From a virus (lineage: Duplodnaviria; Heunggongvirae; Uroviricota; Caudoviricetes): a DNA stretch of 64,000 bases. Of this stretch, positions 1 through 64,000 are shown in pieces. The notes beneath the pieces were generated by a model. It worked only from the letters and a program-made list of their open reading frames with translations. It was not told the DNA's origin and made no database searches. The DNA is taken from IMG/VR virus record IMGVR_UViG_3300028591_008384. The stretch is one strand, 5' to 3'. Position numbers and translations under genes: made by a program. How positions within the stretch are numbered: the first letter of the stretch is position 1; each line of letters begins with the position of its first letter.

Positions 1-1107
1 ACATCCGGTTGGTCATTCTCCATGACACATTCACAGATGGCAGAATTGTTGACAAGATTACGCAGCATGCTGACATGCGGATGACCAGAAGGACGGAACT
101 TCACTAGGTATTTATTGCCGGCTTGCAGAATGTTATTCCACGAAAGAGACAACGTTCTAGCAACCGACATGGATTTATATCGTTCAATGACCTTGTCCAG
201 AAGCTGAGACTGGAGATTGCCGTCAGAGGTTGGCTGGATTGGATAAGCTGCCGGGTAAATCTTGCTTCCTACCAGTTCAGGATACGATAAGTACACGCCA
301 TCCTTACCGAACATCGGTGACATTGCCGGAGCTGCTGCATATAGTCTAATTCCACGAATGACCAGCCCATCGTTTATTACAGCGACCACGTCAGCCAGCC
401 TGCTCGGATCATCCTTCATGGAGCATGGCGCCACATCGACTTTTGTCACACGTAACTGGGCATTTTCCAAGTAGTTGATGTATGCGTAGGCCGCCTTTAA
501 TTCTAAACGGCATTTTTTAAGACAATCGTGGACATCCATGTTGTCTATGTCAAAATGTGCAGTAATCGCCGGGAGAATCTCGCCGTATTCCTTCCGGTCA
601 ATGCTCGTAGCAGTAGCGAGCTTTTCAAGCATTTCATCTGAATGCTTTATTTGTTCATAACGGGCCACAACAGCATTTGTCACTGCTATACGGATAAGTT
701 CATTCATACGCACGCCGACTGTGTTCGTCGGTTCGACAATACTGTATTTCCCAGTAGCGTCATTATACCTAAGGTCAATACCATTGAGACCGAATAACGA
801 AGTATCGTTAGTAACCTCAACATCGGCCCTAGCGACAAGATCCGGGTCGTTGGAGGCCTCGCATAAGTCAAGATGTAAAACCTTGACCTTAATCTTGTCA
901 AGTGCCTCCTGGTCACTCATGGTTGTCTTCAACTCAGCCTTTGCTTTCTCGCCTTCCAGCGACGTACTGGTCCAACCACCTTCGTCGTTCAGGTACATGA
1001 CATTGACACCGGTCATTGCATCGTTTGCCGTGCATGCTTCCAGGTCCTTGTCACCGATATATTCTTTTAACTCGGTGAGCTCGTCAATTATCTTACTAAG
1101 TTTCATA
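1..1107 (-). CDS. hypothetical protein, C-terminus beyond window edge (>=369 aa)
   Basis: Hand-translated open frame from ATG at 1105-1107 to position 1 with no stop (MKLSKIIDELTELKEY...); SD aaggagtaac precedes the ATG; absent from ORF track because it runs off the edge. Confidence 0.5.
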
Positions 1108-1157
1108 TAGTTACTCCTTTGGAATTTTCATCCATTTATAAAACTATTCCATTTTAA

Positions 1158-1355
1158 TCACCCACTCCTAGTTCTAGGTGTAGCCCGTTGCCTAATTTGC
1201 AACCGTTTTTCAAGGTTCCTAATGATATCGTCCTTACTGCTAATCGTGTTTTCCATACGAGACAACAAGGCATCAACATCACTAGCAATATACGCTCTCC
1301 GTTCCCTGCCATCTACCATAATCGGATATGCTTTCAAATCATACTTAACAGTCAT
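1158..1355 (-). CDS. hypothetical small protein
   Basis: ORF track 65 aa; SD aagggga upstream; ATG overlaps stop of upstream gene. Confidence 0.35.
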   Translation of the reverse strand: MTVKYDLKAYPIMVDGRERRAYIASDVDALLSRMENTISSKDDIIRNLEKRLQIRQRATPRTRSG

Positions 1356-1624
1356 TTATGCCGTTCCCCTTTATAAGCCATTCCATAACTTGTATGTTCG
1401 TCACCATACAAAAGTTCTTTCAATATGTCTGGTTTAACGGAAACTACATCAGTGATGGATTCAATCCCGTGCGCATCAATCATTCGTCTAGCCACATCCG
1501 AGTCGTGGATTATTTTTGCTTTCAAATCATTTAGATGATCCGAACACACTAAGTGCTCTATTCCACTATATGTAAACCCTCTAATGATTCGTACCGATTG
1601 AGAATCACAATAGCAACAATGCAT
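1352..1624 (-). CDS. hypothetical Cys-containing small protein
   Basis: ORF track 90 aa; SD aggagag before ATG; degenerate promoter-like box gctatattgtg upstream. Confidence 0.4.
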   Translation of the reverse strand: MHCCYCDSQSVRIIRGFTYSGIEHLVCSDHLNDLKAKIIHDSDVARRMIDAHGIESITDVVSVKPDILKELLYGDEHTSYGMAYKGERHK

Positions 1625-1673
1625 GACTACTCTCCTACATATATCTCTTTATCACAATATAGCTTATGACATC

Positions 1674-2288
1674 TCACAAATCAACCTTTTGTGTCATCCA
1701 CACTTTGGGGACAGAGCCTAACTTATTTATACACATTTCCATTGTATGAATTATTCCACAAGTTTCAACAACATCATTATCCTTAATTAGCCTTACTCGG
1801 TAACACCTTGAACTAGAGTCACGACCAATCCATATATCGTCTTTATCGGTAATAGTTACAAAATGATGGGCTCTTGACATTGTTGTTTCAGTGTCTTTTG
1901 CCAAATCACTACACCAGTAGCGTGCCCAGTCTTTAGATATAAATCCTGTATCAACTTGAATACCACTAATGGTATATGCCGAATGACCAAATTCATATCC
2001 GGCACCGGGAATAAACCCAAACTTTTTCTTAAAGGATTCGATCCCAGTGTACGAGAAATTCCAAATTTGTTCACACGGTTCATACTTGCACTTGCATAGT
2101 TCGATGGCTTTCATAAATTCTTCATGTGTTGGAATATGATAGCCCTTTACCTGGGACGCCACTCTCACTGCGGCCTCCCATTCATAATAATATATTCCGT
2201 CTATGACTTTAATGCCACCTAGACCGTCATCAATGGATAAATCTTTCTTTTTCCATTGTTGATAGCCAATTTTAATTGTTGAGAACAT
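1674..2288 (-). CDS. FISUMP-like domain protein (Fibrobacter succinogenes major paralogous domain)
   Basis: ORF track 1674..2321 trimmed to the internal Met with SD aaaggagat; motif GIYYYEWEAA resembles the FISUMP G-LY-W-AA signature. Confidence 0.4.
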   Translation of the reverse strand: MFSTIKIGYQQWKKKDLSIDDGLGGIKVIDGIYYYEWEAAVRVASQVKGYHIPTHEEFMKAIELCKCKYEPCEQIWNFSYTGIESFKKKFGFIPGAGYEFGHSAYTISGIQVDTGFISKDWARYWCSDLAKDTETTMSRAHHFVTITDKDDIWIGRDSSSRCYRVRLIKDNDVVETCGIIHTMEMCINKLGSVPKVWMTQKVDL

Positions 2289-2304
2289 AGCTATTCTATC
2301 TCCT

Positions 2305-2688
2305 TTATTCAACCGCCACATGGTCGAACTTCTGTAAACAAAGGTTTACATTCTCGCATACCCATTGACCCCGGCAATAACCTATGATAGTGACATCGTG
2401 CCTATATCCATCAGAATCATCCCACGCTTTTCCAGAAATAGGCTTACCATTCCAGTCTTCAAAGAATAGTTCTCCAGGCATCTTAACTGCCACTATATCA
2501 TACTTGTCGCCACGTTGAAATCTATGAATCAACTTCAGATTGTCATCATATTCTTCTTCATCTACAAATGAACCATCCCAGGTTTTACCAGGCTGTCTAA
2601 ATTTGGCACTTTTTCCTTTAACGGTATATACATTGCCACTATTGTCAATGAGCTGATATCCGTCTTTCCAGTAAGTTTTCTTATCCAT
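2305..2688 (-). CDS. hypothetical protein
   Basis: ORF track 127 aa; SD gaggataac. Confidence 0.45.
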   Translation of the reverse strand: MDKKTYWKDGYQLIDNSGNVYTVKGKSAKFRQPGKTWDGSFVDEEEYDDNLKLIHRFQRGDKYDIVAVKMPGELFFEDWNGKPISGKAWDDSDGYRHDVTIIGYCRGQWVCENVNLCLQKFDHVAVE

Positions 2689-2693
2689 TTTAG

Positions 2694-3341
2694 TTATCCT
2701 CGAGTAATGGGTTCAACGCCCGTCACATCCCGCCCATACATTTCTAAAGCGAGCCGTGCCGCCCAGTATGCGGTATGCCACTCCATACAGGTATTGCATG
2801 GCTTAGGGCCGCACTTTTCATGGGTATCGTTGCGGATACCATCACACTTGAAACACCTGCATCTTTCATTTGCCGCTTGTTGAGCATACTTGTCGCGTGT
2901 CTTTTCGTCGATCATCCCCACTGCCGGTTCTGATGGAATGTTGACGGCTTTCCAATACTTGATTGCAGCCCCGTTGCAGCAATGAAAATTTCCTACTGGG
3001 AGATCGTAGCAGAGAGCATCGCCTTCTTTGTTTTCAGTCCATGTGAGGGACTTGGCTGGGTGCATCTTGGCGACGATGACTGCAGGTCTGAGTTTTTCGG
3101 GGTCCATCCTGTCTTCTAGCAGGGCGAAGATTTCCTCGTTGAGTGGGATTTTCGTGTTGGATGCATCGTTCCAGTCGTTGAATTTCTTCATTGTGTTTAA
3201 TGCATCCTTGCCCCTTTCGGCAAGAACCGCAGCGACTTCGGACAGGAACTTGTCCATCTCTTCTTTCTCGTATCCGGCAACAAACCCATCACTGTTGTTG
3301 TGTCGGAATTGCAGTGCGGCAGGTTTCTTCAGTTCGCTCAT
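2694..3341 (-). CDS. hypothetical protein with C-terminal Cys-rich zinc-ribbon-like region
   Basis: ORF track 2694..3485 trimmed to Met49 (MSELKK), so it no longer overlaps the upstream gene; CRCFKCDG...CNTC cysteine cluster. Confidence 0.45.
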   Translation of the reverse strand: MSELKKPAALQFRHNNSDGFVAGYEKEEMDKFLSEVAAVLAERGKDALNTMKKFNDWNDASNTKIPLNEEIFALLEDRMDPEKLRPAVIVAKMHPAKSLTWTENKEGDALCYDLPVGNFHCCNGAAIKYWKAVNIPSEPAVGMIDEKTRDKYAQQAANERCRCFKCDGIRNDTHEKCGPKPCNTCMEWHTAYWAARLALEMYGRDVTGVEPITRG

Positions 3342-3979
3342 TGTCTTTTTCCTTTTATAGTTGCTACATTTATGTCCGGCCACGGAATCCACGCCAGCGC
3401 TTTCCACTGTTCCATGTCGAACTTGTAGCCGTGCACGTCGGTGAAGCCGGTTCCGTCGAAGTTTACTCTCAGTGGTGACGGGCATGCGTCAAATATAAAC
3501 ACGTAGTCACCGGGACTGGCCACCTTCTTCCATTCATCCAACCCAGGGAAAGCGTTCCATGTAGGACGGATGTTCAGCTTGATTTCGAGGGCAACCTTCT
3601 CGGCATAAAGTTCGTTCTCGCGTTCAAGTGCCGCATCCAGTTTCTTCTCCCAGATTTCTAACCGCTTTTCCGCAGATACCGTGTTCTCCTGGTCATATTT
3701 GTCCAGTTCGGACGCCATCGGGCCCCACGGATTGCTATCCTCGGTGTAACCTACGAGGATGCGGTCACGGTCGTCACCCGGGAATGTGATGAGGAACCCC
3801 TCGGTATCGCCGGACCGGTATTCCTCCAGCGAGAACGCGGTTATTCCGAGCCACGTATCCGTGACATCGATTGACTCGGCCCCGTCCCTTTCCACTACGG
3901 ACGACTCATAGCGGTCCTCGTAGCCTTCCTCGATAAGGAAGTCGAACGACTTCTTGATTTCTTCCATTGTACACGTCAT
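3338..3979 (-). CDS. hypothetical protein
   Basis: ORF track 3338..4015 trimmed to the Met immediately downstream of promoter box CAATGCTATATTTATTACT-ATG. Confidence 0.45.
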   Translation of the reverse strand: MTCTMEEIKKSFDFLIEEGYEDRYESSVVERDGAESIDVTDTWLGITAFSLEEYRSGDTEGFLITFPGDDRDRILVGYTEDSNPWGPMASELDKYDQENTVSAEKRLEIWEKKLDAALERENELYAEKVALEIKLNIRPTWNAFPGLDEWKKVASPGDYVFIFDACPSPLRVNFDGTGFTDVHGYKFDMEQWKALAWIPWPDINVATIKGKRQ

Positions 3980-3982
3980 AGT

Positions 3983-4017
3983 AATAAATATAGCATTGTT
4001 TCCTCCTGTTGGCAACC
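3983..4017 (-). promoter_or_regulatory. phage promoter motif (GGTTGCCAAC ... TGCTATATTT), leaderless start
   Basis: Reverse complement reads GGTTGCCAAC-N-CAATGCTATATTTATTACT then ATG; the -7 box fits the Bacteroidetes TAnnTTTG consensus. Confidence 0.5.
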
Positions 4018-4040
4018 GGGAACATTTTTGCTACATTTGT
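4008..4040 (+). promoter_or_regulatory. phage promoter motif for the plus-strand operon 4064-5816
   Basis: GTTGGCAACC-N7-TTTTTGCTACATTTG; SD aaggagt then ATG at 4064; divergent from the minus-strand promoter at 3983. Confidence 0.5.
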
Positions 4041-4063
4041 AACACCCAGTATAAGGAGTAACC

Positions 4064-4744
4064 ATGAGCAACATAGTAATACCCAAGGAACTGCCGGACT
4101 TAATCGACCGTTTCCACTTCCTGTGGAACAAGCTCCGGATCATCAAGAACCAGCGTATAGATTCGGACAGGCATGCCCTGCTTGAAAAGCTCAGGAACAT
4201 CAAGGCGCCAAGCGAGCTTGAAAAGCGCCTCATTGAGCAAATCGAGGGCGAGGAGAAGGCATGCCTGGATAACGGCGACAAACTCGAAAAGACATACCGG
4301 GAGGAAGAGGCCAGCCTCTATGAAAAGGTAAGGAAGGCATGCAAGGACATGCTCCTGGGTAAATACATCAAGCACATTACCGCATGGTACACCATATACA
4401 TGCGGGTGGACCAGGTGACAATGACCGGACGCACCGTGTCCATTTCCGGCAAAAGCATCAGCTTTTACAGGGAACACAACAATTTCCAATGGGCGTGCGT
4501 ACAGCATTATGACCTATTCGACATCAGCCAGGTCATATATGGGAATGCAACGCCTACACTGGAATCCCTGGAAACCGAACTGCAGCATTTTGAAATCATG
4601 AGCCGTGAAGAAGTAATCAACATTATGAAAGAGTACAAGGACAAGCTGGTAAAGGAATGCGACCACATCATCGACTATGCCGAGAAGATGGAAGACGACC
4701 CGATGCCGGAAGATGTACCGGTAGATACCAGCAAAATGGAGTAA
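4064..4744 (+). CDS. hypothetical protein
   Basis: ORF track 226 aa; SD taaggagt 8 nt upstream. Confidence 0.5.
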   Translation: MSNIVIPKELPDLIDRFHFLWNKLRIIKNQRIDSDRHALLEKLRNIKAPSELEKRLIEQIEGEEKACLDNGDKLEKTYREEEASLYEKVRKACKDMLLGKYIKHITAWYTIYMRVDQVTMTGRTVSISGKSISFYREHNNFQWACVQHYDLFDISQVIYGNATPTLESLETELQHFEIMSREEVINIMKEYKDKLVKECDHIIDYAEKMEDDPMPEDVPVDTSKME

Positions 4745-4755
4745 AGGAGAACACC

Positions 4756-5208
4756 ATGGGCAAGAGCAAGTATTGGAACTGGTATGGAAACGACCCGATG
4801 CCTGAGGTGGCAGAACGGTACTACGACCTTCTCGAAGAGGTGAACAACTCGTTTCCCGACGAGATGTGGGATGCCGACAAGGTACCGGGCGTGGAATCCG
4901 GACGGTACGAGGGATACGTGTCCGTCTACCATATATGCCATGACGGCCCGGAAGACATCCACCTCGACATTGACAAGGACGATAATGGCAAGTGCACCGT
5001 AGCACTATGCTCGTTGCGAGACAACGGCGCCAAGAATTTCTGGGACTTCCCGAAACGGGTGTTCATGAAGTACAGAGTGCCATACAAGGTGCTAATGGAT
5101 CGTGACTTCGCCTTCAACATCCTCGTACTCTTCGCCGGATCGAAGAAGGGATATCGCAAGGAGATGGCGAAATTCATCACCAAGTACGGCGGTAAACCGA
5201 CTAAATAG
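4756..5208 (+). CDS. hypothetical protein
   Basis: ORF track 4657..5208 trimmed to Met34 (MGKSKYW) with SD aaaggaga; it begins after the stop of the upstream gene. Confidence 0.45.
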   Translation: MGKSKYWNWYGNDPMPEVAERYYDLLEEVNNSFPDEMWDADKVPGVESGRYEGYVSVYHICHDGPEDIHLDIDKDDNGKCTVALCSLRDNGAKNFWDFPKRVFMKYRVPYKVLMDRDFAFNILVLFAGSKKGYRKEMAKFITKYGGKPTK

Positions 5209-5217
5209 GAGATTGTC

Positions 5218-5562
5218 ATGACCAATATCCCCCTTATTGTCCATCTAGGTGACGGGTGTGTCATCGTGGGAACCCTCGTATCGTTCCAGCAGAACCTTCC
5301 CGTGCCTACCTTCTTCGACAGCGCCATCCACCAGTTACCCGAGGCATCATGCAGTATTGGCGTGCTGACCGATACCATGGGGACCCTCGACTTCAACGCC
5401 AGACACATAGTCAAGATAGGGACCGACAAGGACCACATGGTCAATATCAAGGCGGCAATGGATGTCGTACTGTACCTTACATCACTGCTGAACCTGGATC
5501 GCAAGGTCGAAAGTTCCGTTGAACAACTCTTACAGCAAATCTGCCAGGATGCCTCCGCATGA
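5218..5562 (+). CDS. hypothetical protein
   Basis: ORF track 114 aa; SD aggag. Confidence 0.4.
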   Translation: MTNIPLIVHLGDGCVIVGTLVSFQQNLPVPTFFDSAIHQLPEASCSIGVLTDTMGTLDFNARHIVKIGTDKDHMVNIKAAMDVVLYLTSLLNLDRKVESSVEQLLQQICQDASA

Positions 5563-5816
5563 CCGGTCTTGATGATTTCGAGCGTCTCTATGACGAACTT
5601 TTAGGACACCGCGAGGAGCCGCCCCAGTCGAACGAGTACAACCCGGACGACCCGCTTGGGCTAAGCTCCGGCAGGGTGACGTGCACTATGGCGACACTGA
5701 TTGACCCCTGGGAGGAAGCAATATCCGAGGCATTCGTCCAGGACGGAAATGGCAACTGGATAATGGACGAGGAAACCCGGAATAGAAGGGACATGCTCAT
5801 CAGGCAGTGGCTTTGA
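5559..5816 (+). CDS. hypothetical protein
   Basis: ORF track 85 aa; ATGA start/stop overlap with the upstream gene. Confidence 0.4.
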   Translation: MTGLDDFERLYDELLGHREEPPQSNEYNPDDPLGLSSGRVTCTMATLIDPWEEAISEAFVQDGNGNWIMDEETRNRRDMLIRQWL

Positions 5817-5855
5817 GCCAGGCATCCACCGGGCCAAGTGTTTGCTTCCATTCCA

Positions 5856-6569
5856 TCATTTCCGTTTCCCGCTATGTGTACGACGCCATTCGTTGGATTC
5901 GTGCGCAAAGTTCCTTACAATGATTGCGAAGTTTTGCTTGTTGTAGTAGAACTGCCACCGTCCCCAGAGGCCAATCCAGTCGAACACGGTGACGAAAAAG
6001 ATTAGCCACACGTGTTCCTTGAAAAAGTCACCCACCGCCAAGGCGGACAAGGCACCGATTACGGCGCCGACGTTACTCATCAGCCGCTCGGCGTTGGAAT
6101 GGTTCTGGTAGTCTATCTGGTTCTTGTACAGGCTTTGCTCGAAAACATCCCCTATGCTCGGTATTATCATTTCCGTTATGAACCGCACTATCCTCAGTAG
6201 CAGGTCATGGACGAAGAATAGCCGGCATACGCCTTCCCAGTCCACGGTAGGGTCATATTTTCCTATCATGTAAGCCAGGAAAAATGACAGTTCCACCACG
6301 GTAAAGAACAGCGTTTCCGAAATATCTATTGCCTTGAAATGGCAGAATACCCAGCGTTTCTTGTTGACGTCGCTGGCTATGTAGGCGCTTACCAGGCCGA
6401 TAAGGCAGCTGACTATGAGCTGGATAGAGTACACTCGGCTACCTAGCCCTATGTCCAGCATAAGGAATGTCGGCATTAGCATGCCGTATATCACGCAGTT
6501 GAGCATCAGCGTGAACAAATATACCGTTTGCTGCCTGCTCATGAAAAGCGCATGTATCCTATCGAACAT
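5856..6569 (-). CDS. integral membrane protein (multiple predicted TM helices)
   Basis: ORF track 237 aa; long hydrophobic stretches throughout; convergent with the plus-strand operon. Confidence 0.45.
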   Translation of the reverse strand: MFDRIHALFMSRQQTVYLFTLMLNCVIYGMLMPTFLMLDIGLGSRVYSIQLIVSCLIGLVSAYIASDVNKKRWVFCHFKAIDISETLFFTVVELSFFLAYMIGKYDPTVDWEGVCRLFFVHDLLLRIVRFITEMIIPSIGDVFEQSLYKNQIDYQNHSNAERLMSNVGAVIGALSALAVGDFFKEHVWLIFFVTVFDWIGLWGRWQFYYNKQNFAIIVRNFAHESNEWRRTHSGKRK

Positions 6570-6592
6570 AGGCTTGCTACGGTTAGATATTG

Positions 6593-6748
6593 TTAATTTC
6601 CTCTATTTTCGCCACGTGATGTACAGGTTTCCGGATGATAAATCAGGCGGCCGTCTGCGGTCATTTCAAAGGCGGGGTTCTCCCTGCAGATGGCCTTATA
6701 TATGCCACATGGCTCGCGGTAAGTGACTTTATTGTTGATATGTTTCAT
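6593..6748 (-). CDS. hypothetical small protein
   Basis: ORF track 6593..6784 trimmed to the Met directly after promoter box TTTGCTATATTTTCTGC-ATG (MKHINNKV). Confidence 0.3.
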   Translation of the reverse strand: MKHINNKVTYREPCGIYKAICRENPAFEMTADGRLIYHPETCTSRGENRGN

Positions 6749-6790
6749 GCAGAAAATATAGCAAATTGGGGCTACCGGTGGCAACCGTCA
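6749..6790 (-). promoter_or_regulatory. phage promoter motif
   Basis: Reverse complement GGTTGCCACCGGTAGCCCCAATTTGCTATATTTT immediately 5' of the ATG. Confidence 0.5.
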
Positions 6791-6983
6791 GTCCGCAGCC
6801 GCCTATTCGGCTTCCTTGAGGCTAGACTTGGATCATTTGGCCCTACGGACATGTTCGCGGCTAGGGGATTTGCTCATAGGTACTACTTGTCATATCTTCT
6901 CGGGGTGACGGATTATTGCCCGGATTACTAATGCTATAAACTATTAAAACAATCCCTATGAATAATAGGGCTTGCCACATGAG

Positions 6984-7142
6984 CTACTTAAATTTTGGTT
7001 TCTTAAGTTGCCCATTTTTGTCCAATACGGTACCCGGCTTCGACCGAGTTGTACCTTGAACAAGAGTGCCATCCTTCCTGACATAGGGTTTTTGTTTCAC
7101 TGGCCCTATTCCAGAAAGGATTGCTGAGGACTTTATCGCCAT
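6984..7142 (-). CDS. hypothetical small basic (Lys-rich C-terminus) protein
   Basis: ORF track 6984..7199 trimmed to Met20 with SD aaggagt at 6 nt spacing; variant promoter GGTTGCCAAATACG...TTGCTATGTTTG upstream at about 7200-7240. Confidence 0.3.
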   Translation of the reverse strand: MAIKSSAILSGIGPVKQKPYVRKDGTLVQGTTRSKPGTVLDKNGQLKKPKFK

Positions 7143-7437
7143 TAGCATACTCCTTGTTACATCGCGACGGAATTGTCTTGAATGCAACAAACATAGCAAT
7201 ACGATAACGTATTTGGCAACCTAATTCGAATACGTTATTTGTTGGGATGTCTTCCATGACTGGAAATATGACAAATGATGGTACCGGTGGCGGTCGAACG
7301 GGTCGTATGCGCTTGCATAAATGCGTTGACAGTTATATGCGGGGCGCTAATGATACCGTACGGGCTGCTGAGTTGACCGGTGGAATATAGTTTATGTCCT
7401 AGAAATGATATAAACTGTATCCGAAAAGGAGCGTTTC

Positions 7438-8181
7438 ATGTCTAATGATTACATAATTATTTCTATGACCAGTTATCCAGCAAGAATAGCTGATGTCGGT
7501 CTAGTGTGGTATTCGATTTTACAACAAATCAAACCTGAATATAATGTGCACTGTGTTCTGGTTTTATCGGAAGAAGAATTCCCTCATAAGGAAAATGACC
7601 TGCCGTCCGATCTTCGTACAATCATAGCCAGCGGTAAAGTAGAATTACTTTGGACACCACGTAACACACGCTCGCACAAGAAACTAATGCCAACGCTTGA
7701 CAAGTATCCCGATAATCCGATCCTAATTATCGATGATGACCAGCTTAGACCGAATGGATGGTTAAAACAGTTTGTTGATGATCATGCATTGTGGCCGCAT
7801 GATGTACTTGCGGGCAGAATTAAACAACGCGAAATAAATGGAAAATTTGTATGGAAAGATATTACTGAAGCTGAACGCGGACAGCTTATTCCTTATGGAC
7901 GTTCACAAAACGGTCGTGGAGGTACGTTGTATCCCCCTCATCTATTTACCGATCCGGAATTTTTTGATGAAAAGCTGTATATGAAGTATAGCCCAACATC
8001 GGATGAATCATGGCAATACTATTGGATGCGAAAGCATAAAATTTGGCCACGAGCAACCCGCGCATATATTGATGATGTAGACTATGTCATTCAAGCTGCC
8101 CAAAATGAGCTTGCACTGTGGTCAGTAAATCGCGGTAAATATGATGGAATTTTGTCAACCCTAATAAAAACATTTGGATAG
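7438..8181 (+). CDS. putative glycosyltransferase (DxD motif IIDDD); paralog of 9481..10173
   Basis: ORF track 247 aa; SD aaaggag; shares blocks with 9481..10173 (SxTSYP.R, LxLAEEEFP.KE.xLP.DL, E[IL]LW, N.RS.KK, P[IL][IL]S[IA]DDD); the glycosyltransferase call rests on recall of the DxD motif only. Confidence 0.35.
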   Translation: MSNDYIIISMTSYPARIADVGLVWYSILQQIKPEYNVHCVLVLSEEEFPHKENDLPSDLRTIIASGKVELLWTPRNTRSHKKLMPTLDKYPDNPILIIDDDQLRPNGWLKQFVDDHALWPHDVLAGRIKQREINGKFVWKDITEAERGQLIPYGRSQNGRGGTLYPPHLFTDPEFFDEKLYMKYSPTSDESWQYYWMRKHKIWPRATRAYIDDVDYVIQAAQNELALWSVNRGKYDGILSTLIKTFG

Positions 8182-8818
8182 CATGCCCGATTTACACGAC
8201 ATTACTCTACTCACCGCAACGTTTAACCGACATGATTTTACGGTGTCGATGCTTCAATCATTCTATTCCATATTCAAGACTATACCATACACCATAATTC
8301 TTGATAACTCAACTGAAATACCATTTCCGGATACTCCCAATAAATACATTACCGTGGTTGATAACACAAATTTCAAACATACACCAAATTATCATCAACC
8401 ATCAAAAAATCATTGTGCATCTTTAGATTGGATTCTCCGCACCGGAATTAAAACCAAGTTCTGTTTACTTTGTGATAACGACATATTATTTAAGCCCAGT
8501 GCTCTAAATCTCTTAAATGATTTTCATAATTTCAATGCGGTTGGCGAAATTGGGTATGACCGTGTGCCACCCGCTAGATTATATCCATATTTTTGTATTT
8601 TAGACATCGATTTTATATTAACAAATGGCATACACTATTTTGATGAATCCAGATGTATGATAAATAATGCCACTATGGATACCGGGTGTTCTTTTTATCA
8701 GGACATGAAAACTCACAACGCTAATATCAAGAAAATACGTCTGTCTGATTATGTCATACACCTTAAAGGTGGCACCTTACGTGGCAAACCACTCGAAGAA
8801 CTTATAAATAGGCAATAG
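8174..8818 (+). CDS. glycosyltransferase family 2-like (GT-A fold)
   Basis: ORF track 214 aa; N-terminal LLTATFNR...IILDNST and a CDNDI DxD-like motif, typical of GT2. Confidence 0.5.
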   Translation: MDSMPDLHDITLLTATFNRHDFTVSMLQSFYSIFKTIPYTIILDNSTEIPFPDTPNKYITVVDNTNFKHTPNYHQPSKNHCASLDWILRTGIKTKFCLLCDNDILFKPSALNLLNDFHNFNAVGEIGYDRVPPARLYPYFCILDIDFILTNGIHYFDESRCMINNATMDTGCSFYQDMKTHNANIKKIRLSDYVIHLKGGTLRGKPLEELINRQ

Positions 8819-8822
8819 ATAA

Positions 8823-9476
8823 TTATTGGGCGGATAAAGTAATATCAGGCTTTATGTAATCGTTTTTATCTAAGCCGCAAAAAGCAGCAATTTCATCACC
8901 GTATTTTAATATCATTGGTTCCGGCATCATCTTATTGGCATCATATATATAAAGACAATTTTCATTAGTCTTAATCGATGCTAAATTGGTTGAATGTGTT
9001 ATAATAATGCGTTTGTATGAGGTCTCCAGTTGCATTATTTCAGGTAGTACATTGCCATTTTTTTCATTAGCATAGTCTTCTTCATGTATTATGAATATGG
9101 GTGCTTCAACATTTCCATCATTAAACATCCTAGATACTCGTTCTTTATACTTGTTTAATAGATATTTATGAATATCGCGATAGAAAATACTTGCGCCCTT
9201 TGCATAAGGTGTGGAATGCTTATCTGACCAAAAATAATGCACGTAATGTATATCGGCAATTTTATTAAGCTGTAAAGTAAGGGTAAATTCTCTTGTCGGA
9301 TTGGGCACTATTTTAATATCACCCCAATCAATTTTAGCCCACATAGATATCAAATTCAGTATTGAATTGTAAGGCACAACTGACCAAATAAATGGACTAT
9401 AAAATGCTGTGTTTAGATAATTATGATAAAAATTACCCGCACAACAATTTGAACCAACTACAACCGGATATTTCAT
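8823..9476 (-). CDS. DUF1919-like protein (family found in exopolysaccharide/capsule loci)
   Basis: ORF track 217 aa; the N-terminus VVVGSNCCAGNFYHNY resembles the DUF1919 signature IISNNCWGGxxY; SD ggagataat. Confidence 0.45.
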   Translation of the reverse strand: MKYPVVVGSNCCAGNFYHNYLNTAFYSPFIWSVVPYNSILNLISMWAKIDWGDIKIVPNPTREFTLTLQLNKIADIHYVHYFWSDKHSTPYAKGASIFYRDIHKYLLNKYKERVSRMFNDGNVEAPIFIIHEEDYANEKNGNVLPEIMQLETSYKRIIITHSTNLASIKTNENCLYIYDANKMMPEPMILKYGDEIAAFCGLDKNDYIKPDITLSAQ

Positions 9477-9480
9477 CTAA

Positions 9481-10173
9481 TTATCTCCGTAAAATTTCCA
9501 TTAAGTTACGAATCGCTGCATGGCATTTAACTTTTCTAGTTCTACTTAATGCATCATTCGTATCATGAAAAATATATGGCACTGACTTTGCAATATCTAT
9601 AATTGGTATATGATTATACCATGCAATCAAGCCATATAACACATCATCATGATTGATGCTTATTACTTTGGGATTCATGAGTAATTCAAGACATTTTATA
9701 CCAAAAACCCCAGGAGGATAAATAGTAGCCGGTCCATGTTGAAACGGTATACCATAATGGTGGGCAACATTGTAAGAGGATATAGCTTTGCGATGCATAC
9801 GCCAAGCATTATACAATGTATCAGCATAATTATAAGTATATATGCAATCATCATCGGCACTTATAATTGGTACTTTATTATATCGTGTCATCGCATAGCA
9901 GATTTTTTTCAAACTCCGTATATTCTTCTTCACCCACAGAATTTCGAACATCCCGGCCCGGTTCATGAGCACCAGGTCCCTCGGGAGCTCCTGTTCCTTC
10001 CTGGGAAACTCCTCCTCGGCCAATGTGAGAACAATGTGGTAATCGGGACCGCAGGTCTCAAACAGGTTATAGATGGTGAGACCCACAGTATTGATTCGCT
10101 TCTTCCAGCTCGTAAGGGCAATAACAGCTTTCTTCCCCGCCGGAAGTGTCCCTTGTTCAATGTGTTCAATCAT
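9481..10173 (-). CDS. putative glycosyltransferase (DxD motif SADDD); paralog of 7438..8181
   Basis: ORF track 230 aa; SD aaggagag; conserved blocks shared with 7438..8181. Confidence 0.35.
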   Translation of the reverse strand: MIEHIEQGTLPAGKKAVIALTSWKKRINTVGLTIYNLFETCGPDYHIVLTLAEEEFPRKEQELPRDLVLMNRAGMFEILWVKKNIRSLKKICYAMTRYNKVPIISADDDCIYTYNYADTLYNAWRMHRKAISSYNVAHHYGIPFQHGPATIYPPGVFGIKCLELLMNPKVISINHDDVLYGLIAWYNHIPIIDIAKSVPYIFHDTNDALSRTRKVKCHAAIRNLMEILRR

Positions 10174-10181
10174 AACTCTCC

Positions 10182-11930
10182 TTATTTACCCACCGGTTCC
10201 TCCGGAGGTACGAACTTTGTATCCACACCGATTTCCCGGTAGTCGCTGCCCATGCGGTCGTTGACGTCATACATCTCCACCGGCGTCCTTGCCAGTTTGC
10301 TCACCGATACATAGAAGCATATCGTGCGCCTGTTGTACGTGGTATACGAACCGGCCTTCTCGGCCTCCGACACCGTGTAGGCCTCGGCTGTACCCGATGG
10401 CATCCCCTGGGAAGCCCACGAGCGGTTCCTGGACGGCGTGTACGTCGACCAGTCCACCACTATGCCAAGCTGCCTGAGTTTCGTGTCCACCTTCGCCTGG
10501 GCTCCGGTAGTAGGACAGAAACTGGCAGGTATCTCGGGGGAACCTGGAAAAGCGACGCTTTCCTGGAGGTTGTTGTGACTGGGGGAAACTAAATCCTCTT
10601 CCCCGCCGGGACACGGGATATCCACGGTAATCGCATCCTGGTCACCCCTAAACTTGATGGTCGCCGATGTTATGAACGCTCCCCCATCTTCTGACGTTGC
10701 AAGCCATTTGTTGAAATCCTCCGCATCCTCTATAAACCGTCCAATGACATCCTCCCGGGTAGCCGAGTCTTTCTGCCGGGTCGCCCACAGGCTGTCCAGC
10801 TTGATGTCCATGTCCATGCGGGGGTCGGCAGCGTGGTATACGTGGATCCACTCGACACCATCCCAGGCCGAACCGGTCATCGTGTCTCCCATATCAGCCT
10901 CGCACAGTGCGGAGAAGCCCTCCTGGAGTGGACGGATTGCATCCGTACAGCCAAATTCGGCGCATACCGACTCGATGAACGCTTTGTACTGCGTCTCCAT
11001 CGATTCCATACGAGCCACACCCTCAGTTTGCGCCGGCACCGACGTTGCCAGCTTTTCGTCAAGCGACTTGAAGGTCGTATTCACCTCTTCCACGTCTTCC
11101 GGCGTCATGTATTCGGCGAACATCTTGTCATACTGCTTGGTGCCGACCTCAATGTATTCCTTAATCAAGGACTCATACTCATCCGACGGTATAGTGTTCA
11201 CTACCACCTCGGGTTCCCCGAACTTCGGCTTGATGCGCCTAATCATCTGGTGAATTTTGCCGATGGTCTTGTTCATCTTGCTGCGGGACATAACCAGGTC
11301 CTTCATGGTTTCATACGGGACATCCAGGTAGTTGCCCTCTGCCGCGTCGAACAGTCTCGCTATCGACTTGTCAATCTTGTTTCGCTTGGATATAAATTCG
11401 AAGTATTTGCTATGCAGTTTCTCCATAGTTGGCACATCAACCTGAATATCCTGCAACATTTCCAGGTCCGCGCGGTATTCGTCATCAGTCTTGCCTTCCA
11501 TGATGTAGGAGATCGGCATAACTTCATCCAGCATTTGCTTAATGTCGGAGGTAAGACGTTCACGGTAGGTAGTCAAAATCTGGGGTTGGAGAAACTTTGT
11601 CGGCGGGTATTGGGTATCGGTGGTGATAATCTTGGCAACTCCGACATCGCCCAGGGAAGGACTGTATGCGTATGCTACATACCGCACACGGCCATCGGCC
11701 TTCATCTCATAACCGGGAACGGCAATCTTGGAAGACTGGGGGTTCTTGAGGACCGATTTCACGATGTCATTGGCAATGTTATGGTCGTTACGGAACTTGA
11801 ACCCCTCGCGTCCATGGTAGCGGGACTTGTACTGCAACGCATGGTCAGTTAGGTTGCGTAGGGACAACCCCTCATACACAATCTTGGTGACCATCTTGAC
11901 GTATTTCTTGTTGAGCGGTTCAATCATCCG
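10182..11930 (-). CDS. large hypothetical protein (about 582 aa)
   Basis: ORF track 10182..12011; start tentatively moved to Met28 so it does not overlap the small ORF 11969..12112; no recognised motifs. Confidence 0.45.
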   Translation of the reverse strand, partial: RMIEPLNKKYVKMVTKIVYEGLSLRNLTDHALQYKSRYHGREGFKFRNDHNIANDIVKSVLKNPQSSKIAVPGYEMKADGRVRYVAYAYSPSLGDVGVAKIITTDTQYPPTKFLQPQILTTYRERLTSDIKQMLDEVMPISYIMEGKTDDEYRADLEMLQDIQVDVPTMEKLHSKYFEFISKRNKIDKSIARLFDAAEGNYLDVPYETMKDLVMSRSKMNKTIGKIHQMIRRIKPKFGEPEVVVNTIPSDEYESLIKEYIEVGTKQYDKMFAEYMTPEDVEEVNTTFKSLDEKLATSVPAQTEGVARMESMETQYKAFIESVCAEFGCTDAIRPLQEGFSALCEADMGDTMTGSAWDGVEWIHVYHAADPRMDMDIKLDSLWATRQKDSATREDVIGRFIEDAEDFNKWLATSEDGGAFITSATIKFRGDQDAITVDIPCPGGEEDLVSPSHNNLQESVAFPGSPEIPASFCPTTGAQAKVDTKLRQLGIVVDWSTYTPSRNRSWASQGMPSGTAEAYTVSEAEKAGSYTTYNRRTICFYVSVSKLARTPVEMYDVNDRMGSDYREIGVDTKFVPPEEPVGK

Positions 11931-11968
11931 GGGACTCTTGTCGTTTTCCGGCAGTTTATAGCTTTTCG

Positions 11969-12112
11969 CTACCTGCCGGGACGAGGGAATATGTGCCCGA
12001 TGTAGGGGCACAGGATCACGGTGTCCTTGGGGACACTGGTCTTGATGATTTCAAGGGCCTTCCTGATGTCCCCGTTGGCGCCGGGGACCGGCCTGATGTC
12101 TATTGCCGGCAT
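11969..12112 (-). CDS. hypothetical small protein (48 aa), uncertain
   Basis: Internal Met of ORF 11969..12163 preceded by SD aaggaag; overlaps neighbouring frames. Confidence 0.2.
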   Translation of the reverse strand: MPAIDIRPVPGANGDIRKALEIIKTSVPKDTVILCPYIGHIFPRPGR

Positions 12113-12345
12113 TTCTTCTTCCTTTGGCGCCTCTGCGCCCTGTTGCCATGTCCGCCCCTCCATGCCTCGATCATGCGCCGGCGGGCCTCCGACAGAGTGA
12201 TTTTGTCCTGATGCGCCAGGAGGAAGGTGAGTCCGACGGGGATATAGGAGCCGTCCGGATAGGTAAGTGGCACGTCGTCATCGAACAGAGGGGGCATCTT
12301 GTTAAGATTTACAGTCATCGTTGCTCTCCCAAACATCGCCGACAA
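12100..12345 (-). CDS. hypothetical small protein with basic C-terminal tail
   Basis: ORF track 81 aa; ends in RRQRKKKCRQ. Confidence 0.3.
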   Translation of the reverse strand: MSAMFGRATMTVNLNKMPPLFDDDVPLTYPDGSYIPVGLTFLLAHQDKITLSEARRRMIEAWRGGHGNRAQRRQRKKKCRQ

Positions 12346-12718
12346 TGTGGCCGATGATATCCTCTTCTTTGCCGCAGTTGAGGATAATCATCCTGTCCGT
12401 ACCACATGGCCTGAGAATGGCATACATTTCATGCCCATTGCCGCCAGCGAATATATCCGTCGTCACGCGGGCCCCAGTCGGTTCCATCGTGTACTCGCCC
12501 AGTGTATCCTTTACCGGAATGAGGAACGTAGTGGGCAATGTTGACAGCATTGCAACAAGGTCCGGGGACATGATAATCCACGCGGCTCCGTTACTGACTG
12601 CCTCTTTGAGAATGAATTCATGCAGTTCCTTTATCTTGTCCTGCAGGAAACGGTGACATTTCTTCTGCCAGGGCCATTGCCTTTTGAGCTTGAACTTCTT
12701 TACCTTTGTTACTTGCAT
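12302..12718 (-). CDS. hypothetical protein
   Basis: ORF track 138 aa. Confidence 0.4.
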   Translation of the reverse strand: MQVTKVKKFKLKRQWPWQKKCHRFLQDKIKELHEFILKEAVSNGAAWIIMSPDLVAMLSTLPTTFLIPVKDTLGEYTMEPTGARVTTDIFAGGNGHEMYAILRPCGTDRMIILNCGKEEDIIGHIVGDVWESNDDCKS

Positions 12719-12861
12719 ATTACCTCTCCAAGATATTCTTCCCTGTACCGCTTCTCGTCAGCCACCGAAAGTTTCAGCCGTTCATACTCCGGAATGGAAA
12801 TAATATGGATTGGCTCCTTCCGTTTCTGCTCGGCGAGTATCCTATTCCACTTCTTCGTCAT
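12709..12861 (-). CDS. hypothetical small protein (about 50 aa), hand-called
   Basis: ATG at 12859-12861; its TAA overlaps the ATG of the downstream gene (ATGcaagTAA); below ORF-track size cutoff. Confidence 0.2.
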   Translation of the reverse strand: MTKKWNRILAEQKRKEPIHIISIPEYERLKLSVADEKRYREEYLGEVICK

Positions 12862-13132
12862 GCTTCGTCTCCGATGTTATCTTAATGTTGAGATACACCT
12901 TCGGCGGAGGTACCATGCGTACATGCAAGTCCACATGGCATAACCCAGGCCTGCGCTCCAGGCCGGTTACCTCCACTATCGCATCGTCGCATTCCGGGTG
13001 CGCGAGCAGCGCAATCTTCCTGGCCATACGCTTGCATTCCTCAACGGCCTGGTTTACCGCCTCCTCGGGAACCATTTCAAGCCGTGTCGCATTGGGGTCA
13101 AACAGGACATTCATGGGGCTGTTGTCACTCAT
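12842..13132 (-). CDS. hypothetical protein
   Basis: ORF track 96 aa. Confidence 0.4.
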   Translation of the reverse strand: MSDNSPMNVLFDPNATRLEMVPEEAVNQAVEECKRMARKIALLAHPECDDAIVEVTGLERRPGLCHVDLHVRMVPPPKVYLNIKITSETKHDEEVE

Positions 13133-13788
13133 CCGTGCCTCCGTTGCGCCCTGTTGCGTATGTCGGTGACCGGCTTGTCATAGAGGTACCTGAGGGAATA
13201 GTAGATGTTCTCGTAGTTGGTCATCGGTCGAACCTTCGCGAAGCCATCCGGGGTCAGGTTTTCCAGTTCCCATGCCTTGTCGGCAAGTTCGTGGGCAATC
13301 TTCCTCTCGGCTTCCCACTTGGGCTCCATATCGTCGCCATCGAACATGCAGTAGTGGTACATGTCGGCCAGGGTAGGCTCGCCGAGCAGGGGAGGGAACA
13401 TGCGCTTGGACAGCGGGAGGTCGCTCTCGGTCATGCCCTTGGCAACAAGTTCGGCCTTCCATTCCTTGTATTCCTTGCTGGCCTTCTGCTTCGCTTCCCA
13501 ACGCTCCTTGACTCGCGCTTTCAGCTTCTCCGCATATTTCGCGGAATCACAGATGTTTTTCAGCTTCCAGTCGCTCACTTCCTTGGCAACATAGTAGACC
13601 GGTTCCGGATCCTTCTCGTGCGCATCGAGCCATTCCACCTCGGCATCGTAGTCGTACTTGGCGCGGAAGTGGCCAAGGAAGAACCGGAAACCGTTTGGGT
13701 ACCTCTTGTAGAGGGCATAGCAAATCTTGCCGGGCCACAGGACGTTATCATCGAACTTTTCAACAATTATATTGCTCATTTCCACCAC
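13129..13788 (-). CDS. hypothetical protein
   Basis: ORF track 219 aa. Confidence 0.45.
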   Translation of the reverse strand: MVEMSNIIVEKFDDNVLWPGKICYALYKRYPNGFRFFLGHFRAKYDYDAEVEWLDAHEKDPEPVYYVAKEVSDWKLKNICDSAKYAEKLKARVKERWEAKQKASKEYKEWKAELVAKGMTESDLPLSKRMFPPLLGEPTLADMYHYCMFDGDDMEPKWEAERKIAHELADKAWELENLTPDGFAKVRPMTNYENIYYSLRYLYDKPVTDIRNRAQRRHG

Positions 13789-14295
13789 CTATATATTCGC
13801 GATGTATTGAATGAGGTCATACTTCATGGTTGTCAGCAGCATATTGAGCACATCGTCCTTGTAGAATCTGCCAAACGGGTCCGTGGACATATCCTCGCTC
13901 GTATGAAAATACGATTCCATCTTTTCCGGGATTATCTTCTGGACAATGTCTTTCAACTTCCCTGCACGTTCTTGCTTTGACTCAGTATGCTTCGAAATCG
14001 CATCGCTTACGTTCATCAGTTCGCATATCAGCATATTCTGCTTGTCGTTCAGGTTCGTTTCGAGCGATGTAGCACCCAGCAAGGTTTCCTGCAGAGTACC
14101 CGGCCCATTCGTGCTGCACACCGCTTCCAGTGTTTCAAGGCTAATCTGGAACGGAATTCCGTCCCTAGAATAGCATACAGTGTATGACATGTCGTTGTTA
14201 TTGAGCTTAATAGACAACTCTCCGCCTATCTCATCAACAGCCGACTTGAGTTCTGCAAGGAACTTGCTTTCGTTGAATTCTGTCTCCTGTGTCAT
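13789..14295 (-). CDS. hypothetical protein
   Basis: ORF track 168 aa. Confidence 0.45.
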   Translation of the reverse strand: MTQETEFNESKFLAELKSAVDEIGGELSIKLNNNDMSYTVCYSRDGIPFQISLETLEAVCSTNGPGTLQETLLGATSLETNLNDKQNMLICELMNVSDAISKHTESKQERAGKLKDIVQKIIPEKMESYFHTSEDMSTDPFGRFYKDDVLNMLLTTMKYDLIQYIANI

Positions 14296-14576
14296 CCTTC
14301 GAATCCTGTCTCGTTAATTTGGATAATGGTATCTATCTGCCCAATGAACATCCTGTCTGCATCTGTGAAATTCCACCAGCCGCGACCGGTCATGGATTTC
14401 CTGTTCGCGGTCATCTTGGCCTTTGCGGCCCCGAGAGTGGCAAAGTGGGTAGCCTGGTCGATATCGGTTTCCCATCGGCCACCGCCCTTGCCTCCCCAGT
14501 AATGTATTTCCTGGTTGTTGCGGTCAGGACTGGGAACCCAGCAGAGTACCCATGTTTTTAGTGGCGCTTCAATCAT
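14292..14576 (-). CDS. hypothetical protein
   Basis: ORF track 94 aa; ATGA overlap with neighbour. Confidence 0.4.
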   Translation of the reverse strand: MIEAPLKTWVLCWVPSPDRNNQEIHYWGGKGGGRWETDIDQATHFATLGAAKAKMTANRKSMTGRGWWNFTDADRMFIGQIDTIIQINETGFEG

Positions 14577-14830
14577 TTACTCCTCCATACGACGGTGACC
14601 GATTTCGGTACCGAACAGGCTTCCCATCTGTTCGCCAAAAGCCGAATGGCCTCATCCATTGTCTCGAACGATTCGGGTGTCCAACTCTCGTAATACGTTG
14701 TCCATACATAGTGCCACCACATGAACCACACCTGTGGGTAAAAGATGCCGTTTTCCCGCTTGATGACCCGCTTGGGCAGTTTCCTCATTAGCCACTTCCA
14801 CATATTTACCTCTGCAATACGCCAGTACAA
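14573..14830 (-). CDS. hypothetical Trp-rich protein
   Basis: ORF track 85 aa. Confidence 0.35.
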   Translation of the reverse strand: MYWRIAEVNMWKWLMRKLPKRVIKRENGIFYPQVWFMWWHYVWTTYYESWTPESFETMDEAIRLLANRWEACSVPKSVTVVWRSK

Positions 14831-14966
14831 TCACATGGCCCGATTTCATCCCATTCAACTCGCCGTTTACCATGGCGCTTCACTATCCTGGCCTTGCACT
14901 TGACCGTATAGCAATGAGAATACCCGAATTCCGGGTGATCTTCGCTCCTGTACTCAATCCTGTACA
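14816..14966 (-). CDS. hypothetical small Cys-containing protein (about 50 aa), hand-called
   Basis: Its ATG overlaps the stop of the upstream gene (tctgATGtacaggaTTGA); C..C...C.C pattern. Confidence 0.2.
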
Positions 14967-15637
14967 TCAGAACTCCTCACTACCCATTGTTTGACATAGT
15001 GCTCGTAGGCCGCATCCAGGTTGAATATGAGCATCGCGTCCAGCGGGGGGATTGGAACCTCGTAGAACTCGCCTGTCTTGGCGTCATAGCCCGATACCTT
15101 GATGCCGTTCACACCTAAACCCTGGAAGATCTTCGGAATGCCATCAGTGACATAGTATTCCAGGATTTTCATCAGGGGAGTAACACTAAGCCAGGTCCCG
15201 TCGAAGTAGGACAGCTTCCGGTAGTTCTGCAATACGGCGAGACGGATAAGTTCGGCTGGAGTTATCTTGCCATCACGCCTTCCCGATATGGTCGCAAATG
15301 GAACATCTTGAAGGGTGAGGCCGAAGGACACGGTATAGTATGACGGTGTATGGACCTTCCGGACAATGCGGTCGGCAAAGTCGTCATCAAGGTGCGGGGG
15401 AGCAAATTGCTCGATGCCGGCCTTCCTCATGAGGGCGACATGCGACACCCAGATGGTTTCCAGGTCGAATTCCTTGGTCCGGTCGCCGTTGCACACAACC
15501 AGGACAGGATTCCCGAACTGATTCTGCTTCACTTTCCTGACTTCCCCGTTGAATACGAAGAACTCGTTGTTGAAGTGGTGGCTGATGGAGACCATGTCAC
15601 CTACGCCGATTTTTGGCAGTCCTTCTTTGGTATCCAT
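14954..15637 (-). CDS. hypothetical protein
   Basis: ORF track 14954..15742 trimmed to Met36 (MDTKEG), which follows the upstream gene stop. Confidence 0.45.
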   Translation of the reverse strand: MDTKEGLPKIGVGDMVSISHHFNNEFFVFNGEVRKVKQNQFGNPVLVVCNGDRTKEFDLETIWVSHVALMRKAGIEQFAPPHLDDDFADRIVRKVHTPSYYTVSFGLTLQDVPFATISGRRDGKITPAELIRLAVLQNYRKLSYFDGTWLSVTPLMKILEYYVTDGIPKIFQGLGVNGIKVSGYDAKTGEFYEVPIPPLDAMLIFNLDAAYEHYVKQWVVRSSDVQD

Positions 15638-15638
15638 C

Positions 15639-15959
15639 TTAAAATCCTGTGGTTGCGGTGACCGGCGGTCGCCTGATGTACACGATTTCCTGTAGCTCGA
15701 TGAGTACATGCTGTGGCTTGTCGGACTGGTTGACGATGACAATGTTTTGTTTCATTTCGTTTACAGTATATTCCTGCTCGCCGAAACGGAGCTCGTAGTC
15801 CAGTGAACCCTCGCCTTTCTCGATATCCCAGTCAGAGGCCCATAGAATCCGGGTGTCGCCCTTCGCACGGACATTGGCAAATACGTCAGTTCCGTTGCAC
15901 CAGCTGTTCCTGATTATCTTGGCGGTGTTAGGCTGCACATCAAACGAAAATCGTGCCAT
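15639..15959 (-). CDS. hypothetical protein
   Basis: ORF track 106 aa. Confidence 0.4.
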   Translation of the reverse strand: MARFSFDVQPNTAKIIRNSWCNGTDVFANVRAKGDTRILWASDWDIEKGEGSLDYELRFGEQEYTVNEMKQNIVIVNQSDKPQHVLIELQEIVYIRRPPVTATTGF

Positions 15960-15962
15960 CGC

Positions 15963-16331
15963 TTACCTGTTGTAAAGACTATTGATGTCCACCGGCGCGT
16001 AGTCGATGATAATCTTGTTGCCCCGGAACACGGCATTGACCAGGAAGTAGGTCTTGGTCTCCCTGGGCTTCTCCTTCATGGCCGCACTCATGACCTCGTT
16101 GCGGAACTTTTCGTACAAAATGCTGGAAGTTCCCGAAAGGAGGGAAGGCTCACCGTTTTCCAGCCTATACAAGGTGCTTATGAACCTGGTCGCAACGATG
16201 AAGGAGTTGTTGTTCAGGCACACCACTTCCGTATAGGGGTTATAGTGCTTGTAATCCTGGTATGTCAGGAACGCCGGCACCCCCACGATCAGGATGGCTA
16301 TTACGATTAAAACGATTGCTTCTACTGTCAT
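15963..16331 (-). CDS. hypothetical membrane-anchored protein (N-terminal TM helix)
   Basis: ORF track 122 aa; hydrophobic N-terminus IVLIVIAILIVGVPAFL; SD aggaga. Confidence 0.4.
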   Translation of the reverse strand: MTVEAIVLIVIAILIVGVPAFLTYQDYKHYNPYTEVVCLNNNSFIVATRFISTLYRLENGEPSLLSGTSSILYEKFRNEVMSAAMKEKPRETKTYFLVNAVFRGNKIIIDYAPVDINSLYNR

Positions 16332-16351
16332 AACATCGTCTCCTATGCACT

Positions 16352-16400
16352 AAAACTAGCCTTTTGTTGCCATCTTGTCAATACTTTGCTACATTTTGAG
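16352..16400 (+). promoter_or_regulatory. phage promoter motif for the plus-strand operon 16402-19475
   Basis: GTTGCCA-N14-TTTGCTACATTTTGAGC immediately followed by ATG (leaderless). Confidence 0.5.
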
Positions 16401-16401
16401 C

Positions 16402-16713
16402 ATGCGAATTATCGAACCACCATTGGCGAGCATCTGCCAGGACATGATTGACTGTATCGGCAACAAGGATGCCGAACCGGAAATCGTTACATTCTTCTAC
16501 CGGATGCAGCAGCTGTACTTGAAGGGATGGCGCGAATGCGGTTTCTGCAAGGGAACCGGGAGAGTTACGACCGTCTATCCCAACAAGTGGGGCGCCACGG
16601 AAACCGTCGAACACTCATGCCTTACATGCAATGGTATTGGTTTCTACGACTTCAACGCGATGGTCAGGGAAGCCGAAGAACGCCGGAAGAAACGAATGGA
16701 AGAGGGGGAATAG
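16402..16713 (+). CDS. DnaJ-type zinc-finger (CxxCxGxG repeats) small protein
   Basis: ORF track 16375..16713 trimmed to the Met directly after the promoter box; contains CGFCKGTGR and CLTCNGIGF. Confidence 0.4.
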   Translation: MRIIEPPLASICQDMIDCIGNKDAEPEIVTFFYRMQQLYLKGWRECGFCKGTGRVTTVYPNKWGATETVEHSCLTCNGIGFYDFNAMVREAEERRKKRMEEGE

Positions 16714-16962
16714 ATGGAAAGAAGCGAAACCAAGTTCATCATCGTGAACTACAGGCGCGACCAGGCGGTGCAGAACTGGTCATTCGCCGACAAGAAACAC
16801 ATCATCTACTGCAACAGCGCCGAATGGGCGATGAAGTTCGCCGACAAGGCGGGCGCCAAGCGCACCCTGGACTACCTGAGGAAGAACTTCCCCGGCCAGG
16901 ACCTCAGCATCGTGGAAGCAACATTCTACACAGACGTTACGTTCAAGGAGGTCAAATGCTAA
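16714..16962 (+). CDS. hypothetical protein
   Basis: ORF track 82 aa; SD gaagaggggg. Confidence 0.4.
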   Translation: MERSETKFIIVNYRRDQAVQNWSFADKKHIIYCNSAEWAMKFADKAGAKRTLDYLRKNFPGQDLSIVEATFYTDVTFKEVKC

Positions 16963-17366
16963 CATTCTTCGCATTTATAGGAATCATCGGTGGTGCCATC
17001 GCACTCATCTTTGGCATCATGCTTCTCGTCGAGTTCCTCTATGACAGTTTCATCAACTCGCGCCGTCACCGTATCAAGGTAATCGCCACATATCGCCGCG
17101 ACTACCCCAAGATGCACCTGTACAGCGTGGATCCTACCGATGGCATGTTCGGTCCCCCGTTCCTGCATTCCGACCCGGATAAGGGGTACAAGTTCCGCGC
17201 ATACAACAGCTACCATGCTGCTGAACGGTACTTCAAGAGCTACCGCCGGCGCAACAAGGAAATATCCAACCACGAGGACAGCGCCAATCACAAGTGCAAA
17301 CCCATGTGGGCACACCTGCGCGTGAAGGACATGACAACCGGTTTCACCTATTACCTCGGAAGATAA
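16956..17366 (+). CDS. hypothetical membrane protein (N-terminal TM helix)
   Basis: Internal Met144 of ORF 16527..17366 with SD ggaggtc; the upstream part of that ORF is an alternate frame of the two preceding genes. Confidence 0.4.
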   Translation: MLTFFAFIGIIGGAIALIFGIMLLVEFLYDSFINSRRHRIKVIATYRRDYPKMHLYSVDPTDGMFGPPFLHSDPDKGYKFRAYNSYHAAERYFKSYRRRNKEISNHEDSANHKCKPMWAHLRVKDMTTGFTYYLGR

Positions 17367-17367
17367 C

Positions 17368-17940
17368 ATGAACCTTGAAAAACTCTCAAAGGAAATCTCC
17401 TACGCGCTGCGCCATGCACCGTGGGAATACGAACTGGAACTGGACGAGGAAGGCTTCGTGCCCATCGAACAGCTCCTCCATGCCCTCAATGAAGGGGGCA
17501 ACTACGTGGACGACCGTCCGGTCACCAAGGAAGACCTGGAAGAAATCATCCGCACTTCCGACAAGAAGCGCCATGAAATCGTAGGGGACCGCATCCGCGC
17601 CCTCTATGGCCACAGCGTCCCCCAGGCCATCAAGAAGGAAATTGGTACCCCTCCGGACATCCTGTACCACGGCACCAACGAGTTCTGCTTTGGGGCAATC
17701 GAAAAGGACGGCCTCCTGCCCATGGCCCGCCAGTATGTCCACATGTCCACCGATACCCAGATGGCGGAAACGGTGGCCAAGAGGCGCAAGGGGCGAGTGC
17801 TCATCCTAAAGATTGATGCCAAGCAGGCAATGGCCGACGGTATCGAGTTCTTCGTGGGCAACGACAGTGTGTGGCTGGCAAAGCACATCCCACCCCAGTA
17901 CATTTCGGTCATCATGACGGAGGGGAAGGGCGACTTATGA
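17368..17940 (+). CDS. kptA: RNA 2'-phosphotransferase Tpt1/KptA family
   Basis: ORF track 190 aa; N-terminal LSKEISYALRHAPWEYELELDEEGFVPI and the HGT motif (YHGTNEF) match my recollection of the Tpt1 family signature. Confidence 0.65.
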   Translation: MNLEKLSKEISYALRHAPWEYELELDEEGFVPIEQLLHALNEGGNYVDDRPVTKEDLEEIIRTSDKKRHEIVGDRIRALYGHSVPQAIKKEIGTPPDILYHGTNEFCFGAIEKDGLLPMARQYVHMSTDTQMAETVAKRRKGRVLILKIDAKQAMADGIEFFVGNDSVWLAKHIPPQYISVIMTEGKGDL

Positions 17941-18158
17941 TAATCACGTTCAAGAAGAACATCGGAACTGCCGCCTATGACAGCGATGCCATCGTTAAAA
18001 TGGAATTTAGTCCAAACTGTGGCCTGGAAATCACCTATGCCGCATCCGGCAAAGGGAACGCCACGCCTGTCATCCAGACCGACCGTCATTACATAACCGA
18101 ACCGGAATACGAACAGGTTCTCGAACAATGGAAGAAATCGAAGGAGACCTCCAAATGA
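17937..18158 (+). CDS. hypothetical protein
   Basis: Internal Met of ORF 17871..18158 overlapping the upstream stop (ATGA). Confidence 0.3.
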   Translation: MIITFKKNIGTAAYDSDAIVKMEFSPNCGLEITYAASGKGNATPVIQTDRHYITEPEYEQVLEQWKKSKETSK

Positions 18159-18658
18159 TGAAGAAGGTACTTGACACGGTGGAAGACTTGGTCATGTTCA
18201 AGGCGAAGCCCACCCCGGAACAGCAGGTCAAGGAACTCGACGAGCAGATCGAGGACCTGAAAAAGAAGCGCCAGCTCGTCCTTGACGGGGTGGACAAGAA
18301 GTACGTGAACAAGATGCTATCCCGCATAATGGGCCAGTGGGTCATCGTGGGCGGGTGGAGCGATGACGACGAGCATCCGTTCCACGGGCAGCATTACACC
18401 ATCTACAAGGTCGTGAAGGCCCTGCAGTGGGAAGGCGGGAACAGCTTCCGCATCATCGCGAAGCACATGATGTACCTGTCCGCCGAAGGATACCTGAACG
18501 GTGGCATCTACGAGGTGGATGTCAACCGCCGTGTCAAGGACATCGGGAACCTTGCCGTCATTTCCGCGGAAAAGGTCGCAAGCATCATCAGGAATGCCCG
18601 CAAGGCCGTGAACAAGCACCTTGACAAGGCATTGAAGGAAGCACAGGGGGATATCTAG
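18155..18658 (+). CDS. hypothetical protein
   Basis: ORF track 18128..18658 trimmed to MMKKVLD, which overlaps the upstream stop. Confidence 0.4.
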   Translation: MMKKVLDTVEDLVMFKAKPTPEQQVKELDEQIEDLKKKRQLVLDGVDKKYVNKMLSRIMGQWVIVGGWSDDDEHPFHGQHYTIYKVVKALQWEGGNSFRIIAKHMMYLSAEGYLNGGIYEVDVNRRVKDIGNLAVISAEKVASIIRNARKAVNKHLDKALKEAQGDI

Positions 18659-18659
18659 C

Positions 18660-19067
18660 ATGCAGCCGTATAAGGAATACATCAAGAATGTCAACCGGGG
18701 AGTAATAGAAATCACCAGTGCCGAGCGCATCCAGGAATGGATCGACGAGAGGATGAAGGACAATGATTATGGCAAGGTCCTCTTCTCCGTACTGGTCCTC
18801 GACCCGGCATACGAGAACCAGGTGGTAGAGCTCATCAAGCGCAACTATCCGAAGTACACCCGTTGCGACACCAAGCTCGGATGCTGGTGTCTCAATGACG
18901 ACTGGTACGAGTTCTACGCAGACGCCATCACCGAATACTGCGGTGTCTACCCAATCAAGTGGAACATCGCCGACGTGGTGTTCCTCGAAGAACTGTACCT
19001 CAGGCGCAAGATATACATCGATGCCGCCTGGGTGACCAAGGACGGCCATCTCCGTCCAATCCACTAA
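18660..19067 (+). CDS. hypothetical protein
   Basis: ORF track 135 aa. Confidence 0.4.
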   Translation: MQPYKEYIKNVNRGVIEITSAERIQEWIDERMKDNDYGKVLFSVLVLDPAYENQVVELIKRNYPKYTRCDTKLGCWCLNDDWYEFYADAITEYCGVYPIKWNIADVVFLEELYLRRKIYIDAAWVTKDGHLRPIH

Positions 19068-19076
19068 GGAGCAACC

Positions 19077-19475
19077 ATGAGCAAGATTACAACAGAACAG
19101 ATTACCGCTGCCGCAAAGGCGGCATGCAACAGCTTCCCGTTCTTCAAGCACGGGTTCTCCGCAACACCCCCGCACGACATCACCGAGGACCTAGACGCGG
19201 CCATCAAGGTCAACGAACTGCTTCCGGACATATTCGACAATGTTTCCTGCGATACCGCCAACAATATCGTAGGAACCTTCAAGTTACAAGGCATTTTCAA
19301 GAATAGCAAGGGGAACAATATCCCGGTGCAAGTGCATGTTGACCGTTATGATGTCTCATTCAGCGCATGGCCCAGTAACATGATAGAAATGATGCAGGCC
19401 TACCTGAACAAGGAGCCACGTTCCCCGGTAGTACCGGTCGCGACCTATGCCGATGTCGTCCAGCGAGACGGTTAA
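19077..19475 (+). CDS. hypothetical protein
   Basis: ORF track 132 aa; SD aaggagc. Confidence 0.4.
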   Translation: MSKITTEQITAAAKAACNSFPFFKHGFSATPPHDITEDLDAAIKVNELLPDIFDNVSCDTANNIVGTFKLQGIFKNSKGNNIPVQVHVDRYDVSFSAWPSNMIEMMQAYLNKEPRSPVVPVATYADVVQRDG

Positions 19476-19487
19476 CCTACTATCCGG

Positions 19488-19520
19488 CAAAAAACAAGGG
19501 CTCCGAAAGGAGCCCTTTTC
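19488..19520. terminator. bidirectional intrinsic terminator between convergent operons
   Basis: Hairpin GGGCTCC-gaaa-GGAGCCC flanked by an A-run 5' and a T-run 3', so it reads as a hairpin plus U-tract on both strands. Confidence 0.6.
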
Positions 19521-19524
19521 CGTA

Positions 19525-19941
19525 CTACCCGATGGCTAGGATGCGCCAGTTAATCTTGGAGTTTTCCAGGAGGTATATGTATCCGCGCCATCCTATCCGC
19601 TGCACAATCTCGTCCCGGTTCCAGCACCGGATCCACGCGAGGTTGCCTTCCTTGTCCTGGGTCACCAGGACCACCCGGACCTTGTTGTCGAAGTCGCATG
19701 ACGGGTTGGTGTCGGTGAACAGCAGGGTGAACAGGTGTCGCCCGGGTACCCCCGCGCGAAGCCTGTATCCGGGCATGTAAACCACGTTTACGCATGACCC
19801 CGGAAATGTAAACGGAAGTTTACTCAGGATAACATGCGGACCGGGTACATATTCGACCAGGTTGTCCTTTTCCACGCGGACGGTGATACCCTTGTATGGA
19901 TTCACCGGGAACCCAAGCAGTCGCTTTACTTTTTCGAACAT
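19525..19941 (-). CDS. hypothetical protein
   Basis: ORF track 138 aa. Confidence 0.4.
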   Translation of the reverse strand: MFEKVKRLLGFPVNPYKGITVRVEKDNLVEYVPGPHVILSKLPFTFPGSCVNVVYMPGYRLRAGVPGRHLFTLLFTDTNPSCDFDNKVRVVLVTQDKEGNLAWIRCWNRDEIVQRIGWRGYIYLLENSKINWRILAIG

Positions 19942-20309
19942 CCCGGATTCCCCGTGTTATCGCTGTCTAGCCGGATAACCTCGTCACCGTCAGTGATGTT
20001 CAGCTTGCCACCCAGTGCGGTAGTCCCGTCCCATTGCGCAACGCCACCCAGGGGTCCCTGGACCGACTGGCACCCGTAAGCAGTTACCGTGGGGAACGGG
20101 AACGGACTCTGCGGATTGACATAGGGCTTCAACGGGTCGCTGGGTTGCACCGGCTGGTTCGGCTGCACGGGAATCCTCTTCAGGAGTTCCTTCCATGTGT
20201 CCGGGTAGGGCACCTTATCGTCCTCGGGGTCAATAAGGCCCTTCTCGACCATCTGTTTCAGCTCCTCGACCGTCAGTTCGAGGTCAAATCCATTCCATTT
20301 CAGCTTCAT
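19926..20309 (-). CDS. hypothetical protein with Pro-rich linker
   Basis: ORF track 127 aa; SD aggagg. Confidence 0.4.
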   Translation of the reverse strand: MKLKWNGFDLELTVEELKQMVEKGLIDPEDDKVPYPDTWKELLKRIPVQPNQPVQPSDPLKPYVNPQSPFPFPTVTAYGCQSVQGPLGGVAQWDGTTALGGKLNITDGDEVIRLDSDNTGNPGCSKK

Positions 20310-20336
20310 AATCGCCTCCTACAGGAAACTATTCCA

Positions 20337-21092
20337 TTAGGTGTAAGTCCCGTAAAGTTTCTGGACTTCCTCGTTCTCAAAAATGCATGTACCGATATAG
20401 TCGGTGATGTAGTCATAACCCTTGATGATGTTCTCGCGGTCGGTTTTCAGCTTTTCCAGTACAGCATCACGCTTGCCGCGCAGATACTCGGCGCATTTCG
20501 CCTTGGAATCTTCACTCGACAGGTTGCTGATGAGGTGATAGATGCGATTGTGCCGGTCGAACTCGACCAGGTTATTGTTGATGTCCTTGACGAGATCGCC
20601 CGAATTGGACATTTCGAAATCGCCATAAATGATGCTCGGGAGGACTTTTGCCGTCATGCCATCCTTTCCCATCATCACGACAGCATCGAGCTTGATCAAA
20701 TCCAGGTAATACAGGTCCGAAAAGGACAGGTCGATTATCTTTCCATCCTTGTTCACCAGGTCCTTAACGTCGAACCGCGTGCGGTATGTCATGGACATTC
20801 CGTACATAATGATGGGATGGGCATTCTTAATCGGCTTATCATCGAACGCGACCTCTGTACCGGGTTCGATGAACACCCACTTGCCAATGAACGAATCCGC
20901 GATTTCTTGCAGCCGGTCGCGGAACGGTTGGCACTGCTTGGCCAGCCTGATTGAGACGCTTTCATCGCTAATCTTGTGCTGGATTTTATCGTGCTTTTCA
21001 CGGGCCTGTTCATACAGGTCCTTGCGGTCGGATTCCTTCTTGCCCAGGAATTCCAGGTACAATTTTTCGTCAGGTGGATTGATTCTGTTCAT
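20337..21092 (-). CDS. hypothetical protein
   Basis: ORF track 20337..21128 trimmed to Met13, which overlaps the upstream stop region. Confidence 0.4.
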   Translation of the reverse strand: MNRINPPDEKLYLEFLGKKESDRKDLYEQAREKHDKIQHKISDESVSIRLAKQCQPFRDRLQEIADSFIGKWVFIEPGTEVAFDDKPIKNAHPIIMYGMSMTYRTRFDVKDLVNKDGKIIDLSFSDLYYLDLIKLDAVVMMGKDGMTAKVLPSIIYGDFEMSNSGDLVKDINNNLVEFDRHNRIYHLISNLSSEDSKAKCAEYLRGKRDAVLEKLKTDRENIIKGYDYITDYIGTCIFENEEVQKLYGTYT

Positions 21093-21745
21093 TTGATACC
21101 TAGCAAATCGTAAACTTTCTTTACACACTCGATGTTATTGTTCATCAGGCGATTATCTACACGCTCGATGTACTGGTCGCGATTTTCCTTCAACATGTCC
21201 CTGAAGTCGCATACGTTCATCTTGCGCCATCTCATCTCATCGCCGGTCTGGCTTACCAACTCGTTGATGAAATTCTCGAAATTGCACACGTCGCCAGCAT
21301 CGAAAGAGGCGGACACGAATACATCCGGTACAATATCGAAGTTGGGCGCAAAGCGGAACATCATGATATGCACCTTGTCACACTTGAACCACTGTTCCGG
21401 CGTGAGGACGGTTGTACCGTGACAGTCAATCACGTCATACCGCTCGCCATCCGGCGTACCGGCCTTTATCCCGGTAACCCTGAACACGGTCGGGTTATTC
21501 CCAAGGCCGCTCTCGGTTGCGCACCACCTTCCAAACAGTTCCTTGCCGGCCTTCTTGGTGACAGCGACAACACGGCTGTAATCACCGTATTCCCGTTGGC
21601 AACGCCAGTATTTCTGTTCCTCTAAATAGGATTCGTGCTCATCGGTTTCGAGCTTCTTCTCGTAGTCAATCAGATCCTGCGGATCCATCTTGACGAACTT
21701 GTTGAACAGCTCTGCCTTATGCTTGATTTCATCATCAATGCTCAT
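21089..21745 (-). CDS. hypothetical protein
   Basis: ORF track 218 aa. Confidence 0.4.
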   Translation of the reverse strand: MSIDDEIKHKAELFNKFVKMDPQDLIDYEKKLETDEHESYLEEQKYWRCQREYGDYSRVVAVTKKAGKELFGRWCATESGLGNNPTVFRVTGIKAGTPDGERYDVIDCHGTTVLTPEQWFKCDKVHIMMFRFAPNFDIVPDVFVSASFDAGDVCNFENFINELVSQTGDEMRWRKMNVCDFRDMLKENRDQYIERVDNRLMNNNIECVKKVYDLLGIK

Positions 21746-22481
21746 AGTTCTGGCTTCGTCCTTTGAATGTAAGTTCCTTCCATCTAGTTGTCAGCAGGTC
21801 GGGATAGCACTTTTCCATGCCTTCGTACATCCCTATGCTGAAAGCGTCGTTCATCTCAACCAGGGCAGTATCCCCGCTATCGAGAACACCGACATCCAGG
21901 CAGTATGCCCATGGCGCCATGGTGAACTTGTCCACCATTTCTTCCACCTCCGCCTTGTCCACGGCGATGCTCTTGTCGCCATCGTACCAGAAGTATCCCT
22001 GGATTTTGCCATGGATTACAGGGACACGGTATTCCGATACCCACTGTACAGGCTCGGAACAGTACAGTTCCAGGCTCCCACCGATATGGCTGAGTGGCGC
22101 GAGATCGTCGCGGGTGCTCACCACGCGACCAGTAAACCGTTTCAACTTGTTCGCAGGCTTGATAAATACCGGGGCAATCTCGCCTTCCGTTTCGATTTGC
22201 TGCCGGATACGCTTCAAGCTGCTTTTCCATACGTTGCGGAGACGATACCATGCCAGTTCAAACGGATAGTCTATCGCCTCATACTCCACGCCGAGCTGTT
22301 TCAGGGCAGGGAGTGTGACCTGCAGACTGCCGGCAACAAAATCACCTGGCTGCAATTTGATGCGCCGTTGCAGAATTTCCTTCGCGTGGAAGGGGACATA
22401 GTTACCCTCGCCGAAATCCTCGGCCAGGCAAGCCTCCTCCGGGGCGAATGTCGAGTTGTCTTTCAGTTGCAAGTAGTTCAT
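21735..22481 (-). CDS. ATP-grasp fold enzyme (putative)
   Basis: ORF track 248 aa; FIKPANKLKRFTG (ATP-binding Lys region) and C-terminal LVEMNDAFS (E-x-N metal-binding motif) are typical of ATP-grasp enzymes. Confidence 0.45.
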   Translation of the reverse strand: MNYLQLKDNSTFAPEEACLAEDFGEGNYVPFHAKEILQRRIKLQPGDFVAGSLQVTLPALKQLGVEYEAIDYPFELAWYRLRNVWKSSLKRIRQQIETEGEIAPVFIKPANKLKRFTGRVVSTRDDLAPLSHIGGSLELYCSEPVQWVSEYRVPVIHGKIQGYFWYDGDKSIAVDKAEVEEMVDKFTMAPWAYCLDVGVLDSGDTALVEMNDAFSIGMYEGMEKCYPDLLTTRWKELTFKGRSQNYEH

Positions 22482-22705
22482 TCAGCTTCCTGTTCATTTG
22501 ATATTGAAGGCCACCCGTCCTGGACCTTCTCGTAACCTTCTTTCAGCGCCGGCTGGTTGGCTTCCAGCTTTTCCAGTATTTGCCGGTTAATCTTGCCGAA
22601 CACGTCCGGCTTTATCTTCTTTTTATGGAAGCTGAATATGTCACGCAGTTCATTCCATTCGGACGGAGTGAACGTGATGGTGACATCCTGGAAATCGTAC
22701 GGCAT
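22478..22705 (-). CDS. hypothetical protein
   Basis: ORF track 22478..22879 trimmed to Met59, downstream of the neighbouring gene stop. Confidence 0.3.
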   Translation of the reverse strand: MPYDFQDVTITFTPSEWNELRDIFSFHKKKIKPDVFGKINRQILEKLEANQPALKEGYEKVQDGWPSISNEQEAE

Positions 22706-22740
22706 CGCGATGCGCTCGGTGCCCTTCTTGTCACGAATAA

Positions 22741-22989
22741 TCACATGGCCCCCTTGACGACCAGGACGATGAGAAGCAGAATCAGGATGGCCGCAAATGT
22801 CAGGTAGACATTGCGGACATATTTCTTGTACTTCACACTGTCTTCCTCGGCCCTGCGGCGTTCCTCGGCAGTGATGCACCCGCGCACATACTCCGGATGC
22901 TTGATTGCGTCCTCCGGCGGGATGTAATAAGGTGTCTCGATTTGCCAGTAGTTGCCGTCCTTGTCGTAGTATTCTCGTCCGATGGTCAT
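22741..22989 (-). CDS. hypothetical tail-anchored membrane protein (C-terminal TM)
   Basis: ORF track 22741..23034 trimmed to the Met after promoter box TTTGCTATATTTGG; C-terminus AAILILLLIVLVV is hydrophobic. Confidence 0.35.
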   Translation of the reverse strand: MTIGREYYDKDGNYWQIETPYYIPPEDAIKHPEYVRGCITAEERRRAEEDSVKYKKYVRNVYLTFAAILILLLIVLVVKGAM

Positions 22990-22992
22990 ATT

Positions 22993-23046
22993 TTCCTCAA
23001 ATAGTGTATTCCAAATATAGCAAATACCAGTCACTTTTGCTACATT
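22993..23046. promoter_or_regulatory. divergent promoter pair (both orientations of the TTTGCTAyATTTG box)
   Basis: ccaaatatagcaaa (minus orientation) and ttttgctacatttc (plus orientation) lie 10 nt apart between divergent genes. Confidence 0.5.
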
Positions 23047-23068
23047 TCATTGAAAAGGATTATTAAAT

Positions 23069-23572
23069 ATGGAAGAAGTCATTCAAGTTTCAGCAGTTCC
23101 GGTCAACGGCATCTGGTGCGCATTCAAGTTGGCCCCCATGTCCCCGTTCTTTCCCATGTTCAACATCTCGGAGGCGAGGCACGGGCAGAACCCGGTGACC
23201 ATCCTGTCCACCGAGAAGGGGAAATTCGGCAAGAAAGGCACGATTTCCCGGAGAATTGACCCGAACAAACTGGAATCTTCCGGCTTAATCGAGGTCGAAA
23301 TTCCATATACCTACCGCATAAAGCTCAAACTCGCAGACGATACTGTCGAGACGGTCTATACCAATGACGACGAGGCCGGCTACCTGCTCAGGCTCATGTC
23401 CTCCGTCGAGAATATCGAAAAATTCCACTCGATGGCCATGAAGGGACAGTGGGACAAGGCCCTCGAAGAACTCATGATTGACGACAAGGTGGATAAATCC
23501 TATATATCTACAGCAGACAAGGCCAGCCTCGATCAGCTGGCCAAGTCGGTAGGCATCACGCTCGGTCCCTAG
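23069..23572 (+). CDS. hypothetical protein
   Basis: ORF track 167 aa. Confidence 0.4.
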   Translation: MEEVIQVSAVPVNGIWCAFKLAPMSPFFPMFNISEARHGQNPVTILSTEKGKFGKKGTISRRIDPNKLESSGLIEVEIPYTYRIKLKLADDTVETVYTNDDEAGYLLRLMSSVENIEKFHSMAMKGQWDKALEELMIDDKVDKSYISTADKASLDQLAKSVGITLGP

Positions 23573-23925
23573 TCCACCATGATGTACTTGTTCTCGCGCA
23601 ACTCCTTCTCAATCATGGCGTCGCGCTCAAAGAGTCTCTTGCGGCATTCTTCCAGATTCTCGATGAGTTCGCGGGCGGCATCCTCGGACACCAGGTACAC
23701 CGTGTCGAATTCGTTCGGCTTGTAGTTCTCCGGGATATACACCTTGCCATTCGTTTCCTTGAAGTCGGAACAGTGCATGATACCGAATACGACCTTATCC
23801 CAATACTTGAAGATCTTGAACGCGGAACGCCTCGTTTCGACATAATAGACCCACTGGTCAGTAACATAGTTCCATTTCTTGCCGATGCGCCACTTGCGGC
23901 GGGTATATTCACGCTTCTTTGCCAT
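23569..23925 (-). CDS. hypothetical protein
   Basis: ORF track 118 aa; SD aaaggataat. Confidence 0.4.
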   Translation of the reverse strand: MAKKREYTRRKWRIGKKWNYVTDQWVYYVETRRSAFKIFKYWDKVVFGIMHCSDFKETNGKVYIPENYKPNEFDTVYLVSEDAARELIENLEECRKRLFERDAMIEKELRENKYIMVD

Positions 23926-23927
23926 AA

Positions 23928-24104
23928 TTATCCTTTTCGGTTAAGTGCATTGCCCCATGGTTTCTTCGGTTCAGCATGTTCAGGAGGCGGTTCATTCTTG
24001 GCACATTCTTCACAGAGTGTCTTGCTCTGCCCCAATAGGCCACCCGCCTGTACTATAAAGCGGCCTACCAGGGGCTTACCACAGCGCCCACATGTCCCTT
24101 TCAT
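23928..24104 (-). CDS. hypothetical small zinc-ribbon protein (about 58 aa), hand-called
   Basis: Translation MKGTCGRCGKPL...CEECAKNEPP; its ATG overlaps the upstream stop (ATGA). Confidence 0.25.
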   Translation of the reverse strand: MKGTCGRCGKPLVGRFIVQAGGLLGQSKTLCEECAKNEPPPEHAEPKKPWGNALNRKG

Positions 24105-24712
24105 AGGAACCCCAGCATGGTCATCACGGTTTCCTTGAAGGTGCCGGACTTGTCCACCATGGCGAATTCCGGTTCCAGATCCTCCCAGGTGACAAAGTGC
24201 AACGGGGCGAACGCGATGTCGTAATGTTCACCATTCTTTTCAATAAAGCGCTTTTCAATAAGGCGCATCGGGCTTGGAACCGCCTTGATGATGGCTTCGT
24301 ATGTATCGAAATCCCTCTCGATTTCCTTGTGGAAGGTATCGAAGGCCTTACCGTGGAAATGTGCGACCGCGTTCCCCGCATTGTCAAACGACACCTTGTC
24401 GAATACAGCGAACAGGGAGTCGTTGATGCGCACGATTCGTCCCTTGAAGAACTCGGTAAGAAGTTCACCGAGTTCCTTCTTCACCGCAGGCTCGCTAGTT
24501 TCGAGGGCATCCTCTTCTTCTTGGTACCGGCGTACACGGGATAGCATGCAGTCCCTCCATAAATCCATAGCAGCCGAATAATCGACCGCCTGTGCATTTA
24601 CAAGGTGCTGCATGGCCGTTGCCCACAGGTTCTTCGCCTTACGCACAACGAGCTTCCTGGCAAGAATGTCAGCAAGCTCGCGAATTCTTTCTGAATATAC
24701 AATCTTTTCCAT
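24101..24712 (-). CDS. hypothetical protein
   Basis: ORF track 24101..24769 trimmed to the Met 4 nt after promoter box AAATGCTACATTTGTGGC-ATG. Confidence 0.4.
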   Translation of the reverse strand: MEKIVYSERIRELADILARKLVVRKAKNLWATAMQHLVNAQAVDYSAAMDLWRDCMLSRVRRYQEEEDALETSEPAVKKELGELLTEFFKGRIVRINDSLFAVFDKVSFDNAGNAVAHFHGKAFDTFHKEIERDFDTYEAIIKAVPSPMRLIEKRFIEKNGEHYDIAFAPLHFVTWEDLEPEFAMVDKSGTFKETVMTMLGFL

Positions 24713-24757
24713 GCCACAAATGTAGCATTTGGGGAACCGGGTGTCAACCGGTGACCT
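24713..24757 (-). promoter_or_regulatory. phage promoter motif
   Basis: Reverse complement GGTTCCCCAAATGCTACATTTGTGGC then ATG. Confidence 0.45.
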
Positions 24758-25034
24758 CAATGAAACCAAGGTGTCCCGGATTTCGACGCCAACCGCACCT
24801 TTCGTTTCCGGACTTTATCTCCCCGGCATAGATTGTCCACTTCTGGTCCCGCTTGCCCGAATAGCACACCAGGAGTTCAAAGTATTTCTTCCCGATATTC
24901 ACATCGAGAATTTCGATCTTGGTACACCCGCGGTTCGTGGATGTAAGTTTCCCGTACCTGGTATGGAAGAGGCCGTTGGCATCCTCGTCCGTATATACGG
25001 CATTCGCGTAGTAATATCCTATCCGTGTCTTCAT
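24744..25034 (-). CDS. hypothetical protein
   Basis: ORF track 96 aa. Confidence 0.35.
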   Translation of the reverse strand: MKTRIGYYYANAVYTDEDANGLFHTRYGKLTSTNRGCTKIEILDVNIGKKYFELLVCYSGKRDQKWTIYAGEIKSGNERCGWRRNPGHLGFIEVTG

Positions 25035-25363
25035 TAGTCCACCTCGATGTATTTGGTCTTGAATTTCTTTCCCTTCTTACGGGCTTCCTTTTCGGCTTCA
25101 TCGTGCTCGGCAAGAATCCGCCAGTATTCGCGGTAATACTCAATCATCCGTTTCGCGCCTTCAACCGTCTTGAAACCAACCCGATTATCCACACACTCCC
25201 ATACCAGCTCGAATTCACCAGTCATATTATGCCGCTTCTCGATGTATTCGCAGTATTCCTGGTAAGTGAAGCTGCTATAAAAGAACCACCCCTTCTGCTG
25301 CGGGATGTACAGCGTCTTGTTGTACTTCGGGCTGAAAATTTCCTTAATTCTCCAATTGCTCAT
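25034..25363 (-). CDS. hypothetical protein
   Basis: ORF track 109 aa. Confidence 0.35.
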   Translation of the reverse strand: MSNWRIKEIFSPKYNKTLYIPQQKGWFFYSSFTYQEYCEYIEKRHNMTGEFELVWECVDNRVGFKTVEGAKRMIEYYREYWRILAEHDEAEKEARKKGKKFKTKYIEVD

Positions 25364-25659
25364 CAGTTTACCACCTGTCCATTGGGTTCATCTTCGTACA
25401 CATAATCCTCGGAGTTCAGGATCCACACCTTATAAATCCAGTCCTTCAACTGGTCCAGGTCCATCGTGACCCCACTCTGCACCGCGCCGTTGTACGCCAG
25501 GATGACGCTGTACCTAGGGCAGTCGTCCACCGGCGGGAAAATGGCGCACAGGTCCTGGTTGTACTGCATCTGCAGCACCTTCATGTCGCCGGTTTCCTTC
25601 TCATCATAGGGCAAACCTATCGAATCCAGGTATTCCTTGACTTCCTTACACTCTAGCAT
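25363..25659 (-). CDS. hypothetical protein
   Basis: ORF track 98 aa. Confidence 0.35.
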   Translation of the reverse strand: MLECKEVKEYLDSIGLPYDEKETGDMKVLQMQYNQDLCAIFPPVDDCPRYSVILAYNGAVQSGVTMDLDQLKDWIYKVWILNSEDYVYEDEPNGQVVN

Positions 25660-25660
25660 G

Positions 25661-25828
25661 TTAAATATCCTTTACGTTTACAAGTTCCATCTTGAATTCA
25701 AGTGGCTTAAAGTCCTGTGGATGGTCCTGGAACGACAACCAGTTGAGCAACTGGGCCAAGTGGACCATTGACTTCCCCACTTGCCTCGACGAGCGTTCGA
25801 GCATCTTCCCGTAATCATTGTAATTCAT
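25661..25828 (-). CDS. hypothetical small protein (about 55 aa), hand-called
   Basis: ATG at 25826-25828; its stop abuts the start of the downstream gene. Confidence 0.2.
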   Translation of the reverse strand: MNYNDYGKMLERSSRQVGKSMVHLAQLLNWLSFQDHPQDFKPLEFKMELVNVKDI

Positions 25829-25844
25829 GCAAACCTCAGCTTAT

Positions 25845-26135
25845 TCACGTATTCTTGGAACATAGACTAACTACGCTTAGAACGAATTCGGCGACCTTCT
25901 GCAAGTCCATCGTCTTGGCGACAGTACACCCCTCGCCTTCGCTTGAATTCTGAATCCACACATCATACCGGGGGTCAATGTCCGTCTCTACAATGATTGA
26001 GACATCGTCGTTGACCTGCAGATAAAACCGGTTGGTCCCAACATTTACATGTCCACCATTACTGTCGATAACTTCCCTAACGGAGGTCGCTTCCATGATG
26101 GCTTTGGCCAACTCGCTAATTCTGGTATCTTCCAT
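25845..26135 (-). CDS. hypothetical protein
   Basis: ORF track 96 aa. Confidence 0.35.
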   Translation of the reverse strand: MEDTRISELAKAIMEATSVREVIDSNGGHVNVGTNRFYLQVNDDVSIIVETDIDPRYDVWIQNSSEGEGCTVAKTMDLQKVAEFVLSVVSLCSKNT

Positions 26136-26137
26136 GC

Positions 26138-26608
26138 CTAATCCTTATACAACTGGTACTTCCTGCTCAACGTGTGGCTCACATCGTCCGGGAGGGGCTT
26201 GAACCAGATGCCCACGCGGCACCGGCCCACACCATTCTCGTCGGTAAATTCCGGTGTCAAGTCGGTCTTGCAAACATCGTCAATGAAACCGTAGTCGGTC
26301 CCTTCAACCAGCCCAAGACCATTGGCCACTTCCACCACCTTCATGAGGTGGTTCAGGTTCTTCGCCTCGCAGATGGTCTTGGTGAAGATATCGTTGATAT
26401 ACCCGTCCCAGATTTCCTTCGGTATTTCCACGGATACCTTCTTGGCCGGTATCGAATTATCGGCATTAGGTGTATCAATCTCGTTATCCCGGACCTCTCC
26501 GTTAGTGAGCAGGTTCATCCAATAGCATTCGGCACAGTGACCGACCATGGCCGCGAGTTTGCCTGGGTGAAGGTGCAAGTCCTTCCTGATGATAAAAAGT
26601 CGTCTCAT
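26138..26608 (-). CDS. peptidyl-tRNA hydrolase, PTH2 (archaeal/eukaryotic-type) family, putative
   Basis: ORF track 26138..26686 trimmed to Met27; MRRLFIIRKDLHLHPGKLAAMVGHCAE parallels the PTH2 core ([25 protein letters not shown]); C-terminus ends in LY as in PTH2. Confidence 0.55.
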   Translation of the reverse strand: MRRLFIIRKDLHLHPGKLAAMVGHCAECYWMNLLTNGEVRDNEIDTPNADNSIPAKKVSVEIPKEIWDGYINDIFTKTICEAKNLNHLMKVVEVANGLGLVEGTDYGFIDDVCKTDLTPEFTDENGVGRCRVGIWFKPLPDDVSHTLSRKYQLYKD

Positions 26609-26901
26609 AATGCAGTTCCCTTGTCCAGTTTCTCCATCTGCGCCTTCAACCAGTCCACTTCGGCAACCGAGGCGCCAGGAGGGCACAGGTTGTCGATGAC
26701 GGCAGCCATGTCAGCCCAGGTACGGTTAGGTTCCAGGTACGGTTTCGGATATCCGGTAATCGTGTCTACCCGCAGAAGTTCTTCCAGCCGTTCCTTGACA
26801 ACATCGTCGAGATTGGAATCCCAGATGATTTTCAGGGCCTCCTCGGCATGCTCGTAGTAGTCATCCCAGTTGATGGGACAGATGGACATCTCCCCTACCA
26901 T
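26605..26901 (-). CDS. hypothetical protein
   Basis: ORF track 98 aa. Confidence 0.35.
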   Translation of the reverse strand: MVGEMSICPINWDDYYEHAEEALKIIWDSNLDDVVKERLEELLRVDTITGYPKPYLEPNRTWADMAAVIDNLCPPGASVAEVDWLKAQMEKLDKGTAL

Positions 26902-27473
26902 ATAAAACCAATCTTGTTAAAGAAGTTTGTCCGTACCTTGTTGGTCGTCAGGTCGAGCTGGTTTTCGGTGAGAATCCGGTCAACGTGGGTAATGCGGAGA
27001 TCATTCCCTGCCTTCGTATAGAGGGACAGTTGCTTCTTGCCACTAGGGACATCGTGCCTGTCGCGTTCGACCACCCGGAGCATCTTGCCCTTTACCGAGA
27101 CGAACCCGTTGCCGATGCCGGTGACCTTCTCCACCTTGGTAATGGTGAAATTTTCCTTGATTATCGGACCTTCACCAATCATCATGGACTCGCGGTCATA
27201 TTCCAGGACCCACTTGTCACGGTAGAAGTCATCGAGCTCCTTGATGCGGGCAGCCTCGTCGTCCCTCGACACGGAACGATAGTGCTCCTCGGCTTCGCGC
27301 AGTGCCTCGCGGGCACGGTCGAGGGCCTTGCGGGCCTCCACCTTCTCAGGGTTCACCTTGGCGAGACGGTTCGACTTAACGGGAACCACCTCCCCATTGG
27401 GGGAGGTGATGGTAAAGGTGTCCTTGCTGAACAGTTCGTTCAACGGACCGAGCTTGCTCATCTTCATGTTCAT
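26895..27473 (-). CDS. hypothetical protein
   Basis: ORF track 26895..27536 trimmed to Met22, after the upstream gene stop. Confidence 0.4.
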   Translation of the reverse strand: MNMKMSKLGPLNELFSKDTFTITSPNGEVVPVKSNRLAKVNPEKVEARKALDRAREALREAEEHYRSVSRDDEAARIKELDDFYRDKWVLEYDRESMMIGEGPIIKENFTITKVEKVTGIGNGFVSVKGKMLRVVERDRHDVPSGKKQLSLYTKAGNDLRITHVDRILTENQLDLTTNKVRTNFFNKIGFIW

Positions 27474-27477
27474 GGTG

Positions 27478-28851
27478 CTAGTCCAGTGCGTCAGGGTTTT
27501 CGGGGATGGGTTCGTACTTGAAGGCCTCGATTGCACGCTCGATAACCTTCGGGTCAGGGCAGTTGACCTTGCCCGGAGAGTCGGAGAGCTTCACCGCGTA
27601 CTTGCCGTTGGACATGATGAGCTTCATAATCATGCGGAGAGCATCGCGCTTCTTGTCGCCCTTGAAACGTACCAGCTTGCAGGCGAGGAAACCGCCAATA
27701 CCGAAGGCAACATTGATGTCCTTATGGAACTCGGTGGCAATCGCGATGGAGTGGTCAACATCGAGGCTGTCGGACCAGCATCCGCACTTCGTATTGGACG
27801 GGATGTTGTTCTTGCGGTAATGGTCGATGAGCATGTGGCCCCACACGAACGGATCGCCGGAGTCGTGGCGGCATCCGTCATAGAGCTTGGCCAGGTAGCG
27901 GTCAAAGTCGCGGAGGAACGCCTTGAAGCCGAAGTTGTCGGACAACGCGATACCGAGGTTGCCGCGGAACTCGTCGGCCCAGTCGTTGAGGACAGCGGCC
28001 TGGGACAGGTGCAGCGGGATGCTGTCGATGCCCTGGTAGAGGGCGTAGAGTTCATGGGCGAACGTACCGATTGCCTTGCAGCCGCACTTGATGGCCAGGT
28101 ACACGTTGGAGGTACCCACGAAGGCCGGGCAGCAGTCAATCATGTACTTCACCATGTACTCGTTCCAGTCATCGTCGATGGAACGGCGGACGCCGAAATC
28201 GGAAATCGTGAACTTGATACCACTGCGGAGGGCAGCATTCCACTTGGCGACCGCTTCGCGCAGGGCCGTCTTGGACGCATCCCAGTCGATATCGAGGTCG
28301 TCAAAGTAAAGGTTCTGGATGATTTTCAGCACATAGATTTCAAACCAGGTCGCCTGGATTGCCGGGATGCACCCGCCATCTGCGGTACCCGCCCAGATAT
28401 GGAGACCACCGTTGTACTTCGAGTCTTTGGCCACATGGATGTATTCGCGCTTCAGGCGGAAATCGGCCAGCATCTCGATGAAGTCATCGGAGAGCCACGG
28501 CATGACCCTGCGGATGCCTTCCAGTTCCCATTCGGTAAAGCGGAGGGTGCAGAGGTGGTCGAGTTCGCGGTTGATTTCGTCAAAATACGGGGTGAGGTCA
28601 ACACCGGTGGAACGGAGCTTGAATTCCCAGTAGGAGCGCTCGTTACGGCGCTTGTGGAACACAAGCTGGGCCATACCGAATTTATACGTGTCCGTCTTGG
28701 TCAGGTAGTCCACGCACCACTTGTTTGGGTTCTTGCGGCGATACTGTTTCGCTGCAGCAGGAGTGACGAGCTTCGCGCTCGGTTTACGACGACCCTTGCG
28801 GTTAGGCATTGCAAGGGAGAGTTTCTTCTTTTCGGTTACTTTCTGTGCCAT
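27478..28851 (-). CDS. nadV: nicotinamide/nicotinate phosphoribosyltransferase (NadV/NAMPT-like)
   Basis: ORF track 27478..28920 trimmed to Met24 with SD agaggt; RHDSGDPFVWG matches the R-DSGD signature of the NAPRTase/NAMPT family; about 457 aa, typical size. Confidence 0.6.
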   Translation of the reverse strand: MAQKVTEKKKLSLAMPNRKGRRKPSAKLVTPAAAKQYRRKNPNKWCVDYLTKTDTYKFGMAQLVFHKRRNERSYWEFKLRSTGVDLTPYFDEINRELDHLCTLRFTEWELEGIRRVMPWLSDDFIEMLADFRLKREYIHVAKDSKYNGGLHIWAGTADGGCIPAIQATWFEIYVLKIIQNLYFDDLDIDWDASKTALREAVAKWNAALRSGIKFTISDFGVRRSIDDDWNEYMVKYMIDCCPAFVGTSNVYLAIKCGCKAIGTFAHELYALYQGIDSIPLHLSQAAVLNDWADEFRGNLGIALSDNFGFKAFLRDFDRYLAKLYDGCRHDSGDPFVWGHMLIDHYRKNNIPSNTKCGCWSDSLDVDHSIAIATEFHKDINVAFGIGGFLACKLVRFKGDKKRDALRMIMKLIMSNGKYAVKLSDSPGKVNCPDPKVIERAIEAFKYEPIPENPDALD

Positions 28852-28864
28852 TTTTGTACCTCTG

Positions 28865-29026
28865 TTATGCAATTTCAATTTCCACGACGTCGAGGTCGTT
28901 GACGAACACGCCAAGGACATCGCCCTCGTTGCCGCCCTGGTCCGTTGTCTTTACCGAACTGTCACCATGACCGTTGGCAATCAGCTTTCCGAGCGCTTCA
29001 TACAAATCTTTCGCTGTATATCCCAT
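28865..29026 (-). CDS. hypothetical small protein (about 53 aa), hand-called
   Basis: ATG 29024-29026 with SD ggag; ends just upstream of the nadV start. Confidence 0.2.
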   Translation of the reverse strand: MGYTAKDLYEALGKLIANGHGDSSVKTTDQGGNEGDVLGVFVNDLDVVEIEIA

Positions 29027-29028
29027 AT

Positions 29029-29475
29029 TCAACTCCAGTCACCAACCAGGTAGTCGTATCCCAACCCCCAGTTGATCTTGTTCAATTCCTTATAATCCGT
29101 GTTTCCCCTTTCATCATGCCTGAACTCGGGAATATGCCGTCGCAGGTGCGTCTCATTGTCCCATTCGTCCTTGGGTATCTCGGGGAGACGGCGTTTCAGG
29201 CCGGAATACTTGTGTTCCGGTGACAGCTTCCCGCGTTCGGTCACGATGGACAGCATTTCTTCCTTGGAAACCTTGTTCCCGTATTCATCCACGATGACAA
29301 AGGGACGGCAGGACCAGAGGACCTTCCAGTCTTCCAGGTTCTCCGCGATACCGGGGACCATATGGAGCGAGAATGACCATCCATAACTGGACTTCCCGAT
29401 ATGGAGGCCAAGGTCGGAACGGTCAAACCGGTTATCCTTATAGTTCTTCTTCCTGAGATAGTAGTTGGTTCCCAT
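29029..29475 (-). CDS. hypothetical protein
   Basis: ORF track 148 aa. Confidence 0.4.
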   Translation of the reverse strand: MGTNYYLRKKNYKDNRFDRSDLGLHIGKSSYGWSFSLHMVPGIAENLEDWKVLWSCRPFVIVDEYGNKVSKEEMLSIVTERGKLSPEHKYSGLKRRLPEIPKDEWDNETHLRRHIPEFRHDERGNTDYKELNKINWGLGYDYLVGDWS

Positions 29476-29477
29476 GA

Positions 29478-30095
29478 TTATGCCTTCAATAAGCCAAAGA
29501 AAGTCTTCATTTCCTTCTTGGCATCGTTGACGAACACCGCCTGGTACACTTCGTAGCCCTCGCGACGGTTGATTGCATCACATATCCACTCCCACCTAAC
29601 CTTTACCAGCAGTTCGATTGGATGGCCGTACACCATGAACGGGGTGCGCAGGATGAAGAACGGGTCAAGTTCATGGGTTGCATCCTGGAGGTCACAAATC
29701 CTATTGAACTTCTCGCCGCGTTCCACATGGTACATCTTGTGCCAGTATCCCTTATTGTCCTTCTCGCCGATACCGGACAGGAGGCTCCTGGTAGATTCGC
29801 TCCACGCATACAGGTTCTGTGCGAGCTTCATAATCCTGCGCCACCTCATCTTTTTCTTCAAGTCATGCTTGTAGGTGAGTTTCGCCAGCTTAAGTTCGCG
29901 CTTGACAATATCCAGGCATCGGTCGCTTTTAATCACCTTCAATCCGTCCCTGAGGGCATGGATTTCGGAAACTGACTGGTTCTGCCACTCGGCAATGCGG
30001 CGAAGTTCTTCCCTCGCTCGTTTACTGGCATAATAATAGCCTTCCTTGGAGACATATTTCAAAGCCTTTTCGATTTCGTTAATGCTCGGTTCCAT
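29478..30095 (-). CDS. hypothetical protein
   Basis: ORF track 29478..30179 trimmed to Met29, which overlaps the upstream gene stop. Confidence 0.4.
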   Translation of the reverse strand: MEPSINEIEKALKYVSKEGYYYASKRAREELRRIAEWQNQSVSEIHALRDGLKVIKSDRCLDIVKRELKLAKLTYKHDLKKKMRWRRIMKLAQNLYAWSESTRSLLSGIGEKDNKGYWHKMYHVERGEKFNRICDLQDATHELDPFFILRTPFMVYGHPIELLVKVRWEWICDAINRREGYEVYQAVFVNDAKKEMKTFFGLLKA

Positions 30096-30906
30096 TCCGT
30101 ACCCCCTCATCATATAACGAGTAAAAGTTGGTTCGCACCGCGCCAATCTGGATGGCGCCTTCAAGACGCCATGAATCAACGCCGATTAGCTTGCTAAGTT
30201 GCGCCCGGTATTCATCAGTCAGGAAATCATCGAACATGTTGGTCGGAGGCGTGCTCATGACCATCTTCTTCATGCACATGCCGACAAAGCACTGCGCAGC
30301 CATCATCAGGTCGCAATCGCCCGGTCGGAGAAGCTGCTGGGTGATAATCTCCACAATCTGGTGGGAAACGGCAGCATGGCTTTCCCTCGATATGATTTCA
30401 TGAACATGACGGTTGAGAACATCTTCCATCAGTTCAAGACGGCCATGGCAAATTTCTTGGATGAGTGTCTTCTGCAAGTCTTCAGTATGCTTCTCGGTCC
30501 AACACTTATTCAGGTCAGGTAACCCGCTGTCATAGGTCAGAATCCCGCCACACTTCTCATACACGACATGAAGTATATTGCCATTATCCTGGTTGAACGG
30601 GGTAAGAATTTCATTGACGAAACGTTCCAGGTTCTCGTTGTATTCACGGGGGGTGAATTGCGAAATTGCCAGAGGAACCACGTTGCACACATCGTAATGG
30701 CCGGTTTCCAGGTCAACCTTCATGTCAACTTCAAACCCGTCACCTCTACCCTGGTTCCAGCGGAAACGCAGATACTTGATGTCCTGAAATTCATCGGCGA
30801 GTACGGTCCACGGGTCCTTACTGAGCTTGATTGCCCAGTTGTAGAACTCCGTTTCCTGCCCATCGAAAGCAGTACATTTCACATCATCGAATTCGCAGTC
30901 GGCCAT
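30079..30906 (-). CDS. hypothetical protein
   Basis: ORF track 30079..30978 trimmed to Met25 (MADCEFDD), which overlaps the upstream stop (ATGA). Confidence 0.4.
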   Translation of the reverse strand: MADCEFDDVKCTAFDGQETEFYNWAIKLSKDPWTVLADEFQDIKYLRFRWNQGRGDGFEVDMKVDLETGHYDVCNVVPLAISQFTPREYNENLERFVNEILTPFNQDNGNILHVVYEKCGGILTYDSGLPDLNKCWTEKHTEDLQKTLIQEICHGRLELMEDVLNRHVHEIISRESHAAVSHQIVEIITQQLLRPGDCDLMMAAQCFVGMCMKKMVMSTPPTNMFDDFLTDEYRAQLSKLIGVDSWRLEGAIQIGAVRTNFYSLYDEGVRNGTEH

Positions 30907-30907
30907 A

Positions 30908-31168
30908 TTAGTCCTTCGTATCTTCGAGAAGCTGCGGGAGGTCTTCCTGCATCTTCTTTGTAAGTTTCTGGTAAGCACGGGTCATCGAGTCCTCGGAGAA
31001 GCCGCGCCAGGATGTGCGGGCGGGGTATGCACGGTCGGTGCCTTCATCGTCGCACTCAATCACGATGCACCACCCGAAGATGTGTAGGAAGGTGTTGATA
31101 AAAAGAAGAAGTCCTGTGCTCTGGAACTCCTTCCAAGTGGTCTCTTTCGGCGTAGTGTACAGTGCCAT
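30908..31168 (-). CDS. hypothetical membrane protein
   Basis: ORF track 86 aa; hydrophobic core LLLFINTFLHIFGWCIVI. Confidence 0.35.
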   Translation of the reverse strand: MALYTTPKETTWKEFQSTGLLLFINTFLHIFGWCIVIECDDEGTDRAYPARTSWRGFSEDSMTRAYQKLTKKMQEDLPQLLEDTKD

Positions 31169-31185
31169 GTTGTCATCCTTTGCTA

Positions 31186-31259
31186 AGCGGGAGACGAGAT
31201 TCGAACTCGCGACCTAGGCAATGGGAATGCCTCGCTCTACCACCTGAGCTACTCCCGCA
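31186..31259 (-). tRNA. tRNA-Gly(CCC)
   Basis: Hand-folded cloverleaf: acceptor GCGGGAG/CTCCCGC, D-arm GCTCAGGTGGTAGAGC, anticodon stem AGGCA/TGCCT with loop TTCCCAT, T-arm GGTCGCGAGTTCGAATCTCG; no encoded CCA. Confidence 0.6.
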
Positions 31260-31504
31260 TGGTGGGCCTCCGCGGTAAATCACGCCACGGTTAACGGGTG
31301 GTCCAACCGTTCCGCCTGTCACTCCGGTGGAAGAGCTCCTATTTTTCCTTACGGGGCCGAATTTCCGGAAGGGGAAAGGAGTTCCCTGTCCCATGAGTGC
31401 TGCATGGGCACAGCACCATTTAACCGATGGTTCGGGACCGCTCATCGAGAACCCGGCCATGAACCCAGGTTCCACTCCACTGATTCTTGTGGCAGAACGG
31501 ACGA

Positions 31505-31545
31505 CTGCTGTTGTCCCGAATATAGCAAATTCTCAGCTACATCGG
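31505..31545 (-). promoter_or_regulatory. phage promoter motif about 250 nt upstream of tRNA-Gly(CCC)
   Basis: Reverse complement TTTGCTATATTCGGGAC. Confidence 0.4.
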
Positions 31546-31564
31546 AAGACTTTTCAGAATTTTT

Positions 31565-32371
31565 TCATTTCATGTCCACGATGGGCATGACCTTGTCGTT
31601 AGCGACGACATTCGGGAGCTTGCCATCCCAAGTTTCAATCCACTGCAAGGTGATATATTCCTTACTGTTCTGCTGCTTCAATGCCTTGAGCTTCACGGCA
31701 ATGGCGACGGAGTCAGCCTTGGCTGCAATGACCTTTGCGGTAGAATCTGCGCGGGCGGCAATCTTCTTCTGTTCATTTTCATATTCAACCTTTTTGAGGA
31801 TATTCTTTTCCTTCAAGGCATTCTGTTCAGCAACCTGCTTGTCTTCGATTGCACGGGAGAATGCATCACCGAACTTGAATTCATAGATTGTAAAACCGTC
31901 AATGATTATATGGGACTGGGCAGAATCCAACTTGCCACGCAATGCCGTTTCCATACGGAGACGAACTTCTTCACGCTTCTGCAGCATTTCTTCCGGGATA
32001 TATTGAGGTGTCACACCGGTAATGGTTTCTCGCATCTTAGGCTGCAGCACGGTAACAACAACATCCTTTCCATACTGACCATACACCTCCGCAACTTTTG
32101 ACGGATCGATGTGATAGTTCACATTAACACCAACAGTAACATCCTGCATGTCCTTGGAACCTGCACTGATACGCATTGATTCAAGCTGTGTCTTGACCGG
32201 GATGCGGACCACCTTTTCGGTAATCACGTTATAAAATGTCAACCCCGGTTCAACGGTTTCGTTCACCTTACCGAAGTTGAGGATGACACCGCGTTCAGTC
32301 TGGTCGATTTCGGCACATCCCGTGAACGCGAAGACGAGGAGAAGTGCGAATGCTGTGATGAGTTTTTTCAT
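31565..32371 (-). CDS. SPFH/band-7 (prohibitin/HflC-like) domain lipoprotein
   Basis: ORF track 31565..32413 trimmed to Met15; signal peptide plus lipobox MKKLITAFALLLVFAFTGC; body with VGVNVNYHIDP and a coiled AEQNALKEKN segment typical of band-7 proteins. Confidence 0.5.
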   Translation of the reverse strand: MKKLITAFALLLVFAFTGCAEIDQTERGVILNFGKVNETVEPGLTFYNVITEKVVRIPVKTQLESMRISAGSKDMQDVTVGVNVNYHIDPSKVAEVYGQYGKDVVVTVLQPKMRETITGVTPQYIPEEMLQKREEVRLRMETALRGKLDSAQSHIIIDGFTIYEFKFGDAFSRAIEDKQVAEQNALKEKNILKKVEYENEQKKIAARADSTAKVIAAKADSVAIAVKLKALKQQNSKEYITLQWIETWDGKLPNVVANDKVMPIVDMK

Positions 32372-32397
32372 TGTGTTTTTGCCCTTTTGTTTTTGAT

Positions 32398-32434
32398 AAT
32401 CCAAATGTAGCATCTTTGCTACAAAATGGCAACC
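32398..32434 (-). promoter_or_regulatory. phage promoter motif
   Basis: Reverse complement GGTTGCCATTTTGTAGCAAAGATGCTACATTTGG. Confidence 0.45.
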
Positions 32435-32842
32435 TTAGTCACGGATGCACTTCTTCAAGTGATCGATGTAGTCCCGGTGCTCGTCGGAAAGTTCACACAG
32501 GTCCATATAGGACTGCTTTACTTTCAGCTTGCCGACAAACATGGTGTACAAGTTGTAAGCGAACAGGAAACGGCTCTTCTGGTTGGTACCTACCCCGTTT
32601 TCACGGAGGACACCCTTGCGGTCCTTCTTCTCGGCATCCTTCATAATCCATTTCAGTTCCCTGGCGAGCTTCTTCTTGTTGCTCGCCATAATGTAGCGTA
32701 CAGCCATTTCATACTGGCCGCTGCAAATCAGCTTGCTGAAATCGCCGGTAATCTTGCGATCCGGGGTACGGGTGGCCAGGAGTTCGAGCACTACGCCCAA
32801 CCCGAAAAGTACGATTGCGATAATGGTAATGTATTCGTTCAT
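32435..32842 (-). CDS. hypothetical membrane protein (N-terminal TM)
   Basis: ORF track 135 aa; N-terminus ITIIAIVLFGLGVVLELLA. Confidence 0.4.
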   Translation of the reverse strand: MNEYITIIAIVLFGLGVVLELLATRTPDRKITGDFSKLICSGQYEMAVRYIMASNKKKLARELKWIMKDAEKKDRKGVLRENGVGTNQKSRFLFAYNLYTMFVGKLKVKQSYMDLCELSDEHRDYIDHLKKCIRD

Positions 32843-32852
32843 GGTTTTCTCC

Positions 32853-33215
32853 TTAATGGTGACTCACGTCACCGGACATTGTACTGATATTCCCGGACAC
32901 GGAACCCTTCACGTCCACGTCCCCGGACATTGTTGTGATGTTGCTGGCATTCCCACCGACGCTGATGTCGCCACTCGATGTAGTCAAGTTCCCGGAACTG
33001 CCGGTGACCTTGATGGAACCGGAACTGGTACTGGCGGACCCGACCGTTCCCTCGATGGAAATGTTGATGACCTTATCCTTGATGACCAGTTCGTTGTCAC
33101 CGATGATAATCTTGTCACCGTCAATCGTGATGCTTGAACCAGGAGGGGCCTTTATTGTCCTGCCGTTTACCTGGATGTTGCTCCCGTTTACATTGCTGCA
33201 GACTATTGTTGCCAT
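32853..33215 (-). CDS. beta-helix repeat protein (DUF2807/GIN adhesin-head-like repeats)
   Basis: ORF track 120 aa; tandem approximately 11-residue repeats SSG(D/N)I(S/T)V...GN(A/I)S; SD aaaggaatag. Confidence 0.35.
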   Translation of the reverse strand: MATIVCSNVNGSNIQVNGRTIKAPPGSSITIDGDKIIIGDNELVIKDKVINISIEGTVGSASTSSGSIKVTGSSGNLTTSSGDISVGGNASNITTMSGDVDVKGSVSGNISTMSGDVSHH

Positions 33216-33217
33216 GT

Positions 33218-33610
33218 CTATTCCTTTGTCGGCGTTCCAGCCGGCATGTGTACGATAGGTTCTTCAAAAGCGGCGATTACCACCTTGTCGAGCAGTGCGG
33301 CGAATGGAATTCCGGCCCACCTGGTGTGGTTGCGTGGGTCATTGTGAGGCTCAACTCCACCGAAGACCATGGTAGTCAAAAGTTCAATGTGCCAAATCCG
33401 CTCATTCGGCCACCTGATGTTATGTTCAACAGTAATGAGGATAGGGTCATTCAGTGAATTCTTGTCCTTCGGGTAGACCTTGATCTGGGAGGGGCAGTAG
33501 GAAACTTCCACCCCGTATTTCTCGTTGCCGAGGTCGATTGCCTGTTGGATTTCATCCGAGGTGAACTTGTCCTGCACGAAATCCTTGGAAAATCCCATCA
33601 CACTGTTCAT
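33218..33610 (-). CDS. hypothetical protein
   Basis: ORF track 130 aa. Confidence 0.4.
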   Translation of the reverse strand: MNSVMGFSKDFVQDKFTSDEIQQAIDLGNEKYGVEVSYCPSQIKVYPKDKNSLNDPILITVEHNIRWPNERIWHIELLTTMVFGGVEPHNDPRNHTRWAGIPFAALLDKVVIAAFEEPIVHMPAGTPTKE

Positions 33611-34155
33611 TAGAGTTCCTCCGGGTGTTCAAAGGTGATGATTACTTCTTTGTGTTCGTGGTAATCGCAAATGTGGCGTGTTTCGTGCCAGCGCGGGTTC
33701 GTATCGTCGATGAGTATGAACTCGGAACAATTACTCTCTTCCGCCAAGTCCCTGACCTGCTGCACGAAGCACATCTGCTTGTCCAAGCCGTAGCGCTTCA
33801 TGGAACCTGGAATATGCAGGTCCTCGATTTCCATTTCGTCAGTGGTATTGACCCACTTGTGCTTGTAGGCGCACTCAATCGAGTCGTCCTTCGTCCATAC
33901 GCGGCCCCTGTACTGGGGAGGAATTTCAAGACTGTCGAAAATCCACTTGACAATGTAGTCGCGCACTTCTTCCTTGGTGCGCCATCCCCAGGTGAACAGG
34001 CTGACCTTTACATCCTCGTTATTGCCATGCGTGGTCACCAGGTCAACAATCTGCTGCACGTAGGACATAATGCGTCCGGACTGTTCGTTCAGCCACCTGC
34101 AGTTACCCAGGTCGTCGATTACCGTATTCTCGATGTCGATGAAGATTTCTGTCAT
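33610..34155 (-). CDS. hypothetical protein (weak HAD-like N-terminal IFIDIENTV motif)
   Basis: ORF track 181 aa; starts directly after the promoter box; FIDIENT is only DxExT, not the canonical DxDxT, so the HAD assignment is tentative. Confidence 0.35.
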   Translation of the reverse strand: MTEIFIDIENTVIDDLGNCRWLNEQSGRIMSYVQQIVDLVTTHGNNEDVKVSLFTWGWRTKEEVRDYIVKWIFDSLEIPPQYRGRVWTKDDSIECAYKHKWVNTTDEMEIEDLHIPGSMKRYGLDKQMCFVQQVRDLAEESNCSEFILIDDTNPRWHETRHICDYHEHKEVIITFEHPEEL

Positions 34156-34192
34156 GCTCCAAATATAGCAAATGCCGGCAGGACCGGCAACT
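34156..34192 (-). promoter_or_regulatory. phage promoter motif
   Basis: Reverse complement GAGTTGCCGGTCCTGCCGGCATTTGCTATATTTGGAGC-ATG. Confidence 0.5.
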
Positions 34193-34203
34193 CTTATAAC
34201 TTC

Positions 34204-34437
34204 CTACATGTGAGGTACATTATTGTCGTGTTTAAGCCGTGCAATGTATTCGTTGAGACCTTTGATTTCTTCGGACATCTTGGCAAACAGCGCGTCCACA
34301 TCGGCCTTGAAGTAGAACTCCGCTTCAAGGATGATGTCAGTGTCATCGCCGCCCTTCGAGAACGTAATGGAACTCGGTTCAGGCTCATACCTGGCCCGGA
34401 TGCCTTTCAGTTCTGGACCCTTTACGGATTGACACAT
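34204..34437 (-). CDS. hypothetical protein
   Basis: ORF track 77 aa. Confidence 0.3.
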   Translation of the reverse strand: MCQSVKGPELKGIRARYEPEPSSITFSKGGDDTDIILEAEFYFKADVDALFAKMSEEIKGLNEYIARLKHDNNVPHM

Positions 34438-34733
34438 AGTTCAGTCTTCCACCTATCAATGTACTTATTCATCTGTTCCGTCATCGGGATTGGATGCAGG
34501 ATGTCATCCCCGTACCATCTTCCCAGCACTCGGGCCTGTAGGCACAGGGCAATACCACGTTCCCATTCCTCCTCGGTAACATTCCACCCCTCGGGTGGCT
34601 TGTTCGGGAGCCAGAATATGGGCTCGGGGATGGAATTGTCATCCAGGTTCCTCGCCAGTCGATAGCTTCTCAGCTTTCCGCGCACACTGACTATCAAGTG
34701 TGGAAGCGGAATATCAGGAAATTTCTTGTGCAT
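34422..34733 (-). CDS. hypothetical protein
   Basis: ORF track 103 aa. Confidence 0.35.
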   Translation of the reverse strand: MHKKFPDIPLPHLIVSVRGKLRSYRLARNLDDNSIPEPIFWLPNKPPEGWNVTEEEWERGIALCLQARVLGRWYGDDILHPIPMTEQMNKYIDRWKTELCVNP

Positions 34734-34734
34734 A

Positions 34735-35823
34735 CTATCTCCCGATTGCCTTCACGTAATCTTCGAGGATTTGGTTGTGGTGGAATGCCAGACGTGTCCT
34801 ACGGGCCACGCTCAACGGGAACCACGCAGCTTCCGCGGCATCATCGTCCCCCTTGACCGACCCGAACGTACCACGAGCATACACACCCACGTCATACGCC
34901 CAGTGGCCAGGCACGCTCTCACGCGGATCTTCCGGGATGTACACCTTCAACTGGTGGACCTGATTGGGGTAGAGGACAAGGCCAGTTTCCTCATTGAGTT
35001 CTCGGCAACTGCAATTCTCGATAGGTTCATGGGGATTGGTAAATCCACCTGGGAGACACCAATACCCGGCAAAGGGCCAACGCTTGCGGCGCACCAGGAG
35101 CACCTGGTCCTCGCGACCGATGGTCGGCTCACCGATGCCATTGATGACCACGGAGGTCACGGTGACAGAAGGCTTCGGGTAGTCACCTGGCTTGTAATTG
35201 GCAAGTTCCTGGTGTTCAGCGGTCCAATGGGTTACCGGATTGTCCTGATGGTACAGGCCATGCTGGAAGATGTACCCGAGAACTTGCGGAGAAACAGCCG
35301 TGCCCTCGTACATGGGGTTCATGAACATGTCACTGCGGACAGCGGTGGACGACACGTCTGGCACATTCACGAAGATTGGCTTGATGTCGCCACGTTCACC
35401 GAGTTCCGTATGGAAGTTGAAGTTGCGGCCACGATTGAACACGCGGATGCTGTACTTGCCGATGAGCTTCTCAGAATCCTTCCACTTGCCGGCAAGCAGA
35501 GCTTCAAGCTCGTCCATGCCGATAATGAGGTCAATGTCTGGGTCCTTCTTCTCGGACCCGGTGACATAGGTCCCATAGACCGCTTCAAGGGTATCGAACG
35601 TGCGGGACGACTGCTTGTAGATCTTGAGTTTCGGAAAACGGATATTTAGCATGGCATATCGGTCCTGGAACGAGGCATTGTACCGCTTCTCGTCATTCTC
35701 GGTCAGATAGACATGTACTTCCGGGTAGTTTTCCAGGAGATACTCGATGATGGCCTCGTGGGCCACGGTAAGCGGGTCAAATGCACCGCCATAGACTGCA
35801 ATTCTCTTTTCCATATTTACCAT
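34735..35823 (-). CDS. natV: bifunctional NMN adenylyltransferase / Nudix hydrolase (NatV-like)
   Basis: ORF track 362 aa; N-terminal IAVYGGAFDPLTVAHEAII (class-I nucleotidyltransferase HxGH-type motif); C-terminal Nudix box GYWCLPGGFTNPHEPIENCSCRELNEETGL. Confidence 0.65.
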   Translation of the reverse strand: MVNMEKRIAVYGGAFDPLTVAHEAIIEYLLENYPEVHVYLTENDEKRYNASFQDRYAMLNIRFPKLKIYKQSSRTFDTLEAVYGTYVTGSEKKDPDIDLIIGMDELEALLAGKWKDSEKLIGKYSIRVFNRGRNFNFHTELGERGDIKPIFVNVPDVSSTAVRSDMFMNPMYEGTAVSPQVLGYIFQHGLYHQDNPVTHWTAEHQELANYKPGDYPKPSVTVTSVVINGIGEPTIGREDQVLLVRRKRWPFAGYWCLPGGFTNPHEPIENCSCRELNEETGLVLYPNQVHQLKVYIPEDPRESVPGHWAYDVGVYARGTFGSVKGDDDAAEAAWFPLSVARRTRLAFHHNQILEDYVKAIGR

Positions 35824-36098
35824 TCCTTAATTCCAAATGGGAGGCAATCGTCGAACCCGACATAGAATTTGCCCTTGCACCCCTGGGCCATGGCCTTCTC
35901 CATGAACCTGGTCGCTTGCAGTTCCGTATGGAACATGACATCGCGCCAGCTCTCGGAATACAGCTCCACGGAACCCATGGCCGTATCGGCTACCATCAGC
36001 TGGTAGCGGCCCCAACGGAGGAAACCGCGCTTCCACTGCGGAACCCACCACCCGTCAATCTTCTTGATACGGTGAGTCTTGTCGAAATAAACGGTCAT
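35817..36098 (-). CDS. hypothetical protein
   Basis: ORF track 93 aa. Confidence 0.35.
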   Translation of the reverse strand: MTVYFDKTHRIKKIDGWWVPQWKRGFLRWGRYQLMVADTAMGSVELYSESWRDVMFHTELQATRFMEKAMAQGCKGKFYVGFDDCLPFGIKEW

Positions 36099-36352
36099 TT
36101 CTTCTTTGCCTTCTTTTCAGCCTGGTTCACGATAATGGGAAGTCTGCCCCACATCGCGGTAAACGGATCCGGCTTCGGTGTCGGTCGTTTGAACTCGATA
36201 CCCTCCATGATGGGAGTGACATCGCAACTACGTTCACCGAGCCACTTCTTGCCCAGTTTTTCCAGGTTCGTATCCTTTTCGATACGATACCCGGCCACCA
36301 TGTTCCCATTGGTCCACATGGATATGTAGTAGTAAATCTTATGCGGTTTCAT
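36095..36352 (-). CDS. hypothetical protein
   Basis: ORF track 85 aa. Confidence 0.35.
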   Translation of the reverse strand: MKPHKIYYYISMWTNGNMVAGYRIEKDTNLEKLGKKWLGERSCDVTPIMEGIEFKRPTPKPDPFTAMWGRLPIIVNQAEKKAKKK

Positions 36353-37160
36353 TGCCAGTGTCCTTCTTTAAGTCCTCGATCCACTGGTCGCACTTTTCGC
36401 GCCAATCAGCAATCGTCCCCCTGAATGCCTTGTCACCAAGTACGCCGTTGATAATGTGCTGACGGTCAGTGATGTTCCCGTTGACCTGCAGTTTCAGACC
36501 GAACTCCACTGCCGCACGGGTGAAATTCAGCGGGACATCCGCCTCGTAGAAGTCATTCTCGTTGGCAATGGGCGCCGGGGCGCACTGGCCAACCCATCGC
36601 GACACCTTGGGCGAAAGCAGCACTTCCTTCGTGAAGTCATGCACAGGCTTGCCATCCTCGCCGATGGTTGCCTTGCAGTCGGCATCGGCCAATGTATGGA
36701 GCCTCGGGAACCACTGGTGGGTCACAATCTGCATGATGTGGAACCTGGACTTCATCTGGCCGAGGACCAGTGCGTTCATGTGGTTCTCGATTACCCAGTG
36801 AAGCGGGACGATATTGGGGATGACACCACCAACCTCGTTGCGGATCCATTCATTGAGTACATCCAGGCTGTAAAGTTCATGACCGGCCATATTCTTGCCC
36901 TCGTTCTTGTCGAGCGCACGCTTCTTGCCGGCATCGTGGAACAGCGCAATCATCACGTCCACCCAGTCATGTCCTTGCCGGAGATTATTGATTACAAGGG
37001 CCGTATGGTCCCAAACGTCACCCTCGCAGTGTACCTTCGGATGGGCGACACCCATCATTTCCTTTTCGATGAACGGGAAGAAATCCCGGTTTTCGAGGAT
37101 TGCCGAAACCGGGTCTTCCGAGTTGAAAATGTCTATTGCCTTGTTGATTTTAGGATTCAT
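36339..37160 (-). CDS. HD-domain phosphohydrolase (resembles the HD 2',3'-cyclic phosphodiesterase/phosphatase domain of multifunctional CCA enzymes)
   Basis: ORF track 36339..37406 trimmed to Met83, 0 nt after promoter box TTTTGCTACATTTTGGGT-ATG; H...HD signature DVWDHTALV ... ALFHDAGK. Confidence 0.5.
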   Translation of the reverse strand: MNPKINKAIDIFNSEDPVSAILENRDFFPFIEKEMMGVAHPKVHCEGDVWDHTALVINNLRQGHDWVDVMIALFHDAGKKRALDKNEGKNMAGHELYSLDVLNEWIRNEVGGVIPNIVPLHWVIENHMNALVLGQMKSRFHIMQIVTHQWFPRLHTLADADCKATIGEDGKPVHDFTKEVLLSPKVSRWVGQCAPAPIANENDFYEADVPLNFTRAAVEFGLKLQVNGNITDRQHIINGVLGDKAFRGTIADWREKCDQWIEDLKKDTGNETA

Positions 37161-37197
37161 ACCCAAAATGTAGCAAAATGGACAGAAGGTGGCAACT
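37161..37197 (-). promoter_or_regulatory. phage promoter motif
   Basis: Reverse complement GTTGCCACCTTCTGTCCATTTTGCTACATTTTGGGT-ATG. Confidence 0.5.
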
Positions 37198-39760
37198 AGC
37201 CTCGCACCGGGAACAAGACGAAGCGCATGTCTTCCACGGTCAGGTGTGTCGAGTGGTCCATTGCGAGATACCGGTTCGCACCGCATGGACAGTTGAACGG
37301 AGCCGAACGCAATACACGCTTCTTCCGCATGTGCACGCCTTCCGGGTCCACATCGTCGGGAACCAGTGCAGTAGCAAATATGCCGTCCTTCGGCTCGGTC
37401 GTCCACTCGTCCGTATTTTCAAGACGTTTCTCCGGTTCGGTAGCATGTTCATAGAACATCGGGAAATACTCCCGTCCCCCGTCATTATTGATTAACGAAA
37501 TGTAGTCGCTATACCCGGCCTCGTGCATTTCGTTCAACAATGGATTGCGCAGCACGATGCGCGGGTACCTGTTACGGTCCGACATCACCATCGGGAGTTC
37601 CCCGGCTCCACCCACCCGTTTCTTCTTCGCATTCGGATCGGGCTTGGGTTTTGCGGAATCACTGTCGCCAAGTCCATCCAGTTCCAAGTCAATGAAGAAG
37701 TGCTCAGCATACGTGCTAGGAATTTTATATTCCGGCTTGTTGGCGGCATCAAGCCCGCCGATTATGCGGTACATGTCATTCAGGGTGGGAGTGCGCCATC
37801 CGGGTGGAAGCGCCTCTGCCACGTCCTTGCTGCCATACACCATGAGCGCACCATTGTCATAAGTCGCATTGTTCCCAGGGAGAGCCGCATTCATCTTCTC
37901 AATAGTATCTGGAGTCACCTCTCGGTCGGACTTGACCAAGTACACGGACCGGGAAATGCCCCTGACACTCCCATGTGCACGAACAGCACGATGAAAAGCC
38001 TTCATAATCCTGTTTGTAATCGGGTCATCGTCGTAGTCACGCGGGCACATCTTCCATTCAGTAAATTCCTTGCTCAGTGTCATGTCCTCAATCAAGTCAT
38101 CGCACAGGTCGAAATCTGTACCCATGTGGCAGTTCTCGATGAGGTCAATCATGTAGTCCACATGCTCCCATTTCGGCACTTCCCTTCCAGGGTACATTCC
38201 TTGGTAGACATCGGTAAGCAAGGAAGCTACACCGTCATCGGTTTTCGGCATGTGCGCATGCGGTAGACCGTCGGGATCGTACTCATACGGATTTGTTATG
38301 AGTGTGTGTAACTTATCAAACGGTATGAACCATTGTTTTTGATCAGTAAGGAACATCGCATAGTAGGAAATCCCAACATCAAATGTACGATATTCGTCGC
38401 CAATTCGGCCAAGAACTTGAAATGGCTTTGTAAAAATGAATTCTATATCATTTACGTGAAACGGGGTACGTTCAATTTTGAAAATATCGAGGTTTTTGAT
38501 GAAATCTACCCCGGAAACACGACACATTGCCTCAAAAGGGACCTCGCATCGTTGGAAAATGCCAGTTTCCGATAGAGTGAACATGTAAAAGTTACGTCCA
38601 GTCGGCAATGCTCCACTGTTATCGACCCATTCACCATCCATGACACCACGGTAAACGGGGGAATTGGGGACATATCTGACCGGATCGAGCATGCACTCGA
38701 TACCCCCAATCTTGCGGGTACGGTAATGCTTGCCGTCCCTGGGGTCCACATACTCCTTAATTTCCCCCATGCCGGCCTTCGTACCCTTCTCCAAATAGCT
38801 ACCGAATACCTTGCGCATCTTGACAATCGGCTTGTTCAGTTCGGTAATGCGCTTCCTTTCCGCCTTGAGTACGGCCCGCTCGTCAGCGGCACTGTAAGGG
38901 GGGCACACCTCGAAGAACGGTCCCCCCAGTAGTTCGGAAAGTTCCATTTCGTCATACTTGTTATCACCCTTGCGATGGTCGATACCGTCATGGGCATGGT
39001 TCCAGCGGTTGTTCACATGCACCAGGCGCCCACCCGGACCTATGTCAATCCCGAGCATGGATTCACCATACATTTCGTCATCCACGGTCATCGTCTCGAA
39101 ACCGGGCAATACGGCAAGGTATAGCCTAATCATGTTTGTGAGGCCACTGGCGCCACCGGTGAACCGGGACGTGTCCACATGGCGATAATGATCGAAGGTA
39201 CTCTGCGACCCAAGATGACACCACGCATACGGCTTGGTGTAATCGTAATACTGGTTGGCCGTTTCAAAGCAGTCCAGTTCGATAACCCGGTACTTGCGTT
39301 CGCCGTACTTGCGGCGTTTCAGCTTGCGCTTCAGTGACGACCAGTCCTTGGTGACCGTAGAACCGTACATCGCGAACAGGTCCTGGAAGGACATCGGCTC
39401 CCCGCCAATGGGGGCAAGGTGCCTAGTGTATTCAGTGGAGTGCGCGATTGAAATGATGCGGAGGATGTCATGCAGGTTGCCAATCTCGGTAAGCTGCTCA
39501 TCGCCGGTACCTAGTTCCAGGGTGCCGAATGCAATCCTGGCTGCACCCGGAGCGAAACGGATCTTGCACTGGCCGTCCTTGAAGAAATGGGCACGAAGGT
39601 CCATGTAGGCCGCACGGGTCCAGGAGGAAATTCCCTTGTTCTGGGCAATTTCCTCATAGATGGTCTGCAGCCGCCCCCTGTTGGGGAGGGCCATAAGGAC
39701 CTTCTTGGTGTAGCGGTAGGCATCGCCTTCTGAGCCATTTGCAGTTTCGTTCGGTAGCAT
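37196..39760 (-). CDS. large hypothetical protein (about 855 aa)
   Basis: ORF track 37196..39886 trimmed to Met43 with SD acagaggaacg; no motif I can place; C-terminal NCPCGANRY cysteine pair. Confidence 0.5.
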   Translation of the reverse strand: MLPNETANGSEGDAYRYTKKVLMALPNRGRLQTIYEEIAQNKGISSWTRAAYMDLRAHFFKDGQCKIRFAPGAARIAFGTLELGTGDEQLTEIGNLHDILRIISIAHSTEYTRHLAPIGGEPMSFQDLFAMYGSTVTKDWSSLKRKLKRRKYGERKYRVIELDCFETANQYYDYTKPYAWCHLGSQSTFDHYRHVDTSRFTGGASGLTNMIRLYLAVLPGFETMTVDDEMYGESMLGIDIGPGGRLVHVNNRWNHAHDGIDHRKGDNKYDEMELSELLGGPFFEVCPPYSAADERAVLKAERKRITELNKPIVKMRKVFGSYLEKGTKAGMGEIKEYVDPRDGKHYRTRKIGGIECMLDPVRYVPNSPVYRGVMDGEWVDNSGALPTGRNFYMFTLSETGIFQRCEVPFEAMCRVSGVDFIKNLDIFKIERTPFHVNDIEFIFTKPFQVLGRIGDEYRTFDVGISYYAMFLTDQKQWFIPFDKLHTLITNPYEYDPDGLPHAHMPKTDDGVASLLTDVYQGMYPGREVPKWEHVDYMIDLIENCHMGTDFDLCDDLIEDMTLSKEFTEWKMCPRDYDDDPITNRIMKAFHRAVRAHGSVRGISRSVYLVKSDREVTPDTIEKMNAALPGNNATYDNGALMVYGSKDVAEALPPGWRTPTLNDMYRIIGGLDAANKPEYKIPSTYAEHFFIDLELDGLGDSDSAKPKPDPNAKKKRVGGAGELPMVMSDRNRYPRIVLRNPLLNEMHEAGYSDYISLINNDGGREYFPMFYEHATEPEKRLENTDEWTTEPKDGIFATALVPDDVDPEGVHMRKKRVLRSAPFNCPCGANRYLAMDHSTHLTVEDMRFVLFPVRG

Positions 39761-39939
39761 CGTTCCTCTGTAAAAAACACGAAACTGCGGCCTTACAGGG
39801 GCGTCCCCCTGCTCGACCGCAGCCTCCGAGGACCCTTCAAGAACACGCGCCAGCCGCTGACCACCTTGCGGCGAGGGCCGACACACGTCCCATCCAAATC
39901 CTCTTCGTTCAGGCCGGCCAGCCGCGCAAGGGGCCGTCC

Positions 39940-39975
39940 AGCCTTCTTCTCAAAATGTAGCATTTGCCACGCCAA
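39940..39975 (-). promoter_or_regulatory. phage promoter motif about 180 nt upstream of the 855-aa gene
   Basis: Reverse complement GTTGCCACTTGGCGTGGCAAATGCTACATTTTGAG, followed by a GC-rich leader. Confidence 0.4.
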
Positions 39976-39983
39976 GTGGCAAC

Positions 39984-40394
39984 TTACTTCTTTTCCTTCG
40001 GCTTCTCGATTTCGTCGGCAGCACCCTTCAAGATGATGGAAAGGCTGTGGACAATTTCCTGGGTGTCCTTGCCGGCCTGTTGCAGGTTGGCACTATCGGC
40101 CAGCTTGGTCACGATGTCGGCACCGTACATCGCATACATTTCCGTCTTGGGAGGAATTGCGACCGCGACGAGGGACAGCAAGAAGAATGCCGGGACCCAG
40201 TACCTGACGCGCAGGAACTTGGTGAACGGCTCGATATCCTCGACCCTCTCGCCGGAAGTCTTTGCAGCCCGCACCACCATGAACATGATGAATGCGACAA
40301 GGGAACCGATTGCCGCGAAGAAGGCAAGCAGCTTGGCAACATCGTCCACGCCGTCAAGGAACGATGCGATGTAAATGAATGTGGAAAGTTTCAT
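39984..40394 (-). CDS. hypothetical membrane protein (2 TM)
   Basis: ORF track 136 aa; two hydrophobic helices. Confidence 0.4.
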   Translation of the reverse strand: MKLSTFIYIASFLDGVDDVAKLLAFFAAIGSLVAFIMFMVVRAAKTSGERVEDIEPFTKFLRVRYWVPAFFLLSLVAVAIPPKTEMYAMYGADIVTKLADSANLQQAGKDTQEIVHSLSIILKGAADEIEKPKEKK

Positions 40395-40690
40395 TCTTGT
40401 TCTTCCTTTTTGAATTTCTTTTCAAACTTTTCAGAATGGCACACCATGGTCTTCCAGTGCCTGGACAGGATTGCATACCTCGCCTCTTTCAGCAGCATCG
40501 CCATCTTGTACCTCCGTTCCATCGGGACGGTACCCAGGTCAAGGTCATCCCGGAGAGCGTTGGTCTCGTATGCGAAAAAGCCGTTGAGGAACCTGTACGA
40601 ATCCCTGACCAGCTTGAAATGCACCACCCTGTCGTCCAGGACCCTGCAAAACTCCCTCAGGAGGATGCGCCTGTGACGATAGAGATACAT
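40391..40690 (-). CDS. hypothetical protein
   Basis: ORF track 99 aa. Confidence 0.35.
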   Translation of the reverse strand: MYLYRHRRILLREFCRVLDDRVVHFKLVRDSYRFLNGFFAYETNALRDDLDLGTVPMERRYKMAMLLKEARYAILSRHWKTMVCHSEKFEKKFKKEEQE

Positions 40691-40694
40691 GGGC

Positions 40695-41402
40695 CTACTT
40701 CGACCCCGTGGAGCCGAAGCCGCCTCTGGACGGATCGGTCATCTTGCCTTCGACAAAATGGATACGCGGCTGGCGTTCCACGATGCGGAACTGGCAAATC
40801 TTGTCGTCCTTGTTGATGACGGTATCGCGCATGGCGATGACGGACATCCTCCACCAGTCTTCCGGGCCGGAATAGGAGTTGTCGATGATGCCGACATGGT
40901 TTGCCTGGATGATACCCCACTTCTTGAAGGTGGAGGAACGCGGCACGAGATGAGCTTCGTAGCCTTCCGGGAGCTTCATGGCCACGCCGAGGTGGATGAG
41001 CTTGTGTTCACCCTGCTTCAACTCGACCGTTTCTGCAGCATACATGTCGATCCAGTCACCCTTCTTTTCAATGGAAAGGCGCTTCACGCTGTCATTGAGG
41101 TACTGGACGGTGATGACCTTGCCATCACGGGGGCCAAGCATGTCAATGAGGTACTTTTCCACTTCGGAAATCATATCTTCATTGGCAATCTTGAAGAGAC
41201 CGGCAGTCTTGATGGTCGTACCGGGGAGGAAACGGACCATCGGAAGCTTGGTACCGGTTGCCGGTTCGGTGTTCAGTTCGGTATATCCGACCTTTTCGTC
41301 ACCCATCATGAGGTTGCATGTCATGGTCTGGGGGTTGTAGATGCGGAATATGCCGTATTTTTCAAGTACAGCATCGAGTTTTGTCCAAGTTGTATCTTGC
41401 AT
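40695..41402 (-). CDS. dut: dUTP diphosphatase (trimeric dUTPase family) with N-terminal extension
   Basis: ORF track 40695..41588 trimmed to Met63 with SD aaggaaaag; dUTPase motif III GIIDNSYSG and motif V RGGFGSTG. Confidence 0.55.
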   Translation of the reverse strand: MQDTTWTKLDAVLEKYGIFRIYNPQTMTCNLMMGDEKVGYTELNTEPATGTKLPMVRFLPGTTIKTAGLFKIANEDMISEVEKYLIDMLGPRDGKVITVQYLNDSVKRLSIEKKGDWIDMYAAETVELKQGEHKLIHLGVAMKLPEGYEAHLVPRSSTFKKWGIIQANHVGIIDNSYSGPEDWWRMSVIAMRDTVINKDDKICQFRIVERQPRIHFVEGKMTDPSRGGFGSTGSK

Positions 41403-41419
41403 TTTACTTTTCCTTTTAT

Positions 41420-42766
41420 TTAGAAATTCTCCCACTCCATCGGCAGCAACTTCTCGGCAAGTTCCACGGAGAACTTGTCGATTTCTTCCGGCGTATATGC
41501 CTTTTCCTTCAATCCGGATTCGGCAAACGCCTTGTTCACTTCCTTTCCAAGTTCGCCGATGTAGTCGATGATGTCCTCGAAAGTCCAATCGCCGTTCTTG
41601 ATGGCCAGGAGGAAGTCACGGTCATTACTGTACGGATGCTTGTTGTAGTCCATGCAGACCTTGTTGCAGAGGTCCCTGTCCGCACGGTAGACCGGGACGG
41701 TATGCTCGGTGGCGATACCGTAGGCGGTAAGGAGCAGACGGACACAGTGCATGATGTTCTTCGCATCGTAGCCCTGGCCATGCTTCAAGGTGGTGTTGTA
41801 GCGTTCCTCGTTACGGGCCTTGACCCAGTCCCAATACTCGTGCCACTTCTTGCACTTACGCGCAAAGTCGTTGCGGTTCACGAAGATATGGGCAACGGGG
41901 CTCAAACCCTTCGGAATGGAGTTGAGCTGGATATCATCGCTGCGCTCGATGTCACGGACGACACCATAGCCCCAACGCCACTTGTGCTCGGGAAGCTGGC
42001 GGACACCCTTGAATACCTTGGAGAGGCATTTCCAGACGAATTCGCGGATACTGATGGACAGCGGCTTCTTCTGGAAATACATGGCGTAAATACAGTCGCC
42101 ATGGTCGATACGGGCGATGGAGAACCAACGCTGCACTTCTTCCGGCTTGCCGCGATAGTTGGCCTTGACCCATTCCATGAGTGGAGTGGCGAGGTTGCCA
42201 TCGAGCACGTAGATGAAATCGACAAAGCGCGGCCTGTCTTTCGGCTGCGGGTCGAACACCTTCTTGTTCAGGCCCTTGGCGCGGTCAACCTGGCCACGGG
42301 CATACTCGCAGAACGACTTGTCACAGCGCATGGTGAGGAAGTCAAATCTCTTGCGGAGGATTTCCAGGATGGACTGGCCGATAAACACGCAGTGCCTCGG
42401 CGCATAGAGCATTTCGAGAGCCTGTGGATTTGCAGAGTTCAATTCGGTAAGGAACTTCGTGATGTCCCAGTAGACCTCGTTGTTCTTCTTGTCGGCAATC
42501 TGGCTAGGCGCATCGTGCTTGACGCGCTCGCTCCATTTCAGGATATACACGCCGTGGATGTCCACGTCGGATGTCTCGGTCGCGAGACCGAACGACTGCG
42601 AACCCGCGGCAACCTTGATAAGGAGGATACCCTTTTCATGGACCCTCTTCTCGGTCTCGGACATGGCGCCATTGGTCACCTGTTCTTCCCAGTAGCGTTC
42701 GAGTTCCTTGGAGAATGGCGGGAGTTCGGGTATGCTGTTCTTGAAAATTTCGCTATTATCGTTCAT
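41420..42766 (-). CDS. Pol-beta superfamily nucleotidyltransferase (RNA-repair-associated type, putative)
   Basis: ORF track 41420..42772 (TTG) moved to the in-frame ATG; GS-x10-DVD motif (AAGSQSFGLATETSDVDIHGVY); leaderless after the promoter box. Confidence 0.5.
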   Translation of the reverse strand: MNDNSEIFKNSIPELPPFSKELERYWEEQVTNGAMSETEKRVHEKGILLIKVAAGSQSFGLATETSDVDIHGVYILKWSERVKHDAPSQIADKKNNEVYWDITKFLTELNSANPQALEMLYAPRHCVFIGQSILEILRKRFDFLTMRCDKSFCEYARGQVDRAKGLNKKVFDPQPKDRPRFVDFIYVLDGNLATPLMEWVKANYRGKPEEVQRWFSIARIDHGDCIYAMYFQKKPLSISIREFVWKCLSKVFKGVRQLPEHKWRWGYGVVRDIERSDDIQLNSIPKGLSPVAHIFVNRNDFARKCKKWHEYWDWVKARNEERYNTTLKHGQGYDAKNIMHCVRLLLTAYGIATEHTVPVYRADRDLCNKVCMDYNKHPYSNDRDFLLAIKNGDWTFEDIIDYIGELGKEVNKAFAESGLKEKAYTPEEIDKFSVELAEKLLPMEWENF

Positions 42767-42800
42767 GTTCAAAATATAGCAAAATTATTCCCGATTGGCA
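42767..42800 (-). promoter_or_regulatory. phage promoter motif
   Basis: Reverse complement TTTTGCTATATTTTGAAC-ATG. Confidence 0.45.
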
Positions 42801-42819
42801 GCCGTATTCGCTCATTTGC

Positions 42820-43098
42820 TTAATCCTGCACATCATATGATGTGTGAATGTTGATTTCCTTTACAGAGCATGCCGCGATGGTATCATTCATAACGATTTC
42901 GGAACCCCATCTGAGGCTACCGCGATCAACATTTTTTGCATTGGTTATAGCTTGCTCCGCCAGTTCACGGGTAGTGAACTGGACGGCCATCAACGGTTCA
43001 TCCGTGAGATATTCGTTAATCGATGCACAGCAGCCTGTATAATACCGCCCACTCTCGTGCTTTAGAACGTAGCCCTTCACGTCCTTTGTAATTTTCAT
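42820..43098 (-). CDS. hypothetical protein
   Basis: ORF track 42820..43176 trimmed to Met27, after the upstream gene stop. Confidence 0.3.
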   Translation of the reverse strand: MKITKDVKGYVLKHESGRYYTGCCASINEYLTDEPLMAVQFTTRELAEQAITNAKNVDRGSLRWGSEIVMNDTIAACSVKEINIHTSYDVQD

Positions 43099-43355
43099 TT
43101 CAGTTTTCCTCCATATAACTTGATTTTCAGCGGGATATCCCGCTTGCCGATAGCGATCCGCCTCACGGCTTCCCAATCCGTCACGGACATCTTCTCAAAG
43201 AGCCCCAGACGCCCGGTCCGTATGTAATTGCGGAACGCATTGAAACTGTTGCACATGAGGTTCACCACATACGGCTTGTTGTCGCCGAAGAACTTGTGCA
43301 TGGTTCCTTCCGGAATGACGATGCGCCACTTGTTGTCCTGGATCCATTCAATCAT
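43095..43355 (-). CDS. hypothetical protein
   Basis: ORF track 43095..43433 trimmed to Met27. Confidence 0.3.
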   Translation of the reverse strand: MIEWIQDNKWRIVIPEGTMHKFFGDNKPYVVNLMCNSFNAFRNYIRTGRLGLFEKMSVTDWEAVRRIAIGKRDIPLKIKLYGGKLK

Positions 43356-43882
43356 ACGACAACCCTCCCGGATGCCACGGCATCCCTGATTTTCTCGATG
43401 AGTTCGACTTCCATTAGTCCACTCAGCGTGCACACCGTGCTCGGCTTGTGCGTCATCTTTTCCTTGAATAGTTCCCGAGCATCAAATGCGAGGCGCCCAA
43501 GGGAGTCCTTGAACTGGTCACGCTGGAAATGTTCGCGGAATTCCTTCGGGAACGTCAGTTCCAGCTTGAATTCCCGTTCATTGTATTCCAGGGCTTTCAG
43601 TTTCTCAACCGCATCACCAAAGGACACTTCCTCGTCGTCATACTTGAACTTGTCGGCATAGACTTCCAAGGTGTGATGAGCATCTTCCCACTGGACGGAA
43701 CCGTCCGGACAGGGGAAAATTTCCATTTCGAGGGGAACGAACGGCTGAATGAGACGTGCCTTGGATATAACCTCGGCACTTACAGCCTCATTGGGCCGCC
43801 CATCCGAATAGGTGGCATACCATCCTGGCTGTGAACAGTCCTTCTCGATGCCTTCGAGCGTATTTCCATGGCAATCAATCAT
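43352..43882 (-). CDS. hypothetical protein
   Basis: ORF track 43352..44035 trimmed to Met52 (MIDCHG), which overlaps the upstream stop. Confidence 0.35.
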   Translation of the reverse strand: MIDCHGNTLEGIEKDCSQPGWYATYSDGRPNEAVSAEVISKARLIQPFVPLEMEIFPCPDGSVQWEDAHHTLEVYADKFKYDDEEVSFGDAVEKLKALEYNEREFKLELTFPKEFREHFQRDQFKDSLGRLAFDARELFKEKMTHKPSTVCTLSGLMEVELIEKIRDAVASGRVVV

Positions 43883-44766
43883 CCGAATACCTCCTTGAAT
43901 GCCTCGTAGTTTTCGGTATCCGCACCGCGACAGTAGACGGCGAACTCGATTGCCTTGAAACGCTTGCGGAATTCCGGCACGACTTCCTTGTAGGCCGATG
44001 CGACCACCTTCGGATCGTTGCGGAATGCCCCGCATCCGAATGCGCCGAGGATTACCACATCCACGAACTCATGTGCGGCTGCACTCAAGATCTGACGGGC
44101 ACGGGAGACATGGAGGGCCTTCAATTCCTCGGGAGAGATATCCGGTGCCAGTTCACGTTCCTGGTTGTACTTGGAAATGTTCTTCTCGCGCAGGTTGGGT
44201 GCCGCGCAGGTGATTACGTCGATAAACACCGGTTCCGGGAGCCAGTCGTAGTCATCATTACGGAGAATTGCAACATTCGGCGTATAGATGATGTCGTCGT
44301 TATGCAACGGGCCCACATTCTTGCGATGCGGGTCATAGAAACGGAGTTCGGCTTCCTTGGTCGTGAGGCACGGGTAGAGCGTTGTGCAGCGGCAGATGCA
44401 TTCTTCCTGTGCGGACGAACCGGTCACGACACCGCCACCCGGACGGGTAGCGCTCGCGAAATTGAGGACGGCCACCTTGCCACAGGGATTGGCCTTCTTC
44501 CACCTCAGCGCACTGTCGATCGAACGGTCACGGGAAACCGTGACGGGACAATCGTCATCGTAAATAGGCGCGATGGACTTGATGTCCACCGGTTTCAGGT
44601 GGAACAACTGGTTCGAAATGGACTCGTTGATGACCTTCCCGAGGGAGGCATCGTCCTTGATCTTGGCCATCGTGTTCTCGAAGATGCCGATATTGTAGCT
44701 TCTGATGTCGTTATGCATTCCTTGCTCCGCGGTTAATTTCCTTGATTTCATTGTTCTTTTCGGCAA
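43879..44766 (-). CDS. bacterial-type poly(ADP-ribose) glycohydrolase / macrodomain (DUF2263-like)
   Basis: ORF track 295 aa; PARG signature GGG-x7-QEE present as RPGGGVVTGSSAQEE within VLNFASATRPGGG...QEECICRCTTLYPCL. Confidence 0.55.
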   Translation of the reverse strand: MPKRTMKSRKLTAEQGMHNDIRSYNIGIFENTMAKIKDDASLGKVINESISNQLFHLKPVDIKSIAPIYDDDCPVTVSRDRSIDSALRWKKANPCGKVAVLNFASATRPGGGVVTGSSAQEECICRCTTLYPCLTTKEAELRFYDPHRKNVGPLHNDDIIYTPNVAILRNDDYDWLPEPVFIDVITCAAPNLREKNISKYNQERELAPDISPEELKALHVSRARQILSAAAHEFVDVVILGAFGCGAFRNDPKVVASAYKEVVPEFRKRFKAIEFAVYCRGADTENYEAFKEVFG

Positions 44767-45115
44767 CCAGGTTGTTCACCTTCGTAAAGAAGGATTCCGT
44801 TTCCAGTTCAACCATGCGATGCTGCTGTTCGCACATCATCACGAATTCTCGGGACAATGTCTTGCACGGAATGAAGGAAAATGTCCTGGCGATTACCGGG
44901 TTACGATACCAGGTATCAACGAAATTCAACTGAATCTGCGCATTGAGGCACTTGAATGAGCCGTTGGCGCATTCACTAATCCAGAATTCCAGGCACACGC
45001 CTTCCTTTCCCTTAGTAAACCGCGTACGGTCACGGTCTGTCCCGAACCCGCGTGATTCCAGCCATTTCCCGAATTCCTGAATTTCTGACCATTTAGGCTT
45101 TGCCATGATTACCAC
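44711..45115 (-). CDS. hypothetical protein
   Basis: ORF track 134 aa. Confidence 0.35.
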   Translation of the reverse strand: MVIMAKPKWSEIQEFGKWLESRGFGTDRDRTRFTKGKEGVCLEFWISECANGSFKCLNAQIQLNFVDTWYRNPVIARTFSFIPCKTLSREFVMMCEQQHRMVELETESFFTKVNNLVAEKNNEIKEINRGARNA

Positions 45116-46344
45116 ATCCTGTTCATTGAATTGTCCAAGTCATCCTTGATGCGCTTGCAGTCGGCGAGGATGACTTCCCGCAGACGCTTGCCAAATTCAG
45201 GCCCTTCCTGAATACCTTCGGCAGCAACCTGCTTTCCGTATTCGGGTTCGCCCTTTCTACACCTAGCAATCAGTTCGCATATTGTCACCGCGCCCTCGCC
45301 CAGGGCAGTGCCATACGGGTTCAGTTCACGGTACAGGTTGGCGATGATCCTGAATTCCGGGGAAGCGGCCAGCTCGACAGAATAGAGCAGCTTCTCATCG
45401 GCAAGGCCGAACTTGCCGGACATGATGCCGATAAGGCCATCCCTGATGCGTTCGGCCATACGGATTTCCTTGCGGGTACAGCGGAGCCATTCCATTGTCT
45501 TCTTCGGCAGCATGCAGATGAATACGGACATGATTGTGTCTGCATCCACGTTGCCGCGCACCAAGGTTTCCACCAGCATGCGCTGACGGTCGAAGCAGAA
45601 GCCGGCATCCTGGAAAATCGATCCGATACCGTAATCGGACAAGTAACCAATCATGTTCACAAATGGCATAACTCCGTACTCGGCGCACTTGTGGAGCTCG
45701 TCATGGATACGTTCCATGGCAACGTTCTTTACATGGTGGAGACGGCTACGCATCGCCAGCTTGGTAAGATCGTCAATCACGAAACCGAAACGGGCAGCAA
45801 ATCGCATTCCGCGGATGATACGGAGGGAATCCTCGGTCATGCGGTCATACGGGTTGCCCACTGCACGAAGACGGCGGAACACCAGGTCATCGATGCCACC
45901 GAAGTAGTCTATGACATTGAGGTCCTTGTCCAGACCCATCGCGTTGATCGTGAAGTCACGACGGGCGCAGTCCTCCTTGAAGGACTTGGTGAAATTCACG
46001 GAATCCGGGTGACGACCGTCGGAGTAGTTGCCATCGACACGGAACTGAGTCACCTCGAACACCAGGCCCTCGTAATGGACCAGGATGGTGCCATGAGCCT
46101 CCCCGTTATTGGAATCGCAGCGGAAGGCAAGTTTCAGGTCCTCGATGGGCATATTGGTCGCGATGTCCACGTCATGGACGGGGACTTCGGCATCGGTGCC
46201 CGGAACCATGCCCAACTGGCGAATAACGAGGTCACGCACCGCACCGCCGGCAATGTATGCCTCGTGCTTGCGCTTGTGGATTTCGGCAAGAAGGCCAAGG
46301 CCCTTCCTGACGGTCTCCGAAATGTACTTCTCTTCAATCTTCAT
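45109..46344 (-). CDS. cca: tRNA nucleotidyltransferase (CCA-adding enzyme, class II polyA-polymerase head-domain type)
   Basis: ORF track 45109..46383 trimmed to the Met (MKIEEKY) 5 nt after the promoter box; motifs AYIAGGAVRDLV ... DVDIAT, RRDFTINAM, EDSLRIIRGMRFAARFGF. Confidence 0.75.
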   Translation of the reverse strand: MKIEEKYISETVRKGLGLLAEIHKRKHEAYIAGGAVRDLVIRQLGMVPGTDAEVPVHDVDIATNMPIEDLKLAFRCDSNNGEAHGTILVHYEGLVFEVTQFRVDGNYSDGRHPDSVNFTKSFKEDCARRDFTINAMGLDKDLNVIDYFGGIDDLVFRRLRAVGNPYDRMTEDSLRIIRGMRFAARFGFVIDDLTKLAMRSRLHHVKNVAMERIHDELHKCAEYGVMPFVNMIGYLSDYGIGSIFQDAGFCFDRQRMLVETLVRGNVDADTIMSVFICMLPKKTMEWLRCTRKEIRMAERIRDGLIGIMSGKFGLADEKLLYSVELAASPEFRIIANLYRELNPYGTALGEGAVTICELIARCRKGEPEYGKQVAAEGIQEGPEFGKRLREVILADCKRIKDDLDNSMNRMW

Positions 46345-46382
46345 GTCCCAAATGTAGCAAAAAGGTTGCCTTGCGGCAACCA
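46345..46382 (-). promoter_or_regulatory. fused intrinsic terminator and phage promoter
   Basis: Reverse complement GGTTGCC-gcaa-GGCAACC hairpin, then TTTTT, then GCTACATTTGGGAC-ATG; this terminates the upstream gene and provides the -33/-7 elements for cca. Confidence 0.5.
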
Positions 46383-46383
46383 T

Positions 46384-47025
46384 CTACTCTTTGGGGGGTT
46401 CGTAACTGTCGTACACCTTGACTTTCACCGTATCCAGCATTTTCTGTGCCTTATGGATAGCATAATGCCTGAATTTCTCGGCATCCGCTTCCTTCATGAA
46501 TATCTTCCCACCAACAAGGCAATGAGAATCCATCATTTTGAGGATAACTGCGTACGCTTCCTTGGGGTCTTTGGAAGGAACGGCCAATGGAGGATCTATT
46601 TTTGCCGGGTGCGGAGGCAGTGGCATCCACCATTCGATGGAATGGCCCTCGTCACCAGTCTGTACATCCAGGCAACGGTCGCTATGCGTGACGATATTGT
46701 TCACATCGGCATGATATTCTCCCCAGTCCAGCATTCCATCTTCCCAAATGAGGAGGACATACCCATCCTTCTCGGTCGGTTCACGCTCTTCCATCGAAAT
46801 CCACATGGAACCGGTGGCGCTTTCACGCTGAAACGCGGCCAGCATCTTCCGTAAAACCGCATTTTCCTCTTCCAGGCGGGCAAAATCGCTAATTGCGGTA
46901 TCGGCGAGCCGTTTCAGGTGTTCAAGTTCGCCCTTATGGACCTCCACCTTGATGTTCTGGGGGAGTTCCATACCGGGCATTATCGGGTAATGTGGTTCCA
47001 ATTCGTTATTGTTCATTCTGTTCAT
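46384..47025 (-). CDS. hypothetical protein
   Basis: ORF track 46384..47058 trimmed to Met12. Confidence 0.35.
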
Positions 47026-47404
47026 TCCTAAAATTTGCGGATTGTGCCCATGCTGCACTCATTAGGGCATCCTGTGCATCGGGGGCATTCTTGTCAACAC
47101 CATAGAACCTACAAAGGCAAGTATACAGATCTTCGTCGCGTTCTACTGTCTCCACGGGTTCGCCACCATATTCCTCGACTTCCTCGAAGCGGTACTTCTG
47201 TTTCACATCCGGGTACTTCTCGTGGTCGACTTCCGAAAGGAACATATCGAGAGGACGGACACAGAGAGACTTGTCGCCATACAGGTGTCGATAGACAACC
47301 ATCGGCTCCTTGGTTTCGGAATGCTTCGCGATGCCCTCGACGATGTAATACTTTCCCTTGAAATGACGGTAGATACCGTGGACGGTCACTTCCCTACTTG
47401 ACAT
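47006..47404 (-). CDS. DUF1653-like protein
   Basis: ORF track 47006..47458 trimmed to Met19; [35 protein letters not shown] resembles the DUF1653 core. Confidence 0.45.
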
Positions 47405-47708
47405 GCTTCTTCTCCGGGAAACGGTGGTCTTCTGGATAGAGGAACGCCTTATCGACATGCTCCCGCCGTTCCTCCATGTGCGCGATAAGTTCCTTCAAGT
47501 ATATGCGGTTGGCCGAATCCTCGGTCCACAGGTCCATCTCGAAATCGCGCTCGGTCTTGGTGGCAGCCTCGGACTTCCACTTCTCAATCAGTTCCTTCGG
47601 GATGGACGCGGCCATCTCGATACACCCTTTCAGGTACCAGGCGTATTCCCGGTCCGTGAGTTCACCGGCGCCATGCCGGCAGCAGGGACAGTTGCAAAAT
47701 TCTCTCAT
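47394..47708 (-). CDS. hypothetical Cys-rich protein
   Basis: ORF track 47394..47741 trimmed to Met12; N-terminus [13 protein letters not shown]. Confidence 0.35.
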
Positions 47709-47866
47709 ATTTCTACCATGCGGACAACATGCATAGGGCAACTACCGCGCAAATTACGAGGCACACGAATGCCAGCACGCGATCGAGGTCCATTTACTTG
47801 TCCTTCCTTTTACGGCCATTCGTCCAATCAATGCAAATTATTGCATCCAGGATACCGCCGATTATA

Positions 47867-48454
47867 TCAAGAATCACTTCCAGCATCGGCATTCGCCTCA
47901 TCGGGAATATCTCGGTCCATCTCGGCTTCCAGATACTTTTGGAACTTCTCATTGGCGCTGTCCATCTGGTCCGGGAAATCCTCGGTCGCCGTATTCATCA
48001 GGATGTTGAACACCTGGTCGTCCATGTGGAATTCCGGCCTGTCCTTGTTGTACATCAGGCTATTGAAGATGTTACCGTCGGCATGACGCTTCACAGCCGC
48101 TGTCCAGTCAATCCACATTTCAAGCAACTGGTACAGGTTCATGCCGGAAATGCCCTGCGCACCGAAATGTTCCGGGTGATGGTCATTGTTGGCATAGTGA
48201 TGGTCAAGGCCGGGCTTGATCCTGGCCTTGGCATCGTCATAGGACTTCTCACCGAAAGTGCTGCTCTGCAACTGCGGGGTACCCTTGTCGAAATACTTGT
48301 GCTCCGGATCTTCCAGCTTGGAAGCATCATGGTGGGTAAGGCGTTCAAGGAACTTGTCACAGAACTTCTTACCGTTCTCGTTCACGAGGTCAATATGCTT
48401 CTGGGTTTCCGGACGGGAATCTCCCTCATATTCCGGCTTATCGTATCTAGGCAT
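47867..48454 (-). CDS. hypothetical protein (His-rich DHHYANNDHHPEHF motif)
   Basis: ORF track 195 aa. Confidence 0.4.
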   Translation of the reverse strand: MPRYDKPEYEGDSRPETQKHIDLVNENGKKFCDKFLERLTHHDASKLEDPEHKYFDKGTPQLQSSTFGEKSYDDAKARIKPGLDHHYANNDHHPEHFGAQGISGMNLYQLLEMWIDWTAAVKRHADGNIFNSLMYNKDRPEFHMDDQVFNILMNTATEDFPDQMDSANEKFQKYLEAEMDRDIPDEANADAGSDS

Positions 48455-49202
48455 TGAAGAAAGCCTCCATCATTTCGTCGTTTATGTCCTTCCTGAGAGC
48501 ATCCCAACGGTCGGCATCTACCTTGAACCCGTAAAGGATGGCGGGCTTGTCACCCGTGATACCTTCATCGAGGTATTTCTTGGCGAGTTTCTTGCCAAAC
48601 TTGGCATCGACACCCATTTCGGCCATCACGGCCTTGACAAACAGGCCGAACTCGTACACGGCCACGGGACAGTCAGTGTTCCCTTCAATCGTCCCCACGA
48701 ACGCATCGTCCCAACGCTTGTCCAGTTTGCCGACGATCGGCATATCCCACCGGGTGGAGTCACCGCGTTCCTCGATATCATGCAGCACTTCAAAAATTAT
48801 CGGGGCATGCTCATGCTCATACGGGAGCGAACGGACCGTATTGAAGTTAAAATCATCGTTAGCCAAGGTGTAAAGTTCGCTTTCCATGAAATCGGCATCG
48901 GCAAGCTGTTCCTCGGTGTAGTCGCCCATTTCTTCCGCCCAGTTGGGGCCATAGCTTTCCATTTTAGAACGGACGGAAAGCTCGTATTCATATACGGGAA
49001 CCTCGATGCCGTGCTCGTTCACGATTGTCCCAATCATGCCCTTTTCGCAGCCGTCCGGGAACATCATGTACTCGTTCTGCTTGTTGGTACGGCGGGTGGC
49101 TTCCTTGAACCTTGCCTTGACCGCCTTGGAGAAACCTTTGAGGTCCAGTGGATGTGGTCCGAACAGTTCCTCAATCTTCTGCTTTTCTTCTTCCTTATCC
49201 AT
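48447..49202 (-). CDS. hypothetical protein
   Basis: ORF track 48447..49256 trimmed to Met19. Confidence 0.4.
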   Translation of the reverse strand: MDKEEEKQKIEELFGPHPLDLKGFSKAVKARFKEATRRTNKQNEYMMFPDGCEKGMIGTIVNEHGIEVPVYEYELSVRSKMESYGPNWAEEMGDYTEEQLADADFMESELYTLANDDFNFNTVRSLPYEHEHAPIIFEVLHDIEERGDSTRWDMPIVGKLDKRWDDAFVGTIEGNTDCPVAVYEFGLFVKAVMAEMGVDAKFGKKLAKKYLDEGITGDKPAILYGFKVDADRWDALRKDINDEMMEAFFNA

Positions 49203-49926
49203 TACGTCCTTCCTTTGTGTACGCATTCCAGTCTGGCTGATTACTGGCATAAGCATGGAAACACTGTCCAGGCATCAGCCCGAGATTATATGCGACCGAA
49301 TCCGGCACAGCCACGCTGGAATAGCCGGGGTCCGGCACTTCCATATACTGGCGAGTAGGGGCCTCTGGCTTATCATCGCCATACTTGCGGACACGGTAAT
49401 AGGTCTCGCCCGTACAGGCCGTCCTTTCCCACGGTACAGTTTCGTTATCAAGACCAACCGCGTATGCGATGGTGTTGGAGTAAATCGGTGGCACAATCGC
49501 ATCGTTCATGCGTCCAATCAGCACCTGGCCCTTTCCCCTGGAAAGCCATTCGGATAGTTCCCGGTAGGTGACGATAGGACCCTCATGGCGCATACGGTCG
49601 GTATCATCGGCTTTATCATTTGCCCCACTGAAATAGTCATAGACTGCCTTGGCACCCATGCCGGTAGTCTCGGCGCAATGGTCCCATGTGGCACCCATGT
49701 TCCGTGCGGCCATGCCGTCACCGTGGGCAAATACGCGCTTTGCGCCGAGCCCTGGGTTCACATAGAACACTTCCGCCAGGTATGGGGCCCCGCTTTCCGG
49801 GTCGTTGGCATCCTCGTCATCCCATACAAACATCATCTTCGGAGGATCGAAGGTCACCGGCTTATCGGGCAAAAATTCCTTTACGTCCGGCAAGCTAATC
49901 TTGAATAACTTTTTTGTTTCAGCCAT
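49195..49926 (-). CDS. hypothetical protein
   Basis: ORF track 49195..49974 trimmed to the Met (MAETKK) directly after promoter box TTTTTTGCTATATTTTTGTC-ATG. Confidence 0.4.
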   Translation of the reverse strand: MAETKKLFKISLPDVKEFLPDKPVTFDPPKMMFVWDDEDANDPESGAPYLAEVFYVNPGLGAKRVFAHGDGMAARNMGATWDHCAETTGMGAKAVYDYFSGANDKADDTDRMRHEGPIVTYRELSEWLSRGKGQVLIGRMNDAIVPPIYSNTIAYAVGLDNETVPWERTACTGETYYRVRKYGDDKPEAPTRQYMEVPDPGYSSVAVPDSVAYNLGLMPGQCFHAYASNQPDWNAYTKEGRNG

Positions 49927-49927
49927 G

Positions 49928-49972
49928 ACAAAAATATAGCAAAAAAGACACGGCTTTGAAGAAAGCCGTGCC
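49928..49972 (-). promoter_or_regulatory. intrinsic terminator (hairpin CACGGCTTT-cttcaa-AAGCCGTG plus T-run) immediately followed by the phage promoter box
   Basis: Reverse complement cacggctttcttcaaagccgtgtcttttttgctatatttttgtcATG; the terminator of the kinase gene and the promoter of the next gene share the T-tract. Confidence 0.5.
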
Positions 49973-49992
49973 ATTGAATTGTTAAAAAATGT

Positions 49993-50712
49993 TTACTTGG
50001 AGACGATTTCCACGATGCGCTCGGCGATCCGCTTCACGTCTTCGCGTACCTCATTCGCAAATACGACGGGTTCCGGGAAATGCGGGTCGTTGGAAGCACA
50101 CCACTTGTTGTACAGGTTATTCTGCATGTCGTCCGTAAGGGCGACCATCTTCCTGAAATTGGCCAGCAGCAGCTTGTTCTTGTCGTATTCCTCCTGGGGC
50201 AACACAAGGAACCCACGGCATTCGGTCTGGATATTGTTACGGATTGCATAACGGGAAACAACTCGGTCGATGCGCTCGTCGGTATTCGGCACGGTGATGC
50301 GGAATACATGGTCGATGGTACGCGCCGGGTTGACCCATTCGTACATCCACTTGCACATGACGGCGCTCTCGATGAAGATCGTCTTGTCGTTATACTGCCG
50401 GTCAAAGGTGAAATCGCAGAATATCTGCCCAAGCGCCAAACGCAGCGGGTACTGGACAAGGTTCATGAGGAAGTCATAGACCGTCCCGTCCTTCAATGCG
50501 AGGTCACGCACTTCCTGTGACAGGGAACCGAATGCATCGATTGCATCCGGGCCCCAGATGGATGTGACAGTACCGTACACGCTAGGGTTGCTCCTGTAGA
50601 TAACCTTCATCAGGTTGTCCGTGTTGATGACCGGGTAGCCCATCTTCCTGAGTTCCTCGGCCACACTGCTCTTCCCAGAGCCGATATTTCCACAAATGAT
50701 ACCGATTTTCAT
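49993..50712 (-). CDS. P-loop kinase, dephospho-CoA-kinase-like fold (possible nucleotide/polynucleotide kinase)
   Basis: ORF track 49993..50862 trimmed to Met51; Walker A IGIICGNIGSGKSSVAEELRKMGYPVINTDNL parallels the CoaE N-terminus. Confidence 0.45.
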   Translation of the reverse strand: MKIGIICGNIGSGKSSVAEELRKMGYPVINTDNLMKVIYRSNPSVYGTVTSIWGPDAIDAFGSLSQEVRDLALKDGTVYDFLMNLVQYPLRLALGQIFCDFTFDRQYNDKTIFIESAVMCKWMYEWVNPARTIDHVFRITVPNTDERIDRVVSRYAIRNNIQTECRGFLVLPQEEYDKNKLLLANFRKMVALTDDMQNNLYNKWCASNDPHFPEPVVFANEVREDVKRIAERIVEIVSK

Positions 50713-50713
50713 G

Positions 50714-51829
50714 CTATTTCTCCACTTTGAGAATGTAATCAGGTTCCATATCAGCATTGGCACCGCCGCTGATGGTGTCGCGATACGGGTCAAGGATGCG
50801 TTCCTTGTCGATCCAGGACGCGCAGAGGTTTCCGTTCGGGTGGAACACGGCCTCGTAGACACGGTTCGGGTGCTTCTTTACCTCGATGCCCTGCTGCACC
50901 ATGTTCGCACCCTCGGAGGCGACCGTCGCGCCACGGTACTTGTAGATTTCCACATAGTAATAGTAGCCGAGGATGTTCAGGTACTTCTCGAATTCCGGGT
51001 AATTATCAATCTTGGCCCAGATATCGTTCAGCCTGACCTTGTTGTCCACGCAATACTGGGTCTTTTCCAGGTTGATTGCGGTCGTGTCGTAGTCCATGAG
51101 TTCGCGGAAGATGAAGTTGTTGGCGCCCATGTCGATATAGGTGTCCAGGTACTCCTTCATCTTCTCCACGGAGTTCACTTCCTCCTTCAAGAGGAGGCAG
51201 GAGATGCGGTGCTTCATGTCGGAATGGTTCGTGATGTCGATGATGTCGCGCATCATTTCATTGGAACAGAACCCTTCCTCGTTGTTGAAGCGCATGAGAC
51301 GCTTCGCGGCCTCGTCGGAAATGGCCGGGCGGGAGATGTTCAGGTGGTTCCAGCCGTTGTCCATCAGGTGGTCGATGACCATCTTGTTCCCGACCTTGTC
51401 GAACAGGTGGGAACCGTTGGTCGTGATTGTGCGCTTGCGGAAGCCGAGCTCGTTCACCATTTCGAGAACCGGGATGAGCTTCTTGGACATGGTCGGTTCA
51501 CCGCCCGTGATGGAAATGCTCGGGTTGAGGGGACGGATCATTTCAAGGATTTCACGGCAACGGGGAAGCCACTGGTCATCCGGCAGCTTCTCCTTCTGGT
51601 ACATCAGGCCCTTGTTGGCGTAGCGGAGCTGCGCGACACAGAACTTGCAGTCCGCGTTGCAGTAGTCGCTGATGAAGATACTGAAGTTGAAGTTCTTGTA
51701 GACATCGTACTCGCCGGTCCAGAACCTGTGATGGATGCTCTCGTACTGGGTGATGTCGTAATTCTTCTGGCGTTCTTCCCTGAGTTCGGGCTGCCAGCGA
51801 ATTTCTCTTTCTGCACCTACTTTAATCAT
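50714..51829 (-). CDS. radical SAM enzyme (paralog of 51826..52788)
   Basis: ORF track 371 aa; CNADCKFC (CxxxCxxC) and ISITGGEPT SAM-binding motif; ATGA overlap with the upstream gene. Confidence 0.6.
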   Translation of the reverse strand: MIKVGAEREIRWQPELREERQKNYDITQYESIHHRFWTGEYDVYKNFNFSIFISDYCNADCKFCVAQLRYANKGLMYQKEKLPDDQWLPRCREILEMIRPLNPSISITGGEPTMSKKLIPVLEMVNELGFRKRTITTNGSHLFDKVGNKMVIDHLMDNGWNHLNISRPAISDEAAKRLMRFNNEEGFCSNEMMRDIIDITNHSDMKHRISCLLLKEEVNSVEKMKEYLDTYIDMGANNFIFRELMDYDTTAINLEKTQYCVDNKVRLNDIWAKIDNYPEFEKYLNILGYYYYVEIYKYRGATVASEGANMVQQGIEVKKHPNRVYEAVFHPNGNLCASWIDKERILDPYRDTISGGANADMEPDYILKVEK

Positions 51830-52788
51830 AGTGCCTCTCCGTGGAATCCTTTCCTGATGATGCCGTGGTTGAACGAAAGCGAACCAATAACGTCGGCATC
51901 GACCACATGGTTCGTGTAAACCTTGACAATGTACGTCATGCCGGTCTCATGCGAGGTATAGAGATACAGCTCGATGTCGTAGAACATGCCGTTCACTGTC
52001 CTGATGTATTCAAAGTCCCTGCTCATCCGCACCGCGTCGGCAATCCAGGCAATGGGTGCCCACATCCTCTGCATCTTCCCTTCGAGTTCGCGGAACAGGC
52101 AGCTTTCAATCCCGTTCTTGTACTGGAAATCGACAAAGTGGAGCATCTTCTGGTATGTATCGACGAAACCGGATAGGAAATTGGTACTGGTGCGCAACTG
52201 GACCCCGTTCGCCTTGGCGATGGTCGCGAGGCGCCTGAGGTCATCGTTTCCGATGTTGCGCTGCCTGGACGAATACTTCTCGCCCATCATGATGCGGTCG
52301 TTCTCCCATTCGTCCTCGGCCATGCGGCTGATCGAGATATTGTGGGTGTACCCGTTCTCGATGAGGTGCTGGAAGACGGTCTTCCCCTCGTACTTTTCAA
52401 GGAGGCCGATGCCGGTGGTAGACACGGTGCGCTCATGCACCCCGTGCTTGACCAGGATACGGACCGTCTCGACCAGGCGCCTCGGGAGAAGGGTGGGTTC
52501 CCCGCCCGTGATGGTCGCTTCCAGCTTCACGCCGGACAACTTTTCCAGGCCATTCTCCAGGTCCTCGTAATAGGTGGTGTCGCCCATGCGGAACTGGTCC
52601 GTCTGCCCCTTGTTGATGCAGAAGTCGCATGCGTTCTGGCACGTATTCGTGATGAACACGTTCAGGTTGCAGGGGTTGTAGAACCTGTACTCGGTTTCGC
52701 CCACCTTCACGGTGTCCACCGAGGCATGCTCGACATCGTGCTGCTCGGTCACGAAGTCGTCGTATGGAGCGAACTTGATGGTATTCAC
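51826..52788 (-). CDS. radical SAM enzyme (paralog of 50714..51829)
   Basis: ORF track 51826..52866; CQNACDFC and ATITGGEPT; proposed GTG start at 52786-52788 overlapping the TGA of the upstream rSAM gene (tcGTGAat) with SD gagagg. Confidence 0.55.
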   Translation of the reverse strand: MNTIKFAPYDDFVTEQHDVEHASVDTVKVGETEYRFYNPCNLNVFITNTCQNACDFCINKGQTDQFRMGDTTYYEDLENGLEKLSGVKLEATITGGEPTLLPRRLVETVRILVKHGVHERTVSTTGIGLLEKYEGKTVFQHLIENGYTHNISISRMAEDEWENDRIMMGEKYSSRQRNIGNDDLRRLATIAKANGVQLRTSTNFLSGFVDTYQKMLHFVDFQYKNGIESCLFRELEGKMQRMWAPIAWIADAVRMSRDFEYIRTVNGMFYDIELYLYTSHETGMTYIVKVYTNHVVDADVIGSLSFNHGIIRKGFHGEAL

Positions 52789-53456
52789 GACAGGTTCCTC
52801 TCGTGTTCGGAACGGGCAACCAGGTCCTGCTGGAAACAGAGACCATCGACCGAGTAAATCTTCCATTCCTCGATGTTCTGGACGATCTTCACGCCGTCAT
52901 AGTCGCTACCGGTCATCTTCCCGTAACTCTGGAGGAAGAACGAGTGGTTGATGGCCTCCATGCCGGCCTTCTTTATTTCCTCGTCAATCCATTCGTCGTT
53001 GTAGCGCTTGCGGGTGTTGAGGACGATGTTGAAGTTCGGCATGTATTCGGTGGCGAACACATAGTCGGCAATCAGCTTGATGTGGTCCTCGTGCTTCTTG
53101 ATGAGCCAGTAGTTCACCGACACCTTGATTTCGAACGGCACGTCATACCACTTGTACACGCTCACCAGGCGCGGCAGGTGCTTACCGAGCACGATGCCGT
53201 TCGTAAGGATGTTCACCTTCTTGCAACGGCCAGTCGCGATGGCGTATTCGAGGAATAGGTAGAAATTCCTGTGGATCAGGGGTTCACCGCCCTCGAACTG
53301 TATCTCGAATTCCCCGTAGCAGTCATCCACGATCCGGCGGAACACGTCGAACTTCATGTCGATTGTCTTGCCGGTCCCGGAATACATGCAGCAGAACGGA
53401 CAGTCCGTGTTGCAGCGGTTCGTGATGTTGATGTATAGTCTTGTTCCTTTTTCCAT
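52785..53456 (-). CDS. small radical SAM enzyme (223 aa)
   Basis: ORF track; CNTDCPFC and FEGGEPL; leaderless after the promoter box. Confidence 0.55.
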   Translation of the reverse strand: MEKGTRLYINITNRCNTDCPFCCMYSGTGKTIDMKFDVFRRIVDDCYGEFEIQFEGGEPLIHRNFYLFLEYAIATGRCKKVNILTNGIVLGKHLPRLVSVYKWYDVPFEIKVSVNYWLIKKHEDHIKLIADYVFATEYMPNFNIVLNTRKRYNDEWIDEEIKKAGMEAINHSFFLQSYGKMTGSDYDGVKIVQNIEEWKIYSVDGLCFQQDLVARSEHERNLS

Positions 53457-53523
53457 ACAGCAAATATAGCATTGGCAAATAAAAATGGCAACCAGTGTAC
53501 GGGGACACCGGTTGCCATCCAGA
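53457..53523 (-). promoter_or_regulatory. fused intrinsic terminator (TGGCAACC...GGTTGCCA hairpin plus T-run) and phage promoter
   Basis: Reverse complement tggcaaccggtgtccccgtacactGGTTGCCAtttttatttgccaaTGCTATATTTGctgtATG. Confidence 0.5.
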
Positions 53524-53539
53524 AGGAGAAAGGTTCTGA

Positions 53540-53785
53540 CTACTTCTTCTTGGCCTTGAGAGCAGCCACGGTAGCCTGCAACTTGGAAATCTTGTCCTGG
53601 GCCTTGGCGAGCTTGGCAGCGGAGGCGGCAGAAGCCTTGGCAGCCTTGGCGTTGGCGGAGGCGAGGGCCTTGGCGAGCTTGCTGTTATCAGCAGTGAGCT
53701 TCTTGATGGTGGCCTTGGATTCCTTGTCGGCAGTGCACTTTGCGGCGCAAGTCTTGGAGGCAGTAGCAACAGCGTTCTTTTTCAT
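53540..53785 (-). CDS. Ala/Lys-rich small basic protein (histone H1-like / low-complexity)
   Basis: ORF track 81 aa; the sequence is almost entirely A/K/S/T; promoter box GTTGCCAAC...TTGCTATATTC upstream at 53822-53860. Confidence 0.4.
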   Translation of the reverse strand: MKKNAVATASKTCAAKCTADKESKATIKKLTADNSKLAKALASANAKAAKASAASAAKLAKAQDKISKLQATVAALKAKKK

Positions 53786-53821
53786 TTTTTATCCTTTGGT
53801 TTAGGTTTTACTGTTTCAGTA

Positions 53822-53860
53822 ACGAGAATATAGCAATAAATTGACAAGTTGGCAACAGTT
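53822..53860 (-). promoter_or_regulatory. phage promoter motif
   Basis: Reverse complement TGTTGCCAACTTGTCAATTTATTGCTATATTCTCG. Confidence 0.45.
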
Positions 53861-53883
53861 ATCCACAAAATGCCAACAAAAAA

Positions 53884-53959
53884 TGCCGACGGCCAGGGTC
53901 GAACTGGCAACCTGTCGATTAGAAGTCGAGTGCTCTGAAGTCCATTGAGCTACGCCGGC
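53884..53959 (-). tRNA. tRNA-Arg(TCT)
   Basis: Hand-folded: acceptor GCCGGCG/CGTCGGC, T-arm GCCAGTTCGACCCTGGC, anticodon loop CTTCTAA; C27/C43 mismatch noted. Confidence 0.5.
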
Positions 53960-53966
53960 TGAAAGA

Positions 53967-54323
53967 CTACGCCTTGGCCGGTCTCAATACTAGCTGATGC
54001 CTGGAATCCGCCCAGACAGTGGAAGGGGACGTGCCGCTGTAACCGCGGATGTCCACCGTGGAATGCCCGTCGGAATAGGTGAATACATCGGTGGTGCCAT
54101 GCTGATTGACGGCGCCATCGGCGAAAAGGGTGAAACCGAACTCGGAAGGGCCACCGGCGACCTCGCCACCCTGGCCCCTGAGCCATTCCTTGGCGGCATC
54201 GAAATCGCCACCGGTCGCTTCCAGGGCCTGCTTGCAGAGAAGCATGCTCACCTGGGTCGCCTTGCGCAATTCGTTGATCTGTGCCACCGTAACCATAATG
54301 TATCCTTTGTTGAATAAAGCCAC
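53967..54323 (-). CDS. hypothetical protein with N-terminal EF-Ts N-terminal (UBA-like) type domain
   Basis: ORF track 118 aa; VTVAQINELRKATQVSMLLCKQALEATGGDFDAAKEWLR resembles the EF-Ts N-terminal helix bundle ([24 protein letters not shown]...); the remainder is unrelated to EF-Ts. Confidence 0.4.
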   Translation of the reverse strand: MALFNKGYIMVTVAQINELRKATQVSMLLCKQALEATGGDFDAAKEWLRGQGGEVAGGPSEFGFTLFADGAVNQHGTTDVFTYSDGHSTVDIRGYSGTSPSTVWADSRHQLVLRPAKA

Positions 54324-54342
54324 GACATTCCGGATGACTTAG

Positions 54343-54416
54343 GGTATCAGACAAGACTTGAACTTGCAACGGCTGGTTCCACAAACCAGGGCTCCACCGA
54401 TTGAGCTACTGACACC
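54343..54416 (-). tRNA. tRNA-His(GTG) with encoded G-1
   Basis: Acceptor G-1 plus GTGTCAG/CTGATAC, C73; anticodon stem CTGGT/ACCAG with loop TTGTGGA. Confidence 0.6.
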
Positions 54417-54422
54417 ATGTAG

Positions 54423-54511
54423 AAGAGAGGGCGGGGCTCGAACCCGCATGTGAGTTTTGGGGCCCACGACGATTTAGCAAACCGTTCGCTTACCTATTAG
54501 CGTACCTCTCC
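54423..54511 (-). tRNA. tRNA-Ser(GCT), class II
   Basis: Acceptor GGAGAGG/CCTCTCT; anticodon stem ACGGT/ATCGT with loop TTGCTAA; long variable arm; T-arm GCGGGTTCGAGCCCCGC. Confidence 0.55.
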
Positions 54512-54515
54512 ATAG

Positions 54516-54589
54516 CTCCGACAGCTCGACTCGAACGAGCAACCGGTTCATTACGAATGAACTGCTCTACCATTTGAGCTATGTCGGAA
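54516..54589 (-). tRNA. tRNA-Thr(CGT)
   Basis: Acceptor TCCGACA/TGTCGGA; anticodon stem GTTCA/TGAAC with loop TTCGTAA; T-arm GCTCGTTCGAGTCGAGC. Confidence 0.6.
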
Positions 54590-54592
54590 TAG

Positions 54593-54665
54593 TCAGCGTG
54601 AGTGGGTACGATCCACCGACCTCATGCTCCCGAAGCATGCGCTCTACCAGCTGAGCTACACACTG
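54593..54665 (-). tRNA. tRNA-Pro(CGG)
   Basis: Acceptor CAGTGTG/CACGCTG; anticodon stem CATGC/GCATG with loop TTCGGGA. Confidence 0.5.
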
Positions 54666-54671
54666 ATTTAG

Positions 54672-54755
54672 CGGAAGCGGAGGGATTCGAACCCCCAAGT
54701 CCTTGCGGAACCACGGATTTCAAGTCCGCTTGAGTCACCAATCTCATGCGCTTCC
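54672..54755 (-). tRNA. tRNA-Ser(TGA), class II
   Basis: Acceptor GGAAGCG/CGCTTCC; anticodon stem GCGGA/TCCGT with loop CTTGAAA; long variable arm. Confidence 0.55.
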
Positions 54756-54759
54756 ATAA

Positions 54760-54846
54760 CGGAAGCGGCAGGACTTGAACCTACATGAGGAACTTCCTCA
54801 CCGCCGGGTTCGAGCCGGGGGCCTTACCAATTAGGTCTACGCTTCC
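54760..54846 (-). tRNA. tRNA-Ser(CGA), class II
   Basis: Acceptor GGAAGCG/CGCTTCC; anticodon loop CTCGAAC on a 4-bp stem with a C/C mismatch; long variable arm. Confidence 0.45.
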
Positions 54847-54853
54847 AAATTCG

Positions 54854-54940
54854 CGGAAATGGGAGGACTCGAACCTCCATGCAGCTTTCGCCACCACGCT
54901 CCATTCCAAGGAGGGCCAATACCAATTATGGGACACTTCC
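54854..54940 (-). tRNA. tRNA-Ser(GGA), class II
   Basis: Acceptor GGAAGTG/CATTTCC; anticodon loop TTGGAAT on a stem CTCC/GGAG with a C/C at 27:43; long variable arm; T-arm GGAGGTTCGAGTCCTCC. Confidence 0.5.
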
Positions 54941-54946
54941 AAAGAG

Positions 54947-55019
54947 TGGGACCGGGAGGAGTCGAACCTACGACGCGAAGCTTTTCAGGCTTCCGCTCTA
55001 CCAACTGAGCTACAGCCCC
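54947..55019 (-). tRNA. tRNA-Phe(GAA)
   Basis: Acceptor GGGGCTG/CGGTCCC; anticodon stem GAAGC/GCTTC with loop CTGAAAA. Confidence 0.55.
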
Positions 55020-55028
55020 ATAAAATCG

Positions 55029-55112
55029 AGCACTTAGCAGGACTCGAACCTGCGAAGGGATTACCCAGCAGATTTGCAGTCTGCTTCCTTTGCCGCTCGG
55101 ATTCATAAGTGC
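55029..55112 (-). tRNA. atypical 84-nt tRNA with anticodon GCA (Cys-type anticodon; enlarged D region and about 14-nt variable arm)
   Basis: Acceptor GCACTTA/TAAGTGC; anticodon stem GCAGA/TCTGC with loop CTGCAAA; T-arm GCAGGTTCGAGTCCTGC; GGGTAATCCC mini-helix in the variable region. Confidence 0.4.
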
Positions 55113-55148
55113 ATTTTAATAATCCATTACAAAAGTTCAAAAACTATA

Positions 55149-55239
55149 TCCCGAAGACAGGCGTCGAACCTGCATGCTGCATGCGAATACAGCGCCGGAT
55201 CCTAAGTCCGGGGTGTCTACCAATTCCACCACCTCGGGG
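55149..55239 (-). tRNA. tRNA-Leu(TAG), class II
   Basis: Acceptor CCCGAGG/CTTCGGG, A73; anticodon stem CCGGA/TCCGG with loop CTTAGGA; long variable arm. Confidence 0.55.
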
Positions 55240-55246
55240 AAATTCG

Positions 55247-55317
55247 TTGGCCTGCCCGGTTTCGAACCAAGACCGCAGGCTTCAAGGGCCCCCGTGCTAC
55301 CGTTACACCACAAGCCA
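55247..55317 (-). tRNA. tRNA-Gln(TTG)
   Basis: U1-A72 acceptor TGGCTTG/CAGGCCA (Gln-like); anticodon TTG in loop CCTTGAA (position 33 is C); T-arm CTTGGTTCGAAACCGGG. Confidence 0.45.
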
Positions 55318-55321
55318 ATAG

Positions 55322-55393
55322 TAGCCCCTCCGAGGCTCGAACTCGGGTGCCGGGATTGAGAATCCCGTGACTTAACCGCTGGTCTAAAGGGCC
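55322..55393 (-). tRNA. tRNA-Glu(CTC)
   Basis: Acceptor GGCCCTT/AGGGGCT; anticodon stem CGGGA/TCCCG with loop TTCTCAA; T-arm CCGAGTTCGAGCCTCGG. Confidence 0.5.
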
Positions 55394-55402
55394 AAACATT
55401 CG

Positions 55403-55476
55403 TCCCCAGAGAAGGACTTGAACCTTCAAATTAGTGGTTTTGAATCACTCGCCTCTGCCAGTTCGGCTACCTGGGG
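55403..55476 (-). tRNA. class-I-length tRNA with Leu anticodon CAA (short variable arm)
   Basis: 74 nt; acceptor CCCCAGG/TCTGGGG, A73; D-region GCCGAACTGGCAGAGGC; anticodon loop TTCAAAA; 5-nt variable region; T-arm GAAGGTTCAAGTCCTTC. Confidence 0.45.
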
Positions 55477-55483
55477 AAATTCA

Positions 55484-55557
55484 TCTTCCGAGAAGGAGTC
55501 GAACCTTCAAAATCACGACCCTGAATCGTGCACCTATGCCAATTCGGTTACCGGAAG
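55484..55557 (-). tRNA. class-I-length tRNA with Leu anticodon CAG (short variable arm)
   Basis: 74 nt; acceptor CTTCCGG/TCGGAAG, A73; anticodon stem CACGA/TCGTG with loop TTCAGGG; T-arm GAAGGTTCGACTCCTTC. Confidence 0.5.
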
Positions 55558-55563
55558 AAGTAG

Positions 55564-55634
55564 AGCGCCTATCCGGTCACGATCCGGAACCAACTGCTTG
55601 GAGGGCAGTGATGCAGCCATTACACCATAGGCGC
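55564..55634 (-). tRNA. tRNA-Gly(TCC)
   Basis: Acceptor GCGCCTA/TAGGCGC; anticodon stem ACTGC/GCAGT with loop CCTCCAA; T-arm TCCGGATCGTGACCGGA. Confidence 0.5.
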
Positions 55635-55638
55635 ATAA

Positions 55639-55715
55639 TGCGGGCAGCGGGACTCGAACCCGCGACCCATAGATTAAAAGTCTATTGCTCTAAAAACCGA
55701 CTGAGCTATACCCGC
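55639..55715 (-). tRNA. tRNA-Lys(TTT)
   Basis: Acceptor GCGGGTA/TGCCCGC; anticodon stem ATAGA/TCTAT with loop CTTTTAA; T-arm GCGGGTTCGAGTCCCGC. Confidence 0.6.
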
Positions 55716-55800
55716 GAAGTGCAGTTGAAAGAGCAATGGCCAACTGCTACCATCATAATCGGGTGCGTTTCAAAATCTTTTTCATTGTTTTACTCCTTAG

Positions 55801-55873
55801 TCGCCAGAGTGGGACTCGAACCCACAGATGACCGGGTTTAAGCCAGTTGTCTCTGCCATTCGACTACCTGGCG
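55801..55873 (-). tRNA. class-I-length tRNA with Leu anticodon TAA (short variable arm)
   Basis: 73 nt; acceptor CGCCAGG/TCTGGCG, A73; anticodon stem ACTGG/CCGGT with loop CTTAAAC; T-arm GTGGGTTCGAGTCCCAC. Confidence 0.5.
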
Positions 55874-55886
55874 TTAGTTTGTTTAG

Positions 55887-55969
55887 TCTCGATGGCTGGA
55901 CTTGAACCATGCACTCTGTTACGAACCAGCCCCTCAAGCTGGCGGGTCTACCAATTCCCCCACATCGAG
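55887..55969 (-). tRNA. tRNA-Leu(GAG), class II
   Basis: Acceptor CTCGATG/CATCGAG, A73; anticodon stem CCAGC/GCTGG with loop TTGAGGG; 15-nt variable arm; weak T-stem. Confidence 0.45.
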
Positions 55970-55973
55970 ATAG

Positions 55974-56044
55974 AGCACCTATCCGGGTACGATCCGGAGC
56001 CTTAACCTTGGCAAGGTCACTTGCTACCACTACAACATAGGTGC
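55974..56044 (-). tRNA. tRNA-Gly(GCC)
   Basis: Acceptor GCACCTA/TAGGTGC; anticodon stem TGACC/GGTTA with loop TTGCCAA; T-arm TCCGGATCGTACCCGGA. Confidence 0.5.
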
Positions 56045-56054
56045 ATATAAATAG

Positions 56055-56130
56055 TTGCCCGTGATGGATTTTAACCACCGAATGGACGCTTCAGAGGCGT
56101 CTGCCTTAGAACGGACTTGGCGAACGGGCA
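56055..56130 (-). tRNA. tRNA-Gln(CTG)
   Basis: U1-A72 acceptor TGCCCGT/ACGGGCA; D-arm GCCAAGTCCGTTCTAAGGC (Gln-like); anticodon stem GACGC/GCGTC with loop CTCTGAA. Confidence 0.55.
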
Positions 56131-56138
56131 ATAAGTAG

Positions 56139-56224
56139 TGCCGGTTGATGGATTCGAACCACCGAGAGTTCGTTAGAACGGGAGATTTACAGGCTCCAGC
56201 CATTGGCCACTAGGCGAAACCGGC
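56139..56224 (-). tRNA. tRNA-Tyr(GTA), class II, copy 1
   Basis: Acceptor GCCGGTT/AACCGGC; anticodon loop CTGTAAA on stem GGAGC/TCTCC (31:39 mismatch); long variable arm; T-arm GGTGGTTCGAATCCATC. Confidence 0.5.
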
Positions 56225-56228
56225 ATAG

Positions 56229-56301
56229 CTCCACCTCCTGGACTCGAACCAGGGACCATGCGATTAACAGTCGCACGCTCTACCAACTGAGCTAAGGTGG
56301 A
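56229..56301 (-). tRNA. tRNA-Asn(GTT)
   Basis: Acceptor TCCACCT/AGGTGGA; anticodon stem TGCGA/TCGCA with loop CTGTTAA; T-arm CCTGGTTCGAGTCCAGG. Confidence 0.6.
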
Positions 56302-56311
56302 ATAAAAATAG

Positions 56312-56400
56312 TGGGTTGGGTAGGATTCGGACCTACAATGTTGACCCTAAGGGACCGGATTTACAGTCCGGCGCGACACCGCCATCGCCGCAGCCAACCC
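56312..56400 (-). tRNA. tRNA-Tyr(GTA), class II, copy 2
   Basis: Acceptor GGGTTGG/CCAACCC; anticodon stem CCGGA/TCCGG with loop CTGTAAA; long variable arm; unusually long 5-bp D-stem. Confidence 0.5.
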
Positions 56401-56413
56401 ATAGAATTTTTCG

Positions 56414-56486
56414 CAGGGACTGAGAGATTCGGACTCCCGACATGCAGTTTTGGAGACTGCCGTTCTTCCAGCTGAACTAAATCCCT
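56414..56486 (-). tRNA. tRNA-Trp(CCA)
   Basis: Acceptor AGGGATT/AGTCCCT; anticodon stem GCAGT/ACTGC with loop CTCCAAA; T-arm GGGAGTCCGAATCTCTC. Confidence 0.55.
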
Positions 56487-56493
56487 ATATTCG

Positions 56494-56569
56494 TACTCGA
56501 TCTTGGATTCGAACCAAGGTTGTTTCTGCTTGTAAGGCAGACGCCATCGACCAGCTAGGCGAATCGAGT
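56494..56569 (-). tRNA. tRNA-Val(TAC)
   Basis: Acceptor ACTCGAT/ATCGAGT; anticodon stem TCTGC/GCAGA with loop CTTACAA; T-arm CTTGGTTCGAATCCAAG. Confidence 0.55.
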
Positions 56570-56575
56570 ATATAA

Positions 56576-56649
56576 CGAGAGCGGCGGGGTTCGAACCCGC
56601 GAATGGCGGTTAGACAGACCGCTGTGTTGAGCCTCTTCACCACGCCCTC
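56576..56649 (-). tRNA. tRNA-Asp(GTC)
   Basis: Acceptor GAGGGCG/CGCTCTC; anticodon stem GCGGT/ACCGC with loop CTGTCTA; T-arm GCGGGTTCGAACCCCGC. Confidence 0.55.
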
Positions 56650-56654
56650 AAAAT

Positions 56655-56760
56655 GGTTAACGCAGCCCCCGGTGCTTTAGGTTCTTATGTTGTTTCGGCG
56701 CTTTGTACCGACCGACCTTAACTTTGTCGGAGCCGGCATTCTTTAACTGCCGGGCTGCAT
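56655..56760 (-). ncRNA. structured about 105-nt element embedded in the tRNA array (candidate ncRNA / tRNA-like; unassigned)
   Basis: Terminal helix GCAGCCCGG...CCGGGGGCTGC enclosing internal hairpins (CCGAC-aaagttaag-GTCGG and others); no canonical T-arm or anticodon stem-loop. Confidence 0.25.
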
Positions 56761-56762
56761 CG

Positions 56763-56837
56763 TTGCGGAAGAAGGATTTGAACCTTCGACCAACGGATTA
56801 TGATTCCGCTGCTCTGACCGGGCTGAGCTACACCGCA
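56763..56837 (-). tRNA. tRNA with anticodon CAT (elongator Met or Ile2/lysidine type; not initiator-like)
   Basis: Acceptor TGCGGTG/TTCCGCA (U1-A72, one T/T mismatch); anticodon stem GCGGA/TCCGT with loop ATCATAA; T-arm GAAGGTTCAAATCCTTC; lacks the three G-C pairs and the C1/A72 mismatch of bacterial initiators. Confidence 0.5.
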
Positions 56838-56849
56838 ATAATTTGTTAG

Positions 56850-56921
56850 TGCTCCTACCTGGGCTCGAACCAGGATCCACAGATTAAGAGTCTGCTCGTC
56901 TAGCCATTGACATATAGAAGC
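56850..56921 (-). tRNA. tRNA-Lys(CTT)
   Basis: Acceptor GCTTCTA/TAGGAGC; anticodon stem GCAGA/TCTGT with loop CTCTTAA; T-arm CCTGGTTCGAGCCCAGG. Confidence 0.55.
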
Positions 56922-56925
56922 ATAG

Positions 56926-56999
56926 TCCTCACCCCTGAACTCGAATCAGGAACCTCTACCTTATCAGAGTAGCTATCTAACCAATTGATATAGATGAGG
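56926..56999 (-). tRNA. tRNA-Ile(GAT)
   Basis: Acceptor CCTCATC/GGTGAGG; anticodon stem CTACT/GGTAG with loop CTGATAA; T-arm CCTGATTCGAGTTCAGG. Confidence 0.5.
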
Positions 57000-57071
57000 A
57001 TGGTGGAGCACGATGCAGCCTAGGCTGCTTCCCGGCAAAGCCGGATGGATACTGCCCCAAAATCCATTTAG

Positions 57072-57144
57072 TAGCGCTGCCGGGATTCGAACCCGAGTTC
57101 CATGGTTGAAAACCATGTGTCCTAGGCCTCTAGACGACGGCGCC
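57072..57144 (-). tRNA. tRNA-Glu(TTC)
   Basis: Acceptor GGCGCCG/CAGCGCT (one C/A mismatch); Glu-like D-arm GTCTAGAGGCCTAGGAC; anticodon stem CATGG/CCATG with loop TTTTCAA. Confidence 0.55.
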
Positions 57145-57155
57145 ATAAGTTGTAG

Positions 57156-57231
57156 TGATTCTGCCTGGGGTCGAACCAGGAATCTTCTCGTTCGTAGCGA
57201 GATGCCTTCAAATCCATTTGGCGACAGAACC
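57156..57231 (-). tRNA. tRNA-Arg(ACG)
   Basis: Acceptor GGTTCTG/CAGAATC; anticodon stem TCTCG/CGAGA with loop CTACGAA; T-arm CCTGGTTCGACCCCAGG. Confidence 0.55.
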
Positions 57232-57236
57232 ATAGT

Positions 57237-57309
57237 GGAACGTGACGGGATTCGAACCCGTGACCTCTTCGGTGCGAACGAAGCGCTCTTCCAACTGAGC
57301 TACACCCCC
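57237..57309 (-). tRNA. tRNA-Ala(CGC) with G3:U70
   Basis: Acceptor GGGGGTG/CACGTTC (G3:U70 wobble present, G4/G69 mismatch), C73; anticodon stem CTTCG/CGAAG with loop TTCGCAC; T-arm ACGGGTTCGAATCCCGT. Confidence 0.5.
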
Positions 57310-57319
57310 ATAGAGTAGT

Positions 57320-57394
57320 GGATACATATCGGGCTCGAACCGATGACCTCCTGAGTGCAAATCAGGCGCTCTACCAAAACTGAGCTAATGACCC
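57320..57394 (-). tRNA. tRNA-Ala(TGC)-like
   Basis: Anticodon arm CCTGA-TTTGCAC-TCAGG; the E. coli Ala(TGC) arm is CCTGC-TTTGCAC-GCAGG; T-arm ATCGGTTCGAGCCCGAT; acceptor GGGTCAT/ATGTATC has two mismatches, so the boundaries are uncertain. Confidence 0.4.
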
Positions 57395-57404
57395 ATAGTG
57401 TACT

Positions 57405-57479
57405 GGACCGATATCGGGCTCGAACCGATGACCTCCTGCATGCCATGCAGGCGCTCTACCAAAGCTGAGCTAATGGCCC
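57405..57479 (-). tRNA. tRNA-Ala(GGC)-like, copy 1
   Basis: Anticodon arm CCTGC-ATGGCAT-GCAGG; the E. coli Ala(GGC) arm is CTTGC-ATGGCAT-GCAAG; acceptor GGGCCAT/ATCGGTC has two mismatches. Confidence 0.4.
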
Positions 57480-57538
57480 ATAATAAAAGTCATCCGAAAT
57501 GTCAATCTGCTGCTAGGCTTCACGAGCCAAGCGTTAGT

Positions 57539-57611
57539 GGAACGTGACGGGATTCGAACCCGTGACCTCCTCGCTGCCAGCGAGGCGCTCTTCCAACTGA
57601 GCTACACCCCC
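57539..57611 (-). tRNA. tRNA-Ala(GGC) with G3:U70, copy 2
   Basis: Same backbone as Ala(CGC) (GGGGGTG...CACGTTC-C); anticodon stem CCTCG/CGAGG with loop CTGGCAG. Confidence 0.5.
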
Positions 57612-57660
57612 AAATCGTAGGTAATTAAAAAACCAGGTTGCTCTTTTGTTGCAACCTGGT
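57610..57660 (-). promoter_or_regulatory. intrinsic terminator (10-bp hairpin ACCAGGTTGC/GCAACCTGGT plus T6) fused to the presumed promoter of the tRNA array
   Basis: Reverse complement accaggttgcaacaaaagagcaacctggTTTTTTaattaCCTACGATTTGggggtgtagctc; the -7-like box TACGATTTG directly abuts the first tRNA (Ala-GGC). Confidence 0.5.
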
Positions 57661-57935
57661 TCCTTATCAACCCAACCTAAAAGGAATTTTTACCAGTGCA
57701 ACAGCCCCAATTTCTTGGCGCAACCGAGATTACGTTCTGCGGCGGCAAAACTAATCGTGCGATAATCCAAGTGTGACAGTTGCTGTTTCATAGTAAAATT
57801 TTCTCTTAAGCGTCATTGGATTACAATCGAATCCAAATCGGCTTTGTCATATTGTTTATATAAATGGTAGAAATAAAATGATGGATTTTCAAGGGTAAAA
57901 TGCAACTTTTTATGTAAAAAGAAGTTTACATTCAT

Positions 57936-58853
57936 TTACGTTTCGGTCAAGTGGGTCGAAAAGTCCGGGTGTGCGGACTTGTAGACCGGTTCCAGTTCAT
58001 CCAGTTTCCCGGTGAGCCACTTGATATTATCCCCATTGAACCACGTCTGGTGCTTGGTCACATCGTTGTCATCATGCACCTTCGTCCACGAGGTGCGCAC
58101 GATTACCTTCGGCGCACCCTCCGGCAACCCCAGGGGACCACTGACACTAATGAACAGATAATGTGAATCGTCGATATTGAAGTTGGCACGATACCTCTCG
58201 ATGGCATCCTTATCGTGGGAGATGAACGACTTGGTAGGATCCGCGTTCGCAATTACATTGAGTATCTTGTCCCTCATTTTCGAGGTGAACCTGTGGTACT
58301 TGCCGAACTCGTAGATGTGGTTCTTCTCCACATAGTCAGAATATAGCGCATCGAAGAACTCCTCGGCCCTGTCCTTCGACATCCTGCCGGCTGCCCTGCA
58401 CTGGCTGCGGAAATACTTCTTGAACCCCGCGGCATCCATGTTGCATGGCGGGCATGCGTCCACGACATGCCACCCGAAATCTTGAATTGGAACGAACCCG
58501 GCCATTTTGAGCATCACCGTAAGGTGAATGTACCGGTCATCCATCGGCTGCCCGGTGATGTCATAGAGTGGCATGTGGTTGCCAATCCAGTTCAGCAACT
58601 TGTTGAACGGGGTGCACAGGAGATGCCATGGCCTCCTGAACAGCGTGTAATACAGGCTCGGCTTGATGAGCAGGGTGTTGCGTGTATATGTGGTGTCGGC
58701 ATACTTGGCAAGTCGTTCCTTGGGCAGCCTGATGCAATCGTCCATCTCAGCCAGCGTCTTGACATATTCTTCCATGGTCATAAAAATAACCCCGGTTACT
58801 ATCCGGGGTAAAACTATCTTAAATCGGGATGCCGATAATCCGCTACGAAACAA
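57936..58853 (-). CDS. hypothetical protein
   Basis: ORF track 305 aa (true start possibly the internal MTMEEYV); followed by the terminator at 57631-57660. Confidence 0.4.
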   Translation of the reverse strand: MFRSGLSASRFKIVLPRIVTGVIFMTMEEYVKTLAEMDDCIRLPKERLAKYADTTYTRNTLLIKPSLYYTLFRRPWHLLCTPFNKLLNWIGNHMPLYDITGQPMDDRYIHLTVMLKMAGFVPIQDFGWHVVDACPPCNMDAAGFKKYFRSQCRAAGRMSKDRAEEFFDALYSDYVEKNHIYEFGKYHRFTSKMRDKILNVIANADPTKSFISHDKDAIERYRANFNIDDSHYLFISVSGPLGLPEGAPKVIVRTSWTKVHDDNDVTKHQTWFNGDNIKWLTGKLDELEPVYKSAHPDFSTHLTET

Positions 58854-58897
58854 GACAATTCAGTTTCGTAGCAAGCTATGCGCGATTCCCGAATAAA

Positions 58898-59347
58898 TCA
58901 GACATCGGGCAATTTATGTGCAGCCATAAATACATCGACCAGCAAAGAGGATGGATCGAGGTAGATCATTTTATCATAATCGTCTGACCAGCGTTTGACC
59001 CACTGTGGAGTTCCGTTTGTAAATTGACCCCAGGGTGTATAGTCATCGAATGTTCCATCGGGCCGCTGAACGGTAACTGTATCATTTTCTACAGTAGCTT
59101 TGATTCCGTGCTCGGACAACGCCTTGGCGAAGGATGCTGCATCCGTAATAGTAGCGCCTTCCTGTTTTAATGTATTGACAATACTATTGTAATTGTCGAT
59201 GTCCTCTGCCATAGATTCCATGCAAGCATTCGCACCCTCAAAACATGCTTTGTATCCTTCCTTGACGGCCTCCATCAAAGAGGTTTGGCCACTTGTTTTA
59301 CCGAGTTTGTTGAGGAATCCGATAAACATTTTCTGCTTGGCGTTCAT
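58898..59347 (-). CDS. hypothetical protein
   Basis: ORF track 149 aa. Confidence 0.4.
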   Translation of the reverse strand: MNAKQKMFIGFLNKLGKTSGQTSLMEAVKEGYKACFEGANACMESMAEDIDNYNSIVNTLKQEGATITDAASFAKALSEHGIKATVENDTVTVQRPDGTFDDYTPWGQFTNGTPQWVKRWSDDYDKMIYLDPSSLLVDVFMAAHKLPDV

Positions 59348-59488
59348 AACACGCTCTCCAGTTTGCTTTGTTAACTTTCCGTCGATAGTTTATAGATTTT
59401 GGCCCAAAATTTGCGTGTTTAGCCGATTTTACCCCCAGCAACACTTTGTGCGAACATGGCCACCAAGAAAAATCAATCTTGTAACGGA

Positions 59489-59878
59489 CTATGCGCGGCT
59501 TCCGAAGATAAGGCTGAACGAGTTCATGAAGTCCTCGGCGCTTTCCGCATAGGAATTCTCGGGAGTGTAGGTCTCGCCGGTGAGCTCGGCCTGCATCTTC
59601 TTGAACTCCCCATACGGATCACCGTTCACATCGTATCCGCGTTCGCCAAGCGGTTCCAGGAACAGAGTCTGCACGTAGGCATCCAGTTCGGCCTCGTCAT
59701 CATTGGTGAAACGGGCACTGTTATCAAACGAGTTCAGTCGTTCAAGGATAAGGTTATGGCCGTACATGGGATTGTCCATGGCCATACGGTTGAACCGGGT
59801 AACGGCATCCATTCCCGGTTCCTTCACGGCCTCGGCCCTTCCGCCGAAGACAATCATGTTCGGTGCATCAGCTGCCAT
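59489..59878 (-). CDS. hypothetical protein
   Basis: ORF track 129 aa. Confidence 0.35.
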   Translation of the reverse strand: MAADAPNMIVFGGRAEAVKEPGMDAVTRFNRMAMDNPMYGHNLILERLNSFDNSARFTNDDEAELDAYVQTLFLEPLGERGYDVNGDPYGEFKKMQAELTGETYTPENSYAESAEDFMNSFSLIFGSRA

Positions 59879-59880
59879 TA

Positions 59881-60846
59881 TTAGTTTCCTCTGCCGTAAT
59901 AGGCGTCATTGTCCCAGTCGTAGCAGTCCTGTTCGGGGAGAATGTAGTGTCCACCGACACCCACCGGGTCACCCAGGTCTTCGCGCTTGAAATCGGCATC
60001 AAAGAAATTCTTCGCCGGCTTGAAATACTTTCCGGTGACCGTGGAGAACACCTCGTGACCATCAGGGCTTACCCACCAACCGACTTGCAGCGGCTGGTTG
60101 TACAGCGGTTCCAGATAGACCGGATTGAGGGACTGTTCAATCTGGTCTAGCGGAATACCGTTCAGGTGCGGGCCATAGATGCCAGGCTTGTCCTTGTAGT
60201 CCACATACTTCCAACCCTTCATGTCCCCGATACGGGCACCGGTGAAGTTCCATGTGCCCACGCGGTACAGGGTGTTTGCACTGTTGCGGGATTCGTCCAC
60301 GTATTCATGCGCGGCATTCCTTACCTCGCCAGCAGCATCGATGGCCTTCGGGGCACCGGCGATCACACCGGCACCAAGCGCGGCACCGATCGCAAGAGCA
60401 AGAGCATGCTTCTTCACATAGTCAGAAATGGTGCCGGTTACACTTTCGGCAACCATCGGGAACTGGCGCTTCTCGATCGAACCGTCATCCGCGGCTCCCG
60501 TATAGTGTACCGGGGCCACATAGGAAGATTTCGGGGGAATAGCCATCGCATCACCATACAGCTTTGCGGCAACTGTCTTCGGGGAGACAGCAGTCTCGAA
60601 CGCCTTGAACACGTACTCGCTGTTCTTCTTGAACGCCTCGTTCACGGCATATTCGGTTATGTCCTTGCCCATGGAGATGACCATGTTGCGGAACTCGGTA
60701 CCGACCTTTATCATGTAGTCGTCAAGAGTAGCCTCCAGACCAACATCGGATGCCGCAACGGCATCGGCAACAGCCTCGCACAGGGTGCGCATGCCGGTCT
60801 CCCTGGCCAGCGTTTCAAGATAATCTAGGTACTTTGTAAACTGCAC
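59881..60846 (-). CDS. hypothetical protein
   Basis: ORF track 321 aa; Ala/Gly-rich central stretch LALAIGAALGAGVIAGAP. Confidence 0.4.
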   Translation of the reverse strand: MQFTKYLDYLETLARETGMRTLCEAVADAVAASDVGLEATLDDYMIKVGTEFRNMVISMGKDITEYAVNEAFKKNSEYVFKAFETAVSPKTVAAKLYGDAMAIPPKSSYVAPVHYTGAADDGSIEKRQFPMVAESVTGTISDYVKKHALALAIGAALGAGVIAGAPKAIDAAGEVRNAAHEYVDESRNSANTLYRVGTWNFTGARIGDMKGWKYVDYKDKPGIYGPHLNGIPLDQIEQSLNPVYLEPLYNQPLQVGWWVSPDGHEVFSTVTGKYFKPAKNFFDADFKREDLGDPVGVGGHYILPEQDCYDWDNDAYYGRGN

Positions 60847-60887
60847 GATAAACCGTCCCTTATTGTATCTGGGAACAGTTTATATGA

Positions 60888-61133
60888 TTACAGCTTGATT
60901 TCAATGCCGTATGCACCTATGGCCTGCATGCGCTGTTCGGGACAGTGGATATTTACCGTCTTGTCGCAGGAATAGCCGCAATGCGGGCACCGACACGTAT
61001 AGTTCACGTAATCAAACGCACCACGACCCTGACGGGTGACCTTGGCCTCTCCGAGGTCGGCATCGAAAATGCAGTCGCATTCCTCGCACACGAAACGGAT
61101 CTTCTTGGTAGTGCCTTCACGAACGATATCCAT
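60888..61133 (-). CDS. Cys-rich zinc-finger small protein
   Basis: ORF track 81 aa; CEECDC ... CRCPHCGYSCDKTVNIHC. Confidence 0.35.
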   Translation of the reverse strand: MDIVREGTTKKIRFVCEECDCIFDADLGEAKVTRQGRGAFDYVNYTCRCPHCGYSCDKTVNIHCPEQRMQAIGAYGIEIKL

Positions 61134-61348
61134 TAGTTGTACTCCTCTGCAAGATATACCCGCTGGTCAACAGGAATCCACTTTACGAAACCGGTTTCCA
61201 CCTTTTCAAGCCGGACGATAAGAATACCGCTCTTCTTGGATACTACCGGATTACCGGTCTTCTCGTAAGTCCACTTGGAACAAGGCGTAAGTTTGATGTA
61301 AGTGCCGATGCGGAGGTCACCTATGATTGCTGTCTTGTGCTCAGGCAT
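61133..61348 (-). CDS. hypothetical protein
   Basis: ORF track 61133..61360 (TTG) trimmed to the in-frame ATG with SD gaggaatagc. Confidence 0.35.
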   Translation of the reverse strand: MPEHKTAIIGDLRIGTYIKLTPCSKWTYEKTGNPVVSKKSGILIVRLEKVETGFVKWIPVDQRVYLAEEYN

Positions 61349-61356
61349 GCTATTCC

Positions 61357-61521
61357 TCAATAAAGCTGGAAGTTGGTGTCACCGCAGACCATGGTCGAAT
61401 CGGATGACTGGTAGCAGTCATTCGTAGGAGCAGAACCTGTATCAGTTGAACACCCGACCATGTAGAACATCGCGGCAATGATGCCCAGGGCGATCAGCCA
61501 CATCACGTATGCAAGTTTCAT
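61357..61521 (-). CDS. small lipoprotein (54 aa), hand-called
   Basis: Translation MKLAYVMWLIALGIIAAMFYMVGCSTD... (signal peptide plus lipobox MVGC); SD ggagga; its ATG overlaps the upstream stop (ATGA). Confidence 0.35.
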   Translation of the reverse strand: MKLAYVMWLIALGIIAAMFYMVGCSTDTGSAPTNDCYQSSDSTMVCGDTNFQLY

Positions 61522-61856
61522 ATTTCCTCCGGTGGTTCATACTCCACCTTGTGTAGTTCAACTTCCCCCACCTTGCGCATGTCCTCGATGTCGCTCAAAG
61601 TGACATCCACCTCCAACTGCTTGGTGGTATGCTGGTTCAGCTTGACGTACTTGATAGGAACCGCGGTGAATGTTATCACCGAGCCCGGTTCCAACTGTTC
61701 GCACCACGGGCCGACCCGTACCCAGACATGGTCACAAATCTGGATATGGCGCTCATCCATAATGGCATACAGCAGGGCAAATTTCCCATAGTAGTCCACC
61801 TTGATGAAGGTCGCCTGGTATCCATGGCGTTCCATTGTCTGTCCTAGGTTCCTCAT
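61518..61856 (-). CDS. hypothetical protein
   Basis: ORF track 112 aa. Confidence 0.35.
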   Translation of the reverse strand: MRNLGQTMERHGYQATFIKVDYYGKFALLYAIMDERHIQICDHVWVRVGPWCEQLEPGSVITFTAVPIKYVKLNQHTTKQLEVDVTLSDIEDMRKVGEVELHKVEYEPPEEI

Positions 61857-61860
61857 GCCA

Positions 61861-63999
<2,139 letters not shown>

Positions 64000-64000
64000 C

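Follow-up and report, generated by a model that had tools for sequence, protein, structure and literature searches.

Type I leucine tRNA genes in a phage tRNA array: probable members of a mostly phage-borne lineage, exchanged as gene cassettes

The tRNA array and its genomic setting

The window analysed here is the whole of a 64,000-nucleotide (64 kb) stretch from a virus of the class Caudoviricetes (IMG/VR record IMGVR_UViG_3300028591_008384). ARAGORN finds 37 tRNA genes in it, 36 of which form one array on the minus strand (53884..57611), and this array holds all five leucine anticodons with one gene for each. Two of the five leucine genes are of type II, as the sequence-only reading that preceded this analysis had described them: a tRNA-Leu(TAG) of 90 nt with a 7-bp extra arm (55149..55238, minus strand) and a tRNA-Leu(GAG) of 84 nt whose extra arm is weak (3 bp) and whose T stem is imperfect (55886..55969, minus strand), both called by ARAGORN and Rfam. 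The other three, also on the minus strand, are of type I: tRNA-Leu(CAA) of 74 nt (55403..55476), tRNA-Leu(CAG) of 74 nt (55484..55557) and tRNA-Leu(TAA) of 73 nt (55801..55873). The tRNA-Ser and tRNA-Tyr genes of the array keep their long arms.

A tRNA nucleotidyltransferase (CCA-adding enzyme) is encoded at 45109..46383 on the minus strand (Pfam PolyA_pol, 8.5e-29; PHROG 2244, 7e-47). Reading of the sequence shows no encoded 3' CCA in any of the three short tRNA-Leu genes, and for this reason the phage enzyme is a likely maturation factor for their transcripts. Other ORFs of the window encode NAD salvage enzymes (an NAPRTase and an NMNAT-Nudix fusion), a PARG-type hydrolase, an RlaP-family nucleotidyltransferase, an NAD-dependent DNA ligase and three radical SAM proteins, and the window seems to belong to a very large phage. 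The window ORFs scanned against Pfam and PHROG gave no aminoacyl-tRNA synthetase domain; the only ORF of the size of a leucyl-tRNA synthetase (LeuRS), at 896 aa, has no match in either. A blastn comparison of the whole array with cultured phages gave no close cultured relative; its matches were of a generic tRNA kind and spanned no more than 8% of the query.

Structure of the three short genes

The sequence-only reading had folded three cloverleaves of 73–74 nt by hand, with anticodons CAA, CAG and TAA and a variable region of 4–5 nt, and had proposed an Rfam scan as a check. Both programs agree with these folds and supply the strand. ARAGORN places the three tRNA-Leu genes on the minus strand at 55402-55476 (caa), 55483-55558 (cag) and 55800-55873 (taa), and each gene covers the full Rfam model RF00005 (1-71 of 71) at 52.2 (CAA), 47.8 (CAG) and 54.6 bits (TAA), above the gathering score of 29 and with no shift of the anticodon frame. 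These scores of 48–55 bits are higher than those of the type II genes of the same array (39–45 bits). The family covariance model R1, which is described below, reads the same three anticodons.

In the ARAGORN drawings each short gene has a 7-bp acceptor stem, a 3-bp D stem, a 5-bp anticodon stem and a 5-bp T stem. The variable loop is 5 nt in all three (AAUUU in the CAA gene, AUUUU in the CAG gene and CAUCU in the TAA gene) and has U48 in each case; all three are thus type I tRNAs in the sense of a variable region of 4–5 nt with no extra stem, and their sequences leave no space for a long extra arm. The tRNA core residues U8, A14, G18G19, U33, G53-U54-U55-C56 and A58 are present throughout. 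Each gene has C1-G72, G7.U66 and A73; the CAA gene also has A15 beside U8, A14 and G18G19, an anticodon loop reading UUCAAAA and an A31.C39 mismatch, while in the CAG gene G36 is followed by G37. Positions 36-37 are canonical in all three (A36-A37 in the CAA and UAA genes, G36-G37 in the CAG gene). The acceptor stems contain no G3:U70 and no other obvious foreign identity element. C1-G72 and A73 are common to all five leucine genes of the array, as had been noticed from the letters. The shared D region, given earlier as GAAyTGG[C/T]AGA, is a good description only approximately: the D-loop motifs are GAACUGGCAGA, GAAUUGGCAUA and GAAUGGCAGA in the short genes and GAAUUGGUAGA in the long TAG and GAG genes, and the CAG gene reads GGCAUA, not GGCAGA.

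Single-sequence minimum free energy (MFE) folds of the short genes do not give a cloverleaf, and their z-scores are weak (-1.2 to -2.8). Such folds are usual for genuine unmodified tRNA sequences and were for that reason not counted against the genes, although they are what would speak for a mis-call or a pseudogene, with a shifted anticodon frame or an overlooked long arm. ARAGORN, Rfam and the family covariance model agree on a full-length cloverleaf and on its anticodon, the sequence is too short to fit an extra arm, and we give a mis-call practically no credence, in agreement with the earlier view that these genes had not been misread. The three short genes are genuine, intact type I tRNAs with leucine anticodons.

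A family of type I tRNA-Leu genes

A search pattern was built from the three window genes, combining a Leu-type D loop, type I spacing, an NAR anticodon and a T loop. The family sample gathered with it has parts of the D and T loops and two T-stem pairs fixed by the pattern, while the D stem, the anticodon stem and the remaining T-stem pairs are unconstrained. From this sample the covariance model R1 was made with 74 sequences that excluded the window genes. R1 scores the CAG gene at 79.4 bits, the TAA gene at 75.9 and the CAA gene at 75.7; the next tRNA of the window is Lys-UUU at 47.6, and the long leucine genes reach 35–37. All three short genes accordingly fall within the phage-borne type I tRNA-Leu family as R1 defines it.

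In the alignment of these 74 sequences, which were preselected for 7/7 acceptor pairing both for R1 and for the covariation count, 98.8% of cells are standard pairs as against 37–46% in slid controls, and double-sided changes occur in 518 cells as against 148 in shuffles, a strong signal of covariation. Among 154 distinct family sequences A73 is found in 153, U48 in 153 and a 5-nt variable loop in all 154, and none of these features is fixed by the pattern. The features of the family (a 3-bp D stem, a D loop of the form GAA-N1-3-GGCAKA, a 5-nt variable loop ending in U, A73 and an NAA or NAG anticodon) are all present in the three window genes, with the D-loop match holding by construction because the pattern was designed from these genes.

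The D arm was also compared with that of other isotypes. Global D-arm identity against every isotype was discarded as a discriminator, the region being too short, and a motif count was used instead. The motif RAA-N1-3-GGYAKA occurs in 63% of the long tRNA-Leu genes of the fetched loci and in 0–6% of each other isotype, and one long tRNA-Leu gene among them (GAG, 84 nt, locus L023) has a D arm of the type I style and so links the two forms of tRNA-Leu. By these comparisons the D arm of the three short genes is of the leucine type, and the genes belong to a large, mostly phage-borne lineage of type I tRNA-Leu.

Turnover of leucine alleles among related phages

Relatives of the phage were found in IMG/VR and in metagenomes, one of them on a contig of 334.6 kb. 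Four relatives carry a syntenic array with the same set of leucine anticodons (GAG, TAG, CAG, TAA and CAA). In three of these, L001 (identical to L128 and L129), L131 and L133, every leucine gene is of type II, with lengths of 83–90 nt. The fourth, L126, has type II CAG and CAA genes of 86 nt and a type I TAA gene of 73 nt (6889-6961). Alignment to related phages had been suggested in the sequence-only reading, and it yields a close match for one short gene and none for the others: the TAA gene of L126 is identical to that of the window, while the slots of the CAA and CAG genes are occupied by long-armed genes in the relatives.

A mixing of alleles extends along the whole array. The window TAG gene is 100% identical to the L133 allele and 98% identical to the L126 allele, and the GAG gene is 100% identical to the L133 allele. 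For most tRNAs of the window, one relative or more has an allele that is 95–100% identical, the alleles of the others being only 55–90% identical, and the best-matching relative switches from slot to slot, so that the array is a mosaic of alleles. This cassette turnover is seen for many isotypes of the array and not for leucine alone.

Nothing close to the short CAA and CAG alleles is found in the four relatives sampled. These alleles are 55–61% identical to the long genes that occupy their slots in relatives, as compared with 73–80% identity to short leucine genes on unrelated viral contigs. Because of this difference, and because the relatives keep the order of the array with long-armed leucine genes while one of them shares the short TAA allele, the short genes are best regarded as cassettes that were swapped into the CAA, CAG and UAA slots. 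Deletion of the arm in place, from this phage's own type II leucine genes, was rejected, identity to the type II alleles that relatives have in those slots being no more than 55–61%. The earlier suggestion that the short genes arose from leucine tRNAs by loss of the extra arm therefore stands as regards their relatedness to true tRNA-Leu, including the Leu-type D arm, but not as regards a loss in place (55–61% versus 73–80%). The three short genes have C1-G72 and the less common G7.U66 pair in common, and this hints that they may have diversified within this lineage or become adapted to the same host.

Distribution in phages and bacteria

The pattern matches at least 120 IMG/VR viral contigs. 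In cellular genomes, sampled at one genome per species from 185,579 bacterial and archaeal species, it matches 72 stretches, most of which sit in dense tRNA arrays on MAG contigs. The short-armed tRNA-Leu is thus far commoner in viral contigs than in bacterial genomes. Nearly all the viral matches listed are called as tRNA-Leu of 73–78 nt by ARAGORN, and every leucine anticodon is represented among them. Of the viral loci among the matches listed (n=118), 36 have two or more short leucine genes, nine have three, and 40 have genes of both types. The genome scan also gave solitary copies of a short tRNA-Leu on contigs of Abditibacteriota and Actinomycetota.

Similar genes are present in cultured phages. 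A 77-nt tRNA-Leu(TAA) is 99–100% identical in about 290 T5-like coliphages and Salmonella phages, where it is annotated as 'tRNA-Leu' and once as 'tRNA-Xle'. In Escherichia phage DaisyDussoix (Bas31) this 77-nt short gene lies in the same array as an 85-nt type II tRNA-Leu(TAG), while T5 itself has a long tRNA-Leu gene only. Related genes occur in phages of Streptomyces, Gordonia, Vibrio, Klebsiella, Aeromonas, Pseudomonas and Proteus. We found no paper on the distribution or the shape of type I tRNA-Leu in phages in the open-access and bioRxiv literature, and since the search covered these sources only, this is no proof of absence.

Two expectations of the sequence-only reading fall in the light of these data. 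It had taken bacterial tRNA-Leu to be always class II, which is contradicted by the type I tRNA-Leu(CAA) of Streptomyces coelicolor (PMC6614811) and by the solitary copies in Abditibacteriota and Actinomycetota, and it had thought a leucine set with three class I members out of five to be unusual for a phage, which does not agree with the counts for the 118 viral loci listed or with the T5-like arrays that have one gene of each type. The short leucine genes of the window are real but not unique; their type is known from Streptomyces biochemistry and is annotated without comment in hundreds of phages. For the window itself the outcome is mostly a correction, its short genes being ordinary members of a tRNA type already present in hundreds of sequenced phages. 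What may be noteworthy is the wider pattern, that is, the viral enrichment, the swapping of slots with long alleles, and the presence in T5-like coliphages despite the failure of Escherichia coli LeuRS on the Streptomyces version.

Charging and decoding

The determinants used by E. coli LeuRS are A73, A14, A15-U48, G18G19 with U55C56, U54-A58 and A20a, while the anticodon and the extra arm are not needed (PMC9976931; PMC6614811), and the extra arm is likewise dispensable for S. coelicolor LeuRS (PMC6614811; PMC9976931). All of these E. coli determinants, including an equivalent of A20a, are present in the three window genes. What these genes lack is the long arm that typifies canonical bacterial tRNA-Leu. 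The chromosomal type I tRNA-Leu(CAA) of S. coelicolor is leucylated by its own LeuRS, which does not use A73, and by human mitochondrial LeuRS, but it is not charged by E. coli LeuRS or by one Streptomyces LeuRS (Fan et al. 2019, PMC6614811). Its acceptance in Streptomyces depends on the leucine-specific domain of LeuRS, and the 5-nt length of its loop matters for charging (PMC6614811). Because two of these enzymes fail on the Streptomyces version, acceptance of the phage tRNAs by a given host LeuRS cannot be assumed. No report of the charging or the expression of any phage type I tRNA-Leu was found in the open-access and bioRxiv literature searched.

The codons that the three tRNAs would read make up about 48% of the leucine codons in the window ORFs (CTG 30%, TTG 13% and TTA 5%). 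Compared with relatives that have type II leucine genes only, 83% of CTG, 80% of TTG and 100% of TTA codons of the window align to leucine, which is similar to the values for CTC (90%), CTT (86%) and CTA (95%), though such an alignment reports the meaning of a codon and not the identity of the tRNA that reads it. Across the relatives CTG, TTG and TTA interchange synonymously with the other leucine codons.

From the intact genes, their family membership, their identity elements, the replacement of long alleles in the same slots and the meaning of the codons, we infer that the three genes are working leucine tRNAs. The full reading that we favour, to which we assign a probability of roughly three in four, is that they are intact type I leucine tRNAs of a phage-borne lineage that are exchanged as cassettes, are leucylated by the host and decode leucine codons. 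The A31.C39 mismatch in the CAA gene counts against it. The array of this phage clade evolves by the exchange of whole tRNA gene cassettes, and in the window phage short alleles fill the slots for CAA, CAG and UAA, which in relatives are taken by long-armed ones. CCA would be added to the short tRNAs after transcription, the host LeuRS would leucylate them by way of A73 and the D/T elbow and not of the extra arm, and the leucylated tRNAs would then decode CUG, UUG and UUA as leucine. That T5-like phages keep a type I leucine gene makes a complete lack of function unlikely, though it does not in itself prove charging.

Alternative explanations and the reason for the short shape

Other fates for the short tRNAs were weighed against host leucylation. 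They might not be substrates of the host LeuRS at all, and might instead be decoys for tRNA-targeting enzymes or passengers in decay, as could be suspected from the failure of E. coli LeuRS to charge the Streptomyces tRNA and from the absence of anything close to the short CAA and CAG alleles in the four relatives sampled. We consider this very unlikely, given that the cloverleaves are intact and have higher Rfam scores (48–55 bits) than their type II neighbours in the array (39–45 bits), that covariation, A73 and U48 are conserved across the family, that positions 36-37 are canonical in all three genes, and that exactly one gene is kept for each leucine anticodon. A phage-encoded or otherwise specialised, co-evolved LeuRS in place of the ordinary host enzyme would suit the dependence of Streptomyces type I charging on the leucine-specific domain, and the phage genome is large (a relative lies on a 334.6-kb contig, against the 64 kb of the window). 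This is a highly improbable explanation, however, as the window ORFs scanned hold no aminoacyl-tRNA synthetase domain, the 896-aa ORF is without a Pfam or PHROG match, and T5-like phages with genomes of about 110 kb carry a type I leucine gene as well; T5-like genomes are not known to encode a LeuRS. Charging with another amino acid, with CUG, UUG or UUA recoded in phage proteins, has as its sole support a shape that is atypical for leucine. It is scarcely credible when CTG, TTG and TTA align with leucine in relatives at rates like those of other leucine codons, no G3:U70 or other obvious foreign identity element is present, and A73 is found together with a Leu-type elbow.

A further question is why the short shape exists. 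The short tRNAs, charged with leucine, could escape a tRNA nuclease or toxin, of the host or of a competitor, that senses the long arm or the type II shape, and phage translation could then continue once the long-armed tRNA-Leu of the host is destroyed. In favour of this possibility are the viral enrichment (at least 120 viral stretches against 72 in the genomes of 185,579 species) and the finding that a given slot holds a type I allele in one close relative and a type II allele in another, which looks like diversifying turnover. The NAD-salvage enzymes, PARG-type hydrolase, RlaP-family nucleotidyltransferase and CCA-adding enzyme would fit a phage under host attack, anticodon nucleases are known to be evaded by phage tRNAs (PMC10264068), and human SLFN11 prefers type II tRNAs according to work cited in PMC13462974. 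On the other hand, no bacterial nuclease specific for type II tRNAs was found in the open-access and bioRxiv literature searched, the same cassette turnover affects many isotypes of the array, the tRNA-Ser and tRNA-Tyr genes retain their long arms, and the data are explained just as well if an arm dispensable for LeuRS was lost neutrally. Escape from such an enzyme seems to us rather unlikely as the reason for the shape. The broader proposal, that type I tRNA-Leu is an answer, spread by phages, to some bacterial defence or toxin recognising type II tRNAs, with the polymorphism of the slots as the footprint of an arms race, we hold to be unlikely; if true, bacteria would possess an analogue of the preference for type II tRNAs seen in human SLFN11. 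Tied to it is the point that E. coli LeuRS was reported not to charge a Streptomyces type I tRNA-Leu while about 290 T5-like phages keep one, so that phage type I tRNA-Leu would have to carry features that make armless substrates acceptable to ordinary LeuRS enzymes. Bacterial Schlafen proteins were considered as the type II-specific enzyme and set aside, as those characterised so far cleave either the anticodon arm of type I tRNAs such as tRNA-Lys or the T loop of many different tRNAs. An escape of this kind bears on the reason for the shape and does not conflict with the short genes being working leucine tRNAs.

Comparison with known systems

Phage tRNAs that evade tRNA-targeting defences have been proven experimentally, in that case by changes in the anticodon loop (van den Berg et al. 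2023, PMC10264068), and T5 tRNAs act against PARIS and the retron Ec78 in studies cited in PMC13056530. Like these, the window genes would replace host tRNAs while differing from them in features that a nuclease could read. The known evaders differ in the anticodon loop, whereas the window genes differ by the whole extra arm and have no matching known nuclease.

Work on engineered E. coli tRNA-Leu without the extra arm, as cited in PMC9976931, shows that E. coli LeuRS needs A73 and the tertiary core formed by the D and T arms, whereas neither the anticodon nor the long arm is required (Larkin et al. 2002; Asahara et al. 1993, 1998). The same A73 and D/T elements are kept in the window genes, which are natural, while the armless E. 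coli tRNAs are laboratory constructs made from a type II tRNA. The type I tRNA-Leu of animal mitochondria also combines a short variable loop with the determinants A73 and A14, as in the window genes, but it is organellar and structurally relaxed and has its own LeuRS.

The 77-nt tRNA-Leu(UAA) of T5-like phages, for example bas31_0089 of Bas31 (MZ501058.1, 72027-72103), belongs to the same family as the window genes (87.2 bits with R1). It shares with them the type I shape, A73 and coexistence with a type II tRNA-Leu(UAG) in the array. It differs in its encoded CCA and its G1.U72 pair, as against C1-G72 and no CCA in the window genes, and in that there is one type I leucine gene per T5-like genome as compared with three in the window phage. 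T5-like phages offer a tractable system in which to study how LeuRS accepts an armless tRNA-Leu and whether the shape protects against tRNA-targeting defences.

The type I tRNA-Leu(CAA) of S. coelicolor is likewise of the same shape as the window genes, and it is leucylated by a LeuRS of the bacterial type (PMC6614811). It is a single chromosomal gene that its authors were unable to knock out, in contrast to the three isoacceptors of the phage (CAA, CAG and UAA) in an array of swappable alleles. The window genes are not of the S. coelicolor kind, in the sense of a native chromosomal gene that is the sole UUG reader of the cell, because they lie in a phage tRNA array beside genes of phage type and their alleles are interchangeable with type II alleles in relatives. 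Phages are not mentioned in PMC6614811. Solitary actinobacterial genes found here (L166 and L173) share the D arm CGAAyTGGCATAGG with the phage family.

Mosaic organization of the tRNA array

Comparison of the array at window 53884-57611 (minus strand), gene by gene, with the syntenic arrays of four relatives (L126, L133, L131 and L001) shows that it is a slot-by-slot mosaic. For most of its genes, one or more relatives carry a near-identical allele (95-100%), the alleles of the others being 55-90% identical, and the best-matching relative differs from one gene to the next. This pattern in the sequences implies that related phages often exchange tRNA cassettes and that many isotypes are affected.

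One unusual member of the array is an 85-nt tRNA-Cys(GCA) gene (window 55028-55112, minus strand), which scores only 35.6 bits in Rfam. Its allele is 100% identical in L126, while the tRNA-Cys genes of the other relatives are ordinary, at 74-76 nt, and show 59-61% identity to it. The window gene has a small extra arm of 3 bp and an odd spacing between the acceptor and the D stem.

The Leu-type D arm (GTGGCGGAATTGGTAGACGC) is also found on type I tRNAs whose anticodons are those of Asn, Gln or His, namely those at 5622-5697 of L131, in viral locus L014 (tRNA-Gln TTG) and in viral locus L105 (tRNA-His). This combination suggests that phage arrays hold what are probably chimeric or remoulded tRNA genes. 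The annotated tRNA-Tyr of Escherichia phage DaisyDussoix is 80 nt long (L123 6954-7033) versus 88 nt in T5 (L122 10341-10428), so extra-arm length may also be variable for Tyr in the T5-like phages. The window array contains two tRNA-Tyr(GTA) genes, of 87 and 90 nt.

Variation within the type I tRNA-Leu family

In an alignment of type I tRNA-Leu family members (A3, columns 1 and 74), G1.U72 is the first acceptor pair in 42 of 74 sequences, including the T5-like gene. The three type I genes of the window, and all Leu genes of its phage clade, have C1-G72 instead. Among short tRNA-Leu whose anticodon is NAG, roughly half carry A37 (33 A versus 38 G), a departure from the G37 expected for m1G37 in such tRNAs; the type I CAG gene of the window has the canonical G37.

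Type I tRNA-Leu genes were also observed as single copies outside tRNA arrays on large chromosomal contigs from the bacterial and archaeal genome scan (L138, L147, L164, L181 and L192; L134, L142, L166 and L173), L164 being a complete genome (AP024152.1). The solitary genes of Abditibacteriota have the anticodon TAG, are 73-74 nt long and are near-identical in five genomes, and those of Actinomycetota have the anticodons CAA and TAG. These may be native short-armed tRNA-Leu beyond Streptomyces.

Other genes in the window

Five auxiliary genes, all on the minus strand, encode a NAPRTase (window 27478-28920), an NMNAT-Nudix fusion (34735-35823), an RlaP-family nucleotidyltransferase (41420-42772), a microbial PARG-type hydrolase (43879-44766) and a CCA-adding enzyme (45109-46383). 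This group resembles the sets of NAD-replenishing and RNA-maintenance genes with which phages counter host defences.

A solitary tRNA-Gly(CCC) gene (31186-31258, minus strand) is separated from the main array by 22 kb. The array itself contains two tRNA-Ala(GGC) genes. The tRNA-Ser(TGA) at 54673-54755 (minus strand), an ordinary tRNA-Ser according to ARAGORN, barely meets the Rfam tRNA-Sec gathering score (47.8 versus 47).
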